Origin: Candidatus Poribacteria bacterium
Lineage (GTDB): Bacteria; Poribacteria; WGA-4E; WGA-3G
NCBI GenBank assembly: GCA_964291315.2
Contig: OZ219750.1
Coordinates: forward strand, 448,001-512,000
Direction of reading: 5' to 3'
DNA: 64,000 nucleotides
In this document: positions 1 to 64,000 of the stretch, piece after piece
Layout of the letters: each line of letters opens with the position of its first letter
Position numbering within the stretch: position 1 is the first letter of the stretch
Position numbers and translations under genes: made by a program
Notes under the pieces: model-generated
Database searches by the model: none
What the model saw: the letters and a program-made list of their open reading frames with translations, nothing else
Told to the model about the DNA's origin: nothing

Positions 1-505
1 TTGTTGTCATCCTCGGTGCCTGTTTTTGTACACCGCGTGCCATCATGCACAGATGTCGTCCTTCTATGACTATCGCGACACCTCGCGGTTCAAGTGCTGT
101 TTCTAGAGCTTCAGCGATTTCACGTGTGAGCCGTTCTTGTACCTGTAAGCGTCGAGAAAACATATCTACGATACGCGGAATCTTACTTAGACCGATAATC
201 CTGTTTTGTGGGAGATACCCAACGTGACACTTGCCCCAAAACGGGAGAATATGGTGTTCGCAAAGACTATAAAACTCAATATCTTTGACGATCACCATTT
301 CATCATAATCTTCGTCAAAGATAGCCTTGTTCAAAATTTTATCGATATCTTGGTGGTAGCCGCTGGTTAGAAACTCCATTGCCTTGGCAGCGCGACTCGG
401 GGTCCTCACAAGACCTTGTCGGTTTGGGTCTTCACCTAAATTTTTAAGAAGGTTGGCGAAAAGTTCCTCTAATTCTGGGCTAGGATCCCCGTTCTTAAAA
501 TCCAT
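1..505 (-). CDS. folE: GTP cyclohydrolase I (3' end runs off the window)
   Basis: Not in the ORF track; manual translation gives MDFKNGDPSPELEELF...GEDPNRQGLVRTPSRAAKA...SLCEHHILPF.GKCHVGYLP...GLSKIPRIVDMFSRRLQVQERLT...HLCMMARGV, the FolE signature. Confidence 0.95.
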   Translation of the reverse strand, partial: MDFKNGDPSPELEELFANLLKNLGEDPNRQGLVRTPSRAAKAMEFLTSGYHQDIDKILNKAIFDEDYDEMVIVKDIEFYSLCEHHILPFWGKCHVGYLPQNRIIGLSKIPRIVDMFSRRLQVQERLTREIAEALETALEPRGVAIVIEGRHLCMMARGVQKQAPRMTT

Positions 506-539
506 TATGTTAAAATAGTCTCCATTGGAATAAAACAGA

Positions 540-1367
540 TTACTCGCCGTAGTAGTCAAAGTGGTTTTTTGGCGTTTCCCGTAAGCGAAGGCGGTATAAA
601 ACCACAGGGTGCAAATTCGGTTCTAGTACATGCCATAGCACTTTGACGAAGTTCTCTGAAGTAGGATTAAGTTTTTCAAATTCAGGTGTATCGAAGTTCA
701 GGTGTTTGTAGTCGAATCGCGCGTAAACCTGTTTCTGAACGACTTCATCGAGAAAATCCAACCGTGCAACCAATCCGGTTCTTGGATCTACTTTACCTTT
801 CACGGTAACTTCAAGGACGTAGTTATGTCCGTGTCCGAACGGATTGTTACACTTTCCGAAGATATCTAGATTTTCCTCGTCGCTGAGAACGTGGCTGTGC
901 AAGCGGTGGGCAGAACTGAATTCGTAGACTTTGGTAAGGTAAACCATCTTTCCTTCTCCATAATAATCGGCAAAATTCGTTGTCCTTTCGTAGAGGCGCA
1001 CGCGGTGTAACATTCCACTTGGCAGAGAAGGTACAAGCTGTTGCCAAATCTCGATAGCAATATTTTCACATGTTGGTTGAACATGCGGGTTTCCTGCAAA
1101 AAACGGATGTTGGCAGTTCAGATGCTTATGATCGTACTTAGGAAGTACTTCTGTTTTTAACAGGGCATCCAACGTCACGAGATTGATAACTATTCCGTCG
1201 TCAACGTCTACAGTGCCTTTCACCATAACTTCAAGAATGTAATTATGTCCGTGGCCATTGGGATTCGTGGCGGCCCCGAATAACTTGAGGTTCTCGGTGT
1301 TGCTTAATTCGGGGATTCGATTATAATGGGATGCTTCAAATGCCGTCTGTCGGGTTAAGTAATACAT
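540..1367 (-). CDS. Tandem (two-domain) 6-pyruvoyl-tetrahydropterin synthase / QueD-family protein
   Basis: Two repeats of F.A.H...N...FG...NP.GHGHNY.LEV.V.G; domain 2 has GKCNNP.GHGH; directly upstream of folE. Confidence 0.9.
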   Translation of the reverse strand: MYYLTRQTAFEASHYNRIPELSNTENLKLFGAATNPNGHGHNYILEVMVKGTVDVDDGIVINLVTLDALLKTEVLPKYDHKHLNCQHPFFAGNPHVQPTCENIAIEIWQQLVPSLPSGMLHRVRLYERTTNFADYYGEGKMVYLTKVYEFSSAHRLHSHVLSDEENLDIFGKCNNPFGHGHNYVLEVTVKGKVDPRTGLVARLDFLDEVVQKQVYARFDYKHLNFDTPEFEKLNPTSENFVKVLWHVLEPNLHPVVLYRLRLRETPKNHFDYYGE

Positions 1368-1402
1368 GAGTCTTTACGTCGCTACGGTATATGTTTGGAA
1401 AT

Positions 1403-1696
1403 TTATAGGGCAACCCGAGGTGGAACGACAAGTTCATCATCTACTGACTCGTATTGGACTGCCATGATCCATTCACCGGTTCCTCTAAGGTGGACGTTAC
1501 ACTTTTTAAGCCATTCAACTAAGGTAATGCGGTCGCGCGCCTCCCATTCGCAAACCATCCGTCCTGACAACGTATCGCACAGGATTCGGGTATTGCTCAC
1601 CTCGGTGTTTTCGTTCTCTCTGAAACGATTCAGCAAGCGAGCAACATCTTGTCGGGTCATACAAGCAATGATATGTACAGAAACGAATTTAGACAT
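1403..1696 (-). CDS. Small hypothetical protein, possibly DUF4242-like
   Basis: 97-aa ORF co-oriented with neighbours; M.KF...H and G...C.WEA pattern. Confidence 0.5.
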   Translation of the reverse strand: MSKFVSVHIIACMTRQDVARLLNRFRENENTEVSNTRILCDTLSGRMVCEWEARDRITLVEWLKKCNVHLRGTGEWIMAVQYESVDDELVVPPRVAL

Positions 1697-1709
1697 TGTT
1701 TTATAGATA

Positions 1710-1800
1710 GCAGCTGTTGGCCTTCAGTCGTCAGAGCGGAAGGTTCAGATATCGCGAGCTCCGTTTACTGATGACTGACTGCCAAAAACTGACAACTGTT
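1710..1800. repeat. Intergenic short-repeat/palindromic element (cagtcgtcag ... ctgatgactgactg..ctgacaactg)
   Basis: Degenerate CTGAC(A/T)-type units on opposite arms; similar units near 23845-23900, 32290-32355 and 51520-51590. Confidence 0.4.
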
Positions 1801-1803
1801 CGT

Positions 1804-2652
1804 TTAGTCGCGAGCGATAGGGGATCCGACAAGATTACCCCATTCTGTCCAACTACCATCGTAGTTGCGGACCTTTTCATAGCCTAGTAGGTACTTCAAC
1901 ACGAACCATGTATGTGATGAACGTTCGCCGATACGACAGTAGGCGATTGTTTCTTTGTTTTCGTCAACACCTGCGCCGCCGTATATCGCTTGCAGTTCGT
2001 CGTGAGACTTAAAGGTGCCGTCTTCAGCCACTGCTGTCGCCCACGGAATATTTGCGGCACCGGGGATATGTCCTCCGCGCTGCGCAGTTTCGCTCATGCC
2101 AGGTGGAGCAATGACTTCCCCTGAAAATTCAGCAGGTGAACGGACATCAACGAGGTTAATGATGTCTTGTTGAAGTGTGGGGAGAATGTTGTCTTTTGTT
2201 GCGCGGACATTGTCATCGGGAAATCTCGCTTGATATCCTGTGCTGGAATAGTTAGGAACGTCCGTGACAAGTGCTCTGCCTTCATCAATCCATTTCTGAC
2301 GCCCGCCATTCATCACCTTGAGTTTGTGTTCGGCGTGTCCGTAGTAGCGGAATTGCCATAAAGCATACGTGGCAAACCAGTTGTTATTATCTCCGTAGAA
2401 GATAACCGTTGTCTCGTTAGCGATACCACTGTCATTGCAGAGCGTCTCAAATTGTTCTTTGGTGAGGATGTCGCGTCGAATTTGGTCACACAATTGCGTT
2501 TGCCAATTGAGTCCGACTGCGCCAGTGATATGTCCTTCAGCATAAGCTGAAGTGTCAACATCAACTTCCAACAATCGGATGCCATCATCACTACCGTGGG
2601 CAGCTACCCATTCCGTACTCACTAAAACATCAGGATTTGCGTAATCAGCCAT
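1804..2652 (-). CDS. Two-domain rhodanese/thiosulfate sulfurtransferase (CysA/SseA family)
   Basis: LVSTEWV, GHI.GA, active-site YCRIGERS, C-terminal YDGSWTEW; GGAGG RBS. Confidence 0.95.
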   Translation of the reverse strand: MADYANPDVLVSTEWVAAHGSDDGIRLLEVDVDTSAYAEGHITGAVGLNWQTQLCDQIRRDILTKEQFETLCNDSGIANETTVIFYGDNNNWFATYALWQFRYYGHAEHKLKVMNGGRQKWIDEGRALVTDVPNYSSTGYQARFPDDNVRATKDNILPTLQQDIINLVDVRSPAEFSGEVIAPPGMSETAQRGGHIPGAANIPWATAVAEDGTFKSHDELQAIYGGAGVDENKETIAYCRIGERSSHTWFVLKYLLGYEKVRNYDGSWTEWGNLVGSPIARD

Positions 2653-2754
2653 TTCTATGTTAAGCCTCCATATTTATTTTTTTAGAGCTTTATTAATACC
2701 GGGCTTTGACATCCTCTGCCGAGCGAAATCTGGTCAGATTCCGCTGTGAATCGT

Positions 2755-2865
2755 GTTAATATTGCTTCGCTTGCGCGAAGGTTTCCAACTGAGGCACCCG
2801 TAGTCGTTGACCTCTGGAGGCTGCCATGGACCCCGCTACTAGGATCGTATCTCCCAGATACTTTC
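2755..2865 (-). ncRNA. Putative SAM-clan (SAM-IV or SAM-I/IV-like) riboswitch in the sulfurtransferase 5' leader
   Basis: Minus strand has GGCAGCC (2825-2819) ... GGUGCC (2798-2793) P3-like core, then CAGUUGGAAACC, a GCAA-tetraloop hairpin (2780-2765) and GCAA; lies upstream of a sulfur-metabolism gene. Confidence 0.5.
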
Positions 2866-3100
2866 TGTAAATATTCATCTATGCTAATACATTTCAAAGA
2901 AAAAAGCAAGTGAATCAGACCAGGTGGCCTGCATCTGCCATCGTAAGATCGGCAGTTTAGGCAGGAAAATATGATAAATTATGTTCTGATAAACCAATTC
3001 TTTATTACATTATACATTTCAAGGTGCAAATTGTCAAATAGAAATGTGATTTTGATACTACCTTGTCTATTTTTGAAGAATTTGTTTAAGTTTCTCGAAA

Positions 3101-3141
3101 AAAGAAAAGCCGCGTCTAGAGATTGACGCGGCCTATTTTTT
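3101..3141. terminator. Rho-independent terminator-like hairpin (bidirectional)
   Basis: gccgcgtc-8nt-gacgcggc flanked by an A-run and a T-run. Confidence 0.7.
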
Positions 3142-3199
3142 CCAGATAGTCCTTTGTTATTCATTACAACTGACCAGCAACATTTGATGTTGTTTTCGG

Positions 3200-3396
3200 C
3201 CTGTTATCTATGTCCACATCCGGGATCTGTGGAGATATAATTGCTGTAATCCGAGATGCTCCAGTCGGATGTAGTGGGTATCTTGTGTTTTAATTTATTT
3301 AATGAGATTGCGATGTATCCGACAACGCCTCCAAGGCCGACGTGTACGACAAGCGACACCATCCATGCAAGAGGCAGGCATACGGCGCTGTTTCAT
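3200..3396 (-). pseudogene. Degraded 5' fragment of a membrane-anchored protein gene
   Basis: AGGAGG RBS then ATG AAA CAG CGC CGT (MKQRR); a shifted frame gives the hydrophobic LAWMVSLVVHVGLGGVVGYIAIS, then stops. Confidence 0.4.
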
Positions 3397-3592
3397 GCTA
3401 TGCACCTCCTATGGCTTCAAGAGTTGATACTTCATGTTTGTTCAATACCTTTGCCAAAAATCGGGGCCCGAGTTGCATATGGAAAAAACTTCTCTGAAGA
3501 CACGTCAGCTAATAGAACTGACAATTCAACTGCAAGTTTCTCTGACGTTTTATCTTGAACTCACGTTATACTATTACGCGATAAGAGACTGG

Positions 3593-4314
3593 TTAAAGAG
3601 GCATACTCACTGTCTGGATACAGTTCGGTAATGACAGTGCCTCCTTTACGTTTGAACAGTTTGTATGCTTTTGCATTCGGAGTATAGGCGAGCACTCACA
3701 ACGCTCCCCAACAATTTCAATTGCAGCGTTGTTGTCGCAGGCAATTCCGATGCCACCGCGTTTTGTGATCAGCTGCGAGAAATTGGATTCCCGTTTCTGA
3801 CTGTGATAATAGGGGCAGTACACAGCATTGATAAGTCCTAATCCGCTGACTCGAATATAATTCCATTCTGCGCTCGAAAAATAACGGGAGTCGCTGCGCC
3901 CGTATCTGAACCAGCAAATTGCCCCCGCGCTGAGACCTGACAAGACGGTCCCTCGTGATGCTGCCTCTGCTAACACAGTATCCAATCCGAACCTCCGCCA
4001 TATTTTCATCATCTTGTAGGTGTTTCCGCCACCAACATAAATCAAATCTGAATCCAGTACTAGCTCTGACATTTCATCGAAGATAGGAGGTTTCTTAGGT
4101 TGAGGGTGCGTGTGTGGCATCCCAAGTATTTACCGTAACACGCCTTAAAGGTCTCCATGTATTCCATAGCATCACCACTTGCGGTTGGAATAAAGAGCTC
4201 TTGTGGTAGTGTTTTGCCTGTTAATGCAACAATTTGTTTGTCGATCTCAAGGGTTTCTAGGTCCTTAAGCTCTCCACCGCCGATAGCGACAATCTTTCGC
4301 GTCGTTTTCATCAA
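3593..4314 (-). pseudogene. Peptidase E (S51 family), frameshifted
   Basis: N-part 4060..4314 (IVAIGGGE, LFIPTASGD) and C-part 3593..4120 (IYVGGGNT, GLSAGA) in different frames; CPYY in place of CPHY; a second shift near the C-terminus. Confidence 0.8.
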
Positions 4315-4338
4315 ATTCTCTCTGGTGCAATTTAAGGG

Positions 4339-6795
4339 TTACGCCTCGAACCAATAGCGACATTTAATCAGAAAGATATTCTTCCCCGGATCCGTAAAAC
4401 TGCTTCGTAAGCGGTTCACAGGACGAAATTCAAGGTCATCTGCTCCTACATCTTCTAACTCGATTTCACGTGCCTGAGACCAAACCAAAAACAGCGTACT
4501 TCCCGGGCGAAATTCCCAACGAAGAACAGTGTTGCCCCTTAAAGACCGTAGATGGAAATCAGGATTTCGCTTCAGCGGATATGGCTTGAACTGATAAGAC
4601 CTCGGTTCTACCAATTCTTTGAAGTTCGTATAGTCGCCGATAGTAATGAAGGGCTGCACGTAGAATTGGAGACTCAGCGTTGGGGTGAAACTAATGTTTG
4701 CTCGTGTGGTGAAATCAAGCGTTTGACTCGTTAATTCTCCATAAATGTAGTGGTTTTTAATATGTCCGTTGATGTTTTCTTCAACTAACTCGACCCATTG
4801 TGCGTCGTAAATATGGTAGCGGTACATCGGTCCAATACTTAATTCAATATTCGACACAGGCCGGATGTTCAAGCGGAGGCTTACTACTTTCTCAGAACTT
4901 TTGTTATCGTCGTCCCAGGCGAAAATTGGATTCAGTTCAAGCTGAATCATTTTACGACTATCGGTTCTAAGTTGGGTAAAAATCCACCAACCTGCGGGAT
5001 TTTTAATCAGTATTCCGCCGCGTCGGACATCTTCGTCGTTAAACGACTCCAAATTTCGCCCGACCCATAGGTCATATTCCCAATAATTTTTCAGTTTGCC
5101 ATCTGTCCATATTTCAGAGTAGCGGCCGATGCTAGTGCCATCATAATTCCATTCTCGCCAGCCGTAAAGCCCAAAAGTGGCTTCTCGAAAGATGATGAAC
5201 GGCTGCTCTTTCTTGATGATGAAGTCGTAGAACCATCGCATCATATCGCTGCGGCGCGTATACCCCATGTCATTTGCATCGAAGTCTGGGGAGCGAACGT
5301 TAAAATTGGTATCAAGTCGCCACCATCCGCCCTGTTTACCAAATTTGAGGTGGGCAAAGTAGCCTGACTTACGTGCCTCAAGTTTTCCTGTTTGGCTTGC
5401 TGCTATTATGCCGCTGATTGTATATCGTTCCTTCGCAAATCTCAAGTCCAAGTCAAGTCCATTGACGTACGCGGGGTTGGAAGTTTGTCTATTCACTGCT
5501 GTCATCATCAGTCCGATGTGAGAATTCCGTTCCAATATGTCTTGTGTTACTCGCCCTACAAAGTAATGGGTCAACGGTTCAATGAGATAGTCTCGGGTTT
5601 CGCCATTTTCCTTAATCTGTGAATATTCCGGTGCGGTGAGAGCTTGCATAATACCGAAGGAAGTGTTGGTGTTGGTTCTTCCAACAATTTTGGTAGCCCC
5701 CAAGATTGTTGTTGTTTCCGGGCGCGTTACTTCAGTAGCGCCTTCTGGCATTTCAAAATGCCCGGGTTGCTGTCCGATCCGTCTTGAATAAAAGAATTGA
5801 TTTTGCCCATCTCCGAGGTTAAAAATAGATGCTCCTTTGACAAAGAAGGGTCGCCGTTCCTCAAAGAATTCTTCGTAGGCGGAGAGGTTCAGGGCAGCAG
5901 GATCTGTTTCTACTTGTCCAAAGTCAGGGCTGATTGTGGCGTTGAGCGTGATGCCAGAAGTAATCCCGTATTGGACATCGCCTCCGATATTTTTCCACAA
6001 GTCAGTCTTGCTGTTCAAGGTTGTTTTGCCCATTGCATAGGGTATTATTTCCAGATGACGGGAGAGACGAATGTTTTCAATCCCTATCAAGTCACCGAAG
6101 TGTGGTAGCCAACCCGGGGTGCCTTTCTTAATTAATCGCCAGTGGGAACGCTCTTTTCTACGGCTGATTTCCCGTTCTACCTGCAGTCCCCAAGTATATT
6201 TATCTTTCGGTGAGAAGCGGAACATATAAAACGGGATTTTACACTCTATTGCCCACCCATTTTTGTGAATCCGGGTTTTTGCTTCCCACACGCCATCCCA
6301 TGCACCGTTCCAACCATCTGTCCCGCCACCTTCGATAATACCATCTATTACCGAGCCAGAAGGATAAATCGTGAACGAGAAGCCGCGCTGCCGATTATAG
6401 TGTGGGTCAAGGATAATCTGAACTTTATCGGATTCAACGTAATCATCCCGTCTGACGAGGCGGGAGACTATTTTGTCAGGTTCGCTGTCATAACACATGA
6501 TAGCAAAATAGACCGCCTCATCATCATAACCAACTTGAAATGTGGTGCGTTGGGAAGCGGGCTCGCCTTGATCGGGATCGCGTTGACGGAAACCTTCATG
6601 AAGCGGGGCGGTTTGCCAAATGTGGTCATCTAAAACGCCGTCTAATTGTGGTGGTGTGTCGATAATGCGGACGGCTGTCGCGATTCTGTGGGCAGGCGAT
6701 GTTTCTGTGTTAGCTTTTACTCTCCTTGCAAGGTGTAACACAAAAAAAGCAGCTAGCAATACTACAGCTCTCCAAAACACTGATTTTGTTTCCAC
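4339..6795 (-). CDS. CBM9-like sugar-binding domain plus DUF5916-type outer-membrane beta-barrel protein
   Basis: Signal peptide, P.LDG.LDD..W, PDFGQVE.D...LNLS.YE.FF.ERRPFF, LRWEFRPGS.LFLVW, aromatic C-terminus. Confidence 0.85.
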   Translation of the reverse strand: METKSVFWRAVVLLAAFFVLHLARRVKANTETSPAHRIATAVRIIDTPPQLDGVLDDHIWQTAPLHEGFRQRDPDQGEPASQRTTFQVGYDDEAVYFAIMCYDSEPDKIVSRLVRRDDYVESDKVQIILDPHYNRQRGFSFTIYPSGSVIDGIIEGGGTDGWNGAWDGVWEAKTRIHKNGWAIECKIPFYMFRFSPKDKYTWGLQVEREISRRKERSHWRLIKKGTPGWLPHFGDLIGIENIRLSRHLEIIPYAMGKTTLNSKTDLWKNIGGDVQYGITSGITLNATISPDFGQVETDPAALNLSAYEEFFEERRPFFVKGASIFNLGDGQNQFFYSRRIGQQPGHFEMPEGATEVTRPETTTILGATKIVGRTNTNTSFGIMQALTAPEYSQIKENGETRDYLIEPLTHYFVGRVTQDILERNSHIGLMMTAVNRQTSNPAYVNGLDLDLRFAKERYTISGIIAASQTGKLEARKSGYFAHLKFGKQGGWWRLDTNFNVRSPDFDANDMGYTRRSDMMRWFYDFIIKKEQPFIIFREATFGLYGWREWNYDGTSIGRYSEIWTDGKLKNYWEYDLWVGRNLESFNDEDVRRGGILIKNPAGWWIFTQLRTDSRKMIQLELNPIFAWDDDNKSSEKVVSLRLNIRPVSNIELSIGPMYRYHIYDAQWVELVEENINGHIKNHYIYGELTSQTLDFTTRANISFTPTLSLQFYVQPFITIGDYTNFKELVEPRSYQFKPYPLKRNPDFHLRSLRGNTVLRWEFRPGSTLFLVWSQAREIELEDVGADDLEFRPVNRLRSSFTDPGKNIFLIKCRYWFEA

Positions 6796-6878
6796 TTGTT
6801 TTCCCTCGGTTTTCTATAGATATATTTACCTACCTATTGAAACCTGATTCGGCCGAAAAACTTCAGAATTCTTGAGGA

Positions 6879-7346
6879 TTAATCAGAAACATCTGCACCA
6901 CATTGTGGACAGGTATTTTTCCAAGTTGAACGTTTGCCTTCGCCACACACATCACAGACCCCGAATGGAAATTCATCTGGTTTTGCGCGACTCCCGCCTT
7001 TCTTATAGGTGATGATGCGCCATACCGTCTCGCCATCGTTTTCATAGCAGAGCCAGATTCCCTCTTTTCTTCCATCAGCGGAGCCTCCATCATGTTTTCG
7101 ATAGGGACCACCCCATTTACGATTGCCGTTCTCATAGTATGCCATATAATTGCCTTCGTTTTTGCCATTGCGGAAAAAGCCTTCGCTTGCCTTTTTCCCA
7201 TTTTTATGGTACTGTATCCAAAGTCCTTCTTTTTTCCCTTCAATGTAATGTCCTTCACTCCGCTTAAAACCGTTGGCGTAGTAGGTAACCCAATAGCCGT
7301 GTTTCTTGCCATTGACTATTTCGCCATCTGTCAGTGATTTTGCCAT
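6879..7346 (-). CDS. MORN-variant repeat (YwqK-like) protein with C-terminal CxxC..CxxC zinc ribbon
   Basis: Repeats G.K.G.W..YY.NG....EG.Y; CDVC...CPQC; start taken at MAKS (ORF track starts at 7445). Confidence 0.75.
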   Translation of the reverse strand: MAKSLTDGEIVNGKKHGYWVTYYANGFKRSEGHYIEGKKEGLWIQYHKNGKKASEGFFRNGKNEGNYMAYYENGNRKWGGPYRKHDGGSADGRKEGIWLCYENDGETVWRIITYKKGGSRAKPDEFPFGVCDVCGEGKRSTWKNTCPQCGADVSD

Positions 7347-7606
7347 AGTTAGATTTATGGGACGCGAACATCCAATATAGGCTTGCAAGAGGTGTCTTGA
7401 TGATGCGTCCTGATTACCTCCGATTGGTTTTAATATAAGTTTCATATACTGATCACTCTTACCGTTTTATGTGTCTTGATGTTGTTGTAGGACTCTCATT
7501 CCTTTTTCAAACTATGCATCCAGTTTGTTACCGCGCTCTGGACAAAAGGTGCCTTACTTCCGACCAGAAACGAGCTTCATGATCTGCTTGTTATCGGACA
7601 TCGCAC

Positions 7607-8125
7607 TTATAAAACTTCATTAAGATATGTTTCAATTTTCTCTAATGTTTTTTTGCCGATGCCGCGGAAGTCTTTAAGCTTTCCATCGTCAATTGCCGCT
7701 CGGAGGGAAACAAGACTATCCACGCCGAGTTCTTCATAGAGTCGTTTAATTGTTTTTGCTCCAAGTCCGTGTATAGGCACAAGTTCTAGAACGGTTCGTG
7801 GGGTATCCCCGGCGAACTCCTCCAGTTTCGTACTTGTGCCGGTATTCACGAATTCCTCAATAAGTTTTGCAATGACTTCTCCCGCCCCCGGAATCTCTTC
7901 TATCAATCGGCCTTGAGCTATTAGAGTCGACATCGGTTCAGGAAAGCGGGATATATAATGTGCTAGCCACGGATATCGCGAGGCGTGGTCTTCTGGGTAG
8001 CCTGCAATGATCAAGAAAGTGTGAAGTTCCAAGAATCTGAGTGAGATGATGTCATTTTCCGGCCAGCGTGTCCGTCCTTTTGCGTCAATATAAGGCCCGT
8101 CTTCTAATTTTTTCTTTTCATGCAT
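7607..8125 (-). CDS. Helix-hairpin-helix protein resembling the N-terminal DNA-binding domains of DNA polymerase X
   Basis: IPGAGEVIAKLIEEF..TG, IHGLGAKTIKRLY.ELGV.SL..L, RGIGKKT..KI; no polymerase or PHP domain. Confidence 0.75.
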   Translation of the reverse strand: MHEKKKLEDGPYIDAKGRTRWPENDIISLRFLELHTFLIIAGYPEDHASRYPWLAHYISRFPEPMSTLIAQGRLIEEIPGAGEVIAKLIEEFVNTGTSTKLEEFAGDTPRTVLELVPIHGLGAKTIKRLYEELGVDSLVSLRAAIDDGKLKDFRGIGKKTLEKIETYLNEVL

Positions 8126-8189
8126 CGTTCATGCCCCCAGTTTAAAAAAGACACGGTAAAGAGGGGCAAATGTCCCCCCTCTCGTCATC

Positions 8190-9467
8190 CTAAATTTTTC
8201 CCTCCGTGCCATTGATATATCCCGTGAGAAAGTTCGCAACAACTTTTTTCTTCGCTTTCCGAGCATAGTCAAGTGGGGTATTGCCATCCGCGTCATGGGC
8301 GCGTATGTTACCTCCGTATTTTATAAGTAGCTGCACCTGATTTTTTCCAAACCCTTTTTGTGCGATAATATGTATCGGGTTACGTCCCTTATCATCGCTT
8401 ACATTCGGATCAGCGCCGTTTTCTAAAAGACATGAAATGCCCTGCGTCAGACCGCGTTTTGCCAACCAATGCAAAGGTGTCCACAGGCCATGCCGGTGTT
8501 TCTGACGAGCGTTAATATCCAAACCGTTTTCGAGAAACATCTTTACGAGTCTGTCCATATTGCGTGGTCCCTGTCCGGCGATCATGTACCATTCCCTGAG
8601 TTTAATTTGGTAACCGCATTCTATGAGCATCTCCACTATTGCTGGCTGCTTTGCTTGTAAGGCGACCTCAAGCAGCGGCATACTCGGTCCCACTTTATAG
8701 ACGTAGACGTGCCCACCGGGTACCTCACCAATCCGTTTGGCGTGATGATGGGGCCACCGCAGCGGTGCCACGGTGTAGCCTTCAGGAGCTTTGCCATCTA
8801 TTCGTAAGTCGAGAAGTTCAGGGGTGTCTTGCAGCGTCGCTTTCGCGCGAGCAACGTCCCCGACGACACAGTAGATAACAATATCAGCCTCAGCCCCGCG
8901 TTCAAGGAGATACTGACAGACTTCGGGGCGATTCACTAGTGTCCACTGCACAGGGGTACCATTATGGTCGAGGTCTCGAAGGTTTCTATCTGCTCCGTGT
9001 TCAAGCAGCAGTTCAGCGATTCGCGGGGTTGCAGCGAAATGGAGCGGTGACATACCATCCGTAGCAGTTGTGTTAATGACTTCGGGGTTCTCGCGTATCA
9101 ATTCAGCAAGAGTTTTATACATATCTAGACCAGCTGCTGCGTGTGCATCGATTGTTGCACCTTGTTCAATCAGGTATTCAGCAAGTTCTCTATTGTAATT
9201 TAGCATGGAGCCTGCGGTGTGCTGTAGTGCCGAGGTGCCGCCGGCCCACCAGCTGCTTTTGACATCAATATCCGCTCCAGCATCGAGGAGAACGTCAATG
9301 AGTTCACGGTTGCCGGATGCCGCTGCAAACACAATTGCGGGGGCATCGAAACTGAACCAGGGTGTATCGATTTGTGAGGTGAGTTTCTGGTTGCTTGTTA
9401 ATAGGTTTTTGACTGCTTGTGCGTCGCCATTTTCGACTGCTGTGATAAACGTGTGTTTACTTGTCAT
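8190..9467 (-). CDS. Ankyrin repeat protein
   Basis: Multiple G.TPLH.AA...LL..GAD.N repeats. Confidence 0.9.
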   Translation of the reverse strand: MTSKHTFITAVENGDAQAVKNLLTSNQKLTSQIDTPWFSFDAPAIVFAAASGNRELIDVLLDAGADIDVKSSWWAGGTSALQHTAGSMLNYNRELAEYLIEQGATIDAHAAAGLDMYKTLAELIRENPEVINTTATDGMSPLHFAATPRIAELLLEHGADRNLRDLDHNGTPVQWTLVNRPEVCQYLLERGAEADIVIYCVVGDVARAKATLQDTPELLDLRIDGKAPEGYTVAPLRWPHHHAKRIGEVPGGHVYVYKVGPSMPLLEVALQAKQPAIVEMLIECGYQIKLREWYMIAGQGPRNMDRLVKMFLENGLDINARQKHRHGLWTPLHWLAKRGLTQGISCLLENGADPNVSDDKGRNPIHIIAQKGFGKNQVQLLIKYGGNIRAHDADGNTPLDYARKAKKKVVANFLTGYINGTEGKI

Positions 9468-9488
9468 AGGATCTTCCTGTAGGTGTTT

Positions 9489-10727
9489 CTAATCGACGGT
9501 AAACTGAATTGTATCGAACCGCTGTGCCACCTTTGCAACCTGTGGTTTAAGTTTTTCAGGGTTACCTCCCGAAAGGGCGGTAACGATACACGCTGCGATG
9601 TCCGGGGCATCCTCGGGGGTCATTCCCCATCGGGTGACCTCTTGAACGCCGATACGTAACCCTGACTTTCCAACTTCTGGTGAGATCTGAGTTGTGTCTG
9701 TAATAATATGACATGCTTCCAAGTGGGTTGCGAGTGTCTCGCTGTCGCCATATTTATCTACGATCAGGATCAAAGTATGAGATTCCGTGAAGTCCAGATC
9801 GGCACTGAGTATCGTAACATCTCGTTCTGCTAATGCTCGCCCGAGTGCTTTAGCGTTGGTAACAATTGCGTCTGCTTGTGCCTCACCGCATTCCATCCAC
9901 TCTATAAACGTTCCCGCTAATGCTGGGAGCCGGTTCAGGTGGTGGTTGCTCATTAACAGAGGGTAGAGAGCTTTTGCCACCTGTTCAGCAATAGAGGCAT
10001 TATTTGTTAGGATCATTCCTCCTTGGGGGCCCGCGAGTGTTTTGTGGGTGCTGGAGATGATGACATCCGCTCCCTCATCGAACGGTGCCTGAAACCGGTT
10101 ACCCGCGATGAGTCCAATAACATGTGAGGCATCATAGATGAGATAGGAATCTGGATGTGCTTTTCTCATTGCTTGCTTCAGTTCTCGTACGGGTTGTGGG
10201 AAAAGGAAGACACCGGAGCCGACGTTAACAATCTTGGGTTTGTGTTCGGCAATTAGGGCGATCGTTCCGTCGAGGTCGATGTTTGAACGTCGTTCGTTCC
10301 ACGGAATGGGAATTGATCGTAGTTCCACTTTGAGTTTTGAGACCAGTAGTTTTTCAGCATAGCGGTGTCCGTTGTGGACTTCCAGTACTGTGTCCCCTGG
10401 TTTGGCTAATGCGAACATTGTTCCAATCCCGGCAATGTTTCCTGATAGGGGACGGAAGTCGACATATGCTGCGCCAAAAACCTCTTTTGCTAAGTTTTGG
10501 GTGTATCCTTCTATCTCGGCGATGTAGCGGTTGCCTTTGTAATTGCGTTTGTAAATATCGGTGCCAGAGTAATTCCCGTACCGCCGCGCCAACCGTTCGT
10601 CGAAAAGTTCTTCTACTAACGGGGAGGGGGTGTTCTCCGAAGCGATGAGATTCAGACAGGTGTTCCGGTATGCTTGATGCTTGTCAAGAAGTGAAGTGAG
10701 TTTTTGGATCTTTGCGTTATGTGTCAT
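9489..10727 (-). CDS. Serine hydroxymethyltransferase-like PLP enzyme (divergent)
   Basis: LNLIASEN, YDASH..GLIAG, PLP lysine in STHKTLAGPQGG, GLRIG. Confidence 0.8.
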   Translation of the reverse strand: MTHNAKIQKLTSLLDKHQAYRNTCLNLIASENTPSPLVEELFDERLARRYGNYSGTDIYKRNYKGNRYIAEIEGYTQNLAKEVFGAAYVDFRPLSGNIAGIGTMFALAKPGDTVLEVHNGHRYAEKLLVSKLKVELRSIPIPWNERRSNIDLDGTIALIAEHKPKIVNVGSGVFLFPQPVRELKQAMRKAHPDSYLIYDASHVIGLIAGNRFQAPFDEGADVIISSTHKTLAGPQGGMILTNNASIAEQVAKALYPLLMSNHHLNRLPALAGTFIEWMECGEAQADAIVTNAKALGRALAERDVTILSADLDFTESHTLILIVDKYGDSETLATHLEACHIITDTTQISPEVGKSGLRIGVQEVTRWGMTPEDAPDIAACIVTALSGGNPEKLKPQVAKVAQRFDTIQFTVD

Positions 10728-10795
10728 TGAAAGAAGTCTCCATTATTCAGAATTCAGACAGAGTTTGGACTGTTTGTATTGAGACAGAAATTGCT

Positions 10796-11081
10796 CAGAG
10801 CCATTCAATTGTCGATGTGTAGTTTCCGTATGTGTATGTTTGGATATGGTTACATCAGAGATAGCGTGACATTTCAGGCTATCTCTGATAGAATAGACCT
10901 CATTCTTATGAACAGACATATTTTGAGGTATATCATGACGAAAGCGAACGCTCGCCATCTGCTGAATATATTAGCAGATATTCCAGATTTTCGCAACCTG
11001 CGCGGCAGGCGGCATCTGCTCTCTGCTATCTACGCGCCCTCAACCTCATGAAAAAATATGAACGACAATTGAATGGCTCTG
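10796..11081 (+). mobile_element. ISAs1-family internal-deletion derivative (MITE), 286 bp
   Basis: Perfect 19-bp terminal IRs cagagccattcaattgtcg / cgacaattgaatggctctg; retains transposase N-terminus MTKANARHLLNILADIPDFRNLRGRRHLLSAI (from 10935). Confidence 0.8.
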
Positions 11082-11100
11082 GATTTTCTATTAAAAAAAC

Positions 11101-11129
11101 TTGACATGAGGTGCGTTTTAAGATATACT
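11101..11129 (+). promoter_or_regulatory. Sigma70-type promoter upstream of the poly-C leader ORF
   Basis: TTGACA-17bp-TATACT. Confidence 0.75.
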
Positions 11130-11188
11130 TAAAATAATATATTGTAGAAGCTGCAGCATGAAATAGTCCGAAAGCGAATTTGTAACCT

Positions 11189-11685
11189 ATGCGACATATG
11201 AAAGCTTTAGACACAGGTTCCAGAATTAGCACGTCAGATCGGCTTAGCCCCCTCTTGGGTATTCAGTGCCTATTATATCGTCTAATTTCTGCCTTTAGTT
11301 GGATTTTTAGCGATTACCCCCCCCCTTACCTTTACACATAGTAAGTATTTTATCCCCTTTATCACAAGACATACCCGCGCGCCGCGGCACTACCCACTTT
11401 GCGCCTGCTCGCCAGCTGACCCAACAGCACAAGATCGCACACCGGCCACAGAGCATCCGGCAGCCGAAGATAGGCAGGAGCAAAGCCGATCCTATAGCAA
11501 AAGAGACAGCCGCTCTATTCTTTTCATATGTTTTATGCTGGCGTTCCGTTTTCACGCACTTTAGGGACACTTGGTGCCGCCATTCAAAATACGCAAGGAC
11601 AAGGAGGACTGAAATTTGGAGGCTGCCCCTGTTACCTCTTCCTATGGAGAGCTGGAGGGTTCTTCACATAAAGTTTGTTTCGTAA
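11189..11685 (+). other. Poly-C (C9, 11317-11325) leader ORF, currently out of frame: 50 aa with C9 (stop 11339-11341), 165 aa with C10 (stop 11683-11685)
   Basis: Manual translation; ungapped similarity to ORF 41783..42220; the shifted frame is stop-free from 11326 to 11682. Confidence 0.6.
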
Positions 11686-11760
11686 GCAGAGAGAATGGAT
11701 CTGTCATCCGTGATTCCATTCTTATTTGATTTATGTTTAATATATGAATAACAGAGGAGG

Positions 11761-14646
11761 ATGAGACTGATGTTAATGTTATGGAATAAAATGAGACTAT
11801 TTGTGGTGTTGGGCCTGGTGTGTTTCTTCTCAACATCCCGGGCTTCCGCTCTTCAGCAGGATAACGCATGGCAATCGAAGAAAGGTAGTTTTTATGTTTT
11901 CACAGCCGGAAGTGAATCCTTAATACCTACACTCGCTGACAACGGCATCGTGGACACGGTAAAAGGGGGACCGATAACTTGGGGTAGAGCTTCTGGCCTT
12001 ACTTATTTTCCGGACACCTGGTCGGAACTGCAGGAGCTATTCCGCGGAGGCGGCGGGCTTGCCGTTGCAGTGAGGATTCCGGCTACAAGCGACACGGGCC
12101 AGTTCACGTTTGCTAAGCATAAAAGTTGGGCTGCTACAAAGGCAGAGGCGGACAAGTTCGAGGTTACCGAGGAGACAAAAGCCTTGGCGAAGACGTTCAA
12201 GCAGGCAATTGTTTTCAGCGAGGTCATGTGGGGTCGGGATTTCGCTGCGAGAACTGATGGTCCCGGCGAGTTTGGGGCCCAATGGGTTGAATTTTACGTC
12301 AACAAACTTTTGAAAAGCGACGATGAGGTGGTATTCAGATCATATAGTAATGCTACCGAGATGCCTGCTCCGGGTGAGATAGTATCAGTAACTACGGGCG
12401 GCGGTTCTAATTTTTATCGCTATCATTATGTCTTTTTGGATCGTATATCAACGATCGATCGTTGGGGTAGGAATTGGTTCCCGGATGCGCCGGGTAAAGA
12501 TGGTGATAGCGACGGCAACACAAATGCCGGCCTGCCTCCGACGCCTGTGGTCTCTATGTATCGGGATATCAAACTTGACAGCACAGGGAAGGCGTATGCG
12601 GTCAAAGATGGTAACCTGGATGGACTCGGTGATGGCAGCGAACCCAGCGCCTGGAAGGAGTCCGTCGGCCGCGTGAACATGGCGGGGCACTTCATCGGTT
12701 CCCCGGGCAGCGTTCACGTGCTTCATCCTGGCGGTCCCCATGTAACAAGGTTTGATAAGGCGCCTAAGGATGAAGATATCACGGCTACCGGCATCATCAT
12801 CAATGAGGTGTACAACGACCCGTCAAGTGCGAACTTGGATTGGATAGAGTTGTTCTATAATACCGATGACGCGGCAGCTGCATCTATAAGCATAGAGAAC
12901 TATAAGTTGAGCTTGGTGATGGGCAAGATGAAGTCTGATGGTAGCGGGTATAACGAGTCTGGGGATGCCAACTTCACGGAGACGAGCCTTGCGGTGCTGC
13001 CGAAATACAAGATGCGGCCTGGGGAGTATCTGGTGGTCTATAACCGGGAGCCTGGGAAGAGCGTTAAGCTCGCTGGGGGTGTGAACGTTAGCAACCTGTT
13101 GGACAGAACGGACATCAACATGGGTGCGACGCACAAGTATGCGGTTGCGAAGGATCTGAGTCTGCCTGCTACGGGCAAGTTCCTGATCCTGTTGCGCACG
13201 CGGAATAGTGCGGATGACGTTGGCAAGCCGACGAACATCAAAGACTACGCTGGCAACGGTTTCTTCAAGCGCATGGAAGATGGAAAGTTCAACACGTACC
13301 TCTGGCCGTTCGTGGGTTGGACGAAGCCGGGAGATGTGGATGATAACGACTTCGGTGGTATGAACAGCTTCTCTTCTCGGAGCATGTCGTTCGGTCGCGG
13401 TGTCCACTTGAACGCGAAGGGGATGTATTGGGCGAAGTCTCGTGCGAATCGTGTCCACAAAGACGACTGGCAGTCGTTTGGTTTCATGGGTGCTGGCTAC
13501 GATCGCGGCAAAGATAAAACGATTGACAAGGCGAGTTCCCCTGGCACGCCGGGGTATCCGAACATGGTAGTGGGCATGATCGCTGATGACAAAGACACCG
13601 CATCGACTGAAGACGACTATGCGTTTGATGGAACAGTGACGATCAGCGAGATCATGTATGATGCGGGACCGCGCTGGGACTTGGTGCAGTGGATAGAGCT
13701 CTACAATAGTTCTATGACGGAGACGCTAAACCTTGAAGGGTGGGAGTTTGAGATCCGCAACGCCGACACAAACGTAGATGCGTATGTGGATGCGTCTTTC
13801 ACGTTTGCTGCGGGGACGTATCTGCCGCCGAATCAGACGTTGCTGCTGGTGTCGAAGAACGGTGTGAACGATGTGCCGGAGAACTACGTATACAATCTGC
13901 AGCAGAAGCATCGTAGCGATCTCGGGTTGACGGCGAACGGTCGCCGGTTGCTGAGTGCGGAGGGTTTCCGTCTGGAGCTGCGTGCGAAGATCAGCGAAGG
14001 CGGTCAGTCCCGGTTGCGGGTGATGGACACGGCTGGCAACGTTGAGATAGTGGAGGGTCTGCGCAAGCGTGCGTGGGAACTGCCGAAGCGTGGGGATGTG
14101 CGGATGTCTATTGTGCGCAAGTCTGGAGGCATCTTCAATAACATGACAGAGGGTTCTGGTCCGCATGCTGCGGATGACGGTCTGATGAAAACCTCTTGGC
14201 GGAAGGGTTCCTCGCTGACGTACTACGGACATCGTGACGATATCGGCACGCCGGGTCATCGTGCTGGGGGACCGCTGCCCGTGTCGCTCTCGAGTTTCCG
14301 GCCTGTTCGCGATGCCTCGACGGGCCACGTTGAGATTACGTGGGTAACGCAGTCAGAGCTGAACAATGCGGGGTTCAATATCCTACGCAGTGAGAGCAAG
14401 ACCGGTGAGTTTGCGGTTATCAACGCCGAGGGTCTGATTGCTGGCCACGGCACGACGTCTGAGAGGCATGTGTATCGCTACACAGATACGACTGCGAAGC
14501 CGAGTGTGGTGTATTATTACCAGATAGAAGATGTCTCTATGGATGGGGTGCGCACGACGTTACGGACGACGCATCTGCGTGGGGATGTCTCTGCGAATGG
14601 TAAGCTCACGACGCGTTGGGGAGAGCTGAAATCGTCTGATAAATAA
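11761..14646 (+). CDS. Large secreted lamin-tail-domain protein with PLPVSLSSF Ig-like domain and C-terminal KLTTRWGELK motif
   Basis: Signal peptide; three (I/F)(S/N)E(V/I).. / QW(V/I)E(L/F)Y LTD-like units; W.TQSELNNAGFNILRS domain; start may be 11770. Confidence 0.85.
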   Translation: MRLMLMLWNKMRLFVVLGLVCFFSTSRASALQQDNAWQSKKGSFYVFTAGSESLIPTLADNGIVDTVKGGPITWGRASGLTYFPDTWSELQELFRGGGGLAVAVRIPATSDTGQFTFAKHKSWAATKAEADKFEVTEETKALAKTFKQAIVFSEVMWGRDFAARTDGPGEFGAQWVEFYVNKLLKSDDEVVFRSYSNATEMPAPGEIVSVTTGGGSNFYRYHYVFLDRISTIDRWGRNWFPDAPGKDGDSDGNTNAGLPPTPVVSMYRDIKLDSTGKAYAVKDGNLDGLGDGSEPSAWKESVGRVNMAGHFIGSPGSVHVLHPGGPHVTRFDKAPKDEDITATGIIINEVYNDPSSANLDWIELFYNTDDAAAASISIENYKLSLVMGKMKSDGSGYNESGDANFTETSLAVLPKYKMRPGEYLVVYNREPGKSVKLAGGVNVSNLLDRTDINMGATHKYAVAKDLSLPATGKFLILLRTRNSADDVGKPTNIKDYAGNGFFKRMEDGKFNTYLWPFVGWTKPGDVDDNDFGGMNSFSSRSMSFGRGVHLNAKGMYWAKSRANRVHKDDWQSFGFMGAGYDRGKDKTIDKASSPGTPGYPNMVVGMIADDKDTASTEDDYAFDGTVTISEIMYDAGPRWDLVQWIELYNSSMTETLNLEGWEFEIRNADTNVDAYVDASFTFAAGTYLPPNQTLLLVSKNGVNDVPENYVYNLQQKHRSDLGLTANGRRLLSAEGFRLELRAKISEGGQSRLRVMDTAGNVEIVEGLRKRAWELPKRGDVRMSIVRKSGGIFNNMTEGSGPHAADDGLMKTSWRKGSSLTYYGHRDDIGTPGHRAGGPLPVSLSSFRPVRDASTGHVEITWVTQSELNNAGFNILRSESKTGEFAVINAEGLIAGHGTTSERHVYRYTDTTAKPSVVYYYQIEDVSMDGVRTTLRTTHLRGDVSANGKLTTRWGELKSSDK

Positions 14647-14698
14647 CAGACAAGAAGGTTAGACAGAGATAGACAACTCTGAATCCGACTAACCAAAC

Positions 14699-14739
14699 GT
14701 TGGGGGGTGGAACGTATGTTTCGCCCCCCAACTTTTTTT
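14699..14739 (+). terminator. Rho-independent terminator
   Basis: gttgggggg...cccccc aac stem followed by T7. Confidence 0.85.
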
Positions 14740-14890
14740 AAGAAAGTGATAGAGGCACAGGATACCAGCAGCCTATGCTACAACACTGCACAGCCGCATC
14801 TGATACATGCTAATGTTGGCTATGGAAATTGCTTGACGTTCCTTAAAAATTCTATTAAGATGAGAGAAAACAGACTGGAACGAGGAAATT

Positions 14891-16243
14891 ATGCCGAAAC
14901 CGACAGATATCCGCATTCTTAATGTTGGTTATGATTTTGAAGAACATAAATACCGCACCCCGCTCAAGTTCGGAGGAGTACCGACGGATCGCTGTGTTCT
15001 GTTTAACGTACGTATGCGAGTTCAGACACGTGCTGGGAAAGAAGCAGAAGGTAAAGGTTCAATGCCGCTTGGCAATGTTTGGGCGTTTCCGCCGCGCTAT
15101 GCCCCTTTTGACCAGAGTCTCACAGCGATGAAGAAACTTGCTGAATTAGCGGTTAGGGCAACACAGGATTGTACGTTGTGTGCGCACCCGCTTGAACTCT
15201 CCGAAGTGCTTGAACCCGAATTTCTACGAATCGCCGACGCTTTGTCCAACACTATGCAGCTTGCGTCACCAATACCCAAGCTCTGTACTGTTGTTACGAC
15301 GAGTCCTATTGACGCAGCCATTCACGATGGGTTTGGGAAAGCAAACGGTGTTAATAGTTATAACGGATTAGGCGAAGATTTTATTGAGGCAGATCTGTCT
15401 CACTTTTTGAATGAACACTTCGCGGGAAAATATCTGGACCGGTACACGTCCCGCCACCCCAAGATAAGTATGCCGCTTTACCATCTCGTCGGTGCCCTCG
15501 ATCCACTCACTGATGCGGATATTGCAGAACGTCTCGATGACGGTTTACCGGAAACCCTTCCGGAATGGATCGTTGCTGATGGTTTGACGCACTTGAAAAT
15601 CAAACTCAACGGCGATGACCTGGCTTGGGACGTGGCGCGCGTCCTTGCAATTGATAAAATTGCCGCAGAAACGCAGGCAAAACGTGGCATTGACGTGTGG
15701 CGCTATTCGGTTGATTTTAATGAAACCTGCCAAGACGTAGAATATCTGTTGGCATTCCTCAGCCAGATCCAGGAGGCAGAGCGTGGAGTTTTTCAACGTC
15801 TTGCCTACATCGAGCAACCCACAGATCGGAATCTGAAGGGGCATCCCGAAAATAAGATGCACAAAGCCGCCGAGATAAAACCGGTGGTCATTGACGAATC
15901 ACTGACCGACTTTGAGACTTTTCTGCTCGCGCGCGAGCAAGGATATTCGGGGGTTGCGCTCAAAGCATGTAAGGGACAATCTCAGGCGTTGTTAATGGGT
16001 GCAGCAGCTGCAGAATACGGTATGTTTCTTGCGGTTCAGGACCTAACATGTCCGGGGGCTTCCTTCTTGCATTCAGCGGGACTTGCTGCCCGCATTCCCG
16101 GTGTAACGGCTATTGAAGGCAACTCACGTCAATTCTGTCCAAGTGCTAATGACAGTTGGATCGATAAATTTCCATCAATTTTTAACATCACTGACGGTAC
16201 TGTGGGAACGTATGTACTGACGGCCCCCGGACTTGGACATTGA
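14891..16243 (+). CDS. Mandelate racemase/enolase-superfamily enzyme
   Basis: KIK motif (HLKIKLNG), metal ligands in VDFNE, YIEQP, IDES; ALKACKG. Confidence 0.85.
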   Translation: MPKPTDIRILNVGYDFEEHKYRTPLKFGGVPTDRCVLFNVRMRVQTRAGKEAEGKGSMPLGNVWAFPPRYAPFDQSLTAMKKLAELAVRATQDCTLCAHPLELSEVLEPEFLRIADALSNTMQLASPIPKLCTVVTTSPIDAAIHDGFGKANGVNSYNGLGEDFIEADLSHFLNEHFAGKYLDRYTSRHPKISMPLYHLVGALDPLTDADIAERLDDGLPETLPEWIVADGLTHLKIKLNGDDLAWDVARVLAIDKIAAETQAKRGIDVWRYSVDFNETCQDVEYLLAFLSQIQEAERGVFQRLAYIEQPTDRNLKGHPENKMHKAAEIKPVVIDESLTDFETFLLAREQGYSGVALKACKGQSQALLMGAAAAEYGMFLAVQDLTCPGASFLHSAGLAARIPGVTAIEGNSRQFCPSANDSWIDKFPSIFNITDGTVGTYVLTAPGLGH

Positions 16244-16391
16244 TCGCTAAAGTAGGACTGAAATATGCCAATTGTCTCGCACAGAGCATTTGAGTGGTTT
16301 GATATTAAGAGTGCCGGCGGATTTTTATGCTTCCGGCTTCCGGGAGAAATAACGTTAAACGCGTTCCGCAATTCGAGCTTCTGATTTCAAG

Positions 16392-16454
16392 ATTATACCA
16401 AAAGGGTTCTGTTTGAACAAAGAAAACACGGAATTATTTACCAAACTTGCGTAA
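16392..16454. repeat. Right-end fragment of the TAACGTGAG-ended MITE family
   Basis: attataccaaaagggttctgtttgaacaaagaaaacacggaattatttaccaaacttgcgtaa resembles 41659-41719. Confidence 0.6.
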
Positions 16455-17010
16455 AAATGTTAGACTAGTATAACATTGCAACCTCGGCGCTGAGTGTTTG
16501 TAACCCTGTGTGAGGCGTGGATTCCGAGCCCTTTTTAAGTGTTGATTTTTGCTGTGAAAAAAGGATTTAGCCAAAAGTGTAAAATTTTATTGTTCGCATT
16601 ATTAATTCAAGTTTGCGTTATATATGATACCATATATAATGTCGGGATGCAATTTTTTTATCAATGGATAGATGGCCTCTGCTGTGTCCGCAATTTTAGA
16701 TTTTCGGTTTTAGAGACCCTAACCTACTATATCGTTTGGGCGTTTTTTTGCGTTTCCGTGTACTGTTTCCGAACTGTCCGCACGATGAACGTCATGCTTG
16801 AGGTGTTAAAAATTAAACAGGTAAAAAGGGCGTGATAGCTATTAGGAAGAGCACCGACTCTTAACGCAATGTGTTTATCAGTAATGTCTGCCCCGGAATA
16901 TAAAACGCGGAGTTCCTTGGAAATTTCGTCCTGATGTTTGCCCTTCCCTCGTGTTGAGAAACGCTGTGTATTATGGGGTTGTTATTGTGTATCCATATAA
17001 ATGGGTCAGC

Positions 17011-18669
17011 CTATTTTCCTGGCTCCACAATTGTTATGTATGTATTGATTGGCGCGTCGTCCAATTCCTGTGTTGTGCCGCTTTGCCAAACAACAGTAAT
17101 CTTCTGAACGTGTTGATGCATTCCTAAGCCGAATAGCAGGCGTGTGTCGCTTCCGGAGGCGTAGCTTGAACCGCTCTTTACTTCCCGAATCTGTGTCACG
17201 CCGCCGGTTACAAGTTGGACCTTTGCCCCAATACCGTCCCTATTGCTACGGGTGCCGATTAGTTTAATGCCGACCCAATTCTTCATGTTTCCGCCATCAT
17301 TTCGAAGCAAAACGGCGCGCTGGTTGGAATTCATGATAACAATATCGGTATCCCCGTCATTGTCGTAGTCTGCCATAGCGGCGGCTCTTCCGACAAGCGT
17401 TTCTTGAAAGTAAACGCCAGCGGTTTCTGAAACGTCCGTGTAACGCCCGTTTCCGTTGTTCCGAAACATCTGGTCGCGCTGCGCGTAAGTTTCGTGATCG
17501 GTCAAAGTCGCGATGACATCTTGTGGATGTCCGTTTGCACAAAACAGGTCGAGATGTCCGTCATTATCGTAATCTAGAAAGAGTGGACTGAAACCAACGA
17601 AAGAGAGTGTTGGCTGCTCTAGGCCGCTATCGGCAGTTGCATCAACGAAGAAGAGACCTTCTTGATTTTTATAAAGGGTTGCCTTCTCTGAATTCGCGAT
17701 AATGAAATCAGACCATCCATCCCCGTTATAATCCCCGGTGTCCACGCCCATAGAGCCTTCGGCGACCCCCTTTTCATCGTAACCGATCCCAATAAAGAGG
17801 CTCTCATCAGTGAAGGTGCCGTCGCTGTTGTTATGATACATGAAATTCCGGTTGGTATCGTTGGCGACGTAAACGTCAGAAAATCCGTCATGATCGTAGT
17901 CACAGGCAATGGCTGCCATCCCTCTGCCTTCACTCGGGTTTGTGACCCCGGCTGCTTCGGCGATGTTCGTAAAGGTGCCGTCCCCGTTGTTCCGATAAAG
18001 CACATCAGGTGTTCCCTCATAGCTGCGCGGGTGTCCGTATCCGACAATACCTCTATAGGTTGTTATTGGCATCGACAGTTCGTAAACAAGATAGTTAACA
18101 ACAAAAATATCCAAATCGCCATCGATGTCAAAATCGAGGTAGACAGCTGCAATACCCCAGAGGGGGTTATCAATCCCCGCGGCTTTGGTGATGTCGGTGA
18201 ATGTACCGTCCCCGTTATTTCGGTAGAGCGTATCGTTTCCGAAGTTTGCGATGTAGAGATCTGCATCGCCGTCATTATCAATATCTCCTGCAGCAGCTGC
18301 CATCCCGTAGCTTGTATCTCCTACGCCTGCCTGTTCGGTGACATCTGTCCAACGTCCATTCCCTTCGTTGCGATAGAGGGCATTTCCGGGGTTTCTCTGT
18401 TGTCGGTTTGGTGCCTCTTGTGGAATAGATCCGCTGTTAACAAAATAAAGATCGACATCACTATCTGCATCATAATCAAAAAAGACGACCCCGGATCCCA
18501 TCGTTTCAATAATGTGTTTATGCTCAGTTTTACCGTTGTTGTGCCTGAATTGGATGCCGGCTGCTTCGGTAACATCCGTGAAAGTAGGCAGTTCTGCGGC
18601 AGCATTGCCGATAGTGAGTAGGAAGAATATCTGTACGCTTAATTTAAGTTGCCGCTTATTCATGGACAT
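17011..18669 (-). CDS. CRTAC1/ASPIC-UnbV family FG-GAP repeat protein
   Basis: FTDVTE.AG, D.D.DGD.DL repeats, LYRNNGDGTF, C-terminal SNRDGIGAKV...SGSSY.S....LLFGLG. Confidence 0.92.
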   Translation of the reverse strand: MSMNKRQLKLSVQIFFLLTIGNAAAELPTFTDVTEAAGIQFRHNNGKTEHKHIIETMGSGVVFFDYDADSDVDLYFVNSGSIPQEAPNRQQRNPGNALYRNEGNGRWTDVTEQAGVGDTSYGMAAAAGDIDNDGDADLYIANFGNDTLYRNNGDGTFTDITKAAGIDNPLWGIAAVYLDFDIDGDLDIFVVNYLVYELSMPITTYRGIVGYGHPRSYEGTPDVLYRNNGDGTFTNIAEAAGVTNPSEGRGMAAIACDYDHDGFSDVYVANDTNRNFMYHNNSDGTFTDESLFIGIGYDEKGVAEGSMGVDTGDYNGDGWSDFIIANSEKATLYKNQEGLFFVDATADSGLEQPTLSFVGFSPLFLDYDNDGHLDLFCANGHPQDVIATLTDHETYAQRDQMFRNNGNGRYTDVSETAGVYFQETLVGRAAAMADYDNDGDTDIVIMNSNQRAVLLRNDGGNMKNWVGIKLIGTRSNRDGIGAKVQLVTGGVTQIREVKSGSSYASGSDTRLLFGLGMHQHVQKITVVWQSGTTQELDDAPINTYITIVEPGK

Positions 18670-18806
18670 AACACCTCGCTGGAGTGCAGCTTGCCCGATC
18701 GTTTTCTATGAACATGGCACACCCTTGAGGTGTGAAGAGATACTTTTCCGTGAAATCCGTAAAATCCGAGAGCGCAAGTTTACAGGGCTTATTAGGTAGC
18801 AAAACT

Positions 18807-18880
18807 TAATGTGAGTTTGGTAAATACTTGGCTAATTTTTGTCCAAAGAGAGTATTGTGGTGCAATGAAGCTATCAAATG
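18807..18880 (+). repeat. Direct repeat 1 flanking mod (MITE-end derived)
   Basis: Aligns to 20906-20978 with about 15 differences in 74 nt (by eye). Confidence 0.75.
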
Positions 18881-18887
18881 AGTTTGT

Positions 18888-20874
18888 TCATAGCGGTTTG
18901 CTGTAAAACACCCTATTCAACGTCTTATCTGCCTCACTGACCTGAAATGTTTCGTCTTCTATTTCAGAGAGATGCACATACAACTGGTTCTTATCCAATA
19001 ACTCCGCTAACAGACGCTTCTGTTGCTCAACGTCCTTGATAGCGCTAAAGTGTGCTTCGGCCCCCTCCGGGGCATCAGGGGTGATGTACCAATTGAGAGC
19101 GGAGTCTTCTGCCATATCGCGCCAGATGTCTAGCAGCTCTGCAGAAGTGGTTGCGAACTGGATCCGCTCCATGAAAACTTGGTTGTAAGGCATTAGCTCA
19201 CAGGATATGAAATTCTCGCCGAGGAGTTTCTCTTTTTCAATGACTTTCCGGAGTCGTTCTTTGCAAACGGCTATGTGCTTTTCCAGCTGCTCTACCAGTA
19301 TAAACTGCCGATTGCCGCTATCGTGTTTGTTCAGTTCTAAGACCGCATGTCCTGTAGTGCCTGAACCCGCAAAGAAGTCAAGCACAATATCTCCTGGATC
19401 TGTTGTAATTTTTATGATGTCTAAAACTGTATATAGGGACTTCGGGTACGAAACGCTTTTTCTTCCAATAATTTTTTCCAAAAGTTTGGTGCCATGGCTT
19501 ACCGCATTGTATTTCTTGGCAATCCAATGGGTTGTAAATACTTCAACTTCCCTAACCTTATAGAAAATTCTGATTTCGTCCTTCTGGTTTTTCTGCGCAA
19601 CGATTTCGTCACGTCTTACTTTTTTTAAAAAACTTTTGGGCTTTAGAAACCAGATTCTTTCAACACCGTTGTTAATTGGTAAAATCTTGTGATAATTTTT
19701 TTCTTCGATTAATGAAATATCGTCTAAATTAGAGCTGACATAGATAGGATAGAAGTTGTCTGGTTTGTTTCTTCGCAGTTCCTCGCCTCTAATAAACGAT
19801 CTGAGTTTATATTTTCCATTTTCATCTTCAAGATTAAAATTCGCTTTTTTCCCCTCTGAAATTAGAACTTTCCGGAAATTTGCAAGCGATCTATCTCTGG
19901 CATACACAAGCATAAATTCATTACTTGTCCCGAAAAACTTTTCCTGGCTTCTGCCTTCTGGTTTGTGTACAACAGTTATAACGCCTAATTTATTTTCTCT
20001 CCCAAATATCTCATCTACCAACGCTCCTAAATAAAAAAGTTCATGATGATCAATAGCAATAGCAATGAATCCATCAGGGGTCAGCAATTCTCTTGCAACC
20101 TCTAACCTATTTTTCATAAACGTCAGCCACGTTGAGTGATTAAAAGCGTTGTTGTAGGTAAAGGTCTCCGATGAACCACCCGTATTATACGGCGGGTCTA
20201 TGTAAATGAGTTTGACCCGCCCGCGAAATTGCTCTTTAAGGGTGTGCAGGACAATCAGGTTGTTGCCTTTGATGACAAGGTTCTCACGGATAACACCGGC
20301 ATCATCTCGCTTCAGTTTGAGAGTTCCGTTTTCTATGTGCTTATCACAGATTACCCCCCCCGCTCTTATCAACCTCTCCTCCCATCGCCCTAACACCATG
20401 ACGCTCCCAACACGTCAGAACCTTCGCATCAAACATACGATCTATCTCATCCGGCGCCAGAACCTCATTGAAGAATATCTCTTCACGTCTCTCCTCTTCA
20501 TGTATCTGACCGCCTTCCAATATACAATCCTTATACGGCCAGACCAAAGCGACTTCCCCCCGCTCACGCAGATATTTGCCATCAATATTCAAACCTATTC
20601 TATTACGGAACTGGGTATAGGAATCGGCAAAGAAGTTCTTATCCGTGATATAATCAACGAAGGTGTTGTTATCGAAGATCCAACGTCCTGCTATCTCTTT
20701 GAAGAACTTCACCGCTATTTCTTCTTCTGTGGAGAGCAGGCTGATCAGCTCGGGGTCGAGTTTCCAAGCCCGTTCTCTGACGCTTGCACGCTGGAGTGCT
20801 CCGGTAGCATCAACAAAGTTAGAGTTGGTTTCAAGAAGTCTCATCAGTTTTTGGTCAAAACGTTTCTTTGACAT
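18888..20874 (-). CDS. mod: Type III R-M Mod adenine methyltransferase, split by a frameshift at a G8 tract (20354-20361); no res gene adjacent
   Basis: ORF 20344..20874 (Mod N-terminus, LVWPYKDCILEGG) plus ORF 18888..20399 (NLVIKGNNL, IYIDPPYNTG, DFFAGSGTTGHA); G7 or G10 would fuse them. Confidence 0.88.
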
Positions 20875-20905
20875 ATAGATACATCCTTTTTGTCTTCCTG
20901 TGAGC

Positions 20906-20978
20906 TAATATGAGTTGATAAATACTTGGTCAATTTTTGTATAAAGCGAGTCTTCTGGTGTGATGAGGTCATCAAATG
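20906..20978 (+). repeat. Direct repeat 2 flanking mod
   Basis: taatatgagttgataaatacttggtcaatttttgt...atcaaatg, homologous to 18807-18880. Confidence 0.75.
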
Positions 20979-21136
20979 TTGTCTTGAAAGGGAGTTCTCT
21001 GATGGATTATACCACTATTCTGTGAAATAGACAACTTTTTTCTCCGTTATGAGCAAAGCTGTTTAGGTTTCTGTATTTCTGTTCCTATTAATTCTAGATC
21101 ATCCTCTGACGTTGTTAGGGAGGTTTCTAACCTCGC

Positions 21137-21973
21137 TTATTTTTCGGCTTTTCCAGCGGTTTTTGCCAGTCGAAAACCGACAAAAGAGGTCTTAAGGTTC
21201 GGGTAGAGATAAAACCTAAAAGTGGTGCTACATCGGTTGATCGTATCGATATAAGAGCCTCCTCGGAGGACGCGCCAGCTGCCGAGGCTCGGTCCCATCG
21301 GATTCTTTTTTGGACGTTTTCCTCTGGTCTGCAAACTTGCCGCATAATAGACATCGCTGTACCAATCGGCTGTCCATTCCCAGACGTTGCCAGCCATATC
21401 CATCGCTCCAAAGTAACTTTTGCCTTTTGGGAAACTCCCGACAGGTGCGATGCGGTTCTCATAGTCGTCGTCTGCTTCAGCAGTATTGGCGTGCATTTCC
21501 ACTGTATTGCCCCAGGGCCATATTCTATTGGTATAACCGCGCGCGGCCTTCTCCCACTCGGCTTCTGTCGGGAGTCGCATGCCTTTCCATGTGGCATAAG
21601 CGATAGCATCATGCCATGATACACCTACGACGGGATGATTCGGAAATTCTTCTGCGCGTGCTGGCCAGTTGCCGATATCGGGCAGGTGTGAGAAGTTTTC
21701 TGGCGTGTGTCGGGGCATTTGTTCTGGTTGGAGTTTCCAAAACTCATAGTATTCGGTGTTCGTTACCTCGTACTTGCCGATATAGTAGGCATCAAGATAG
21801 ACTTTGTGCATCGGTTTTTCGTCGGCTGCACGATTCCCACTTCCCATTGTAAAAGTTCCAGCAGGGATAAGTATGAGTTCTGTTTCCGGTGTCCCAAAAC
21901 AGAGACTGGTACTGAAGAGCAGGATACATACAACCCCAATATGTTTATTTTTGCTTGGATAAGAGGTATTCAT
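21137..21973 (-). CDS. Formylglycine-generating enzyme (SUMF1/FGE-sulfatase) domain protein
   Basis: IPAGTFTMGS, KYEVTN.EY, PVVGVSW.DA, RLPTEAEWEKAARG, DMAGNVWEW, GFR. Confidence 0.92.
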   Translation of the reverse strand: MNTSYPSKNKHIGVVCILLFSTSLCFGTPETELILIPAGTFTMGSGNRAADEKPMHKVYLDAYYIGKYEVTNTEYYEFWKLQPEQMPRHTPENFSHLPDIGNWPARAEEFPNHPVVGVSWHDAIAYATWKGMRLPTEAEWEKAARGYTNRIWPWGNTVEMHANTAEADDDYENRIAPVGSFPKGKSYFGAMDMAGNVWEWTADWYSDVYYAASLQTRGKRPKKNPMGPSLGSWRVLRGGSYIDTINRCSTTFRFYLYPNLKTSFVGFRLAKTAGKAEK

Positions 21974-23111
21974 AAATGTGATAATGCTCCTGTGCGAGTT
22001 TTTGGTTACCTATTCCTTGGTAGAGTCTTGAGAGGCTAAGATGATAGTAGGGCTGCTCGCTCTCGAGCTCGACGGCTTTTTGGAATGCAGCAATTGCGTT
22101 TTGCGTTTCGCCCTGCATCGCATAGAGGCTGCCGAGAGTGTTGTAAAGAATGGCTTCATCTGGTCTGAGGCGGATCGCTTTCAGAGCGGCTTCCATGCCA
22201 TGTTTGGGGTAGTTGAGGCTCATGAATGCTCGGCTTAGCCCGTGATAAAAATTGGCGTTGTTTGGATCCAGTTTGATGCATTTTTGAAAAGCTTGGATGG
22301 CTTTTCCGTAGTTTTTTTGTTGCATCAACAGCGTAGTTAAACCTGTCCAGGCTTCGAGGTTATCCGGTTCATTACGGGTCAAACGAGTGAGGCGTTCATA
22401 TTCGGCATGTTCTTTCTGGTATTGCTGAAAGATTTGCATTTCGGCTCGGCTTTTTTCCCTGTTTCCCAATCGGAAATATGCTGTGCCGAGTCCATAGTGT
22501 GGATCAGCATAGCGGGCGGGTCCGAATGCTATTGCCTGTTTAAAGTTTTCTATCGCTGCGTTGTATTCTTTTAGATTAAGATAGGCGGTACCGAGTTCGT
22601 AGTAACTGCCTGCTGCTTTTGGTTTCAGCGTGAGTGCTTGTTTTAAGATTGGGACGGCTTCGGCGTACCGGCGGAGTTTCATGAGTGATTTGCCGAGCAC
22701 CTCGTGTCCGCGTGCATGTTGCGGGTCTATCTCAACGACTCGTTGTAGCATTGTGAAAGCTTCTGTCCATTTGTCAAGTCTGAAATAGGCGACACCAAGT
22801 GAATAGAGTGCCTCTATATTATCTGGCATCAATGTGAGAGAACGTTTGTAACTCTCAACGGCTTTGTTCAGAAGTTCTTCTTGGGCGTACGCCATTCCGA
22901 GGTAGTGAAATATCTCGGGGTGCGCGGATTCGAGTGTGAGGGCGGCTTCAAACTCGGAAATCGCCCCTTGATTATCGCCTTGAAACGTGAGAAGAAAACC
23001 GCGTTCTACGTGTTGTACGTATCTGCTGTGGTTCCCAGGTTTTTCGTCTGCGGGACCTAGCAGCGGCGAACAGAGCCAGAGGATGATGGTAAATTTTAAC
23101 CAATTTTGCAT
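21945..23111 (-). CDS. Secreted tetratricopeptide repeat protein
   Basis: Signal peptide and multiple TPR units. Confidence 0.9.
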   Translation of the reverse strand: MQNWLKFTIILWLCSPLLGPADEKPGNHSRYVQHVERGFLLTFQGDNQGAISEFEAALTLESAHPEIFHYLGMAYAQEELLNKAVESYKRSLTLMPDNIEALYSLGVAYFRLDKWTEAFTMLQRVVEIDPQHARGHEVLGKSLMKLRRYAEAVPILKQALTLKPKAAGSYYELGTAYLNLKEYNAAIENFKQAIAFGPARYADPHYGLGTAYFRLGNREKSRAEMQIFQQYQKEHAEYERLTRLTRNEPDNLEAWTGLTTLLMQQKNYGKAIQAFQKCIKLDPNNANFYHGLSRAFMSLNYPKHGMEAALKAIRLRPDEAILYNTLGSLYAMQGETQNAIAAFQKAVELESEQPYYHLSLSRLYQGIGNQKLAQEHYHIYEYLLSKQK

Positions 23112-23325
23112 AAGACGGTCCTGATTTAGAGTTTTGATGTTGTGTTATGTCTGTGGTTCTCGAAGTACATTTACATTTTAACCACACGGGTGGAAAAAGT
23201 CAAGTTTTTTGGTGATTGGAAGTTGGCTTTCACGAGATCCAATATTCAAAGGGTGACATGTATCAAGTTCACATTACCATCGATAGTCAACCGCTGCGTG
23301 CCCTTACTAACAATCCAAAATTCAA

Positions 23326-23354
23326 TTGACATTAGCGACACTTTTTGATACAAT
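23326..23354 (+). promoter_or_regulatory. Sigma70 promoter giving a leaderless transcript
   Basis: TTGACA-17bp-TACAAT with an extended TG; ATG begins 7 nt after the -10 box; no SD. Confidence 0.75.
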
Positions 23355-23360
23355 CTGACT

Positions 23361-23861
23361 ATGCCACGAAAAAACAGAATTCTCAGTGTCGGTGATACCG
23401 CGCCGCTATTTACGCTCCGTTCTCATCAACGGAGGGAAGTTTCTCTCGAAGCATACCGAGACACGCAAAATGTTGTTTTAACCTTTTTTCGCGGGACGTG
23501 GTGACCGAACAGCCGCCGCCAGTTGGTGGCGGTTCAAGACAACTTTGAGGCGTACGTCGAATGGGCAGCAACGCCGCTTGCTATTGCGGGCCAGTGGCCT
23601 CGTGAGATCCGCAGCTATGCCGAGAAAAACGGTATCACATTTCCGCTGTTGGTTGACAGAACACGAGAGGTTATCAAAAGTTATGGGGTTTATCATTGGC
23701 TGAGTCTGGAGGCTTACAACATCGCGCGTCCGGCAACCTTTATCATTGACCAAACCGGCATCATTAGATATATGTATATCGGCTCACATCAGTTCGATCT
23801 CGTCGATCAGACAAAAGTCCTTGAATCTCTAATGAGAATGGCGGTAGGTAGTCAAGTGTGA
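23361..23861 (+). CDS. Selenocysteine-containing AhpC/TSA peroxiredoxin-like protein (Sec48, TGA at 23502-23504)
   Basis: MPRKNRILSVGDTAPLFTL...VVLTFFRGTW-U-PNSRRQL...ITFPLLVD...ARPATFIIDQTGIIRY; in-frame TGA at the catalytic Cys position. Confidence 0.85.
23511..23534 (+). promoter_or_regulatory. Bacterial SECIS-like hairpin
   Basis: agccgccgcc-agtt-ggtggcggtt stem-loop starting 7 nt after the UGA. Confidence 0.65.
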
Positions 23862-23981
23862 GCTGTTAAAGAGCCCCTTTTTAACCGGCGACTGACAATT
23901 GTCCAAGAAATGATTTTTATTTTACGGTTGAATATGGTATACTATATGAAAACATGGATTGATTGTAGGTAGTGGATTTTC

Positions 23982-25085
23982 ATGGAGGCAGGACATAAAA
24001 CCTTTATGAAACGCGCTTTGGATTTAGCGCGTCGAGGCAAGGGACGCACGAGTCCGAATCCGATCGTGGGTGCGGTTATTGTAAAGGCCGGTCAGGTCGT
24101 CGGTGAAGGGTTTCATCAGAAAGCGGGGACACCACACGCCGAGGTCCACGCTTTGAACGCTGCCGGTGAAAATGCTGAAGGTGCAACGCTTTACACGAAC
24201 CTTGAACCTTGTTGTCATTGGGGGCGGACCCCGCCCTGCGTGGGGGCACTCCTTCAGGCAGGTATTGCTGAAGTCTATGTGGCTGAAGTTGATCCAAACC
24301 CGAGTGTTGCCGGCAAGGGCGTTCGCCAATTGAGGAATGCAGGAGTTCGCGTGCATGTGGGTCTATGTGCTGAAGAGGCCGCGCGTTTGAATGAAGTTCA
24401 CAGAAAATATATTCAGACCGGCAAGCCGTTTGTTATCTTGAAGACCGCTATGAGTCTTGATGGGAAAATTGCTACTGTGTCGGGTGAATCGCAATGGATT
24501 ACTGCTGAGGTGTCCCGGTATCGCGGGCATGAGATTCGAGATACTGTAGATGCTATTCTCGTTGGGAGGGGCACAGTTGTTCACGATAATCCTGAACTAA
24601 CCACGCGGCTTCAAGATAGACATGGACGCGATCCCATCCGGATTGTATTAGATTCACACGGCCGGACATCTCCTGATGCCCGCATTTTCAACCCTGAAAG
24701 CAGTGCGGGGGTTATGATTGCTGTAACGCCGGACGCACCGATGCACAATGTCAACGTTCTCAAAAAGACAGGGGCGGAGGTCATAACCGTTCCAGAGGTG
24801 CATGGTAGGATCTGTTTCAAGCATTTGATGAAGATACTTGGCGACTGTAAGATAACGAGTGTTCTGATAGAGGGTGGTGGCGAAATCAACGCCGCTGCGG
24901 TGGCAGCGGGTGTCGTCGATAAGATTATGTGTTTCGTTGCTCCTAAGCTTATTGGTGGAAGGGGTGCTCCGGGGCCTATCGGTGGCGAAGGGTTCGCTAC
25001 TTTGCGGAATGTGCCGCATGTGCAACGTATTCATATCACACCCATGCCCGGTTCCGACGACTTTCTAATTGAGGGGTATCTATAG
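23982..25085 (+). CDS. ribD: Bifunctional pyrimidine deaminase/reductase RibD
   Basis: TSPNP.VGAVIV, HAE, LEPCCHWGRTPPC, AMSLDGKIA, EGGG. Confidence 0.96.
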   Translation: MEAGHKTFMKRALDLARRGKGRTSPNPIVGAVIVKAGQVVGEGFHQKAGTPHAEVHALNAAGENAEGATLYTNLEPCCHWGRTPPCVGALLQAGIAEVYVAEVDPNPSVAGKGVRQLRNAGVRVHVGLCAEEAARLNEVHRKYIQTGKPFVILKTAMSLDGKIATVSGESQWITAEVSRYRGHEIRDTVDAILVGRGTVVHDNPELTTRLQDRHGRDPIRIVLDSHGRTSPDARIFNPESSAGVMIAVTPDAPMHNVNVLKKTGAEVITVPEVHGRICFKHLMKILGDCKITSVLIEGGGEINAAAVAAGVVDKIMCFVAPKLIGGRGAPGPIGGEGFATLRNVPHVQRIHITPMPGSDDFLIEGYL

Positions 25086-25086
25086 G

Positions 25087-25758
25087 ATGTTTACAGGAAT
25101 TATAGAAGAACGGGGAACAGTTAGAAATATCCAGTCTTCATGCGAAAATACTACGCTTGAAATTCAAGCGAGCGAAATTCTCACAGATGCAAAAGTCGGA
25201 GCTAGTATTTCCGTTGATGGTGTTTGTCTCACAATCCGATCCTTGACCCCAAGGGCATTCACTGCAGATATTTCTGCTGAAACCCTACGTCGGACGACGT
25301 TGGGTGAGCGAAGGGTCGGTGAACAGGTTAACTTGGAAGGTTCGCTCCGGTTAAGCGACAGATTGTGCGGACATCTGGTGCTTGGGCATGTGGATGAGGT
25401 GGCGAGAATCTGCGCGTGGCGGGATGAAGGCGATGCTTCATTGATGCGGGTCACAATGAGCAGTCATACCAGACGCTATATCACCTACAAGGGTTCTGTC
25501 ACGGTTGACGGTATCAGTTTAACGGTGTCAGGTGTCCACGAAGATTCCTTTGAGGTTGCTTTGATTCCGCATACAAAGCAGGTTACAACCTTAAGAACGC
25601 GACGAAACGGGGCTAACGTAAACATTGAAGTAGATATTATTGCGCGTTATCTTGAGACACTTCTGACAAATAGTGCGGAGGCAGCGGGTTGGCGTGAACG
25701 GCCGCGCTGTGAGACGCTCAATTTAAGTTTTTTAGCGAGACACGGTTACATTGATTAA
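25087..25758 (+). CDS. ribE: Riboflavin synthase alpha chain
   Basis: MFTGIIEE N-terminus, SISVDGVCLT, KGSVTVDGISLTV. Confidence 0.95.
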   Translation: MFTGIIEERGTVRNIQSSCENTTLEIQASEILTDAKVGASISVDGVCLTIRSLTPRAFTADISAETLRRTTLGERRVGEQVNLEGSLRLSDRLCGHLVLGHVDEVARICAWRDEGDASLMRVTMSSHTRRYITYKGSVTVDGISLTVSGVHEDSFEVALIPHTKQVTTLRTRRNGANVNIEVDIIARYLETLLTNSAEAAGWRERPRCETLNLSFLARHGYID

Positions 25759-25897
25759 AGGTTGTCAGTACGTCTGTTGTGTGGATTTTCAGGGATCAGT
25801 TACAGAGCCGTTTGTGGCAGAAATTTGCTTGGCGTATGAAGATGGAACTGGTACAAGGCTCAACCGACAACCGATACCTATAAGATGGTAGGCAAGA

Positions 25898-27130
25898 ATG
25901 CCCAATAGATTTAATACCATTCCTGAAGCACTCGATGCAATCCGGAACGGGGAACTGATTGTCGTTGTTGATGAACCCGACCGTGAAAACGAAGGGGACC
26001 TCATCATGGCGGCTGAAAAAGTGACTGCAGAGACTATCAATTTCATGGCGAAATACGGGCGCGGTTTGGTATGTCTGCCTACCTGTTCCGAACGGCTTTC
26101 TGAACTTGAGCTCTACCCCATGGTGACCTCGAATACCGACCAGATGCAGACCGCTTTCACTGTCACGATTGACGCAAAAGAGGTCACGACGGGGATCTCG
26201 GCGCAAGAACGGGCATATACTATTCGCAAGTTTGTTGACCCAAACGCGGTACCATCGGATTTTGTGCGCCCTGGACACATTTTCCCGTTGGAGGCTAAGC
26301 CCGGCGGGGTGCTTAGGCGCGCTGGGCATACAGAGGCAACTGTTGATCTGGCACGTATGGCGGGATTCTATCCGGCGGGTGTGCTTTGTGAGATACTCAA
26401 CGAAGACGGGAGCATGGCACGCGTGCCGGAGCTGATGGAATTCGCTGCACAACACCGCCTGAAAATTATCACGATTGCCGACCTGATCGCCTACCGCCGT
26501 CAGACAGAAACACTGATTAAACGAGTTGCGACGGCTGACATTCCGACTGCACATGGTGAATTCAAACTCTATGCCTATGAGAGCACTGACACCGGTGGGG
26601 AGAGCGTCGAATCTGATAAAACCCACGTCGCGCTCACAAAAGGGGATGTTGCAGATGCTTCCCCTATCTTGGTCCGCGTGCATTCGCAATGCCTCACTGG
26701 AGATGTTTTTGGCTCACTCAGGTGTGATTGCGGAGAGCAGCTTGAAATTGCCTTGCAAACTATAGAGAAAGAGGGTAAGGGTGTACTCGTGTATATGCGC
26801 CAGGAAGGTAGAGGAATGGGGCTCAAGCAGAAGCTCCGGGCTTATCAACTGCAGGACAATGACGGGTTGGACACCGTTGAAGCGAATGAACACCTCGGTT
26901 TTCCGGCAGATCTCCGCGATTATGGCATCGGGGCGCAGATACTCGCCGCCCTCGGCGTTCAAAAGATGCGATTAATGACAAACAATCCACAGAAGATCAG
27001 AGGGTTAGCGGGCCATGGTCTCGAAATTGTGGAGCGCGTTCCGTTGCAAACTGAGCCGACCCCCTTTAACCGGAGATATTTACAGACAAAACGTTCTAAG
27101 CTTGGACACCTCCTTTTGGATGAGGAATAA
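25898..27130 (+). CDS. ribBA: Bifunctional DHBP synthase / GTP cyclohydrolase II
   Basis: [47 protein letters not shown]. Confidence 0.96.
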
Positions 27131-27305
27131 ATTGCTGTCCGGGTAAGAGATCAAGTCATTAACAGACTCCTAATATGAAGTATTAGAAACTTTTCAGAAG
27201 TCTGATGAGTTGAATTTAACGATAAACCGCCGTGAAGCAGAGTACTTATGAGCAAGTCCGCCGCAAAACGAAGTGGAACGGTGACCGGATTTAATAGGTA
27301 GAAAT

Positions 27306-27785
27306 ATGCCAAACGTTTACGAAGGGCACCTCCTCGGCGAGGGACTCACGTTCGGAGTTGTTGTGAGTCGATTCAATAGTTTTGTTACGGAAAAACTCCT
27401 TGTTGGTGCCTTGGATGCCCTAAAACGACACGCTGTTGATCTGGACAAAGTTGATGTTTTTTGGACATCTGGTGCCTTTGAGATTCCCGCAATTGCTAAA
27501 CGCCTCGCGGCGAGTAAGAAATATGATGCTGTTCTCTGTCTTGGAGCAGTGATCCGGGGCGCGACACCACATTTTGACTATGTTGCTGCTGAGAGCGCGA
27601 AGGGAATAGCCCAGGCATCCGTCAGTACTGACATCCCGGTTATCTATGGGGTTATTACTGCGGATACTATAGAACAGGCACTTGAACGCTCTGGAATAAA
27701 GCTAGGAAACAAAGGTTTTGAAGTCGCTGTTACTGGAATTGAGATGGCGAATCTTTATAAAACGATTGACAAAGCTCTCACTTGA
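27306..27785 (+). CDS. ribH: 6,7-dimethyl-8-ribityllumazine synthase
   Basis: [31 protein letters not shown]. Confidence 0.96.
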
Positions 27786-28430
27786 GTCGTTAAAAAACTT
27801 TGCTACAACTTCTCTCTAATTTCACGGAGGTAGATGTCTTTCTAAAGCCGGTAATCTGATGTTATTTGCTAGGACGTTCTATGAGATTCGAGCCCGCTTA
27901 TCTCCAATAAACAAGTGGACAACAGAGATATGCGAATTAGCCACGGACGGAGAAATTATCGAACGCTGGCTGATGGTTCAGATGGACGCGGAGGCCCACA
28001 AAGAATTCCCAAAATAGCTTCAGAGCATTCGAAACGTCAAACGTAAAAAAAACAAAAGGGTGACAGATTTCAAAATGTGGTTTTATCCGTCGATGCTGTC
28101 ACCACAGGCATTATTTTCTTTTATGCCTGGGTAAACGGAGACCCTCATGAGAGAAAAATCTGGTGTCTTCTGTTTCCCTTGTTCAGCGGGTCCCTATAAT
28201 CGAGAAATCAATGCTTCTTCGGTGTTGTTTTACCCACCGCCTGCGGCCTGTGTATCCTCTAGATAGGGAATGTAAAGAGGCGGACTTAACCGTAGACCGC
28301 CGTGAGATGATTTTCTAACCGTGAATGCTCTTCTGTGTTTCGCAGCGGTTTTTAGGAGATTCAATCTACTCTAAGTGTTCAAAGGGTTCTGACTTTGTCC
28401 TGGATCAGCGCGGAAGGTGATGGTTAAAAT

Positions 28431-29051
28431 ATGGTTGCAATCATAGATTACGACGCGGGTAACCTGACAAGTGTTGCTCGCGCATTGACATATCTGGGTT
28501 ACGAAAATCAGATTACATCAGCTGCTGAGAGTATAGCCGCCGCTGAACGTGTTATTTTCCCTGGCGTCGGTGCAGCGAAAGCCACAATAGCAACCTTGAA
28601 GAAGCGCGGACTTAACGAGGTTTTGATTGACTTCTATCGCACCGGTAGACCGATGCTCGGTATCTGCATCGGTATCCAGATTCTCTTTTCACACAGCGAC
28701 GAAGAAGATACCGAGTGTCTTGGGATCCTGCCGGGATATGTCAAGAAATATCCTGTGCCGCGGGCAAGTATGGAAGTCGAAGCATTAAAAGTTCCACAGA
28801 TTGGGTGGAACGAGGTCTACCAGACAGTTCCGCATCCAATCTTTAAAGATGTTCCGAATCCGGCGCATTTCTATTTTGTCAATTCTTATTATCCTGTGCC
28901 GGACAATACGGATGTTGTTATTGGGAAAACGAAGTATGGGCTTGAATTCTGTAGTGCTGCCGCACACGATAACCTTGTTGCAACGCAGTTCCACCTTGAA
29001 AAGAGCGGACGCGTCGGGTTAAAGATGCTCAATAACTTCCTAACGTTTTAG
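28431..29051 (+). CDS. hisH: Imidazole glycerol phosphate synthase glutamine amidotransferase subunit
   Basis: IIDYDAGNL.SV, PGVGA, LGICIG.Q, KVPQIGWN, QFHLEKSG. Confidence 0.92.
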   Translation: MVAIIDYDAGNLTSVARALTYLGYENQITSAAESIAAAERVIFPGVGAAKATIATLKKRGLNEVLIDFYRTGRPMLGICIGIQILFSHSDEEDTECLGILPGYVKKYPVPRASMEVEALKVPQIGWNEVYQTVPHPIFKDVPNPAHFYFVNSYYPVPDNTDVVIGKTKYGLEFCSAAAHDNLVATQFHLEKSGRVGLKMLNNFLTF

Positions 29052-29149
29052 GGGTAGCGGTAGTAGGGCATTTATGATATGTGCAGATCTGTTTGCTGCC
29101 ACAAACATATGTCTGACGGTTGGCAGCCCAAGGTTTTCCATAGGAAAAG

Positions 29150-30727
29150 ATGCTAACGTTTTTCCTCACGTTCTTTGTACTCCTCATCAATGCTGGTACA
29201 CATCTTTTTCAGATGCAGGGATACTATCTTGCGGTCAGCCATTGTTATTACGGTGTTGCTATTCTTGCTGTTATATACGTTAGACCTCGCGAGCAAAACG
29301 TCCTATTTGGTGTTACGGCGATAGCCAATTGGGTTTACGTTTTCCGCTATCCGGGGCAAGCGGAGGGTATCATTGTTGCACTCCTTTATCCGTTTCTTAT
29401 GTTCGGTGTTATTCGTGTCATTCGCCAATTTCAGTATCAACGCCGCAGTCGTGTTGAAGAGATAGAGGAGATAAACAGTGTCAACGCGAATTTAGAAAAA
29501 CAGATAAGAGACATCTCTACGCTTTTTGAGGTGAGCCAAGCTGCCAACGCCGACATTGAGTTGGAGGGACTCTTTCAGCGTATCATTAAGATCCTCTCTA
29601 AGCGACTCGGTATATACCGCGGGGCGTTGCATCTTTATGAGGACGGCAAGGTTGTTACGGAGGTGGAAACCTTCTTAGGCCTCACCGCTGCTGAGATGAA
29701 ACGAGGCACCGACAATCAAATAGAAGATATTCAGAGACAGGTGCTTGCATCGGGTAAAGCGATCGGTGTGCCACAAACACGGAGGTCCCGCAGTTATGTT
29801 AAACTCTTTGAACCGGAACGCCTCGAGTCGAAGGATATAATTGCGTTCTGGTGCATCCCGGTTATTATAGAGGAGCAGGTTATCGGCACCTTAACTATTG
29901 ACAAAGCATCGGATGAATTTTCGGCGGAGGACGACAGGCGGCTCTTGACAATTATCGCCTCCACCATCGCGCAACGAGTTAAAATTCAGCAGACAATTGA
30001 CGCGCTCGTTGAGTCAGAACGGATGGCAACACTCGGCAGATTGGTTGGAACTATTGCACACGAGGTGCGAAATCCTTTAGGGAGTATCCGACTTGGTACC
30101 CAACTCCTGCAGCATACTGATCTGGCGGAATCGGATTCTCCCGTCGGATTCTGTTCTAACCAGAAACGGCTTTCTCAGAACGAGGTTAAGGAATATACGG
30201 CGATCATTATCAAAGAGGTGGACAGGCTGAACCGGTTCATTGAGCAACTTCTCGCTTTCAGCAAACCGGCAATGCAAGCTACAAAACAGATAGATGTTCA
30301 TCAACTCATTGATAATAGTCTTGCTGTCTGTCGTCCGGAATTAGATCATCGTACAATTACGGTAGCAACTCAATATGATAACGATTGTCCGCAGATCAAT
30401 ATCAACGAAGACGGAATAACGCAAGTACTTCTAAACTTGTTTTACAATGCTATTGAGGCGATCGATGCAGAGGGAACGCTGAGCGTACAGACAGAATATC
30501 TACCAGAGACACAAATTGTCCAAGTGCGGGTTCAAGATGACGGCCCCGGGATTCCGCCTGAGGATATTCCAATGCTCTTCGATCCGTTTTATACCACAAA
30601 ACAGAAGGGGACTGGGCTGGGACTCTATATTAGTCAAAAGATTCTTGCCCAACACCAGGGCAGCATTGAAGTTGATGCAGATCTTGCAGTCGGCACAGCG
30701 TTTGTTATATCTTTTCTTGTAGATTAA
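29150..30727 (+). CDS. Membrane sensor histidine kinase (TM + GAF + HisKA + HATPase), NtrB-like
   Basis: IAHEVRNPL, QVLLNL..NA, DDGPGI, FDPFYTTK..GTGLGL. Confidence 0.92.
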   Translation: MLTFFLTFFVLLINAGTHLFQMQGYYLAVSHCYYGVAILAVIYVRPREQNVLFGVTAIANWVYVFRYPGQAEGIIVALLYPFLMFGVIRVIRQFQYQRRSRVEEIEEINSVNANLEKQIRDISTLFEVSQAANADIELEGLFQRIIKILSKRLGIYRGALHLYEDGKVVTEVETFLGLTAAEMKRGTDNQIEDIQRQVLASGKAIGVPQTRRSRSYVKLFEPERLESKDIIAFWCIPVIIEEQVIGTLTIDKASDEFSAEDDRRLLTIIASTIAQRVKIQQTIDALVESERMATLGRLVGTIAHEVRNPLGSIRLGTQLLQHTDLAESDSPVGFCSNQKRLSQNEVKEYTAIIIKEVDRLNRFIEQLLAFSKPAMQATKQIDVHQLIDNSLAVCRPELDHRTITVATQYDNDCPQININEDGITQVLLNLFYNAIEAIDAEGTLSVQTEYLPETQIVQVRVQDDGPGIPPEDIPMLFDPFYTTKQKGTGLGLYISQKILAQHQGSIEVDADLAVGTAFVISFLVD

Positions 30728-30872
30728 CGTGAGTTCGAGGATCCGAGTGCTGTTGTCTTCTGTAGGGGGTCTTTCTATTCCTAAGTATAGTCTACAAAAG
30801 GCAACGAAAGTCGGGCTTTGGAAATCTCTCGTACAGAAGAGGGTTTTAATAGCGAAACTAATGGGGAAGAAT

Positions 30873-32288
30873 ATGTCGAATGTAGTCCTTATCGCTGATG
30901 ATGATCATAGTCTGCGACATATACTCGCTGCGACTCTCGAAAGGGCAGGCTATGATACCGTCAAGGCGAGAAATGGAAGTGAAACCTTGGAGGCTGTCAA
31001 GCGAGCTAATGTTGATGTCATTCTGCTCGATATTTGGTTAGGTGATGTGAATGGGCTAGCGTTGATTGAGGAAATCCAACAGCATAATAGCACTGCCTCG
31101 ATCATTATAATTACGGCACATGGAACGACGCAGACCGCTATTGATGCAGCGAAGCAACGTGCTTATTGGTATTTGACGAAACCGATTGACCAGAGGCAGC
31201 TCTTGGAGCTGGTGGAGCGCGCTGCTGATGCGAGCAACCAGACGAAGAGCGCTAGCACATCTGTACTGCCTGATGTTGACAAACAGGGCAGAATAGTTGG
31301 GCAGGGCCCGGCGATGCAGGAGATATACCTTAAGATTGGACGCGCCGCCGTCAGTGACGAAACCGTCCTTGTTTTAGGCGAGAGCGGTACCGGAAAGGAG
31401 CTTGTCGCCCAATTGATTCACCAAAACAGTCATCGGGCACATAATCCGTTCGTTGTTGTCGATTGTGGGGCTATGCCGTCTAGTCTTATCGAGAGCACGC
31501 TCTTTGGGCACGTCAAAGGTGCGTATACTGATGCCCACACCGCGAGAAAGGGGAAATTTCAACAAGCAGATAGTGGGACGATTTTTCTTGATGAAATTGG
31601 GGAGCTGCCAGTTGAAGTCCAGATGAAACTCCTCCGCGTGCTACAGGAGCGAGAGGTAGAACCGATGGGAGGCACCGAAACACATGCTGTTGATGTCCGC
31701 ATTATTGCAGCGACTAACCGCCGTCTTGAAACCGCAATTAAACAGAGGGTGTTCAGAGAAGACCTTTACTATCGTCTTAACGTTATTCCGATTTCGCTGC
31801 CACCTCTCCGGGAAAGAAAAGAGGATATTCCAGAACTGATAGATCTATTTACGCACCGGTTTGTAGAAGAATATGAGCTCCCAGAAATTCGTATCTCCAC
31901 GGAGGTCATCAAACTCCTCACATCTTATGAGTGGCCCGGCAACGTTCGCGAATTGGAGAACACTATCAAGCGCGCATTGGTCATGTGTGCGGGCCAGATG
32001 CTGCTTCCTGAGCATTTTGACTCTATTAAACCCGGGGCTCTCAGTCAGGAGCAGCAAGGCCCCCTTGATGCTCAGGTTTACGCGCTGCTCCAAGCGTATG
32101 TAGTCCAATACATGGAGTCAGAAGCAGCAACCGGTGAACTTTACGCTGAAATTCGCGCTACCTTTGAGAAACCGCTCTTTAAAATTGTGCTTGAGCACAC
32201 CAAGGGAAATCGGAGTAGGGCGGCTGACTTCCTCGGTATTAACCGAAATACGCTCTATACAAAGTTGGTTGAGCATAAATTGGTTTAG
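30873..32288 (+). CDS. Sigma54-dependent response regulator (NtrC family)
   Basis: Receiver (LIADDD, LLDIWL, TKP), GESGTGKE, GAYTDA, FLDEIGE, WPGNVREL, Fis-type HTH; start placed at MSNVVL. Confidence 0.93.
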   Translation: MSNVVLIADDDHSLRHILAATLERAGYDTVKARNGSETLEAVKRANVDVILLDIWLGDVNGLALIEEIQQHNSTASIIIITAHGTTQTAIDAAKQRAYWYLTKPIDQRQLLELVERAADASNQTKSASTSVLPDVDKQGRIVGQGPAMQEIYLKIGRAAVSDETVLVLGESGTGKELVAQLIHQNSHRAHNPFVVVDCGAMPSSLIESTLFGHVKGAYTDAHTARKGKFQQADSGTIFLDEIGELPVEVQMKLLRVLQEREVEPMGGTETHAVDVRIIAATNRRLETAIKQRVFREDLYYRLNVIPISLPPLRERKEDIPELIDLFTHRFVEEYELPEIRISTEVIKLLTSYEWPGNVRELENTIKRALVMCAGQMLLPEHFDSIKPGALSQEQQGPLDAQVYALLQAYVVQYMESEAATGELYAEIRATFEKPLFKIVLEHTKGNRSRAADFLGINRNTLYTKLVEHKLV

Positions 32289-32398
32289 TTGCTTTCGGCA
32301 GTTATAGTTCAAGAGTTTTAGCTAATATATAGCTTATAACCAACAACTGATAGCTATGCCGCAAATAAATTGAAGGACAGTAAGGAAAAATAAAACTA

Positions 32399-32701
32399 AT
32401 GGATTTAGGGAAAGTTATTGGTACTGTCGTTGCGACGCGAAAAGATCCGAGTTTGGAAGGCACACGTCTGCTGCTTGTGCAACCTTTAGATGAGAAATAT
32501 GAGCCTATTTCTGAACCACTTGTGGCAGTCGATACCTTACATGACGCGGGTGTAGATGAAATCGTTTACATTGTTACCGGCGGCGATGCTGTCAGCATTA
32601 CGCCAGGGAAACGGATGCCGGTAGATGTTGCCATTGTTGGAATTGTTGATTCGTTTTCTCTGCTTGAGGACACGGACTCGGGCTCAGAAGTGGAAAGTTG
32701 A
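32399..32701 (+). CDS. Bacterial microcompartment vertex (BMC-P, EutN/CcmL family) protein
   Basis: GKVIGTVVATRKDP.L.G..LLLVQP, VAVD, VDVAIVGIVD. Confidence 0.92.
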   Translation: MDLGKVIGTVVATRKDPSLEGTRLLLVQPLDEKYEPISEPLVAVDTLHDAGVDEIVYIVTGGDAVSITPGKRMPVDVAIVGIVDSFSLLEDTDSGSEVES

Positions 32702-32704
32702 AAA

Positions 32705-32992
32705 ATGTACCTGGCGAAGGTAATCGGGAAAGTCGTTTCTGTCGTTAAACATCCTGCATATAAGAACCGGACTCTGCTGCTCATTCAGCCTCTGAGTTTG
32801 AAGTCTCAACTTGTTCGCGCCCCGACGATTGCTGTTGACTATGTGGGGGCAGGTGAGGGAGACACGGTAATTGTAGGAGCGGGGCCCGGTGTAGCACAAG
32901 AAGTTTTCGGTGTCGAAGATGCACCGATTCGTGAACTCATCATGGGCATTGTTGACCATTTTAATATGGCATCTCAGGAGGAAAAACAGTGA
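32705..32992 (+). CDS. Bacterial microcompartment vertex (BMC-P, EutN/CcmL family) protein
   Basis: MYLAKVIG.VVS..KH, IAVDYVGAGEGD.V, IMGIVD. Confidence 0.9.
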   Translation: MYLAKVIGKVVSVVKHPAYKNRTLLLIQPLSLKSQLVRAPTIAVDYVGAGEGDTVIVGAGPGVAQEVFGVEDAPIRELIMGIVDHFNMASQEEKQ

Positions 32993-33576
32993 AACGTGTT
33001 ATTGCACTTTTGGGTTGTTTTCTATTGAGTTCTTTACTTTTCACTGCTTGCAGAGTAGCGCATGTGTTGTCAACACAATACAGTCAAAATATTGCGCAAG
33101 CCACCTATGGCACAGAGTCGAATCACCCGGGTATGAACGATGGAAATCTCCATACGCGCGCGACGCTTCCGGCGGAAAATGAACGGAACTTTGTTATCCG
33201 GTTTGCTGAGGTTTATCCGGTGCGGAAAATCATCGTTCACAATGGAAACCTCTTCCGTTTTGAAATGCAATACTTAAACGATGCGACTGGACGGTGGAAA
33301 ACTTTTGATACAGTTATCCAACGGCGGAATATTGGCGATGAACGCGCACAATCTGAATTTGTTTTTGATAAATTAAATTTTCAGACCCGGATGATTCGCA
33401 TCGCTGTCACTAGAACCATTGACGATGTGATTGTGAACAAGGTAATCGCTGAACCTGGAGATAGAGTTGTTAACCAGCGGAGAACCCTTGCGGGTCTTTA
33501 CTACCCGCACTACCGCGTCGTACAGCCCGCGATTGCTCAAATTCGGGAGATTGAGGTTTATCATCTTGCGAAGTAA
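32989..33576 (+). CDS. Putative lipoprotein, discoidin/galactose-binding-like fold
   Basis: Lipobox-like LFTAC; .NDGN, IREIEVY C-terminus. Confidence 0.6.
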   Translation: MKRVIALLGCFLLSSLLFTACRVAHVLSTQYSQNIAQATYGTESNHPGMNDGNLHTRATLPAENERNFVIRFAEVYPVRKIIVHNGNLFRFEMQYLNDATGRWKTFDTVIQRRNIGDERAQSEFVFDKLNFQTRMIRIAVTRTIDDVIVNKVIAEPGDRVVNQRRTLAGLYYPHYRVVQPAIAQIREIEVYHLAK

Positions 33577-33604
33577 CCATCAACTGGAGAGTCGACTGCT
33601 GAAA

Positions 33605-36600
33605 GTGAAAGAAGCAAACGTTCTGCTGGCTGATCATTGTCCGGTAAAGATTCGCGAGGTTATCTGCTTCGTATTTGTGGCACTCTTTTGCTTTTTTGAC
33701 GTATCCTTTTTTTTCCCTGCCTCTTTCGATCACTTCTATGGTCGTGCGGATGCGGCCCCGGTTTCATCAGATTCTCGGCGTGCTGGGTCTGCTGCCCGTG
33801 GAGGAGAAGTCCGAAGAGAGATTGAATGGGTGCGTACAACCTCGCAAGGCGTAACCATTCAGCTCCTCATTCCTGAGTCCGATTTTGAAGTAGGAATAGA
33901 GACAGATGCCCCTGGACAATCGCAGCTCCGCGCTGTTGAAGGTGAGGGGGTTTCCTTTCCCGGCTGTCGTTTCACCCTGCAACCTCCGTTTGCTTTTCGC
34001 TTCCCGGTTCAATCCACCCTTATCAGTGTACCCGCAGAATCGAATTTTCAGGTCCGGGTTGTTGATCAGGATTTTAGCACACGTAAGCTCCAAAACGTTA
34101 TCTCTGCTTCGACTTCAGCGCCGTACGGAGTGGCCAAATCAGACATCTCAAGATTAAAAACAGACCATTTTTTTCCGAGCGGTCTTGTAGAGACTAAACA
34201 AGCGGGGTGGATCCGTGAAAACCGGGTCCTCCCGATTCAGCTCAACCCTGTCCAATACAATCCTGTGCGCGGAGAAATACGGCTTTATCACAGGCTTGTC
34301 GTTGAGGTCCGTTTTATCCATTCTGTCGATATGATGTCTACACGGCGCGGTCCGCTAACGCTTGAATCTTCTGTTTATGATACAATTTTTGAAAGTCTGT
34401 TGGTTAATCCGCAAGATGTCCAGCAGTGGCGTGCTCCGATTGTCCGAATTGCGAAAGCCCCGAGCATTTCTTCAGTGGGGCCTCGCTGCAAACTCAGCGT
34501 TACGAAGGATGGAATGTATAGCGTTCCCGGACGGGATCTAGAAGCTATCGGCATTAGCATAGGTACTATTGCCCCGCGCACATTGGCGTTGACGAATAGA
34601 GGGAAACGGGTTCCGATCTTTGTCCGGGGCGAAAACGATGGCAGATTCGATGCGACAGATGAAATTATTTTCTACGGCGAGCGGCTCCATGGGGATACTA
34701 GTTATATTAATCCGTTTTCTGATGAGAACGTATATTGGCTTTCGTGGAACGCTGGCCCGGGGAGTCGGATGGGAACACGGGCATCTCTAGACGGAACGGT
34801 CAACGCTCAAGTCCATCAACACTTTCTCACCCGTGCACATTTTGAAAAGGATAACCACTTTAGACGGTTTCCGAATGCTAACTTGACGGCGGAGCAGAGG
34901 TATAGAGAATTTAGCCAGGGGCTACAGGAGCGTTGGTTTGTTTTGAGCCAGTTGCCTCCACTTCCAAGGGATAGTTGGTTCTGGGCGCAATTAACTGCAC
35001 CTACCTCGAAGCCGTTTGGTTTAACGCTTTCCGGTGTTACAGAAACTGCACTCCCGGCAACTATACGGATCGGATTTTACGGCAGATCCGAAACTGACCA
35101 TCAAGCCAGTGTGTGGCTAAACGATGAAGTCAAGCTTGGAGAAGCACTTTGGCGCGGTGAAGCCGAGTATCAACTTCAGGAACAACGTCCCCAATTTTTT
35201 CTCAAGAATGGGCGAAACGTCATTCGGATTATGAATCCAGAGAGTACTGAAGAACTCCTTGACATCATTATGCTCAACTGGATTCAGATTGACTATCGGC
35301 GGGATTTCCGGGCAAAAGCAGATGTGCTGCCGTTTGCGATCACGCCGTTTCCAGATGAGGCGGGGGTTGTAAATCCAAATTTTGAGGTGGTTTTAGATAA
35401 TTTCTCTACGCCTGACATCGAGGTTTATGGGATTGATGGGACGCGGTATGTCGGTTTGGCGCCTATAGTTGACCCGCAACAGCCTGGCACTTACCGGCTT
35501 CCATTCCGTTCAACCCAAATTCGGCCTAAGGACGTAGATGATCCTTCCATTCAGTATATAGCGCTCACGCGTAGCCAGTTCGAAAAGCCGAACATTTCTG
35601 TAGATACGCCGTCCGATTTGCGGAGTAGTCACAATGCTGCAGATTACATTATTATTACACATCGGAGTTTTCTTGAAGACGTTCAGCCGCTTGCTGATTT
35701 TCGCAGTCAACAAGGTATGCGTACTAAGGTCGTTGATATTCAAGATGTTTACGACGAGTTTAGTCACGGAATCCTGGATCCGAGTGCTATCCGTGAATTC
35801 CTCAGTTATGCTTACCATAATTGGCAGCCGCTAGCACCGACCTATGTTTTCCTCGTAGGAGACACACATATTGATCTTAAGAACCAAATTAATTTTGTGC
35901 CAACAACACAGGTGCAAATTCCAGGATATGGTGCCACAGCCAGCGACCATCAATTTGTCACTTTTCGAGGCACGGACAGTTTTCCAGATATGTTAATTGG
36001 GAGGATGCCGGCGAATAATCGTGTGGATGTTCGTATCTTTGTTGAGCGTACAATCAACTATGAAACGACTGCACCTGTCGGTCCGTGGCACAAACGGCTT
36101 CTCATGCTTGCGGGTTCAGATCTCAGGTTTCACTCACAAACCGACCGCCTTATTTCACAGAATCAGCTCAGCAGCAGATATGAAACTGAGCGTATCTATG
36201 CACCCCATACAGACGAACCGGATTTCGATGAACGTATCCGATCTCCTATCGCGAGGCGCGTTATTGACGGATTCAACTCCGGTGTTAGTCTTGTTAATTA
36301 TATCGGACACGGCGGCGGCGGTATTTGGTCGTCTAGTCGAATGCTGGACTTTGAAGATCCTGAACAGAACCTAACTAATATTTCACAGCTCCCGTTGATT
36401 ATCAGTATGACCTGTTTCACAGGTTCGTTTGATAGTGGGAAAAATAGTCTTGCTGAAGAGCTCCTCCGATCTGAGAACGGTGGGGCGATTGCAGTTATCG
36501 GGGCCACGAGTATCGGGTTGTTAGATGGAGATTATCTCCTTAACTTGGAGATTTTCGATGTTATTTTCAGGCAACGGACGCAACACATCGGAGCTATTCT

Positions 36601-38719
36601 CGCGAAAGCTAAAACTCAGTTTCTTATCAATTTCCCGGGGTATCTCGATCTAGCTGAAGTCTTTACACTTTTCGGGGACCCCGCAACCCGACTGAAACTG
36701 CCAAACAAACAGATAGAAGTTACAGTGAAGGTTGGTGCCTTGAGCGCGCAGGGGACCTTGTTGACTGTCTCTGGAACCCTGCCGGATCGCGCCTTTAGTG
36801 GAGATGCCGAAATTACTGTCGTTCCTTCAATAGAGGATGTGCTTGATCTACCGACGGAACACGAAAATGCCGCTGTCACCAACGGACAATTCACCACAGA
36901 AATAGAAGTTCCAGCAGGTATCGAATTTGATGTCGGTGATGTACAGGTTTACGCTTGGAATGCCGATGAAGATTTAATGGGGCATACCTCGTATAATCTT
37001 TTATCTCGATACGTGGATAATGTCCGTATTGCCCCCTATCCGGTTGAACCACATCAGCCTGTTCATCTTTACGCAGAGGTGGTGGATGCAAGCGGAATTG
37101 AAGCGTTGACTCTTTTTTGGAGTTGGGACGGTATCGAGTTTTTCACTATTCCTGTGAGTCGTCAGGTAGGCACGACTTATAGAAGTGAACAACCTATTCC
37201 CGGGTACCCTGAGGGCGACCTTATCGATTATTACTTAGAGGTGAAAGTAAAAGGTGGACGGACATTCCAAACGGAGACTGTGCTTTATGAGTTCGGAGAG
37301 GTTAGATCTGAGGTGGATCTCCTACTTTTGGACCAGACGATCGCCTGGAGCAGCACCCCACCGTTTAAGCTCTTAGCACAAATCCGTAATAGAGGCAGCG
37401 AAACTGCTCGAAATGTCCCTATCCGATTTTTTCTCGAAAGCGTGGTCCCTGGAACTGATACTTCTGTTGTAAATAGTGCTTCTGTTCCTACGCTTGAAAC
37501 CTTACAGAAAGCGACACCACTTGGCGACGTTCAAATCGTCCCCGAAATCTTGCCCGGTAACCAAGCAACTGTGAGCGTGCCGTGGCAACCTGTCCCTGGG
37601 GACTATCTCATCACGGTCTACGTAGATCCGCCCTCTGCTGATCTACCGCGAGGGAGTATCCTCGAACAACAAGAGCAGAATAATAGCGCAGTGCGGCGAT
37701 TCACCGGCAATAGGTTTTTTCTCACACCCGAAACCCTCGACTCACCGATCCACAGTCCAGATGGCAATTTCCGAGTTACTATTCCACCGCGGAACCTTCG
37801 AGGCCCGACTATACTAACATACTCGGAAGAAACTTTATCTGTTACGAAACAACCCGATATTACTATGGTTTCAGCGTCCATGCCACAGGTCGCTTATCGA
37901 CTGGATTTGAATGTGCAGACCGAGTTGATGGCCACCGTTAATTTTTTAAAAACAGCAAGCGACGATGCCTATATCTATAGGCGTGACGATGATACCGGTA
38001 ATTGGATTCGAGCGGGTGGTGAGGCTGCGGGTGGCGAGAATGTCTCTGTGGAGGTCAAACTACCGGGAATGTTCGCGCTGTTATCCCATAGCGATTCGAG
38101 TCCTCCTTCGGTTGAACTCACTTTTGAACATCAGGGTTTCGTTGATGGCGACTATGTTTCCGATACACCTGTTATCTCTGCACGGATTGAGGATGCCAAC
38201 GGTATTGATTCGCGCCCAGAACACATCCTTCTCACTAAAAATGGACAGCGCGTGCCGGAAGATGAATATACAATTGCTGCATCACCGACTAATAATAACC
38301 TATTGTTGGTGACCTATACACCTGTTTTGGAACCTGGTGAATATCGCATTCGGCTGCAGGCACAGGACGCAAACGGCAATGTGTCAGACACCGAGCGAGT
38401 AGGAAAGGTCGCGGGCGAATTTGAGATTGCAAACATCGCTAATTTCCCCAATCCATTTGCTCCGGGAAGCGGCACGCATTTCGCTTACTATCTCACGGAG
38501 AGTGCTGACGAGGTGAGTCTGAATATCTATACGATAACGGGGCGGCGTATCGCAGCGATCGATACCCTTGATGCTTCTGTTTCTTATAACGAATTCCACT
38601 ACGACGGGTATGATGCGGAGGGTGAACCGCTTGCGAACGGTGTTTATCTCTACAAATTTACGGCTCGTAAAGGTGATATCCGTAAACAGATGGTCGGTAA
38701 AATAGCGGTTCGGAAGTAG
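33605..38719 (+). CDS. Peptidase C25 (gingipain/PorU-like) with propeptide, CARDB-like domain and FlgD-Ig/T9SS-like C-terminal domain
   Basis: PVQYNP propeptide, ADYIIITH, VYDEFSHG, GRMPA, catalytic NYIGHG and SMTCFTG, LFGDPA, NFPNPF...LANGVYLY; start uncertain (ORF track 33467). Confidence 0.9.
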   Translation: MKEANVLLADHCPVKIREVICFVFVALFCFFDVSFFFPASFDHFYGRADAAPVSSDSRRAGSAARGGEVRREIEWVRTTSQGVTIQLLIPESDFEVGIETDAPGQSQLRAVEGEGVSFPGCRFTLQPPFAFRFPVQSTLISVPAESNFQVRVVDQDFSTRKLQNVISASTSAPYGVAKSDISRLKTDHFFPSGLVETKQAGWIRENRVLPIQLNPVQYNPVRGEIRLYHRLVVEVRFIHSVDMMSTRRGPLTLESSVYDTIFESLLVNPQDVQQWRAPIVRIAKAPSISSVGPRCKLSVTKDGMYSVPGRDLEAIGISIGTIAPRTLALTNRGKRVPIFVRGENDGRFDATDEIIFYGERLHGDTSYINPFSDENVYWLSWNAGPGSRMGTRASLDGTVNAQVHQHFLTRAHFEKDNHFRRFPNANLTAEQRYREFSQGLQERWFVLSQLPPLPRDSWFWAQLTAPTSKPFGLTLSGVTETALPATIRIGFYGRSETDHQASVWLNDEVKLGEALWRGEAEYQLQEQRPQFFLKNGRNVIRIMNPESTEELLDIIMLNWIQIDYRRDFRAKADVLPFAITPFPDEAGVVNPNFEVVLDNFSTPDIEVYGIDGTRYVGLAPIVDPQQPGTYRLPFRSTQIRPKDVDDPSIQYIALTRSQFEKPNISVDTPSDLRSSHNAADYIIITHRSFLEDVQPLADFRSQQGMRTKVVDIQDVYDEFSHGILDPSAIREFLSYAYHNWQPLAPTYVFLVGDTHIDLKNQINFVPTTQVQIPGYGATASDHQFVTFRGTDSFPDMLIGRMPANNRVDVRIFVERTINYETTAPVGPWHKRLLMLAGSDLRFHSQTDRLISQNQLSSRYETERIYAPHTDEPDFDERIRSPIARRVIDGFNSGVSLVNYIGHGGGGIWSSSRMLDFEDPEQNLTNISQLPLIISMTCFTGSFDSGKNSLAEELLRSENGGAIAVIGATSIGLLDGDYLLNLEIFDVIFRQRTQHIGAILAKAKTQFLINFPGYLDLAEVFTLFGDPATRLKLPNKQIEVTVKVGALSAQGTLLTVSGTLPDRAFSGDAEITVVPSIEDVLDLPTEHENAAVTNGQFTTEIEVPAGIEFDVGDVQVYAWNADEDLMGHTSYNLLSRYVDNVRIAPYPVEPHQPVHLYAEVVDASGIEALTLFWSWDGIEFFTIPVSRQVGTTYRSEQPIPGYPEGDLIDYYLEVKVKGGRTFQTETVLYEFGEVRSEVDLLLLDQTIAWSSTPPFKLLAQIRNRGSETARNVPIRFFLESVVPGTDTSVVNSASVPTLETLQKATPLGDVQIVPEILPGNQATVSVPWQPVPGDYLITVYVDPPSADLPRGSILEQQEQNNSAVRRFTGNRFFLTPETLDSPIHSPDGNFRVTIPPRNLRGPTILTYSEETLSVTKQPDITMVSASMPQVAYRLDLNVQTELMATVNFLKTASDDAYIYRRDDDTGNWIRAGGEAAGGENVSVEVKLPGMFALLSHSDSSPPSVELTFEHQGFVDGDYVSDTPVISARIEDANGIDSRPEHILLTKNGQRVPEDEYTIAASPTNNNLLLVTYTPVLEPGEYRIRLQAQDANGNVSDTERVGKVAGEFEIANIANFPNPFAPGSGTHFAYYLTESADEVSLNIYTITGRRIAAIDTLDASVSYNEFHYDGYDAEGEPLANGVYLYKFTARKGDIRKQMVGKIAVRK

Positions 38720-38858
38720 TTGTGATTTGAAAATTTGTCCGCGTTCTGTACCGGGCGTTTGGAAATATCACCTGCAGAACGGAGAAGGAAAGTGGTCTGC
38801 CTTTGGAGACGTTTTCAGCAGTGTTGGTGCAATTACAGTCGACATACAAAAAATGGGA

Positions 38859-39848
38859 TCACCCGCGCGCAAATACCAAAACATCGTAATCCTGCCCGTT
38901 GTATGCAAATTGATTTCTGAATCGCCCCTCACAATTAAACCTAGCAGTCTCTAAAATTGATGCCTTCTGATCGGAATTGCTATCAACGTAACATTGTACC
39001 TTCGCTTGAGGGAACTTCAACGCGGAGAGCAAGTCCGGAACGTAGTCTGCAAAATTTGGATGAAAAAAGAGGTCCAACACCGCAGAGGACGGTTTCCAGC
39101 GTTCGTCCCAACTGATAGTCGCCCATCCAACGATGGCACCGTCCCAGGTAACGATACATTTGGCATCGGTATAGATACCTTCAACTTCCAGATCGTGTTT
39201 GAAACTGAGGAAGCCTCCTTCAAGGTTGGTGGGCCCGTAGATGTTCCAGGTAAGACTCCGTAGTGTGTCGCCTCCAACAATTCCTGAGAGTGCAGTGACT
39301 TTTGGCCAGTCGTGCCATTCAACAGGTTTCGGCTCGGCAGCAGCGGGCGCGAAGTAGCATTCTTCAAAGCTTGAATTAACGTGATACTTCATAAATCCGG
39401 ATTCTGGAAACACGCTCTCAAATCCGAAGCTATGGTAGATGTGGTACGGATGGCTATTGTAACCTGTGCCGAGGTAGAGGGCGCGCCCGGTGCGCTGGCG
39501 GAAATCGTCCATCTGATATTCCATCACCGCTTTACATGCACCTTTCCTGCGTTGGTTCGGGAGCGTAAAGACGTGCCCCAAAATGCCGATGCCCTCATGT
39601 TCCACCGTCATAATGTTGGTAATCACATTTCCATTAAGTTTACCGACATAGAAACGGGTTTCTAACGCGTCAAGGACTTCTGTGACACACCGCTCAATAT
39701 GCCACTTATAGTTGCCGAGTTTATGTCCAAGGAATTGTTTCACTTCTTCGGCGTGAGACACATCGGGGGCAGCAATTACACCGATTTCCATCTGTTCTTT
39801 TGTTTTTAGTAGCGTTTCTCCGAGTTTATTGTACATAGTTGTCTCCAC
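38859..39848 (-). CDS. GNAT family acetyltransferase
   Basis: GHVFTLPNQRRKGAC acetyl-CoA motif A; YHIYHSFGF. Confidence 0.8.
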   Translation of the reverse strand: METTMYNKLGETLLKTKEQMEIGVIAAPDVSHAEEVKQFLGHKLGNYKWHIERCVTEVLDALETRFYVGKLNGNVITNIMTVEHEGIGILGHVFTLPNQRRKGACKAVMEYQMDDFRQRTGRALYLGTGYNSHPYHIYHSFGFESVFPESGFMKYHVNSSFEECYFAPAAAEPKPVEWHDWPKVTALSGIVGGDTLRSLTWNIYGPTNLEGGFLSFKHDLEVEGIYTDAKCIVTWDGAIVGWATISWDERWKPSSAVLDLFFHPNFADYVPDLLSALKFPQAKVQCYVDSNSDQKASILETARFNCEGRFRNQFAYNGQDYDVLVFARG

Positions 39849-40080
39849 TCAATTTATTTTTGCTCATGACTATTTTCCAACTCCAAGTGTCGGTATTCGG
39901 AAAGGTGTCTACAAAATGTTGTGAGCTTTAAAAAAATAAAATTGCAAATAATTTGAAAATATGATATACTAAAAAAATCTTGATGTCAAGTCTGAAGAGG
40001 CTTGTATTACATGGAGTAGTCGCTCATGTTTAAGACGGCGGTGCTGTGTTGGCACCCCTAAAGGGTCAGATGGAGGATCC

Positions 40081-40545
40081 ATGGAAACAGAACAGACACT
40101 GGTTCTGATTAAACCGGATGCAGTCCAACGCGGACTTATCGGTGAAGTTATTGCGCGCTATGAACGCAAGGGACTTAAGGTAGTGGGGATGAAGCTTCAG
40201 CAACTGTCCCGTGACACAGTAGAAGCTCTCTATTCTGTTCATCAGGGACGTGCTTTTTACGATGTGCTGGTTGAGTTTATGACTTCGGCTCCGAGCGTTG
40301 CTTTGGTTATTGAAGGACGGTCGGCTATAGAATTGGTACGCGTTATCAACGGAGATACCGATCCCACGACATCGCAACCGGGGACAATCCGAGGTGATTT
40401 CTCAGTGAATATCACGCATAATATTGTACACGCGTCGGATTCTGTAGAGAATGCCCGGCTTGAGCTCGAGATCGTGTTTGGAGCTGAGGCTCTCTGCAAA
40501 TATAAGCGAATGGACGAGTCGATCTTGCATCCTACAGTCGTCTAA
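40081..40545 (+). CDS. ndk: Nucleoside diphosphate kinase
   Basis: TLVLIKPDAVQRGLIGEVI, PGTIRGDF, NIVHASDS. Confidence 0.96.
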   Translation: METEQTLVLIKPDAVQRGLIGEVIARYERKGLKVVGMKLQQLSRDTVEALYSVHQGRAFYDVLVEFMTSAPSVALVIEGRSAIELVRVINGDTDPTTSQPGTIRGDFSVNITHNIVHASDSVENARLELEIVFGAEALCKYKRMDESILHPTVV

Positions 40546-40626
40546 TTTGGGCAAATAGAATGCTTTTTTAATCAATATGCACAATTCCTGTGCAAAAATA
40601 CGATAAACAGATGGAGGTTAACAAAA

Positions 40627-41403
40627 GTGAGATTTTTTTATATGTGTGTTTTGATCGCTGTGCTTCTCTTTGGGTTCGGCTTCAGTGTTTATGCCGCTAA
40701 GAGCGACTGCGAAAATTTGGATGGCGATGGCGCGAAACCTGTCAAGGAAGTGAATAAGGAAGGGGACGCTGTCCAGAACGATTATGATGAGGTCGTTGAA
40801 GAGGATGACCGGGAGGGTGTCACGTATCTTGCCTTGATTGGCGGTAGCCAACCCAAGCCAAATAAATGTGGGCTTATTCCTAAGAACGACGAAGGAGAGT
40901 GGACGGGCTGGGGCGGTCCCCTTGACACAGACAACGCTACTATCGGCGAGGGCGTTGGCACGCGTAACGAGATCGTCATCGGCGGGATCTATTTCGAACG
41001 CGGCATCGGTGCACATTCGATTGCTACGTTTGTCTACGATCTCAGCGGCGATAATTACCTTAAATTTGAAGGCTATGTCGGTATGTCAGATGAGAAGGAT
41101 CCTGCGGAATGTGGTCATGGCGGAAGCGGTGATTTCATTTTTAGCGTTGATGGGAAACAAACTTTCAAATCTGATACGCTTCAAGGCACGGACGGTGGAA
41201 AGAATGTTGATGCTGTCAAGGTCGAGTTTGACATTCCTGCAAACGCCAAGGAGCTTGAGATCGTCATGGGTGATGGCGGTGACGGAGCCGGCTGCGATCA
41301 TTCTGCGATTGGCGATGCTAAGCTCCTCAATGCTCAGGCACTTGCTGTTGAACCAGCGAACAAGCTTCCGACAATTTGGGGGCACCTGAAAGCGAGTTAT
41401 TAG
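40627..41403 (+). CDS. Secreted NPCBM/NEW2-domain protein with C-terminal KLPTIWGHLK motif
   Basis: Signal peptide; IGGIYFERGIGAHS...YDLSG..Y..FEGYVG, DH..IGDAKL. Confidence 0.82.
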   Translation: MRFFYMCVLIAVLLFGFGFSVYAAKSDCENLDGDGAKPVKEVNKEGDAVQNDYDEVVEEDDREGVTYLALIGGSQPKPNKCGLIPKNDEGEWTGWGGPLDTDNATIGEGVGTRNEIVIGGIYFERGIGAHSIATFVYDLSGDNYLKFEGYVGMSDEKDPAECGHGGSGDFIFSVDGKQTFKSDTLQGTDGGKNVDAVKVEFDIPANAKELEIVMGDGGDGAGCDHSAIGDAKLLNAQALAVEPANKLPTIWGHLKASY

Positions 41404-41509
41404 TATTTGTTTTTGGATCTATCCGTGTTCTGTAGGAGGGCTTTCCGAGTGCTGTTGGCTTTTGGAACTGCTTTTTACGGCTATACTTAAGAAACGAAAC
41501 TTACTATTG

Positions 41510-41719
41510 TAACGTGATCTTGATAAAAGGGTTAGCGTTCACGGCTGCCCCTCGGTGGCTGCTGAAGTTCAGATCTGTTCAACAAATGCTTATGTCCCAC
41601 AGCTGATACGCTAGCAACGCAGAGTTGATATTCCGTTCGCGTTTCCTAAAGCTCCGAATTATACCAAGGCAGTCCTCTTTAGAGAAAGAAAATACGGATT
41701 ATTTATCAAGCTCGCGTTA
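41510..41719. mobile_element. MITE with TAACGTGA.../...CGCGTTA terminal IRs
   Basis: taacgtgatcttgataa ... ttatcaagctcgcgtta imperfect IR. Confidence 0.6.
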
Positions 41720-41782
41720 TCGTAGGAAATATAGGGCGAAAGTAAAACCGTTTTGATTTGTTAGGCGTATCATTTATAATCT

Positions 41783-42220
41783 ATGAAACCCATGAAAGAT
41801 TTGTCCACTCACACTTCAATCAAAATGTCAGAAGGGCTTGGCAAAGTGCACCGTGTTGGTTGCTCCTCCTCTGATCTAAGCCTTCCTGTTTTGTTGCTTT
41901 TTAGCAATTTTACCCCCCCCCACTACTTTACATTAGTTAGGTTTTTGGTTCATATATTTCTTCACCAAACTGCGTCAGTGTTTACTGCTGTCGCGGTTTT
42001 TTCGCGCCTGCTCGTGCCTTGCACGTTGCAGGCTATTTTTGTTGTCGCGTCGGGATTTTCCCGGTGCATGTTTCGCTGCTATCTTGCCTCTACAGGGCTT
42101 TGCACCTGCCGTGGCGGATGTACATGCGTATCTGTAACTTGTAACGTGGGTTTGCAAAAAGATTTAGGAGAGCTCTCTTGCGGCATAACATGTCAGTCTG
42201 TGCTTTTTCAGCACTTGTAG
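41783..42220 (+). other. Poly-C (C9, 41913-41921) leader ORF, in frame; 3' end runs into a MITE
   Basis: First ~55 codons align without gaps to the 11189 leader. Confidence 0.55.
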
Positions 42221-42322
42221 CAGAGTCTGCTAGACTGTGCATCCGTAGCCTGGTTTCTTATTAGGCTGTGCAAGGATCCTCTTTATTCAAAGATGAGCCA
42301 AATGGTTATCAAGCTTGCGTTA
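42142..42322. mobile_element. MITE with TAACGTG terminal IRs and internal REP-like gtagcagag.ctg units
   Basis: taacgtgggtttgcaaaaagatttagg ... ttatcaagcttgcgtta; internal parts match the reverse complement of 62416-62562. Confidence 0.65.
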
Positions 42323-42372
42323 TTGTAGAGGCGCGTTCTCAGCGCGCTCACAAATATTGAAAGGAAAGCATT

Positions 42373-43140
42373 ATGAAGAAAGTTGTATTAACCCTCGGCG
42401 TTGTCTGTTTCAGCCTCATCGCTGTTCAGATCAGCACCGCCGAGATTGATTTTGATTCTGCAGTCGGTATCTGGCTTTTTGACGAAGGCAAAGGCGGCGT
42501 TGCTGCGGACATGTCGGGTGAAGGGAATGATGGGGAGGTCGTTAAAGCTCCATGGGTAAAAGGCAAATTCGGGATGGCACTCGAATTTGACGGAAAAGCG
42601 GGCTGCGTTAAGACCGAACAAAAACTTCTTGAGGTTCTCGAGGAATTCACGATTCTTGCATGGATACAGAGCACGGACGCTCCGCCGGCACGGACTGGAC
42701 TCGTCGGACAGAACAATGCCCCTGAATTCGGCTTTATTACCACGAATGAACTTAGCCTTTGGACCCCTTCGGCGGGTTTGACGAATAATCCTTGGAAGTT
42801 CAAACATGGCGATGGTGAATGGCATCATGTCGGGTGTGTCGCTACGACAGACTATGTCCATACGTATATCGATGGTGAATATGCCGAGCAGGAAGGGAAG
42901 TGGGCAAACCATGGCGGTTCTCCGTTTAACGTCAATATTGGGGGCTGCGGTGTCTGGGATGATGCGGGGAACTTTTTCCCGGGTCTAATAGACGAAGTCA
43001 TGATTTTCCACTCAGCCTTGGAACAAGAAGATATTCAGGCGCTTATGGACAAAGGCTATCAAGGATATTTGGCTGTTGACCCTGAGGACAAACTGGGGAC
43101 AACTTGGGGGCATATTAAAGCGACACATTATCTCAGGTAA
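42373..43140 (+). CDS. Secreted LamG-like jellyroll protein with C-terminal KLGTTWGHIK motif
   Basis: GIWLFDEG.G, GKFG.ALEFDG, WHHV, YIDG, F.GLIDEV.IF..AL. Confidence 0.88.
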   Translation: MKKVVLTLGVVCFSLIAVQISTAEIDFDSAVGIWLFDEGKGGVAADMSGEGNDGEVVKAPWVKGKFGMALEFDGKAGCVKTEQKLLEVLEEFTILAWIQSTDAPPARTGLVGQNNAPEFGFITTNELSLWTPSAGLTNNPWKFKHGDGEWHHVGCVATTDYVHTYIDGEYAEQEGKWANHGGSPFNVNIGGCGVWDDAGNFFPGLIDEVMIFHSALEQEDIQALMDKGYQGYLAVDPEDKLGTTWGHIKATHYLR

Positions 43141-43182
43141 TAACCTTCCGCGTCCTATAGAAGGTTTTCCCAATGCTGGCAG

Positions 43183-43213
43183 TAATTGCCTGTTTTCAGA
43201 AGACAGGCAATTA
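43183..43213. terminator. Hairpin between convergent genes
   Basis: taattgcctgtttt-cag-aagacaggcaatta. Confidence 0.6.
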
Positions 43214-44806
43214 CTTCAATTCGTGCAGTTCCCTAAGTTTGTCTAGCGCAACTTTATTATTTGGCTCTAATTCTAAAATCTTTTCAAAGATGCCAATCGC
43301 GTTTGGGATATTTCCGAGGTGCTGGTAAGCTACCCCTAGCGCGCCATACGCTCGGAGGTGTTTGGCATCAATTTTGATAACCTTTTTAAATTGTGAGATG
43401 GCCTCAAGGTGGTGTTCTTTCATCAGAAAGATGAGGCCGAGTCTATAGAGAGCTTGCGTGTCTGTTTCATCGTAGCGGATAACCTGTGTGTAGTGCGGCT
43501 CGGTTTCGGTATACCGGCGTTTTTTCCAATAAACATTGGCAAGGTTGCGGTGCAGGGTGGGTTTGACTGGCTGCAGTTCGAGTGCTTTCTGATAGTGCGT
43601 GATCGCTTTTTCAAGTTGATTTGTGTTTTCGTACACCATTGCCAGATTCGCGTGTGCATTGGAAAAAAAAGTGTCATAATCCGAGAGGTTGATTTGCCTT
43701 TGATGTTTGTGATTTTCTTTTTTATTCGTTAGAGGTTTCCCTAGTTGAAGTGTCTTTTGACAGGCGAGAATTGCTGCGTCTGTCTGTCCAATTTCATAGT
43801 AGATTTGTCCCATGTAGTTATAGACTTGTGCTTTCAGGTAGGCGATCTCGTCCTTTCTCCGTTGTTTTTGAATCTCTGTGTCGTTGTGGAGTATCCACTG
43901 TGCTCTCTCGAATACAGCTAGAGCTTCTTGATGTCTTTCTGTATGAAGGAGCGAGATGCCGTAGTTTAGCCATATTTTTATATCTTTTTGCGTATCTGAG
44001 ATGAGTGGTTTAAATTCAGCGGCGGCGCGGGCATAATTGCCGTTTAACATATAGTATCTCCCGCGTTCGGCATATAAGGATGCGGTGACCCCGGCTTGTA
44101 AGACTTTCCTCCATATTGGATCTGGTAACTCGCCATATTGGCTCGGCCGGCGTGCCGCTTGTGCGTGCAGTTGCGCGGCTTGTGTATTTCCTGAAACGAT
44201 TTCGATTTGTGCCATCAATGCGTGTGCTTCGCTTTGTCTTGGGTTCAGACGGAGGGCGTGTTCGAAATGCGCCCGGGCGGTTTCTATCTGTTGTTTGGAG
44301 AGTGCAATTTCCCCTAGCCAGAGTTCGGAGAACGGGTTGTTGGGTTGAAGCTGCCTTGCCCGTTCCAGATGATGGCGCGCCTCATCGAGCCGTCCTAAAA
44401 TACGGAGTGCCGATGCCAGATAGAGATGTGCAGGTACGTATTGGGGATCCAAGACAAGTGCGCGTTTCAGCTGTTGAACCGCGGCTTCTGGTTGGTGGTG
44501 CTTGTTGAGTCTTCCTAGTAGATAGTGCCATCGCAATTCATTGGGAGCAAGTTGACTGGCTTGGCGATAGCATGGTATCGCTGGAATTTCCCAGCTGTGA
44601 CTCAAGTAGACATCTCCCAAGTATCCCCAGACCTTCGCAGCATCGGGAGAATTTCGGACGGCTGCTTGGGCGGCTTCGATTGCCGCTAAAAGACGCTTTT
44701 CCTCCACGAGACCGAGATCAGCCGGTTGTGGAATGTCAATTTCACCCTCTACACATGTAAGCGGACTCATCAAGATAAGGCATAGATAGAGCGTTAATTT
44801 CTTCAA
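43211..44806 (-). CDS. Tetratricopeptide repeat protein
   Basis: Signal peptide, many TPR units; overlaps the CRTAC1 stop. Confidence 0.9.
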   Translation of the reverse strand: MKKLTLYLCLILMSPLTCVEGEIDIPQPADLGLVEEKRLLAAIEAAQAAVRNSPDAAKVWGYLGDVYLSHSWEIPAIPCYRQASQLAPNELRWHYLLGRLNKHHQPEAAVQQLKRALVLDPQYVPAHLYLASALRILGRLDEARHHLERARQLQPNNPFSELWLGEIALSKQQIETARAHFEHALRLNPRQSEAHALMAQIEIVSGNTQAAQLHAQAARRPSQYGELPDPIWRKVLQAGVTASLYAERGRYYMLNGNYARAAAEFKPLISDTQKDIKIWLNYGISLLHTERHQEALAVFERAQWILHNDTEIQKQRRKDEIAYLKAQVYNYMGQIYYEIGQTDAAILACQKTLQLGKPLTNKKENHKHQRQINLSDYDTFFSNAHANLAMVYENTNQLEKAITHYQKALELQPVKPTLHRNLANVYWKKRRYTETEPHYTQVIRYDETDTQALYRLGLIFLMKEHHLEAISQFKKVIKIDAKHLRAYGALGVAYQHLGNIPNAIGIFEKILELEPNNKVALDKLRELHELK

Positions 44807-46485
44807 AACGGTACCCCTTCTCCCTGATACACCCTTATGCGTCTGTTGGCAGCTGTGCCCTTAAATTTTTCACGATTCCCGTCCGGCCAGTGCACCTCAA
44901 TTGCTTGAACTGCATCAATGCTCCCCAATCCGAAATGTACACTCGGTTCACTGCTGCTGAGGTAACTTGTCCCGCGCAGTACGTAACCCGTCATGTCGCG
45001 TGCTTTTGTGTGTAGCGTTACTTGTGCCCCGAGTGCATGACGATTCTTAGTGATTGCCTGAATAGAAAGCCAGTTATTTTGAGGTGTGCCTGCATCGTTT
45101 CGGAAACAGCGGATTCGATCGTCTAGACTGCTCACGACCATATCGATATCGCCGTCCCGGTCGATGTCTCCAAAAGCGAGTCCGCGACTTACCTCAATCC
45201 GTCTTGTAAAGTCGGGAGCGAGCGAACTCACATCGTTAAATTCGAGAGATCTGCTTGTATTTTCAGTGTCTTTCCCAGAATTTTGGAAGAGTAGATTCGG
45301 CTCGCCGTAAAAGTTCCAAAACGCTTCCATGGTTGCCCCCTCTAAGGGTGCTCCTCGCTTCACTCGCCCGTTGACGAGGGCGATATCCAGGTCTGCATCG
45401 TTATCGAAATCGAAAAATCCGCATCCAAAGCCTGTAAAGGGCAGATCACGCCCTGCGAATCCTGCGGCTTCAGTCATGTCGACAAATACTGTGTGTGAAG
45501 AGGTGATGTAAAGCGTGTTCGTTTCACCTGACAAATGTGTTGCAAATAGGTCTGCTCGCCTATCACGGTTGACATCGCCGACTGCGATGCCCATGCTTCC
45601 TTCGGGTTGCCCGTAGGCGTTAAAGGCGAGACCTCGCACGATCGCCTCTTCGTTGAAAGTGCCGTCTGTCTGATTTACCCACAGTTGATTTGCTTCGCCG
45701 TCGTTTGCGACGTAAAAGTCTACCCACCCGTCTCCTGTCACATCGAGGCAGACAACGCCGAGGCCTCTTCCGGGCACTGAGGCAATCCCTGCTTGTTGTG
45801 TCACATCAGTGAACGTGCCGTCACCCCTGTTTTGGAATAGACGGTCTGGGGCTGGCTCGAAGACTTGTGGGTTGCAGTAATCTAGGGCGCTATGCTTGCC
45901 GCGACACAGGACTTCTGGATCAAATTGAACATAATTGGCAATATAGAGATCGAGGTAGCCGTCTCTGTTGTAATCTCCGAAGGTCGCTGATGTGCCCCAC
46001 GCCTCGTTTGAGATGCCTATTTCTGCGAGGCTAAAAGTACCGTCACCGTTGTTTCGGTAGAATGCATCAGGTCCGTAGTTGGTTACGTGGACATCAGCGT
46101 CTCCATCGTTATCTACGTCTCCGATTGCGACACCTTGTCCGTAGCCTTCGTCGCCGATGCCAGCGCTTGCTGTAACGTCGATGAACGTTCCGTCGGGTTG
46201 CTGTCGAAAGAGGCGATTAGGTGCTGGTGTCTCGGTTCGTCCCGGTGGGGGAAATCGGATGTGCAGGATATCCAATGCAGTATCGTTGTCATAATCAAAT
46301 AGGGCAACGCCGCTGCCGATGATCTCATGCAGAGCGTATGTGCCTGCTGGCCAGGCCTCAGTTGTCTGTGCAACATCTAGTGCTGCAGTTACTTCTGTAA
46401 AGACGGGTGCATCGGTTTCTGATGAGGCTGTGCACACGAGGGTGGTCAGTAGAATAAAAGTTGTGATGTATTGTTTAACAACCAT
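44803..46485 (-). CDS. CRTAC1/ASPIC-UnbV family FG-GAP repeat protein
   Basis: DYDND..LD, GDVDNDGD.D, SRGLAFGDIDRDGDID, SYLSSSEPSVHFGLG. Confidence 0.92.
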   Translation of the reverse strand: MVVKQYITTFILLTTLVCTASSETDAPVFTEVTAALDVAQTTEAWPAGTYALHEIIGSGVALFDYDNDTALDILHIRFPPPGRTETPAPNRLFRQQPDGTFIDVTASAGIGDEGYGQGVAIGDVDNDGDADVHVTNYGPDAFYRNNGDGTFSLAEIGISNEAWGTSATFGDYNRDGYLDLYIANYVQFDPEVLCRGKHSALDYCNPQVFEPAPDRLFQNRGDGTFTDVTQQAGIASVPGRGLGVVCLDVTGDGWVDFYVANDGEANQLWVNQTDGTFNEEAIVRGLAFNAYGQPEGSMGIAVGDVNRDRRADLFATHLSGETNTLYITSSHTVFVDMTEAAGFAGRDLPFTGFGCGFFDFDNDADLDIALVNGRVKRGAPLEGATMEAFWNFYGEPNLLFQNSGKDTENTSRSLEFNDVSSLAPDFTRRIEVSRGLAFGDIDRDGDIDMVVSSLDDRIRCFRNDAGTPQNNWLSIQAITKNRHALGAQVTLHTKARDMTGYVLRGTSYLSSSEPSVHFGLGSIDAVQAIEVHWPDGNREKFKGTAANRRIRVYQGEGVPF

Positions 46486-46715
46486 ATTTGATATTGGGTT
46501 TATAGATTTCAGGGTCTAAAGTTTCTACGTTTTTAATATCAAGAGAGGTTTGCATTCATATGTTCCTGCCGTATTCTATCAGAATTCTGTTCTTTTTGCT
46601 ATCTATTTTTGAAAGGCTGTCTATAGCAGTTCGGAATCGGAGTTCCTTCCTAAAGTGGCGGGTTGCCAAGTTTGGGTCCAACCCGCGTTCTCTCGTGCTA
46701 TTGTTAAAATAAATT

Positions 46716-46744
46716 TGACAAATAGTGGGAAATATATTATACTC
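46716..46744 (+). promoter_or_regulatory. Sigma70-type promoter
   Basis: TTGACA-17bp-TATACT. Confidence 0.7.
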
Positions 46745-46749
46745 TATTA

Positions 46750-46888
46750 TAATGTGAGTTTGAAAAAGATTTAGAGGTCCAAAAAGCATCGGTAACTCTG
46801 TTGAATGAAAAACATGAAAGGGTCAGACTTGCTTATACCCAAGGTTTCTGTTTGTTCTATGGGCTAAATATTTATCAAACTCATGTTA
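46750..46888. mobile_element. MITE (139 bp) with TAA(C/T)GTGAGTTTGA terminal IRs
   Basis: taatgtgagtttgaaaaa ... tttatcaaactcatgtta. Confidence 0.7.
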
Positions 46889-46974
46889 GATACAAGGTTG
46901 GAGAAACCTTAACCTTTTTCAAAAGAATCCTCCGTGCTTTCGCCGGGGGTATATGTCAATAGAGAGGTGATAGT

Positions 46975-47743
46975 ATGTTAAAGGATTTGCTTTCCAGTCG
47001 ATGGTTTCAAGGCGGGCTTGCGTTCTTTGTGCTGGTTGTCGGAGGGAGTCTGCTGTATTCTTGGAACACCCTCCGCACTACAAAAAGTGATATGGAACGA
47101 CACGCCCGATTTTTACAACGGCTGGAAAAAGAGAACGAGACACCCACTGCAGAAACGCTGAACGTTCAGAATGCGGATGGAACCACAGACATTGTAGAGA
47201 ACCCGATGGAAAACATCACGACACACAGTGAGGTATCTGACGGAACTCTACCCAATGATGCGGTAAGTGCCTCAACAGATGCGTTCTTATTAGAAGATGG
47301 CGCATTAACAGATGCCCTCGCTGAAGAGGTAGCTGTCTCACCCTACGGCTTCGGGCCTTATCCTGAACTGCCAGCAGGTTGGTCTCCTGACACGTTCCCG
47401 ACCCCAACTCCTGAACACGAGTTACTTAAAGCGGGTGCGGATAAAACTGATTTCTCAGGGCATAAACGCTGAAGGTGCCGCATATGGGGAACACAATTTA
47501 ATATACCCTATTGTCAAGGGGACTGTCTATGTAGAATGGACGCTTTATGACGGGCCCGCCGGTCTTACAAAACGGATCGGTATCTTGTATGGTCATCCCG
47601 CAGATGTTCCGCGGATAGAGGCGCTTCAAGAGGAAGCCAGAAGAACAAAGGGAAGTTTTCCTGAGTCGCGAGTCCCATCGGATATAAAACTGATCCCTCT
47701 TAAAGAGGGGGGTATCAACCCTTACGAGTTTCTAAACTTATAG
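46975..47743 (+). pseudogene. Single-TM hypothetical protein split by a 1-nt frameshift near 47430
   Basis: ORFs 46975..47472 and 47435..47743 overlap; removing one A gives ...EHELLKRVRIKLISQG... Confidence 0.6.
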
Positions 47744-47909
47744 TAAAACTAAAGGAGCAAACTGATGTTAAAACGTTTCTTGTTATCTCTAATTATTCTA
47801 ACACTCCTCGGTGGCGGTGGCGATATTATCCGTCTCTGAAAACAGACTATGCACAATCGCAGTTGGGAATTAGGAAATCCCTCCTAGAGAAAAAGATTAA
47901 GTTCACGCT

Positions 47910-49031
47910 ATGCAGTCGAATCGTCTGCAACAATATTTGGACCGGTACCTCGGCATTCCACTTAACTTCCTGTTCCGCCCGTTTAGTCCCGGCGCGCCAG
48001 TACCTGACACGCCAGAAAAAATCCTATTTATTCAGCTCTCCGCACTTGGCGACACAATCTTAGCTATTCCTGCTATCCGGGCTGTCCGACACACCTTCCC
48101 TAACGCTGAATTGACAATGTTAGCTTCGGCGACCAACCTGAATTATCTTGCACACTGTCCATATATCGACAAGCGTATCACCTTCCGGATCCCCGAACCT
48201 GGCTTGTGGATGAGACTGCGTCGGGAAGGCTTCGATTGGGCGATTGATCTAGAACATTGGCCCCGATTGAGTGCGTTACTCGCCTATGTGAGTTGGGCTC
48301 CGATGCGGATAGGGTTTCGGACACCAGGACAGCATCGTCATTTTCTTTTTACAGAATCTGTGGCGCATATCGCGGGCCAACATGAAGTTCAGAATTTCTT
48401 GAATATTGCGAGACGGCTGGGGTGTCTGTCCGTTGAATCTGGGCTTGAAGTCTGGTGTAGCGAAGCCGATCGGAGGTGGGTATATCAAACCTTGGAACAA
48501 GAAGAGGTCTCACAGGAGGCACCGGTTTTTGTGCTGCATCCTGAGGCAGGTAGGCGTGGTGAACCGCGAAGACGGTGGCCCCTGGAGCGTTATGTGGCTT
48601 TGGCAAATGCCCTTGTGGCGCGTTACGGGGCGCAGATCGTCCTGACAGGTGCGCGGGGAGAGATAAAGGTTGTTGAAGAAATTGCGAAACGGACGAAACA
48701 TCGGGCGGTCATGCTTGCGGGTCGGACAGATGTTAATCAGCTCGCTGCACTCTTTGCGGAGGCGACACTCGTTGTGAGTGGCAACTGCGGCCCGATGCAC
48801 CTTGCTGCAGCGGCGGGGGCTCGCGTGATTGGGCTGCATGGTCCGACGAATTTTGCCCAGTGGGGGCCTTGGGGTCATAAAGCTGGTGTTGTCTGTGCAT
48901 CCATGCCGTGTAGTCCGTGTCTCAATTTGGGATTTGAATACGGGTGTCAGGCGTTATCGGATGGCACCTCACCGTGTATGCACACGATCCAGGTGGCGCG
49001 GGTGATTCAGGCATGTGAAGCGTTGTTATAG
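47910..49031 (+). CDS. Glycosyltransferase family 9 (LPS heptosyltransferase-like)
   Basis: LSALGD.ILA.PA, HP.AG...RRWP.E.Y, GNCGPMHLAAA.G...IGLHGPT. Confidence 0.9.
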   Translation: MQSNRLQQYLDRYLGIPLNFLFRPFSPGAPVPDTPEKILFIQLSALGDTILAIPAIRAVRHTFPNAELTMLASATNLNYLAHCPYIDKRITFRIPEPGLWMRLRREGFDWAIDLEHWPRLSALLAYVSWAPMRIGFRTPGQHRHFLFTESVAHIAGQHEVQNFLNIARRLGCLSVESGLEVWCSEADRRWVYQTLEQEEVSQEAPVFVLHPEAGRRGEPRRRWPLERYVALANALVARYGAQIVLTGARGEIKVVEEIAKRTKHRAVMLAGRTDVNQLAALFAEATLVVSGNCGPMHLAAAAGARVIGLHGPTNFAQWGPWGHKAGVVCASMPCSPCLNLGFEYGCQALSDGTSPCMHTIQVARVIQACEALL

Positions 49032-49133
49032 AGCTTGTCAGCTGTCAACAAATACCCGTGTTAGAAGGAGGCAGCATTCAGAGATGCTGTTTACGCAACA
49101 GAGAAAGCGACTCCTTGTCTTAGATATTAAAAG

Positions 49134-49162
49134 AAAAAAGGTGCGGTTCGGAAACCGCACCT
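49134..49162 (-). terminator. Rho-independent terminator of groEL
   Basis: aggtgcggtt-cgga-aaccgcacct with a U-run on the minus strand. Confidence 0.85.
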
Positions 49163-49172
49163 CTGTATGGTT

Positions 49173-51105
<1,933 letters not shown>

Positions 51106-51368
51106 CTAGGTGAATCCTCCTTGAGTTTGGCAAAATTAAGGGTTGAGGTTGCTACGCCTCAGTACCGCTTCACGTTGTTCTCATATTTAGAGAAACGTTT
51201 TTATAAAATAGCAACATAAGTTCCATAAATGAAGTTTTCAGAAACCCGGAACGTCTATTTGTCAGAACCCGTGGATTTCTTGTAGCACAATATTTTAGAT
51301 TGTCTTTATAAGTTAAGCTGCAAGCTAAAATTTTGCACCACAAATACAGAACTTTATGTTTAAAGATA

Positions 51369-51384
51369 AGCAATTTTCGTGCCA
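51369..51384 (-). promoter_or_regulatory. Sigma54 (-24/-12) promoter upstream of groES
   Basis: Minus strand TGGCAC-GAAAA-TTGCT matches TGGCAC-N5-TTGCW. Confidence 0.75.
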
Positions 51385-51426
51385 ACCCGTAAAAGTGCCA
51401 TATCGGCTTAGATTTGGGGCGATGTG

Positions 51427-51503
51427 TGACAATATGGCATACTTTCAAGGGTGACAATTTGTCTTAAGAAAGGGACAAGCGGACAATATGTGTCATTTTG
51501 TCA
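51427..51503. promoter_or_regulatory. Repeated TG.CA-N3-TG.C(A) boxes, putative activator (UAS) sites
   Basis: tgacaatatggca (51427), tgacaatttgtct (51452), tgtcattttgtca (51491). Confidence 0.55.
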
Positions 51504-51586
51504 CATCAATGGCAAGTAGTTGGTTCTTCGCTAACTGTTCTTTCTTAAGAGTTATCGCTGACGGTTGATGATCGATACCGATGCTG

Positions 51587-52576
51587 CTATCGGGTCGGTG
51601 GGCACGGAACTGTCTGTCCGGTTTGTCTGGAATGATACGCAGCAGCTAAGATTTCGTTGGCTCTTAACCCATCACTACCTGTCGTGAGAGGCGACACTCC
51701 CTGTTGCACACAAGCCGCAAAGTGTTCAAACTGACACTGGTAGAGGTCTTCATATCCGGAGGATATGCGCTGCGGTTCCCCATCAAAATGGGTGCGAATT
51801 TTCCAGCCGTTATCGTTATAAACCCAAACAGTGCCTTCTGTTCCGTAAAGTTCGAGCACAATGTCGCAGTGGGGTACTAAGAAACTGAGGTCTGTGAAAG
51901 CGTGGGCGCCGTTATCAAAGTGCATTACGATACCCCCGGTTTCCTCAACAACGGTGTTTCCGACGGGACTGTTGTGGAAGGCACTGACGGCATTCACTTC
52001 ACCGATGAGATAACGAAACAGATCAACACTGTGGGGTCCGAGGTCCATGAAGCATCCTCCGCCCCCTTCTTTGGGGTTTGCACGCCATTCGTGTGTGGTC
52101 AGCTGGTACTGTTTCAAAAAAGGCATGCGTCCGTGGACGATCTGTCCGAACCGTCCGGCATCCACCCATGCTCTAATTTGTTGGAAGCAGGAGTGGAACC
52201 GAAACAGGAAGCAGACCTGTAGGTGGACACCGTTGGTATCGCAGACAGCAATCATTTCCTGGCACTCTTGTGGCGTGAGTGCCATCGGTTTATCACAGAG
52301 GATGTGTAAGCCGCGTTCGGCAGCTGCGATTACTTGTTCACAGTGCAGATGGACAGGCGTTGATACATAAATTGCGTCGAGTGCGTCATCTATCAAGAGG
52401 GTATCGAGGGTAGTATAAGCGTTTGTCGCACCGTATTCGCGCGCTAATTGCTTTGCACGAGCGGCATCGCGAGAGAGTAAAGCATGGAGCTCGGCAGTTT
52501 TCGCTTTGTTAATAGCTGGCATTGCTCTCCGTTGTGCGACGCTCCCAGCTCCCAACACACCCCATTTTAGTGTCAT
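51587..52576 (-). CDS. Gfo/Idh/MocA family oxidoreductase
   Basis: MTLKWGVLGAG, DAIYVSTP..LH, LCDKPMA, GGG..MDLGPH; start placed at 52576. Confidence 0.9.
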   Translation of the reverse strand: MTLKWGVLGAGSVAQRRAMPAINKAKTAELHALLSRDAARAKQLAREYGATNAYTTLDTLLIDDALDAIYVSTPVHLHCEQVIAAAERGLHILCDKPMALTPQECQEMIAVCDTNGVHLQVCFLFRFHSCFQQIRAWVDAGRFGQIVHGRMPFLKQYQLTTHEWRANPKEGGGGCFMDLGPHSVDLFRYLIGEVNAVSAFHNSPVGNTVVEETGGIVMHFDNGAHAFTDLSFLVPHCDIVLELYGTEGTVWVYNDNGWKIRTHFDGEPQRISSGYEDLYQCQFEHFAACVQQGVSPLTTGSDGLRANEILAAAYHSRQTGQTVPCPPTR

Positions 52577-52665
52577 TATCTTAACCTCATTCTTTTTGTT
52601 GTCAGCATATTTATAGTATATCACACGGTTTCGGACGGTGGCAAAGTTTTTTCGGGTGGCTGCCA

Positions 52666-53421
52666 TTAACTCAAAAGAAGGTGCACGCCGGTTAGGAATA
52701 GAAAGAAAATAACGATTTTTGAGAACGTACGCTCTGGAACACGGTTGTTCAGTGTGATTCCCGTCAAAACCCCTAACACAATAAACGGTAAAAGCGCCAT
52801 AGCTTCGATGAGGATCTCGAAAGAGAAAATCTTGAGTTGATAATAAAACGGAATTTTGATGAAATTCAGTAGAAAGTAAGTCGCTGTTGTAGTCGCCACA
52901 AATGCAGTGTTCCCTAAACGTTGCGGAAGGAGATACATAATGACAACAAGTCCGCCCATGTGTGCAAGCGTTGAAAAAGCTCCAGCGAACATTCCAGCGA
53001 TCAACCCGTGCCACATTCTGAAATTCCACGATGCTTTGCCTTGTTGTTTAGGGTTTCCAAGCCATCCTTGCAAATAGGGTCGCAGGAGTTCGAGGAGGGC
53101 AAAGAGACACGTAACTCCGCCGATGACTTTCTTAAGGTGAAACTCGGAGATTTCCTTTAACATTAAGCTCGCTCCAGTGATACCGAGGAGCGAACCGAGA
53201 ATCAAGCGCGTGACGCTTTGCCGATGCCAGCGTTTCCAATAGTGTCGGAGTGAGAAGACATCTGTGGAGAAAAGCAGCAGGAGCATGAGTCCGATGACGT
53301 GTCGTGCGCTGCGGAAATGTGCGAACATTGGCACAACAATCATACCGATGCCGCCTCCGAAACCGGCTTTACTGACACCGGTAAGCCATGCTCCGAAGCA
53401 GAGAATAATGGTTTCGTAGAT
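52666..53421 (-). CDS. TauE/SafE (TSUP) sulfite exporter family membrane protein, apparent ATC start
   Basis: In-frame upstream extension IYETIILCFGAWLTGVSKAGFGGGIG; AAGGAGG 8 nt before the ATC at 53421. Confidence 0.8.
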   Translation of the reverse strand: MYETIILCFGAWLTGVSKAGFGGGIGMIVVPMFAHFRSARHVIGLMLLLLFSTDVFSLRHYWKRWHRQSVTRLILGSLLGITGASLMLKEISEFHLKKVIGGVTCLFALLELLRPYLQGWLGNPKQQGKASWNFRMWHGLIAGMFAGAFSTLAHMGGLVVIMYLLPQRLGNTAFVATTTATYFLLNFIKIPFYYQLKIFSFEILIEAMALLPFIVLGVLTGITLNNRVPERTFSKIVIFFLFLTGVHLLLS

Positions 53422-53453
53422 GGGTGCTGCCTCCTTTTTTCGTGAGGAAGGTG

Positions 53454-53482
53454 AGTATACCGAAATCTGGGTAAATTGTCAA
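53454..53482 (-). promoter_or_regulatory. Sigma70 promoter of the TSUP gene
   Basis: TTGACA-17bp-TATACT on the minus strand. Confidence 0.75.
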
Positions 53483-53611
53483 GTTATCAATTTTCTGTAG
53501 GCAGTGATATCTTTATTTATTTCGCAGGAGAGAACTCGGATGCCCGAGTATATTAACCAGCATTCGGAGAGGTCTGCTGCAGAAGACAGATAGTATCCAT
53601 AGGAGAAATAT

Positions 53612-53640
53612 TTGACATTTGGCATGAGATGTGATACAAT
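53612..53640 (+). promoter_or_regulatory. Sigma70 promoter of rpsU
   Basis: TTGACA-17bp-TACAAT. Confidence 0.75.
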
Positions 53641-53695
53641 TCGTAACTAACATTTTATAATTTTGGAATTTAAATCCCAATGGAGGGTAAAAAAA

Positions 53696-53923
53696 ATGGT
53701 TCAAGTTGAAGTAAATGTCAACCCGAGCGAAACATTTGATCGCGCACTTGCACGGTTCAAGAAGATGTGCGGGAAAGCTGGTATCGTTACGGAAATCAAA
53801 AAGCGGAGTTTCTACGAAAAACCGAGTGAGAAACGTCGCAGGATCGAGATGAAACGTCAGCGGAAAGTTAGACCTCGGAAAACGATGGGCGGCGGTTCAC
53901 GTCCAAGTTATGTGAGATCTTAG
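53696..53923 (+). CDS. rpsU: 30S ribosomal protein S21
   Basis: E.FDRAL.RFKK...KAGI..E.KKR.FYEKPSEKRR. Confidence 0.95.
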   Translation: MVQVEVNVNPSETFDRALARFKKMCGKAGIVTEIKKRSFYEKPSEKRRRIEMKRQRKVRPRKTMGGGSRPSYVRS

Positions 53924-53941
53924 AACATAGAGGGGAGATGA

Positions 53942-54454
53942 ATGGCAGATCTTGTTACTGGTGAGATTTTAGAAAATTACAAAGGACTTTTGATTCAATA
54001 CTGTCAAGAACGTGGGTTAAGTCAGCCGACTTACACGGAAACACGGCACGGCCCAGCGGATGCCCCCCGCTGGCAGGTCAAGGTCGTTTATGGTGATCGG
54101 GTCCACGAGACTCCAGAGCCGATCCCTGGTTCAAAAAAGCTTGCACACCAAATAGCCGCACAACAGGTGTTGGCAGACATCGATTCAAGACGGGACAATT
54201 TTTTGGCGGGCGACCAAGCAACCGCGGTGGTGTCCAACGCTCCTCCTATCGCTACGCCTACTCCACTTGAAGTTCCAATATCTCTTATCTCCAATGCGTT
54301 GACGATTGCAAGCGAGCGGCTGACGGCGTCGCAACCCACGCGGTACCGGACCCTCACAGATCGCGAATTTTCGCAGAAGCTTTCTAAGTTGACAGTGGAG
54401 ATTGTCCGGAACCTATTGGAAACAGCACAAAAGCAGAAAATTACATTTCAATAG
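53942..54454 (+). CDS. Stand-alone double-stranded RNA-binding domain protein
   Basis: NYKGLL.QYCQ......P.Y.....GP.....W.V.V...SKK.A.Q.AA..VL. Confidence 0.7.
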   Translation: MADLVTGEILENYKGLLIQYCQERGLSQPTYTETRHGPADAPRWQVKVVYGDRVHETPEPIPGSKKLAHQIAAQQVLADIDSRRDNFLAGDQATAVVSNAPPIATPTPLEVPISLISNALTIASERLTASQPTRYRTLTDREFSQKLSKLTVEIVRNLLETAQKQKITFQ

Positions 54455-54693
54455 ACTTTTTGCTATACCATCTTTTTCGTTTGATTCACTCCTGGTGAGG
54501 CTTTCCGGCCTCGCCTATTTTATTGTCAGCATTTTTTCGGTTGAGTTGGATGTCGGGATTCGGGGCTATGAGAGAACGGTTCTCGCGCTTTTTCTTTGAC
54601 AGCACAGAAACACTAATATATAATATGGAGAGGGTCGAAAAGCCGTGGCTCTCCTACAGTTATCTGTGTGGCACGGAGCCAAGTGGGAGTTGT

Positions 54694-55395
54694 TCACGGC
54701 TTTTTGCCAAAAAAGTAGACCGCAGACGCTAAAATATCAGCATCTTTGTGTAAGAATAACAAAGCATCTAAAATCAAGAAAGGGAACGTTAGCCACCCTA
54801 CAATAAGTGAGATGATTTTCGCAAGGATCAGACTTCCAAAAGAGAAGAGAAGTCCGAGGTACTCCCTGAAAATCCAGTGTAAAGACGCGGTGGGACCCGC
54901 GCACGCCCCACTCTCAATCTCTGAGAAAGCGGCACAAAGTTGGTGGATACCGGAAACAGTCCACCGTTGGTAATCGTGGGGTGAGGCGTGATAGCCTTGT
55001 AAAAACGGTACTGCGACACAGATGTAACCGCCCGGCTTGAGCACCCGGTATATCTCTTGGACAACGCGGTTCGGGGAATGGACGTGCTCGAGGACGGCTT
55101 CGGAAATAACCGCATCAAAGGTGTTGTCCTTGAACGGTAGAAAATGCCCGTCTCCGATGATATCTATTTCTGGTGTCGGTTCAATTTCGAGGTTAATGAC
55201 ATTTGGGGCACGGCGTCGGCTGCCTGCGCCGAGGTCCAAGATTTTTGTGCTATAACTGAGCTGCTGTAACAAACGTTTCACACACCGGTTCCAGCGTGCT
55301 GCAGGATAGGGACACCCGACAAGGTGGGACAGCAGTCGGTTCTGCCTGAGTGCGCGCTTCAAGCGTGAAATCAGGTCTGTTTTCGGATCTGTCAT
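54694..55395 (-). CDS. Class I SAM-dependent methyltransferase (type 11)
   Basis: ILDLGAG, LPF.DNTFD...AVLEHV..P...EIYRVLKPGG; start uncertain. Confidence 0.85.
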   Translation of the reverse strand: MTDPKTDLISRLKRALRQNRLLSHLVGCPYPAARWNRCVKRLLQQLSYSTKILDLGAGSRRRAPNVINLEIEPTPEIDIIGDGHFLPFKDNTFDAVISEAVLEHVHSPNRVVQEIYRVLKPGGYICVAVPFLQGYHASPHDYQRWTVSGIHQLCAAFSEIESGACAGPTASLHWIFREYLGLLFSFGSLILAKIISLIVGWLTFPFLILDALLFLHKDADILASAVYFFGKKP

Positions 55396-55399
55396 AGAT

Positions 55400-56635
55400 A
55401 TGGCCATACACAACCTTTCGAGAAAATACGCAGGATATGCCACACATTTCTGCAAGTCAACTTGGCAACTCGCTACGATAGTGTGGCTTCAGTTCATCAG
55501 GCATAAATGTTTGCAGCAAGCCTCTTCGCTGGCGTTTAACACCTTGTTGTGTCTTGTGCCGTTATCGGCGGTCGCGCTGTTCCTGCTAAAAACGTTTGGG
55601 ATTGTAGAGGATGACAATTCGCCTTTGATTGTTGCTCTCCGTGATAACTTTTTGCCTCGCTATGCTGCAGAGGAAATTGTATCAGAACTTTCGGGATTTG
55701 CCAACAGAAATTTGGGTGGGCTCGGTGTCGGCGGTTTTCTGTTGTTCCTTGTGGTATCAACGATGCTCTTTATGTCAGTAGAGCAGCACTTCAACGACAT
55801 TTGGGGGGCGCGTCGGCGATTGCCGATCGTGCAAGCCTTCCAGAAATACGCGGTCTTCTATACACTGCTATCGGTGGGGCCCCTGCTCATCTGGCTGTTT
55901 TTCTCAACTGCGACAAATTGGGTCTTTGGACATGTGTTTCCATGGGTGCTGGTCTATTGCCTCTTTTTTCTGATGTACATGGCGATGCCCAACACATACG
56001 TGCAATGGGGTGCGGCATCACTGGGGACGCTCGTTGCTGGAACGTTGTTCCAAATTGTGAAACTTGCCTTTGGACGTTATCTTGAGCTGGTCTGGCAAAA
56101 TTATAATGACATCTACGGTGCGCTGGCAATGCTTGTGGTTTTTGCAATTTGGACATATATGACGTGGGTGGTGATCCTCCTCGGTGCGGAGGTTTCACGT
56201 TCAGTACAACATTTTCATTCTGCTTCCCTGACGAGCGAACGGAGTGGCGATACCCGTATCAATTATGTTGATGCTTCAGATGTAATTTTAGTGTATCTGA
56301 TTATTGCGGAGCATTTCTGTAAAGGACAAGGTACTTGTCCAAAGGATCAAATTGTCTCTATTTCGATGTTCCCTGAAGAGGTTGTGTTGCAGTGCTTGGA
56401 CAGGTTTAAGGTGGCGCGACTTATCTACAAGGTAGAAGGTGAGACGGACGGCTATCTCCCAGCCCGTGAGTTGACCTCTATTACACTCCAACAGGTTGTG
56501 GATGCAGTGGCGGTTAGGACAATGGTGCGGTCTGCAGACGGTATTTTGTCTGCAGATGGGTTGCAGGTATTGGCGAATTTGCGCGACCAGCAGCGCACAC
56601 GTTTGGAGAAGATTACAGTGGCTTCTTTGTTGTGA
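55400..56635 (+). CDS. YihY/virulence factor BrkB family membrane protein with C-terminal Rrf2-like wHTH
   Basis: ASSLAF.TLL.LVP, FNDIW, IYGALA......W.Y..W..IL.GAE, GYLPAR....ITL..VV.AV. Confidence 0.85.
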   Translation: MAIHNLSRKYAGYATHFCKSTWQLATIVWLQFIRHKCLQQASSLAFNTLLCLVPLSAVALFLLKTFGIVEDDNSPLIVALRDNFLPRYAAEEIVSELSGFANRNLGGLGVGGFLLFLVVSTMLFMSVEQHFNDIWGARRRLPIVQAFQKYAVFYTLLSVGPLLIWLFFSTATNWVFGHVFPWVLVYCLFFLMYMAMPNTYVQWGAASLGTLVAGTLFQIVKLAFGRYLELVWQNYNDIYGALAMLVVFAIWTYMTWVVILLGAEVSRSVQHFHSASLTSERSGDTRINYVDASDVILVYLIIAEHFCKGQGTCPKDQIVSISMFPEEVVLQCLDRFKVARLIYKVEGETDGYLPARELTSITLQQVVDAVAVRTMVRSADGILSADGLQVLANLRDQQRTRLEKITVASLL

Positions 56636-56642
56636 AAACCTG

Positions 56643-58466
56643 CTACTCCGGCGAAAACTCATTGGCCTTTACGTAATACAAAAACCCGATACACATCTCA
56701 TCTGTGGTTTTCTCACCCCACCCGACAGGGATAGGTGGATCATGTGGGTTTGCAGGGTTGCCCGCGGAATTATCGAAATGCGCCACTAATTCCACGCGCG
56801 TTCCCTCCGGTAAAAACAACGGTTCCCGGTAGTGATAGATGTCCTGCCAATTGAAATCCCAATCCTGGATCCAGATGAGCTCATGCCGAATACCGTTCGG
56901 GGTCACCGCAGCGAGTCGCATATCGCGCCCAATGAGATGCATGTGGGGCATGGTTGCAAGGAGGTAGACATCTGTCTTGAAATTCTTGTGTGCCGTGACA
57001 GCGTATCGCTCTGCTCCTGCCGGGACCACAAAATCGCTGTTGATTGCCTCCTTGATGTGGAGTTTTGCAGTATTTTCTGTTTGAGAGAAATAGAGTCCTA
57101 GACGGGTTCGGTCATGTTCGAGGTGTCCTGTGCGGTAGTAATGCACTTGCATAACGATGTCAGCACCTTTGGGTAAAAGGTAACCGACTCCTTCGGGTAA
57201 TACAACTGGTGTAACGCCTGGTGCCCAACCGCCTACTGTCCCTGCGGTGTCAAACCCAGGTCCCGTGCCTTCTGTGGCATAACCGGGTTTGGGGTCCTGC
57301 GCGTCGAGTTTGCGCGCCTCCCCGTTCACGTCGAGGTAAGCGATGACGTGGTGTACGGTCTTGCGGTTCCCGGGTTGTACATCCACGGCTTGAACGTACA
57401 CATCTGTGTCAAAGTGAGTGGGGATGATAAACTGGCGATATTCATCTTCGCCTTCAGGTTCTATTTCATATTCAACGGGCATCTCGGCGATCCAGTCAGG
57501 TTCCCCGAGTGCCCAGCCATCGTGGAATTCTGGGGCAGATGGTACAGTCTCGAGATCCCCGGCAGGTGCACCGGATTCCGCCCAATGTGCAATCATCTCA
57601 ATTTCGGTATCGGGGAGGCGGCGTTCGTTTTTGAAGTTCCCGTAGCCAGGCGCGGGTTTCCAAGGGGGCATGAGACGTGCCTGCGTGTATTCAGCAATCT
57701 CGGTTGCCCACGCCTTTGCATCGCTATAGTCAGTGAGCGTAAATGGAGCCACCTCACCTTGGCGGTGGCAGGTTTGGCACTGCTTTTGAAGGATCTGCGC
57801 GATGTGTTCACTATAGGTTATCTTTTCAGGGAGACTTGTTTCGGGAAAGTGGATCGTGCAGCCGAACGCTGAAGTTGTTTGGACAGGAACGGGGCTATTA
57901 TCGCGGGTCGCGATGAGCGCGTCGCGGAGATAGTGACGTTTGACGCGGGTTTCGTAACGGTTATCGTCAATCGCTCCGCGGTATTGCAAGGTGCTTTCTG
58001 TATCGATGAGAAACGCTTGTGGGGTCATCGTGGCATCAAAGAGGTGCGCGAGTCTGCCTGTTTCATCTTTGACGACATGGAATGGATATTCGGCTTTGGC
58101 GACGTACGCTTTTACCTCGTCTACAGCATCATTTTCGTTGGCGTAGACTGCCACGAAGGTGTGTGTCGGGAATTCTGCGCTGAGCCGTTTCAGACGCGTG
58201 GTATAACGTTGTGCAACCGGACACTCTGTGGCAAGAAATGTGAAGACGATGGGACCTTGTTTGGTGAGTATATCTAAATTGTGGGTTTTGCCGTCGAGTG
58301 TTGTGAAGTTAAAACTGGGCAGTTTTGTGCCGACAAGAACGCTACTCTGGTTCAGAGGTGTCTCTTCTATGACGCGGTGTTTATTTGTGATGGTGTACTC
58401 AGAGGCACCGTCCGTTGCAGATGAGATCATGAGTGTCAGTAAAAGTATTAGCAGATAAGGTTTCAT
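56643..58466 (-). CDS. Secreted redoxin + c-type heme (CxxCH) + Cu type II monooxygenase-like protein
   Basis: TECP, YRGAIDD, CQTCH, MPPW, VHHV, PHMHLIG, WDFNWQ..Y, TTDEMC. Confidence 0.82.
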   Translation of the reverse strand: MKPYLLILLLTLMISSATDGASEYTITNKHRVIEETPLNQSSVLVGTKLPSFNFTTLDGKTHNLDILTKQGPIVFTFLATECPVAQRYTTRLKRLSAEFPTHTFVAVYANENDAVDEVKAYVAKAEYPFHVVKDETGRLAHLFDATMTPQAFLIDTESTLQYRGAIDDNRYETRVKRHYLRDALIATRDNSPVPVQTTSAFGCTIHFPETSLPEKITYSEHIAQILQKQCQTCHRQGEVAPFTLTDYSDAKAWATEIAEYTQARLMPPWKPAPGYGNFKNERRLPDTEIEMIAHWAESGAPAGDLETVPSAPEFHDGWALGEPDWIAEMPVEYEIEPEGEDEYRQFIIPTHFDTDVYVQAVDVQPGNRKTVHHVIAYLDVNGEARKLDAQDPKPGYATEGTGPGFDTAGTVGGWAPGVTPVVLPEGVGYLLPKGADIVMQVHYYRTGHLEHDRTRLGLYFSQTENTAKLHIKEAINSDFVVPAGAERYAVTAHKNFKTDVYLLATMPHMHLIGRDMRLAAVTPNGIRHELIWIQDWDFNWQDIYHYREPLFLPEGTRVELVAHFDNSAGNPANPHDPPIPVGWGEKTTDEMCIGFLYYVKANEFSPE

Positions 58467-58547
58467 AGGGTTCTCCTATTGTTGATATTTTTAGGTATAA
58501 GTATAACATGAAAATGAAGTAAGTAAAACTAATTCTATTGAACATAC

Positions 58548-58832
58548 CAGGGCCATTCAATTGTCGCTGATTACATTGATTGGCTAGACCTCACGCAAGT
58601 GTATCAATACCGATGCCACCGCATCCATAAACGCACCGGCAGAGAAGTGACTTCCCTTTCGGAGAGGGTGCCTCTACGTGCGATGTGACAGTAGTCCGCA
58701 AGTGATGGCAGCCTTACGCAATACCACCCTTACGCTGCTACGGGGCTTTCGTTATATGCACATCACAAAAACGCAAATCCATGGAACGCTGCAAAATCAT
58801 GAAAAACTATAACTGAAAGTTGAATGGTTCTG
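58548..58832 (+). mobile_element. ISAs1-family internal-deletion derivative (MITE), 285 bp
   Basis: IRs cagggccattcaattgtcg / tgaaagttgaatggttctg; transposase C-terminal remnants DWLDLTQVYQYR...KRTG and PQVMAALRNTTLTLLR. Confidence 0.75.
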
Positions 58833-59339
58833 TGCAATATAGAATGCTCTGTTGAGATGAGTTTTGTGTGTTGAGGCAGAAAAGCTGCGCGTATGTCTAG
58901 TGACACTGCTCAAAAGTGGGTTAAAACGGATGAAATTTCCTGATCACGACCTGTCTTGATAAAAAAATTGAATGATTTTTGAGAAAATTGGGGGTCACAG
59001 GCAGAATTATGCGCTTTTTTGACAAATTAATTTGACAAGCGCTTTAATTAATAGTACCTTTCACAATAGGGAAGTTAGTTTTGTTATCTGAAAGTTAAAT
59101 AGTGAACGTGACGTGCCTATTAAGCTGCAGTCGAGCATATTTCCCAATGAGGGAAACCCTTCCTCCGGGAGTAATTTCTCTGGAAACGAAAAATATGGCC
59201 CACCGGATCCACCACCGAGAGATACATCTAACCTCGTTTAATGCATAGATCAGACGCAGATTTCCTGCGTCTGATCTCAATCAGAAACATGGTGATCTTT
59301 CAGGCAGCTTTCTAGACGCAGGTAAGCAAAAGGAGAACA

Positions 59340-59852
59340 ATGTCTATCAAGTTCTTTGGAATCATCGGTGCCACGATGTTCTTTCTCGGTTGCCTCGGCA
59401 CAAAAACGATGAATGTATCAGAAAAAAGCAATCCTCAGAAACGCGTATCGACACACACAGACACAACAAACGACCACATGCATGAAGATACAGATGCGGA
59501 AGTGAAACATCTCCTCGAGTTTCAAAGACTGGTGAATACGGACCCCGAAGCTGCTCGAACCGCACTCTCCAAATCCTCCGAAATCAAGTTTGGTAAGCAC
59601 CCGCTTGTCAAAGAATGGGAGCAACTCTTCTTTCGTCTTTTGCGTGACAAAAAAGGCACGATTCTGGATCTAAAACGATTTAATGAACTACACCTTCAAA
59701 TGCTTAAGGACATTGACCCAGAGAAAAATGCTAAAGAAATTGAATACCTTCAAAATGCTCTAAAGAAGCAGGAGTTTCTCATTGAATCGATCAGAAAACA
59801 GGGGGACTCTCCTGAAACGTTTGAATCTGAATTCTCCCTGTCCATTGAGTGA
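59340..59852 (+). CDS. Hypothetical protein (possible lipoprotein)
   Basis: AAGGAG RBS; N-terminal hydrophobic stretch ending FLGC. Confidence 0.7.
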   Translation: MSIKFFGIIGATMFFLGCLGTKTMNVSEKSNPQKRVSTHTDTTNDHMHEDTDAEVKHLLEFQRLVNTDPEAARTALSKSSEIKFGKHPLVKEWEQLFFRLLRDKKGTILDLKRFNELHLQMLKDIDPEKNAKEIEYLQNALKKQEFLIESIRKQGDSPETFESEFSLSIE

Positions 59853-59950
59853 AACACGCCAAGGTCTTTTGCCTGTAAGACGCACATGCCCCTATAGCCT
59901 CCGCTCTACAGACAGTGACGAGAGAAATCTAATGCAAGGAGATAGATAAC

Positions 59951-60688
59951 ATGAAGAGATTTTTGACACTCCGAAACTTATTAGCGGTATGCCTTCTCAC
60001 CGTCCTCGGTAGCGCTGGAATTTATGTCTATCTAGAATCAGAGCTAAGAAAGTTCGAGTCAGAAATCGCCGGCCAGCTACAACTCGACTTTTCCCCAAAC
60101 ACAAGCCCTGAAAGAGGTCTGATCCGGCAAAAAACCGTGTCGGAGAACTTTTTGACAGAAGACCTGCCTCCTGAACATTTAAATGCCCCACCGATAGAAA
60201 CGATTACTCAGGGGTTGGAGACAGAAGAACCAGAATTGGAGATCCTTGATGACCCCTTTGAAGATTTTGACTTGGAAAGGAATTCCCCTGAGTTTTTTCC
60301 CAGGGCAACTGATGAGCTATCTGCCGCGCCTGTTGAGGTTGAAATACCGGAGTGGATCGTCAATGCTTGGAATTACAGCGAGTATCGCGACACAGATCCG
60401 GAACACGCCTATGAACAACTGCGGGGCTCCTTTAGTGGGCGTTACGGTGATTCTTCCGAAGTCGACACCATCGTAAAAAACGTAGAACGGATTGACACCG
60501 GCACAGCCACAATAGACAACCTGATCGAACTTACGGAGGCGTGGCTAAACATTCTTCCGCCTGAGGCGGCAGAAGATTATGAGGCCCTGGTTGAAGGTCT
60601 TGAAAGCATGCATACTTTTAAGGACTTAAAAGCATTAGGAGAGAACGTAACTTTCTCCGTGACTTTCTCTGTCGAAGAAGAACATTAA
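59951..60688 (+). CDS. Hypothetical acidic single-TM protein
   Basis: AAGGAG RBS; N-terminal TM segment; 245 aa. Confidence 0.7.
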   Translation: MKRFLTLRNLLAVCLLTVLGSAGIYVYLESELRKFESEIAGQLQLDFSPNTSPERGLIRQKTVSENFLTEDLPPEHLNAPPIETITQGLETEEPELEILDDPFEDFDLERNSPEFFPRATDELSAAPVEVEIPEWIVNAWNYSEYRDTDPEHAYEQLRGSFSGRYGDSSEVDTIVKNVERIDTGTATIDNLIELTEAWLNILPPEAAEDYEALVEGLESMHTFKDLKALGENVTFSVTFSVEEEH

Positions 60689-60912
60689 TGCGTCTGCCTG
60701 CATTCTTAAAGCGTCCTCACGTCGGAACAATTTTTCTTGGGGTGCTCGTTCTATTTTTTTCAACTTTCATCCGTATACAGGGTGTTGAGTCCTTTCCATC
60801 CGGCCAGTTTACTGAGCACGGTGCCTATCTTTATTTTTGGCAGGCAAGCATTATCTCCGAACACGGGCACCTGCTCGAACGCGATATGTCTCGATGGTTA
60901 CCAACCCGTTGA
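60688..60912 (+). pseudogene. Truncated N-terminus of an STT3/AglB-like oligosaccharyltransferase (inferred)
   Basis: TM helix then R..G...F.E..AYLY..QA..I...G....RD...WLP; stops after 74 aa. Confidence 0.45.
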
Positions 60913-61576
60913 AACCTCAAAGCATCCACGTTTCTGTCGTGATGCCCTGCCTCAATGAGCAAGAAACTATCGGTATCTGCATTGAAAAGGTGCAGCGAAC
61001 CCTTATATCACTCGGAATTAAAGGGGAGGTGATCATCGCAGATAACCATTCTACCGACGACTCTGTCGCGATAGCCGAACGGTTCGGTACGCGTGTGGTT
61101 CATCAAAAACGACGAGGGTATGGTGCCGCGTATCTTGCAGGCTTTAGTGCTGCACAAGGAGAATATATCATAATGGGAGACGCTGATGACACTTACGATT
61201 TCACAGACTTAGAACGCTTCACTACGCCTTTACATGACGGATATGACATGGTGATCGACAACCGATTCAAAGAGGGATACGCTCCGAAGCAATGCCGTGG
61301 GCAAATCGCTATATTGGAAACCCTATCCTGTCAGGGCTACTGCAGTTGCTTTTCTGTACTGACATCGTGGATTGTCATTGCGGGATGCGTTCCTTCACTA
61401 AGAAGGCATATACGCGCATGGCGTTACAAACTACCGGTATGGAGTTTGCTTCTGAAATGGTTGTGCGTGCAGTCGAAGAAACCTTGAAAATCCTTGACAT
61501 ACCGATAGACTACGCACCCCGTATCGGTGAATCAAAGCTCAAGCCTGTGCGGGACGCTTGGCGGCATATTTGCTAA
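60909..61576 (+). pseudogene. GT2 (DPM-synthase-like) glycosyltransferase, frameshifted near 61275-61292
   Basis: VSVVMPCLNE, ADNHSTD, GDADDTYD in one frame; MPWANRYIGNP...D.HCGMR...GMEFASEM...RIGESKL...RD.WRH in another. Confidence 0.8.
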
Positions 61577-61788
61577 CTGCTCAAACATCGACTCAAACAC
61601 AAATAATAAAAAACAGAAAGACATCCCAAAAAAATTTGTTTGCTGATGATTCAAAATGCATCTGTTACAGAGAAAAGTGCTGCATCTTGACGATCAGGAA
61701 ATGCACTATTAAAAACTAGGTGCCGAAGATATATTCGGGAGTGACAATTTTATAGCGACCGTTCCGAGGAAAATTCGAACAGAAAGAA

Positions 61789-62034
61789 ATTTGGATTCCG
61801 TACGATCTCGCAGCTGCGGCTGAGGTCAAGGTCTCTATCTATTCTGCGGATGGCGGTCTTGTCCGGACGCTCTCTTTAGGGTATTAGGCTGCAGGTATGT
61901 ACCAGAGCAAGTCTCGGGGGGCGTATTGGGATGGTCGCAACGAAGCTGGGGAAACTGTTGCAAGCGGTCTCTATTTCTATACGCTTGAAGCAGGTTCTTT
62001 CACTGCAACCCGTAAAAAGTTGATAATGAAGTAA
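61789..62034 (+). pseudogene. Remnant FlgD-Ig/T9SS-like C-terminal domain with internal stop
   Basis: WIPYDLA...V..SIY.ADG.LVRTL.LGY*AAG.Y.SKSR.AYWDGRNE.GE.VASGLYFYTL.AG.FTATRK.LI.K; TAG at 61885. Confidence 0.75.
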
Positions 62035-62089
62035 TTAAACAGAGGGTTTTCAATAGTTAAAGCAAAATCCTCATAAAGAATAAAGAGGC

Positions 62090-62224
62090 ACGTTTGACAG
62101 TTTATGCTACAAGCCCCTTGCGTTGCAAAGGAAGCTAACAGTTTATGCCGCGGGCACCGAAGAGGCACAGCCTAGCAGTCTCTGCTACAAGAGAGTGCCT
62201 CTAAATCTTTTCAAACTCACGTTA
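62090..62224. repeat. REP-like units (cagtttatgctac/cagtctctgctac) plus a MITE right end
   Basis: gtctctgctacaagagagtgcctctaaatcttttcaaactcacgtta, near-duplicated at 62514-62562. Confidence 0.65.
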
Positions 62225-62415
62225 ATTAGATAACCCCGCAACTTGGATTGCCGGGTTATTTCATAGAGTAACACGATTTTGATAATTATTTATTTCAGCT
62301 TTTAAAGGCTGTGGTGCGTCTGTGAGTTGTGTGTAGGTTGAACTCGGTGTTTTTGTGCCGTGATGAAAACAAAGAATTATTTGATAAACGCTCTGAGATG
62401 TGTTATATTTTATTA

Positions 62416-62562
62416 TAATGTGAGCTGGATGATTGTTTGGTTCATTTTTTGTTGCGGATGCCCAGATTGACAGTCTCTGCTACAAGAGATGTTTGCGGAT
62501 GTAGAGTCTAACTGTCTCTGCTACAAAAGAGTGCCTCTAAATCTTTTTTCAAACTCACGTTA
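62416..62562. mobile_element. MITE (147 bp), same family as 46750 and 42142
   Basis: taatgtgagctgga ... ttcaaactcacgtta. Confidence 0.65.
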
Positions 62563-62997
62563 GAGCTATTTTAAGTATTGAGGACAACAGATGATGATGG
62601 ACAACCGAGTTGTTAATTTACCGAGTAAAGAAGGACGGCTGGAGGTGCTACGATGCAGTTGCTTTGTTGTGTGGAGCGTTGCCTTCTCTCTGTCTTTTAT
62701 CTGGGTCTCTATTTTAACTTCTTGTTATCAACCTACGCTTGAAAAACTGACGAATGGTTAAATATTCGTTCTTGTTTCATTAGTCCTTGTTCTGTATCTG
62801 TTGCCCGTTTTCCAAATCTATGGTTTTGGTGCGGGTGTTTTTTTGCATCCCGTTGGTGGAGATCAGAGGTATCTATCGTTGAAGCGATGTCGAACGATAT
62901 CACATTTTTAAGATAAATATCCTCCTGCTTTTAGGAGGAGCAACATTTGGGACTATTAAACATTCTGTGTATCTTCACAGAGAAAAGGAGAGACAAC

Positions 62998-64000
62998 ATG
63001 CGAAGAACAATAGTGGCTTTATCGATGCTCGCCGTGTTTATGTTTGCGAGCGCCCCGTTTGCAGGGGCGGAATGGCAAGAGAACCTGGTAACCAACAACA
63101 CGCTTGAAGAAATCTATGTGATCAAGAGCACCTGGCGGGCAGCGGATGATAACAAAGGTATCCCCGCAGGGTTCTGGACCCGCGGCTCATACCGCATCCC
63201 GCCCGGGATGTCCAGGATTTTCCATTCCTGGGACACCAACAGCATCTATTTCCGTATTTCAAACGCTGCGGGTGCGATAAAAGCGAACAGCGGCACCACC
63301 GCTTTTGCGTTCTGGGCTCATCCGAAGCGCTCCTTCCGCGTTGTCTCACAGACGCTCGATGCCTCTGTGACAACGGATCAGCTGCTTTACTCTGATCGTT
63401 CGCCGGGTCAGTTGGCTCAATTGGAGGGATTTGTCGGCTATACGGGCGGCTCGGCAGTGGTTGTCACTCCGGGGTGGGTGTTGCTAGATGGACAGCCGAC
63501 TGCGCCGCCAAATGACGAGCTCGGAGACGATGGCGGGTCGCCCGGTGGCGATGTTGCTCCGCCTGCGTGGGTAGAGAACGTTGTAAGGAATGATCGGGAA
63601 GAAGAGATATACGTGGTCTTTGCCACTTGGAAGGTTGAGAATCCGAGGAAGGGGTGGCCTGAAGGGTTTCGGACGCGTGGCAGCTATCGTATCTCTCCGG
63701 GTAAAGGTAGAGTGTTTCATTCGTGGGCGGACAACGAGTCTTTTTTCCACATATCAAACGCGGATGGTGCGTTAAAACCGGAGAGCAGCAGTGGCACATT
63801 CGAGTTCTGGGTTCATCCGAAGCGGAAGTTTCGTATTGTGTCGGGTCAGTTGGAGAATGGTGTAACGCAGGAGGAGTTGCTGTATTCGGATCGTGCCAAG
63901 GAGGAGTTAGAGCACTCGGATGGTTTTATGGTATATGAGACTGGGTCTGGTGGTGCTGAAGTGGTCGTTACTTCTGATTGGGTGCCGGTGTCTACTGCCC
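62998..64000 (+). CDS. Secreted protein with a tandemly repeated ~140-aa domain (3' end off window)
   Basis: Not in the ORF track; AAGGAG RBS, signal peptide MRRTIVALSMLAVFMFASAPFAGA, open frame to 64000; two copies of W.EN.V.N...EEIYV...TW...GF.TRGSYRI.PG..R.FHSW...FW.HPKR.FR.VS..L...LLYSDR. Confidence 0.85.
   Translation, partial: MRRTIVALSMLAVFMFASAPFAGAEWQENLVTNNTLEEIYVIKSTWRAADDNKGIPAGFWTRGSYRIPPGMSRIFHSWDTNSIYFRISNAAGAIKANSGTTAFAFWAHPKRSFRVVSQTLDASVTTDQLLYSDRSPGQLAQLEGFVGYTGGSAVVVTPGWVLLDGQPTAPPNDELGDDGGSPGGDVAPPAWVENVVRNDREEEIYVVFATWKVENPRKGWPEGFRTRGSYRISPGKGRVFHSWADNESFFHISNADGALKPESSSGTFEFWVHPKRKFRIVSGQLENGVTQEELLYSDRAKEELEHSDGFMVYETGSGGAEVVVTSDWVPVSTA

Follow-up and report, generated by a model that had tools for sequence, protein, structure and literature searches.

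The leader region at positions 11101-11760 of the window, by which we mean the whole 64,000-nt stretch of Candidatus Poribacteria DNA analysed here, is one copy of a portable leader cassette that is specific to Candidatus Poribacteria. In this cassette the length of a C tract may gate the downstream gene by setting the reading frame, so that slippage in the tract would switch the gene, a reading to which we give a probability of about 0.5. The cassette begins with a sigma-70 promoter and a putatively translated upstream ORF of ~40-50 codons, whose 3′ end holds a C8-C13 tract; a conserved stop trap (TAA or TAG, TAAGT-type), a spacer and the gene follow (Table 1). The length of the tract would fix the frame in which ribosomes leave it: in one or two frames they would meet a stop within ~20 nt, giving the short form, and in the remaining frame or frames (the escape frames) they would read on toward the gene. 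Expression should be higher when ribosomes read on, through a route that would differ between copies. The transcript may be kept covered over a C-rich spacer and Rho thereby blocked, as at the 11101-11760 locus, the ribosome may melt terminator hairpins, or ribosomes may be delivered to the gene start by coupling. Slippage that adds or removes a single C would then switch the gene between low and high expression. With the assembled C9 this leader takes the short form, so that the lamin-tail (LTD) gene is probably low or OFF. The sequence itself shows the cassette, an ORF that is kept open, the dependence of the frame on tract length, escape frames of great length and overlaps with gene starts; we infer both the heritable change in tract length and the identity of the ON state.

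Table 1. Positions, strands and basis of assignment of the features discussed in the text, in the numbering of the window.
Feature	Position	Strand	Basis
Upstream segment common to other leader copies	11036..11100	+	Bases 257-305 of query 10780-11100 match the 5′ regions of two other leaders (C4:3083318, C4:101582)
Leader promoter, sigma-70-type (TTGACA, 17 nt, TATACT)	11101..11129	+	11/12 consensus positions; predicted
Upstream ORF encoding the leader peptide (50 codons at C9); two in-frame ATGs, 11189 and 11198	11189..11341	+	ORF listing
C9 homopolymer tract, reads TAC CCC CCC CCT (Tyr-Pro-Pro-Pro)	11317..11325	+	Sequence
Stop trap, in-frame TAG TAA (11339-11344) within conserved AGTAAGT motif	11339..11346	+	Sequence and paralog alignment
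Escape frames: with C10 open to 11685, with C8 open to about 11564	11326..11685	+	Frame computation
C-rich, G-poor stretch, candidate Rho loading region	11342..11500	+	Base composition
LTD gene, presumed regulated: 961-aa protein, two Lamin Tail Domains (Pfam LTD, E 1.5e-20)	11761..14646	+	ORF and Pfam
Type III mod gene split at G8: TypeIII_RM_meth 20347-20874 and N6_N4_Mtase 18891-20399	20354..20361 (G8)	-	Pfam
Promoter-like site just before second leader (TTGATT, 16 nt, TATAAT)	41753..41780	+	10/12 consensus positions
Second leader, upstream ORF with C9 at 41913-41921, long state (145 aa)	41783..42220	+	ORF listing and frame computation
Gene after second leader: 255-aa Laminin_G_3 (ConA-like) protein, E 7.5e-19	42373..43140	+	ORF and Pfam

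The promoter, the upstream ORF and the C9 tract that a preliminary description had placed at this locus (11101-11129, 11189-11341 and 11317-11325) were all found as it gave them. Its C10 frame, which yields 165 aa and ends 75 nt before the main gene and in the frame of that gene, held on recomputation, with the stop ending 360 nt past the tract (11685, present coordinates) and 75 nt left to 11761. Counted from the second ATG, the peptide would have 47 aa with C9, 121 aa with C8 and 162 aa with C10 (the latter being the 165 aa counted from the first ATG). The promoter is kept at the same place in the aligned paralogs, and in an alignment of the LTD subfamily the upstream ORF lacks a clear Shine-Dalgarno sequence. 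Directly 5′ of the LTD gene lies a GGAGG (11756-11760), and the N-terminus of its 961-aa product is signal-peptide-like, as judged by eye. The tract itself ends 435 nt before the gene start, outside the coding sequence, and lies ~190 nt downstream of the promoter, neither in the -35/-10 spacer nor in an upstream activator site, a position that rules out a role as promoter spacer. In the 150 nt beginning 20 nt past the tract, the content of C is 0.37 and that of G 0.21, and no intrinsic terminator was predicted on the + strand at this leader. That the fragment 5′ of the promoter is an ISAs1-type transposase is unproven, DDE_Tnp_1_assoc reaching only E 0.11, below the cut-off. Three features of the LTD subfamily are counted against a frame-gated leader: the lack of a clear Shine-Dalgarno sequence, the lack of a predicted intrinsic terminator, and an escape frame that stops short of the gene by the 75 nt given above.

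Judged from the distribution of stop codons, the upstream ORF is real and maintained, which supports the interpretation in the preliminary description. Between the ATG and the tract, 22 of 22 diverged paralogs have no stop in the ORF frame, compared to 61 and 57 stops in the other two frames (~2.7 per copy); the frame was fixed from the aligned ATG and the copies were not chosen for openness. The distance from the ATG to the tract ranges from 105 to 125 nt and takes all three residues modulo 3. The substitutions that distinguish six LTD paralogs within the ORF are spread 12/12/11 over the three codon positions, and this lack of codon-position bias implies that the act of translation, and not the peptide, is conserved. 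The long read-on product was also considered as a genuine protein and ruled out, its substitutions being without codon periodicity. Over the leader as a whole, 25-40% of the columns are variable, compared to 65% in the start of the downstream gene.

The 661-nt leader region has many relatives in its own genome. This genome holds 65 C or G runs at least 8 long, which form a few families by flank similarity, and the largest of these comprises 22 sites with C8-C10, including both leaders of the window (tracts at 11317 and 41913). Alignment of the 22 sites gave a shared order of promoter, ~50 nt of untranslated leader, an in-frame pair of ATGs, ~40 codons, the C tract and an AGTAAGT-type motif. 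Seven more sites have the same architecture with no detectable sequence similarity to this family, and the genome contains at least 29 leaders with a tract of C>=8, all of them pure C with no synonymous proline codon (CCA, CCG, CCT) interrupting. A profile search with nhmmer recovered 30 family members, 23 with C>=8, one with C7, one with C6 and five without a C run of at least 5. The proposal that the leader is reusable is thus borne out by at least 29 C>=8 copies here, and by more across Poribacteria.

The genes behind these leaders include an envelope or secreted group, with LTD, Laminin_G_3, CarboxypepD_reg, TonB_C and FGE-sulfatase-domain family proteins and several unknowns (signal peptides by eye). 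Behind the seven other leaders lie genes for DNA methylases (DUF1156 with a methyltransferase domain; N6_N4_Mtase) and a Swt1-like HEPN protein, and one that we take to be DUF4007-like; these seven copies run counter to the earlier tie of the cassette to secreted or surface proteins. The second leader of the window had been described as aligning without gaps to the first. The alignment indeed has no internal gaps and the two belong to the same family, but the identity string given as 'M.MK' should read 'M..MK'. The long ORF of this second leader crosses two weak terminator-like hairpins (41984-41997 and 42018-42032).

We then examined the frames past the tract, anchored on the ATG. Each of the 29 leaders has at least one frame that meets a stop within 30 nt, and none is closed in this way in all three; the early stop usually lies in the conserved TAAGT-type motif. 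Among the 25 leaders with a spacer of at least 100 nt, the longest escape frame covers a median of 82% of the spacer, and 10 of the 25 escape frames exceed 95% of composition-preserving shuffles; the paralogs are not independent, but these ten come from at least five subfamilies. At the 11101-11760 leader the longest frame covers 82% of the spacer (P = 0.012 versus such shuffles). Of the seven methylase/defence leaders, five have an escape frame that closes on a four-base ATGA/GTGA overlap with the gene start (an ATGA copy lies at C4:2432405), two of these five being paralogs with different spacers (290 vs 473 nt); in the other two, the frame runs 25 nt into the gene before its stop. With C9, the upstream ORF of three sibling copies would be joined in frame to the gene. 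Copies with a decayed tract have the ORF fixed in the long frame: in two of them the long ORF ends in TAA just 5′ of the Shine-Dalgarno sequence of the gene, and in one it crosses a strong hairpin-plus-T7 terminator. Terminator-like hairpins crossed solely by the long frame occur in several subfamilies, the second window copy included. The genome encodes Rho; the C>G skew past the tract was seen in no subfamily other than LTD, which is counted against a frame-gated leader, and a universal Rho loading site at this place was accordingly ruled out as a general feature. The earlier suggestion that the leader toggles its gene through polarity, Rho or coupling is partly supported, by the frame logic (early stop vs long read-on), the overlaps, the Rho gene and the C-rich stretch.

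Outside this genome, 42 out of 111 members of its taxonomic family carry the composite motif of TTA, C>=8, 4-20 nt and TAAGT, compared to 0/47 genomes of the three other families of the order, and a reversed-pattern control gave one match among all 176 genomes searched. A stricter motif, run over 185,579 species with one genome each, gave 34 matches, 28 of them in MAGs titled Candidatus or uncultured Poribacteria. By these motif counts, the composite motif is essentially confined to Candidatus Poribacteria, and the preliminary description was right in naming Poribacteria. The module is present in short-read and long-read assemblies alike. When the leader itself was compared with 40 relatives by blastn, there was one weak match, and a strict pattern with an ATGAAAG start gave no match in 60 congeners, which suggests that the sequence of this leader is species-specific and its architecture is not. 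In metagenomes, the locus-specific pattern had 0 matches and the generic motif was found in 12 short contigs.

The sites in other genomes split into 42 of leader type, one of which (L134, in a Prevotella MAG) matches by chance, and 17 within RM-type genes on the opposite strand. Leader-type tracts elsewhere range from C8 to C12, with motif matches up to C15, and across paralogs and species the tract takes lengths from C7 to C15. The assembled length gives the short form at 34 of the 42 leader-type sites, compared to 35/84 for the two alternative lengths; in a tally of the 42 sites by length, the short state was found in 28/31 with C8-C9 and in 6/11 with C10 or more. This short-state bias is counted against a frame-gated leader, being equally predicted by a fixed short ORF with slippage at the RNA level. 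Leaders differ in whether n+1, n-1 or both of these changes lead into the escape frame, which fits two-way slippage and not one ribosomal shift.

The same tract and flank recur as a G run within large RM-type genes, as in the type III mod gene of the window (Table 1). Of the 22 RM-type genes that carry a G tract in this genome, none is in frame; the G8 copies need -1 or +2 and the G9 copies +1 or -2, and all would be in frame at G10 or G7. Both halves of these genes are open across paralogs differing by 3-23%. Other Poribacteria genomes contain in-frame G10 alleles beside out-of-frame G8/G9 paralogs (L125 vs L120 and L128 in one genome). The G run being in frame at G10 and out of frame at G8/G9, these genes form a typical contingency-locus repertoire, which points to a feature at the DNA level. 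The tract codes for Tyr-Pro-Pro-Pro in the leaders and for Gly-Gly-Gly-Val in the RM genes; since it is kept whichever strand codes, and is never interrupted synonymously, this argues against a role at the peptide or RNA level and for a slippage-prone repeat.

Assembly homopolymer lengths, that of the C9 at 11317-11325 included, may be off by one or two, and they are suspect because 22/22 RM-type genes are out of frame, because there is no G10 and because the tract lengths in the genome are skewed to 8 (45/65). Three sequencing runs from one study were compared, in contig form only, with no contig demonstrably bridging 11317-11325 and no indel row there; one contig agrees with the C8 at 20354 and may derive from the same data as the assembly. 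C insertions at 20353 were seen in X2 and X3 and may come from paralogs. Elsewhere, and in favour of a frame-gated leader, close paralogs whose 600 nt of flank hold no further indel differ in a single C (L193 and L191 vs L194 in G129); counted against it, the three closest paralog pairs of the present genome (94-97% flank identity) have equal tracts. The genome encodes MutS and MutL, so that switching rates may be modest.

The same frame gate could also operate without heritable change, an alternative that we consider unlikely. Slippage of RNA polymerase along the C run, or a ribosomal frameshift at CCC-C, would carry a fixed or physiologically tuned fraction of ribosomes from a default short ORF into the escape frame and so set a basal or regulated level of expression, not ON/OFF clones. 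CCC-C is a frameshift-prone sequence on which EF-P and m1G37 have roles. The default elsewhere is strongly the short form (34/42 sites vs 35/84 for the alternatives), as would be expected here, and it would be sensible for 22/22 G8/G9 RM genes to keep both halves open, one step from frame, if slippage supplies the product. However, the mixed escape direction argues against one ribosomal shift, and four C's suffice for such shifting, yet the tracts are kept at 8-13. The in-frame G10 RM alleles beside G8 paralogs (L125 vs L120, L128) are as expected for DNA-level switching, and it also counts against this explanation that the best-documented transcriptional slippage is that on A/T runs.

We consider it improbable that the tract acts as a polyproline stalling leader of the mgtP/mgtL type, in which Pro-Pro-Pro would pause the ribosome, depending on EF-P or prolyl-tRNA, and would uncouple translation from transcription or mask RNA with no change of frame. 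Such leaders have precedents, as far as the available parts of the sources go (PMC3641672, PMC5021804). The ORF appears to be translated, there are always 2-4 prolines just before the stop, and the Tyr (TA + C) entry frame is favoured elsewhere, with zero stops in 34/59 sites vs 7 and 16 in the other frames. A stalling peptide would, however, leave unexplained the long escape frames and the ATGA overlaps, and it is at odds with the lack of a synonymous proline codon in any of the 29 tracts, with a tract phase that takes all three values and a length of 8 to 13, and with the coding of Gly-Gly-Gly-Val by the same tract and flank in the RM genes. Nor was a conserved alternative RNA structure found. 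Rfam 15 gave 0 matches at the gathering score in the whole window and 0 at E <= 1 in 11050-11800, RNAalifold gave 0 consensus pairs on 19 leaders, and the folding energy of the leader equals that of shuffles (z = +0.33). On these results a structured RNA or riboswitch was rejected; mutually exclusive stem-loops of the mgtP type were rejected as well, given the lack of consensus pairs and the shuffle-like folding energy. A short helix within the upstream ORF has 78% of its cells paired, compared to 69% in shuffles, with 0/500 shuffles as high, the helix having been picked by eye from the same sequences.

That helix, with its modest covariation and its choice by eye, would sit well with a different role of the tract, which we regard as quite improbable, namely as an RNA or DNA binding site for a G-rich small RNA or a protein, where length would tune regulation and the open frame would be secondary. 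There is a precedent in RepG/tlpB, in the part of the source available (PMC8295292). The leader is more conserved in nucleotides than the gene (25-40% vs 65% variable columns), and the flanks are conserved, with TTA before the tract and a TAAGT-type motif after it. Yet a binding site leaves unexplained the 0/61/57 distribution of stops, the lengths of the escape frames and the overlaps, and the leader gave no Rfam match even at E <= 1, no RNAalifold structure and the folding z of +0.33. Finally, an artefact or a lack of function, with C9 as a consensus error or the leader as a decaying repeat whose frame is open by descent, is very improbable: the lengths are suspect (22/22 RM-type genes out of frame, 45/65 tracts of 8) and the paralogs are not independent, but the module recurs in 42/111 other family genomes with control matches of about zero and in short-read and long-read assemblies, the ORF would not have stayed open under drift given ~2.7 stops per copy in the other frames, and a length error would alter the state called at the locus and not the existence of the cassette.

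The principle of a frame-gated leader has a published counterpart, contrary to the earlier suggestion that the system may be undescribed. At the pil1 locus of Streptococcus gallolyticus, according to the parts of Danne et al. 2014 available (PMC3894217), GCAGA repeats in a leader ORF switch between a short and a long peptide; the short peptide ends before a premature terminator, resulting in low expression, which is the majority state, and translation of the longer peptide prevents termination, resulting in high expression. A phase-variable leader peptide combined with attenuation is thus described there. On that account, the Poribacteria cassette shares with pil1 the promoter, the short leader ORF with a simple-sequence repeat whose number sets the peptide length, and a surface target, and sibling Poribacteria copies likewise have terminator hairpins crossed by the long frame alone. 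It differs from pil1, so far as the available parts of that paper describe it, in that the repeat is a C homopolymer and not 22 GCAGA units, in that there are dozens of cassettes per genome across a candidate phylum rather than one or two operons, in that DNA methylase and defence genes are also preceded by it, and in that some copies use a start-stop overlap, that is, coupling, rather than antitermination. The 11101-11760 copy, known from sequence alone, has a C-rich stretch in place of a predicted intrinsic terminator.

The classical homopolymer contingency loci (Campylobacter, Helicobacter, Neisseria; Bordetella fim promoters) likewise combine G/C tracts of at least 8 with surface and RM genes, and the intragenic G tracts of the RM-type genes found here are of exactly this classical kind. 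In contrast to such loci, the tract at 11317-11325 belongs to an upstream ORF distinct from the gene, whose start is 435 nt away. In tnaC-rut, a leader ORF controls Rho by the position of the ribosome. As at tnaC-rut, and as at mgtP/mgtL in the sections of the sources available (PMC3641672, PMC5021804), a translated leader ORF would set the exposure of downstream RNA; there are consecutive prolines near its end, and Rho and a C-rich stretch are present here. Those leaders respond to a metabolite or to translation capacity through a sequence that is fixed, whereas the present one has a length-variable homopolymer without synonymous codons, which elsewhere occurs in the opposite orientation. In Helicobacter pylori RepG/tlpB, too, a length-variable homopolymer in an mRNA leader tunes the downstream gene; that G repeat, according to the available part of the source (PMC8295292), is untranslated and the target of a small RNA, whereas the tract described here is inside a maintained ORF and its frame consequences are conserved. 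In a limited collection of literature, represented by partial texts, there was no paper on phase variation in Poribacteria, the two terms co-occurring solely in a methods review; a search for Poribacteria with restriction-modification and homopolymer gave no match mentioning Poribacteria, and the term 'upstream open reading frame' was absent from the matched excerpts on homopolymer phase variation.

In summary, the interpretation in the preliminary description is largely right in kind, with heritable tract-length switching as the step that we infer. It is a speculative and improbable extension that a lineage-specific factor recognises the core of TTA, Cn, a few bases and TAAGT in both orientations and drives or controls the change in tract length, as a programmed local mutator or slippage device; this would mean the joint diversification of dozens of surface proteins and defence systems within one symbiont population in a sponge.

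A frame-gated leader with slippage in its tract would bear on surface variation and phage defence in Poribacteria, which are uncultured symbionts of sponges. If this reading is true, one genome would hold ~30 independently switchable genes, encoding Lamin-tail, ConA-like, TonB-C and FGE-sulfatase-domain envelope proteins, DNA methylases and HEPN-type defence, and 22 further RM-type genes would be switchable through intragenic tracts. This would be a contingency repertoire comparable to that of Campylobacter or Neisseria, but in a mutualist, and the leader-peptide phase variation of a single locus in S. gallolyticus would be generalised to a module able to stand in front of any gene.

The type III restriction-modification mod gene in the window is broken by a G8 tract into an N-terminal part of 176 aa (TypeIII_RM_meth) and a part of 503 aa (N6_N4_Mtase), which, as read from the frames, would be joined in one frame by a G7 or a G10. 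It is one of the restriction-modification-type genes that carry, as an internal G run, the same tract and flank as the leaders in the opposite coding orientation. In the window's own genome, all 22 genes of this type, the mod gene included, are out of frame with G8 or G9, and G10 alleles are in frame in other Poribacteria genomes.

Features of the window and the basis of their description
Feature	Positions	Strand	Basis
Repeated stretch immediately 5′ of the first leader cassette	10780-11050		Sequence search of the genome, domain search
Type III mod gene broken by G8	18888-20874; G8 at 20354-20361	-	Domain matches, reading frames
Second leader copy	41753-42220; C9 at 41913-41921; Laminin_G_3 gene 42373-43140		Reading frames, promoter and terminator prediction, domain match
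Repeated element with palindromic core, two sites in inverted orientation	42142-42245; 62157-62562		
Promoter-like repeat, three copies	46713-46763; 62379-62429; 30688-30738		

In the second leader copy, C9 gives the long form of the upstream ORF, which reads on past the tract for a product of 145 aa and crosses two weak terminator-like hairpins 5′ of the Laminin_G_3 gene. In this copy the first ATG follows 2 nt behind the sole promoter-like site, so the ORF may be nearly leaderless. The three-copy repeat, in which a TTGACA-type box and a TATA-type box are followed by a common downstream motif, is similar in style to the leader promoters. By eye, the palindromic core of the inverted element is also present 5′ of leader copies at other places in the genome.

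The stretch 5′ of the first cassette recurs at four further genomic sites (71-89% identity), two of them near restriction-modification-type tract genes. Judged from its sequence, it may be an insertion-sequence remnant, because it holds a truncated ORF with a sub-threshold match to DDE_Tnp_1_assoc (E 0.11).

The C/G tracts of the window's genome are 8 nt long in 45 runs, 9 in 18 and 10 in two; at 59 sites in congeneric genomes the range is 8 to 13, and the maximum among motif matches in the wider family is 15. Either the assembly compresses long homopolymers, or this species keeps shorter tracts.
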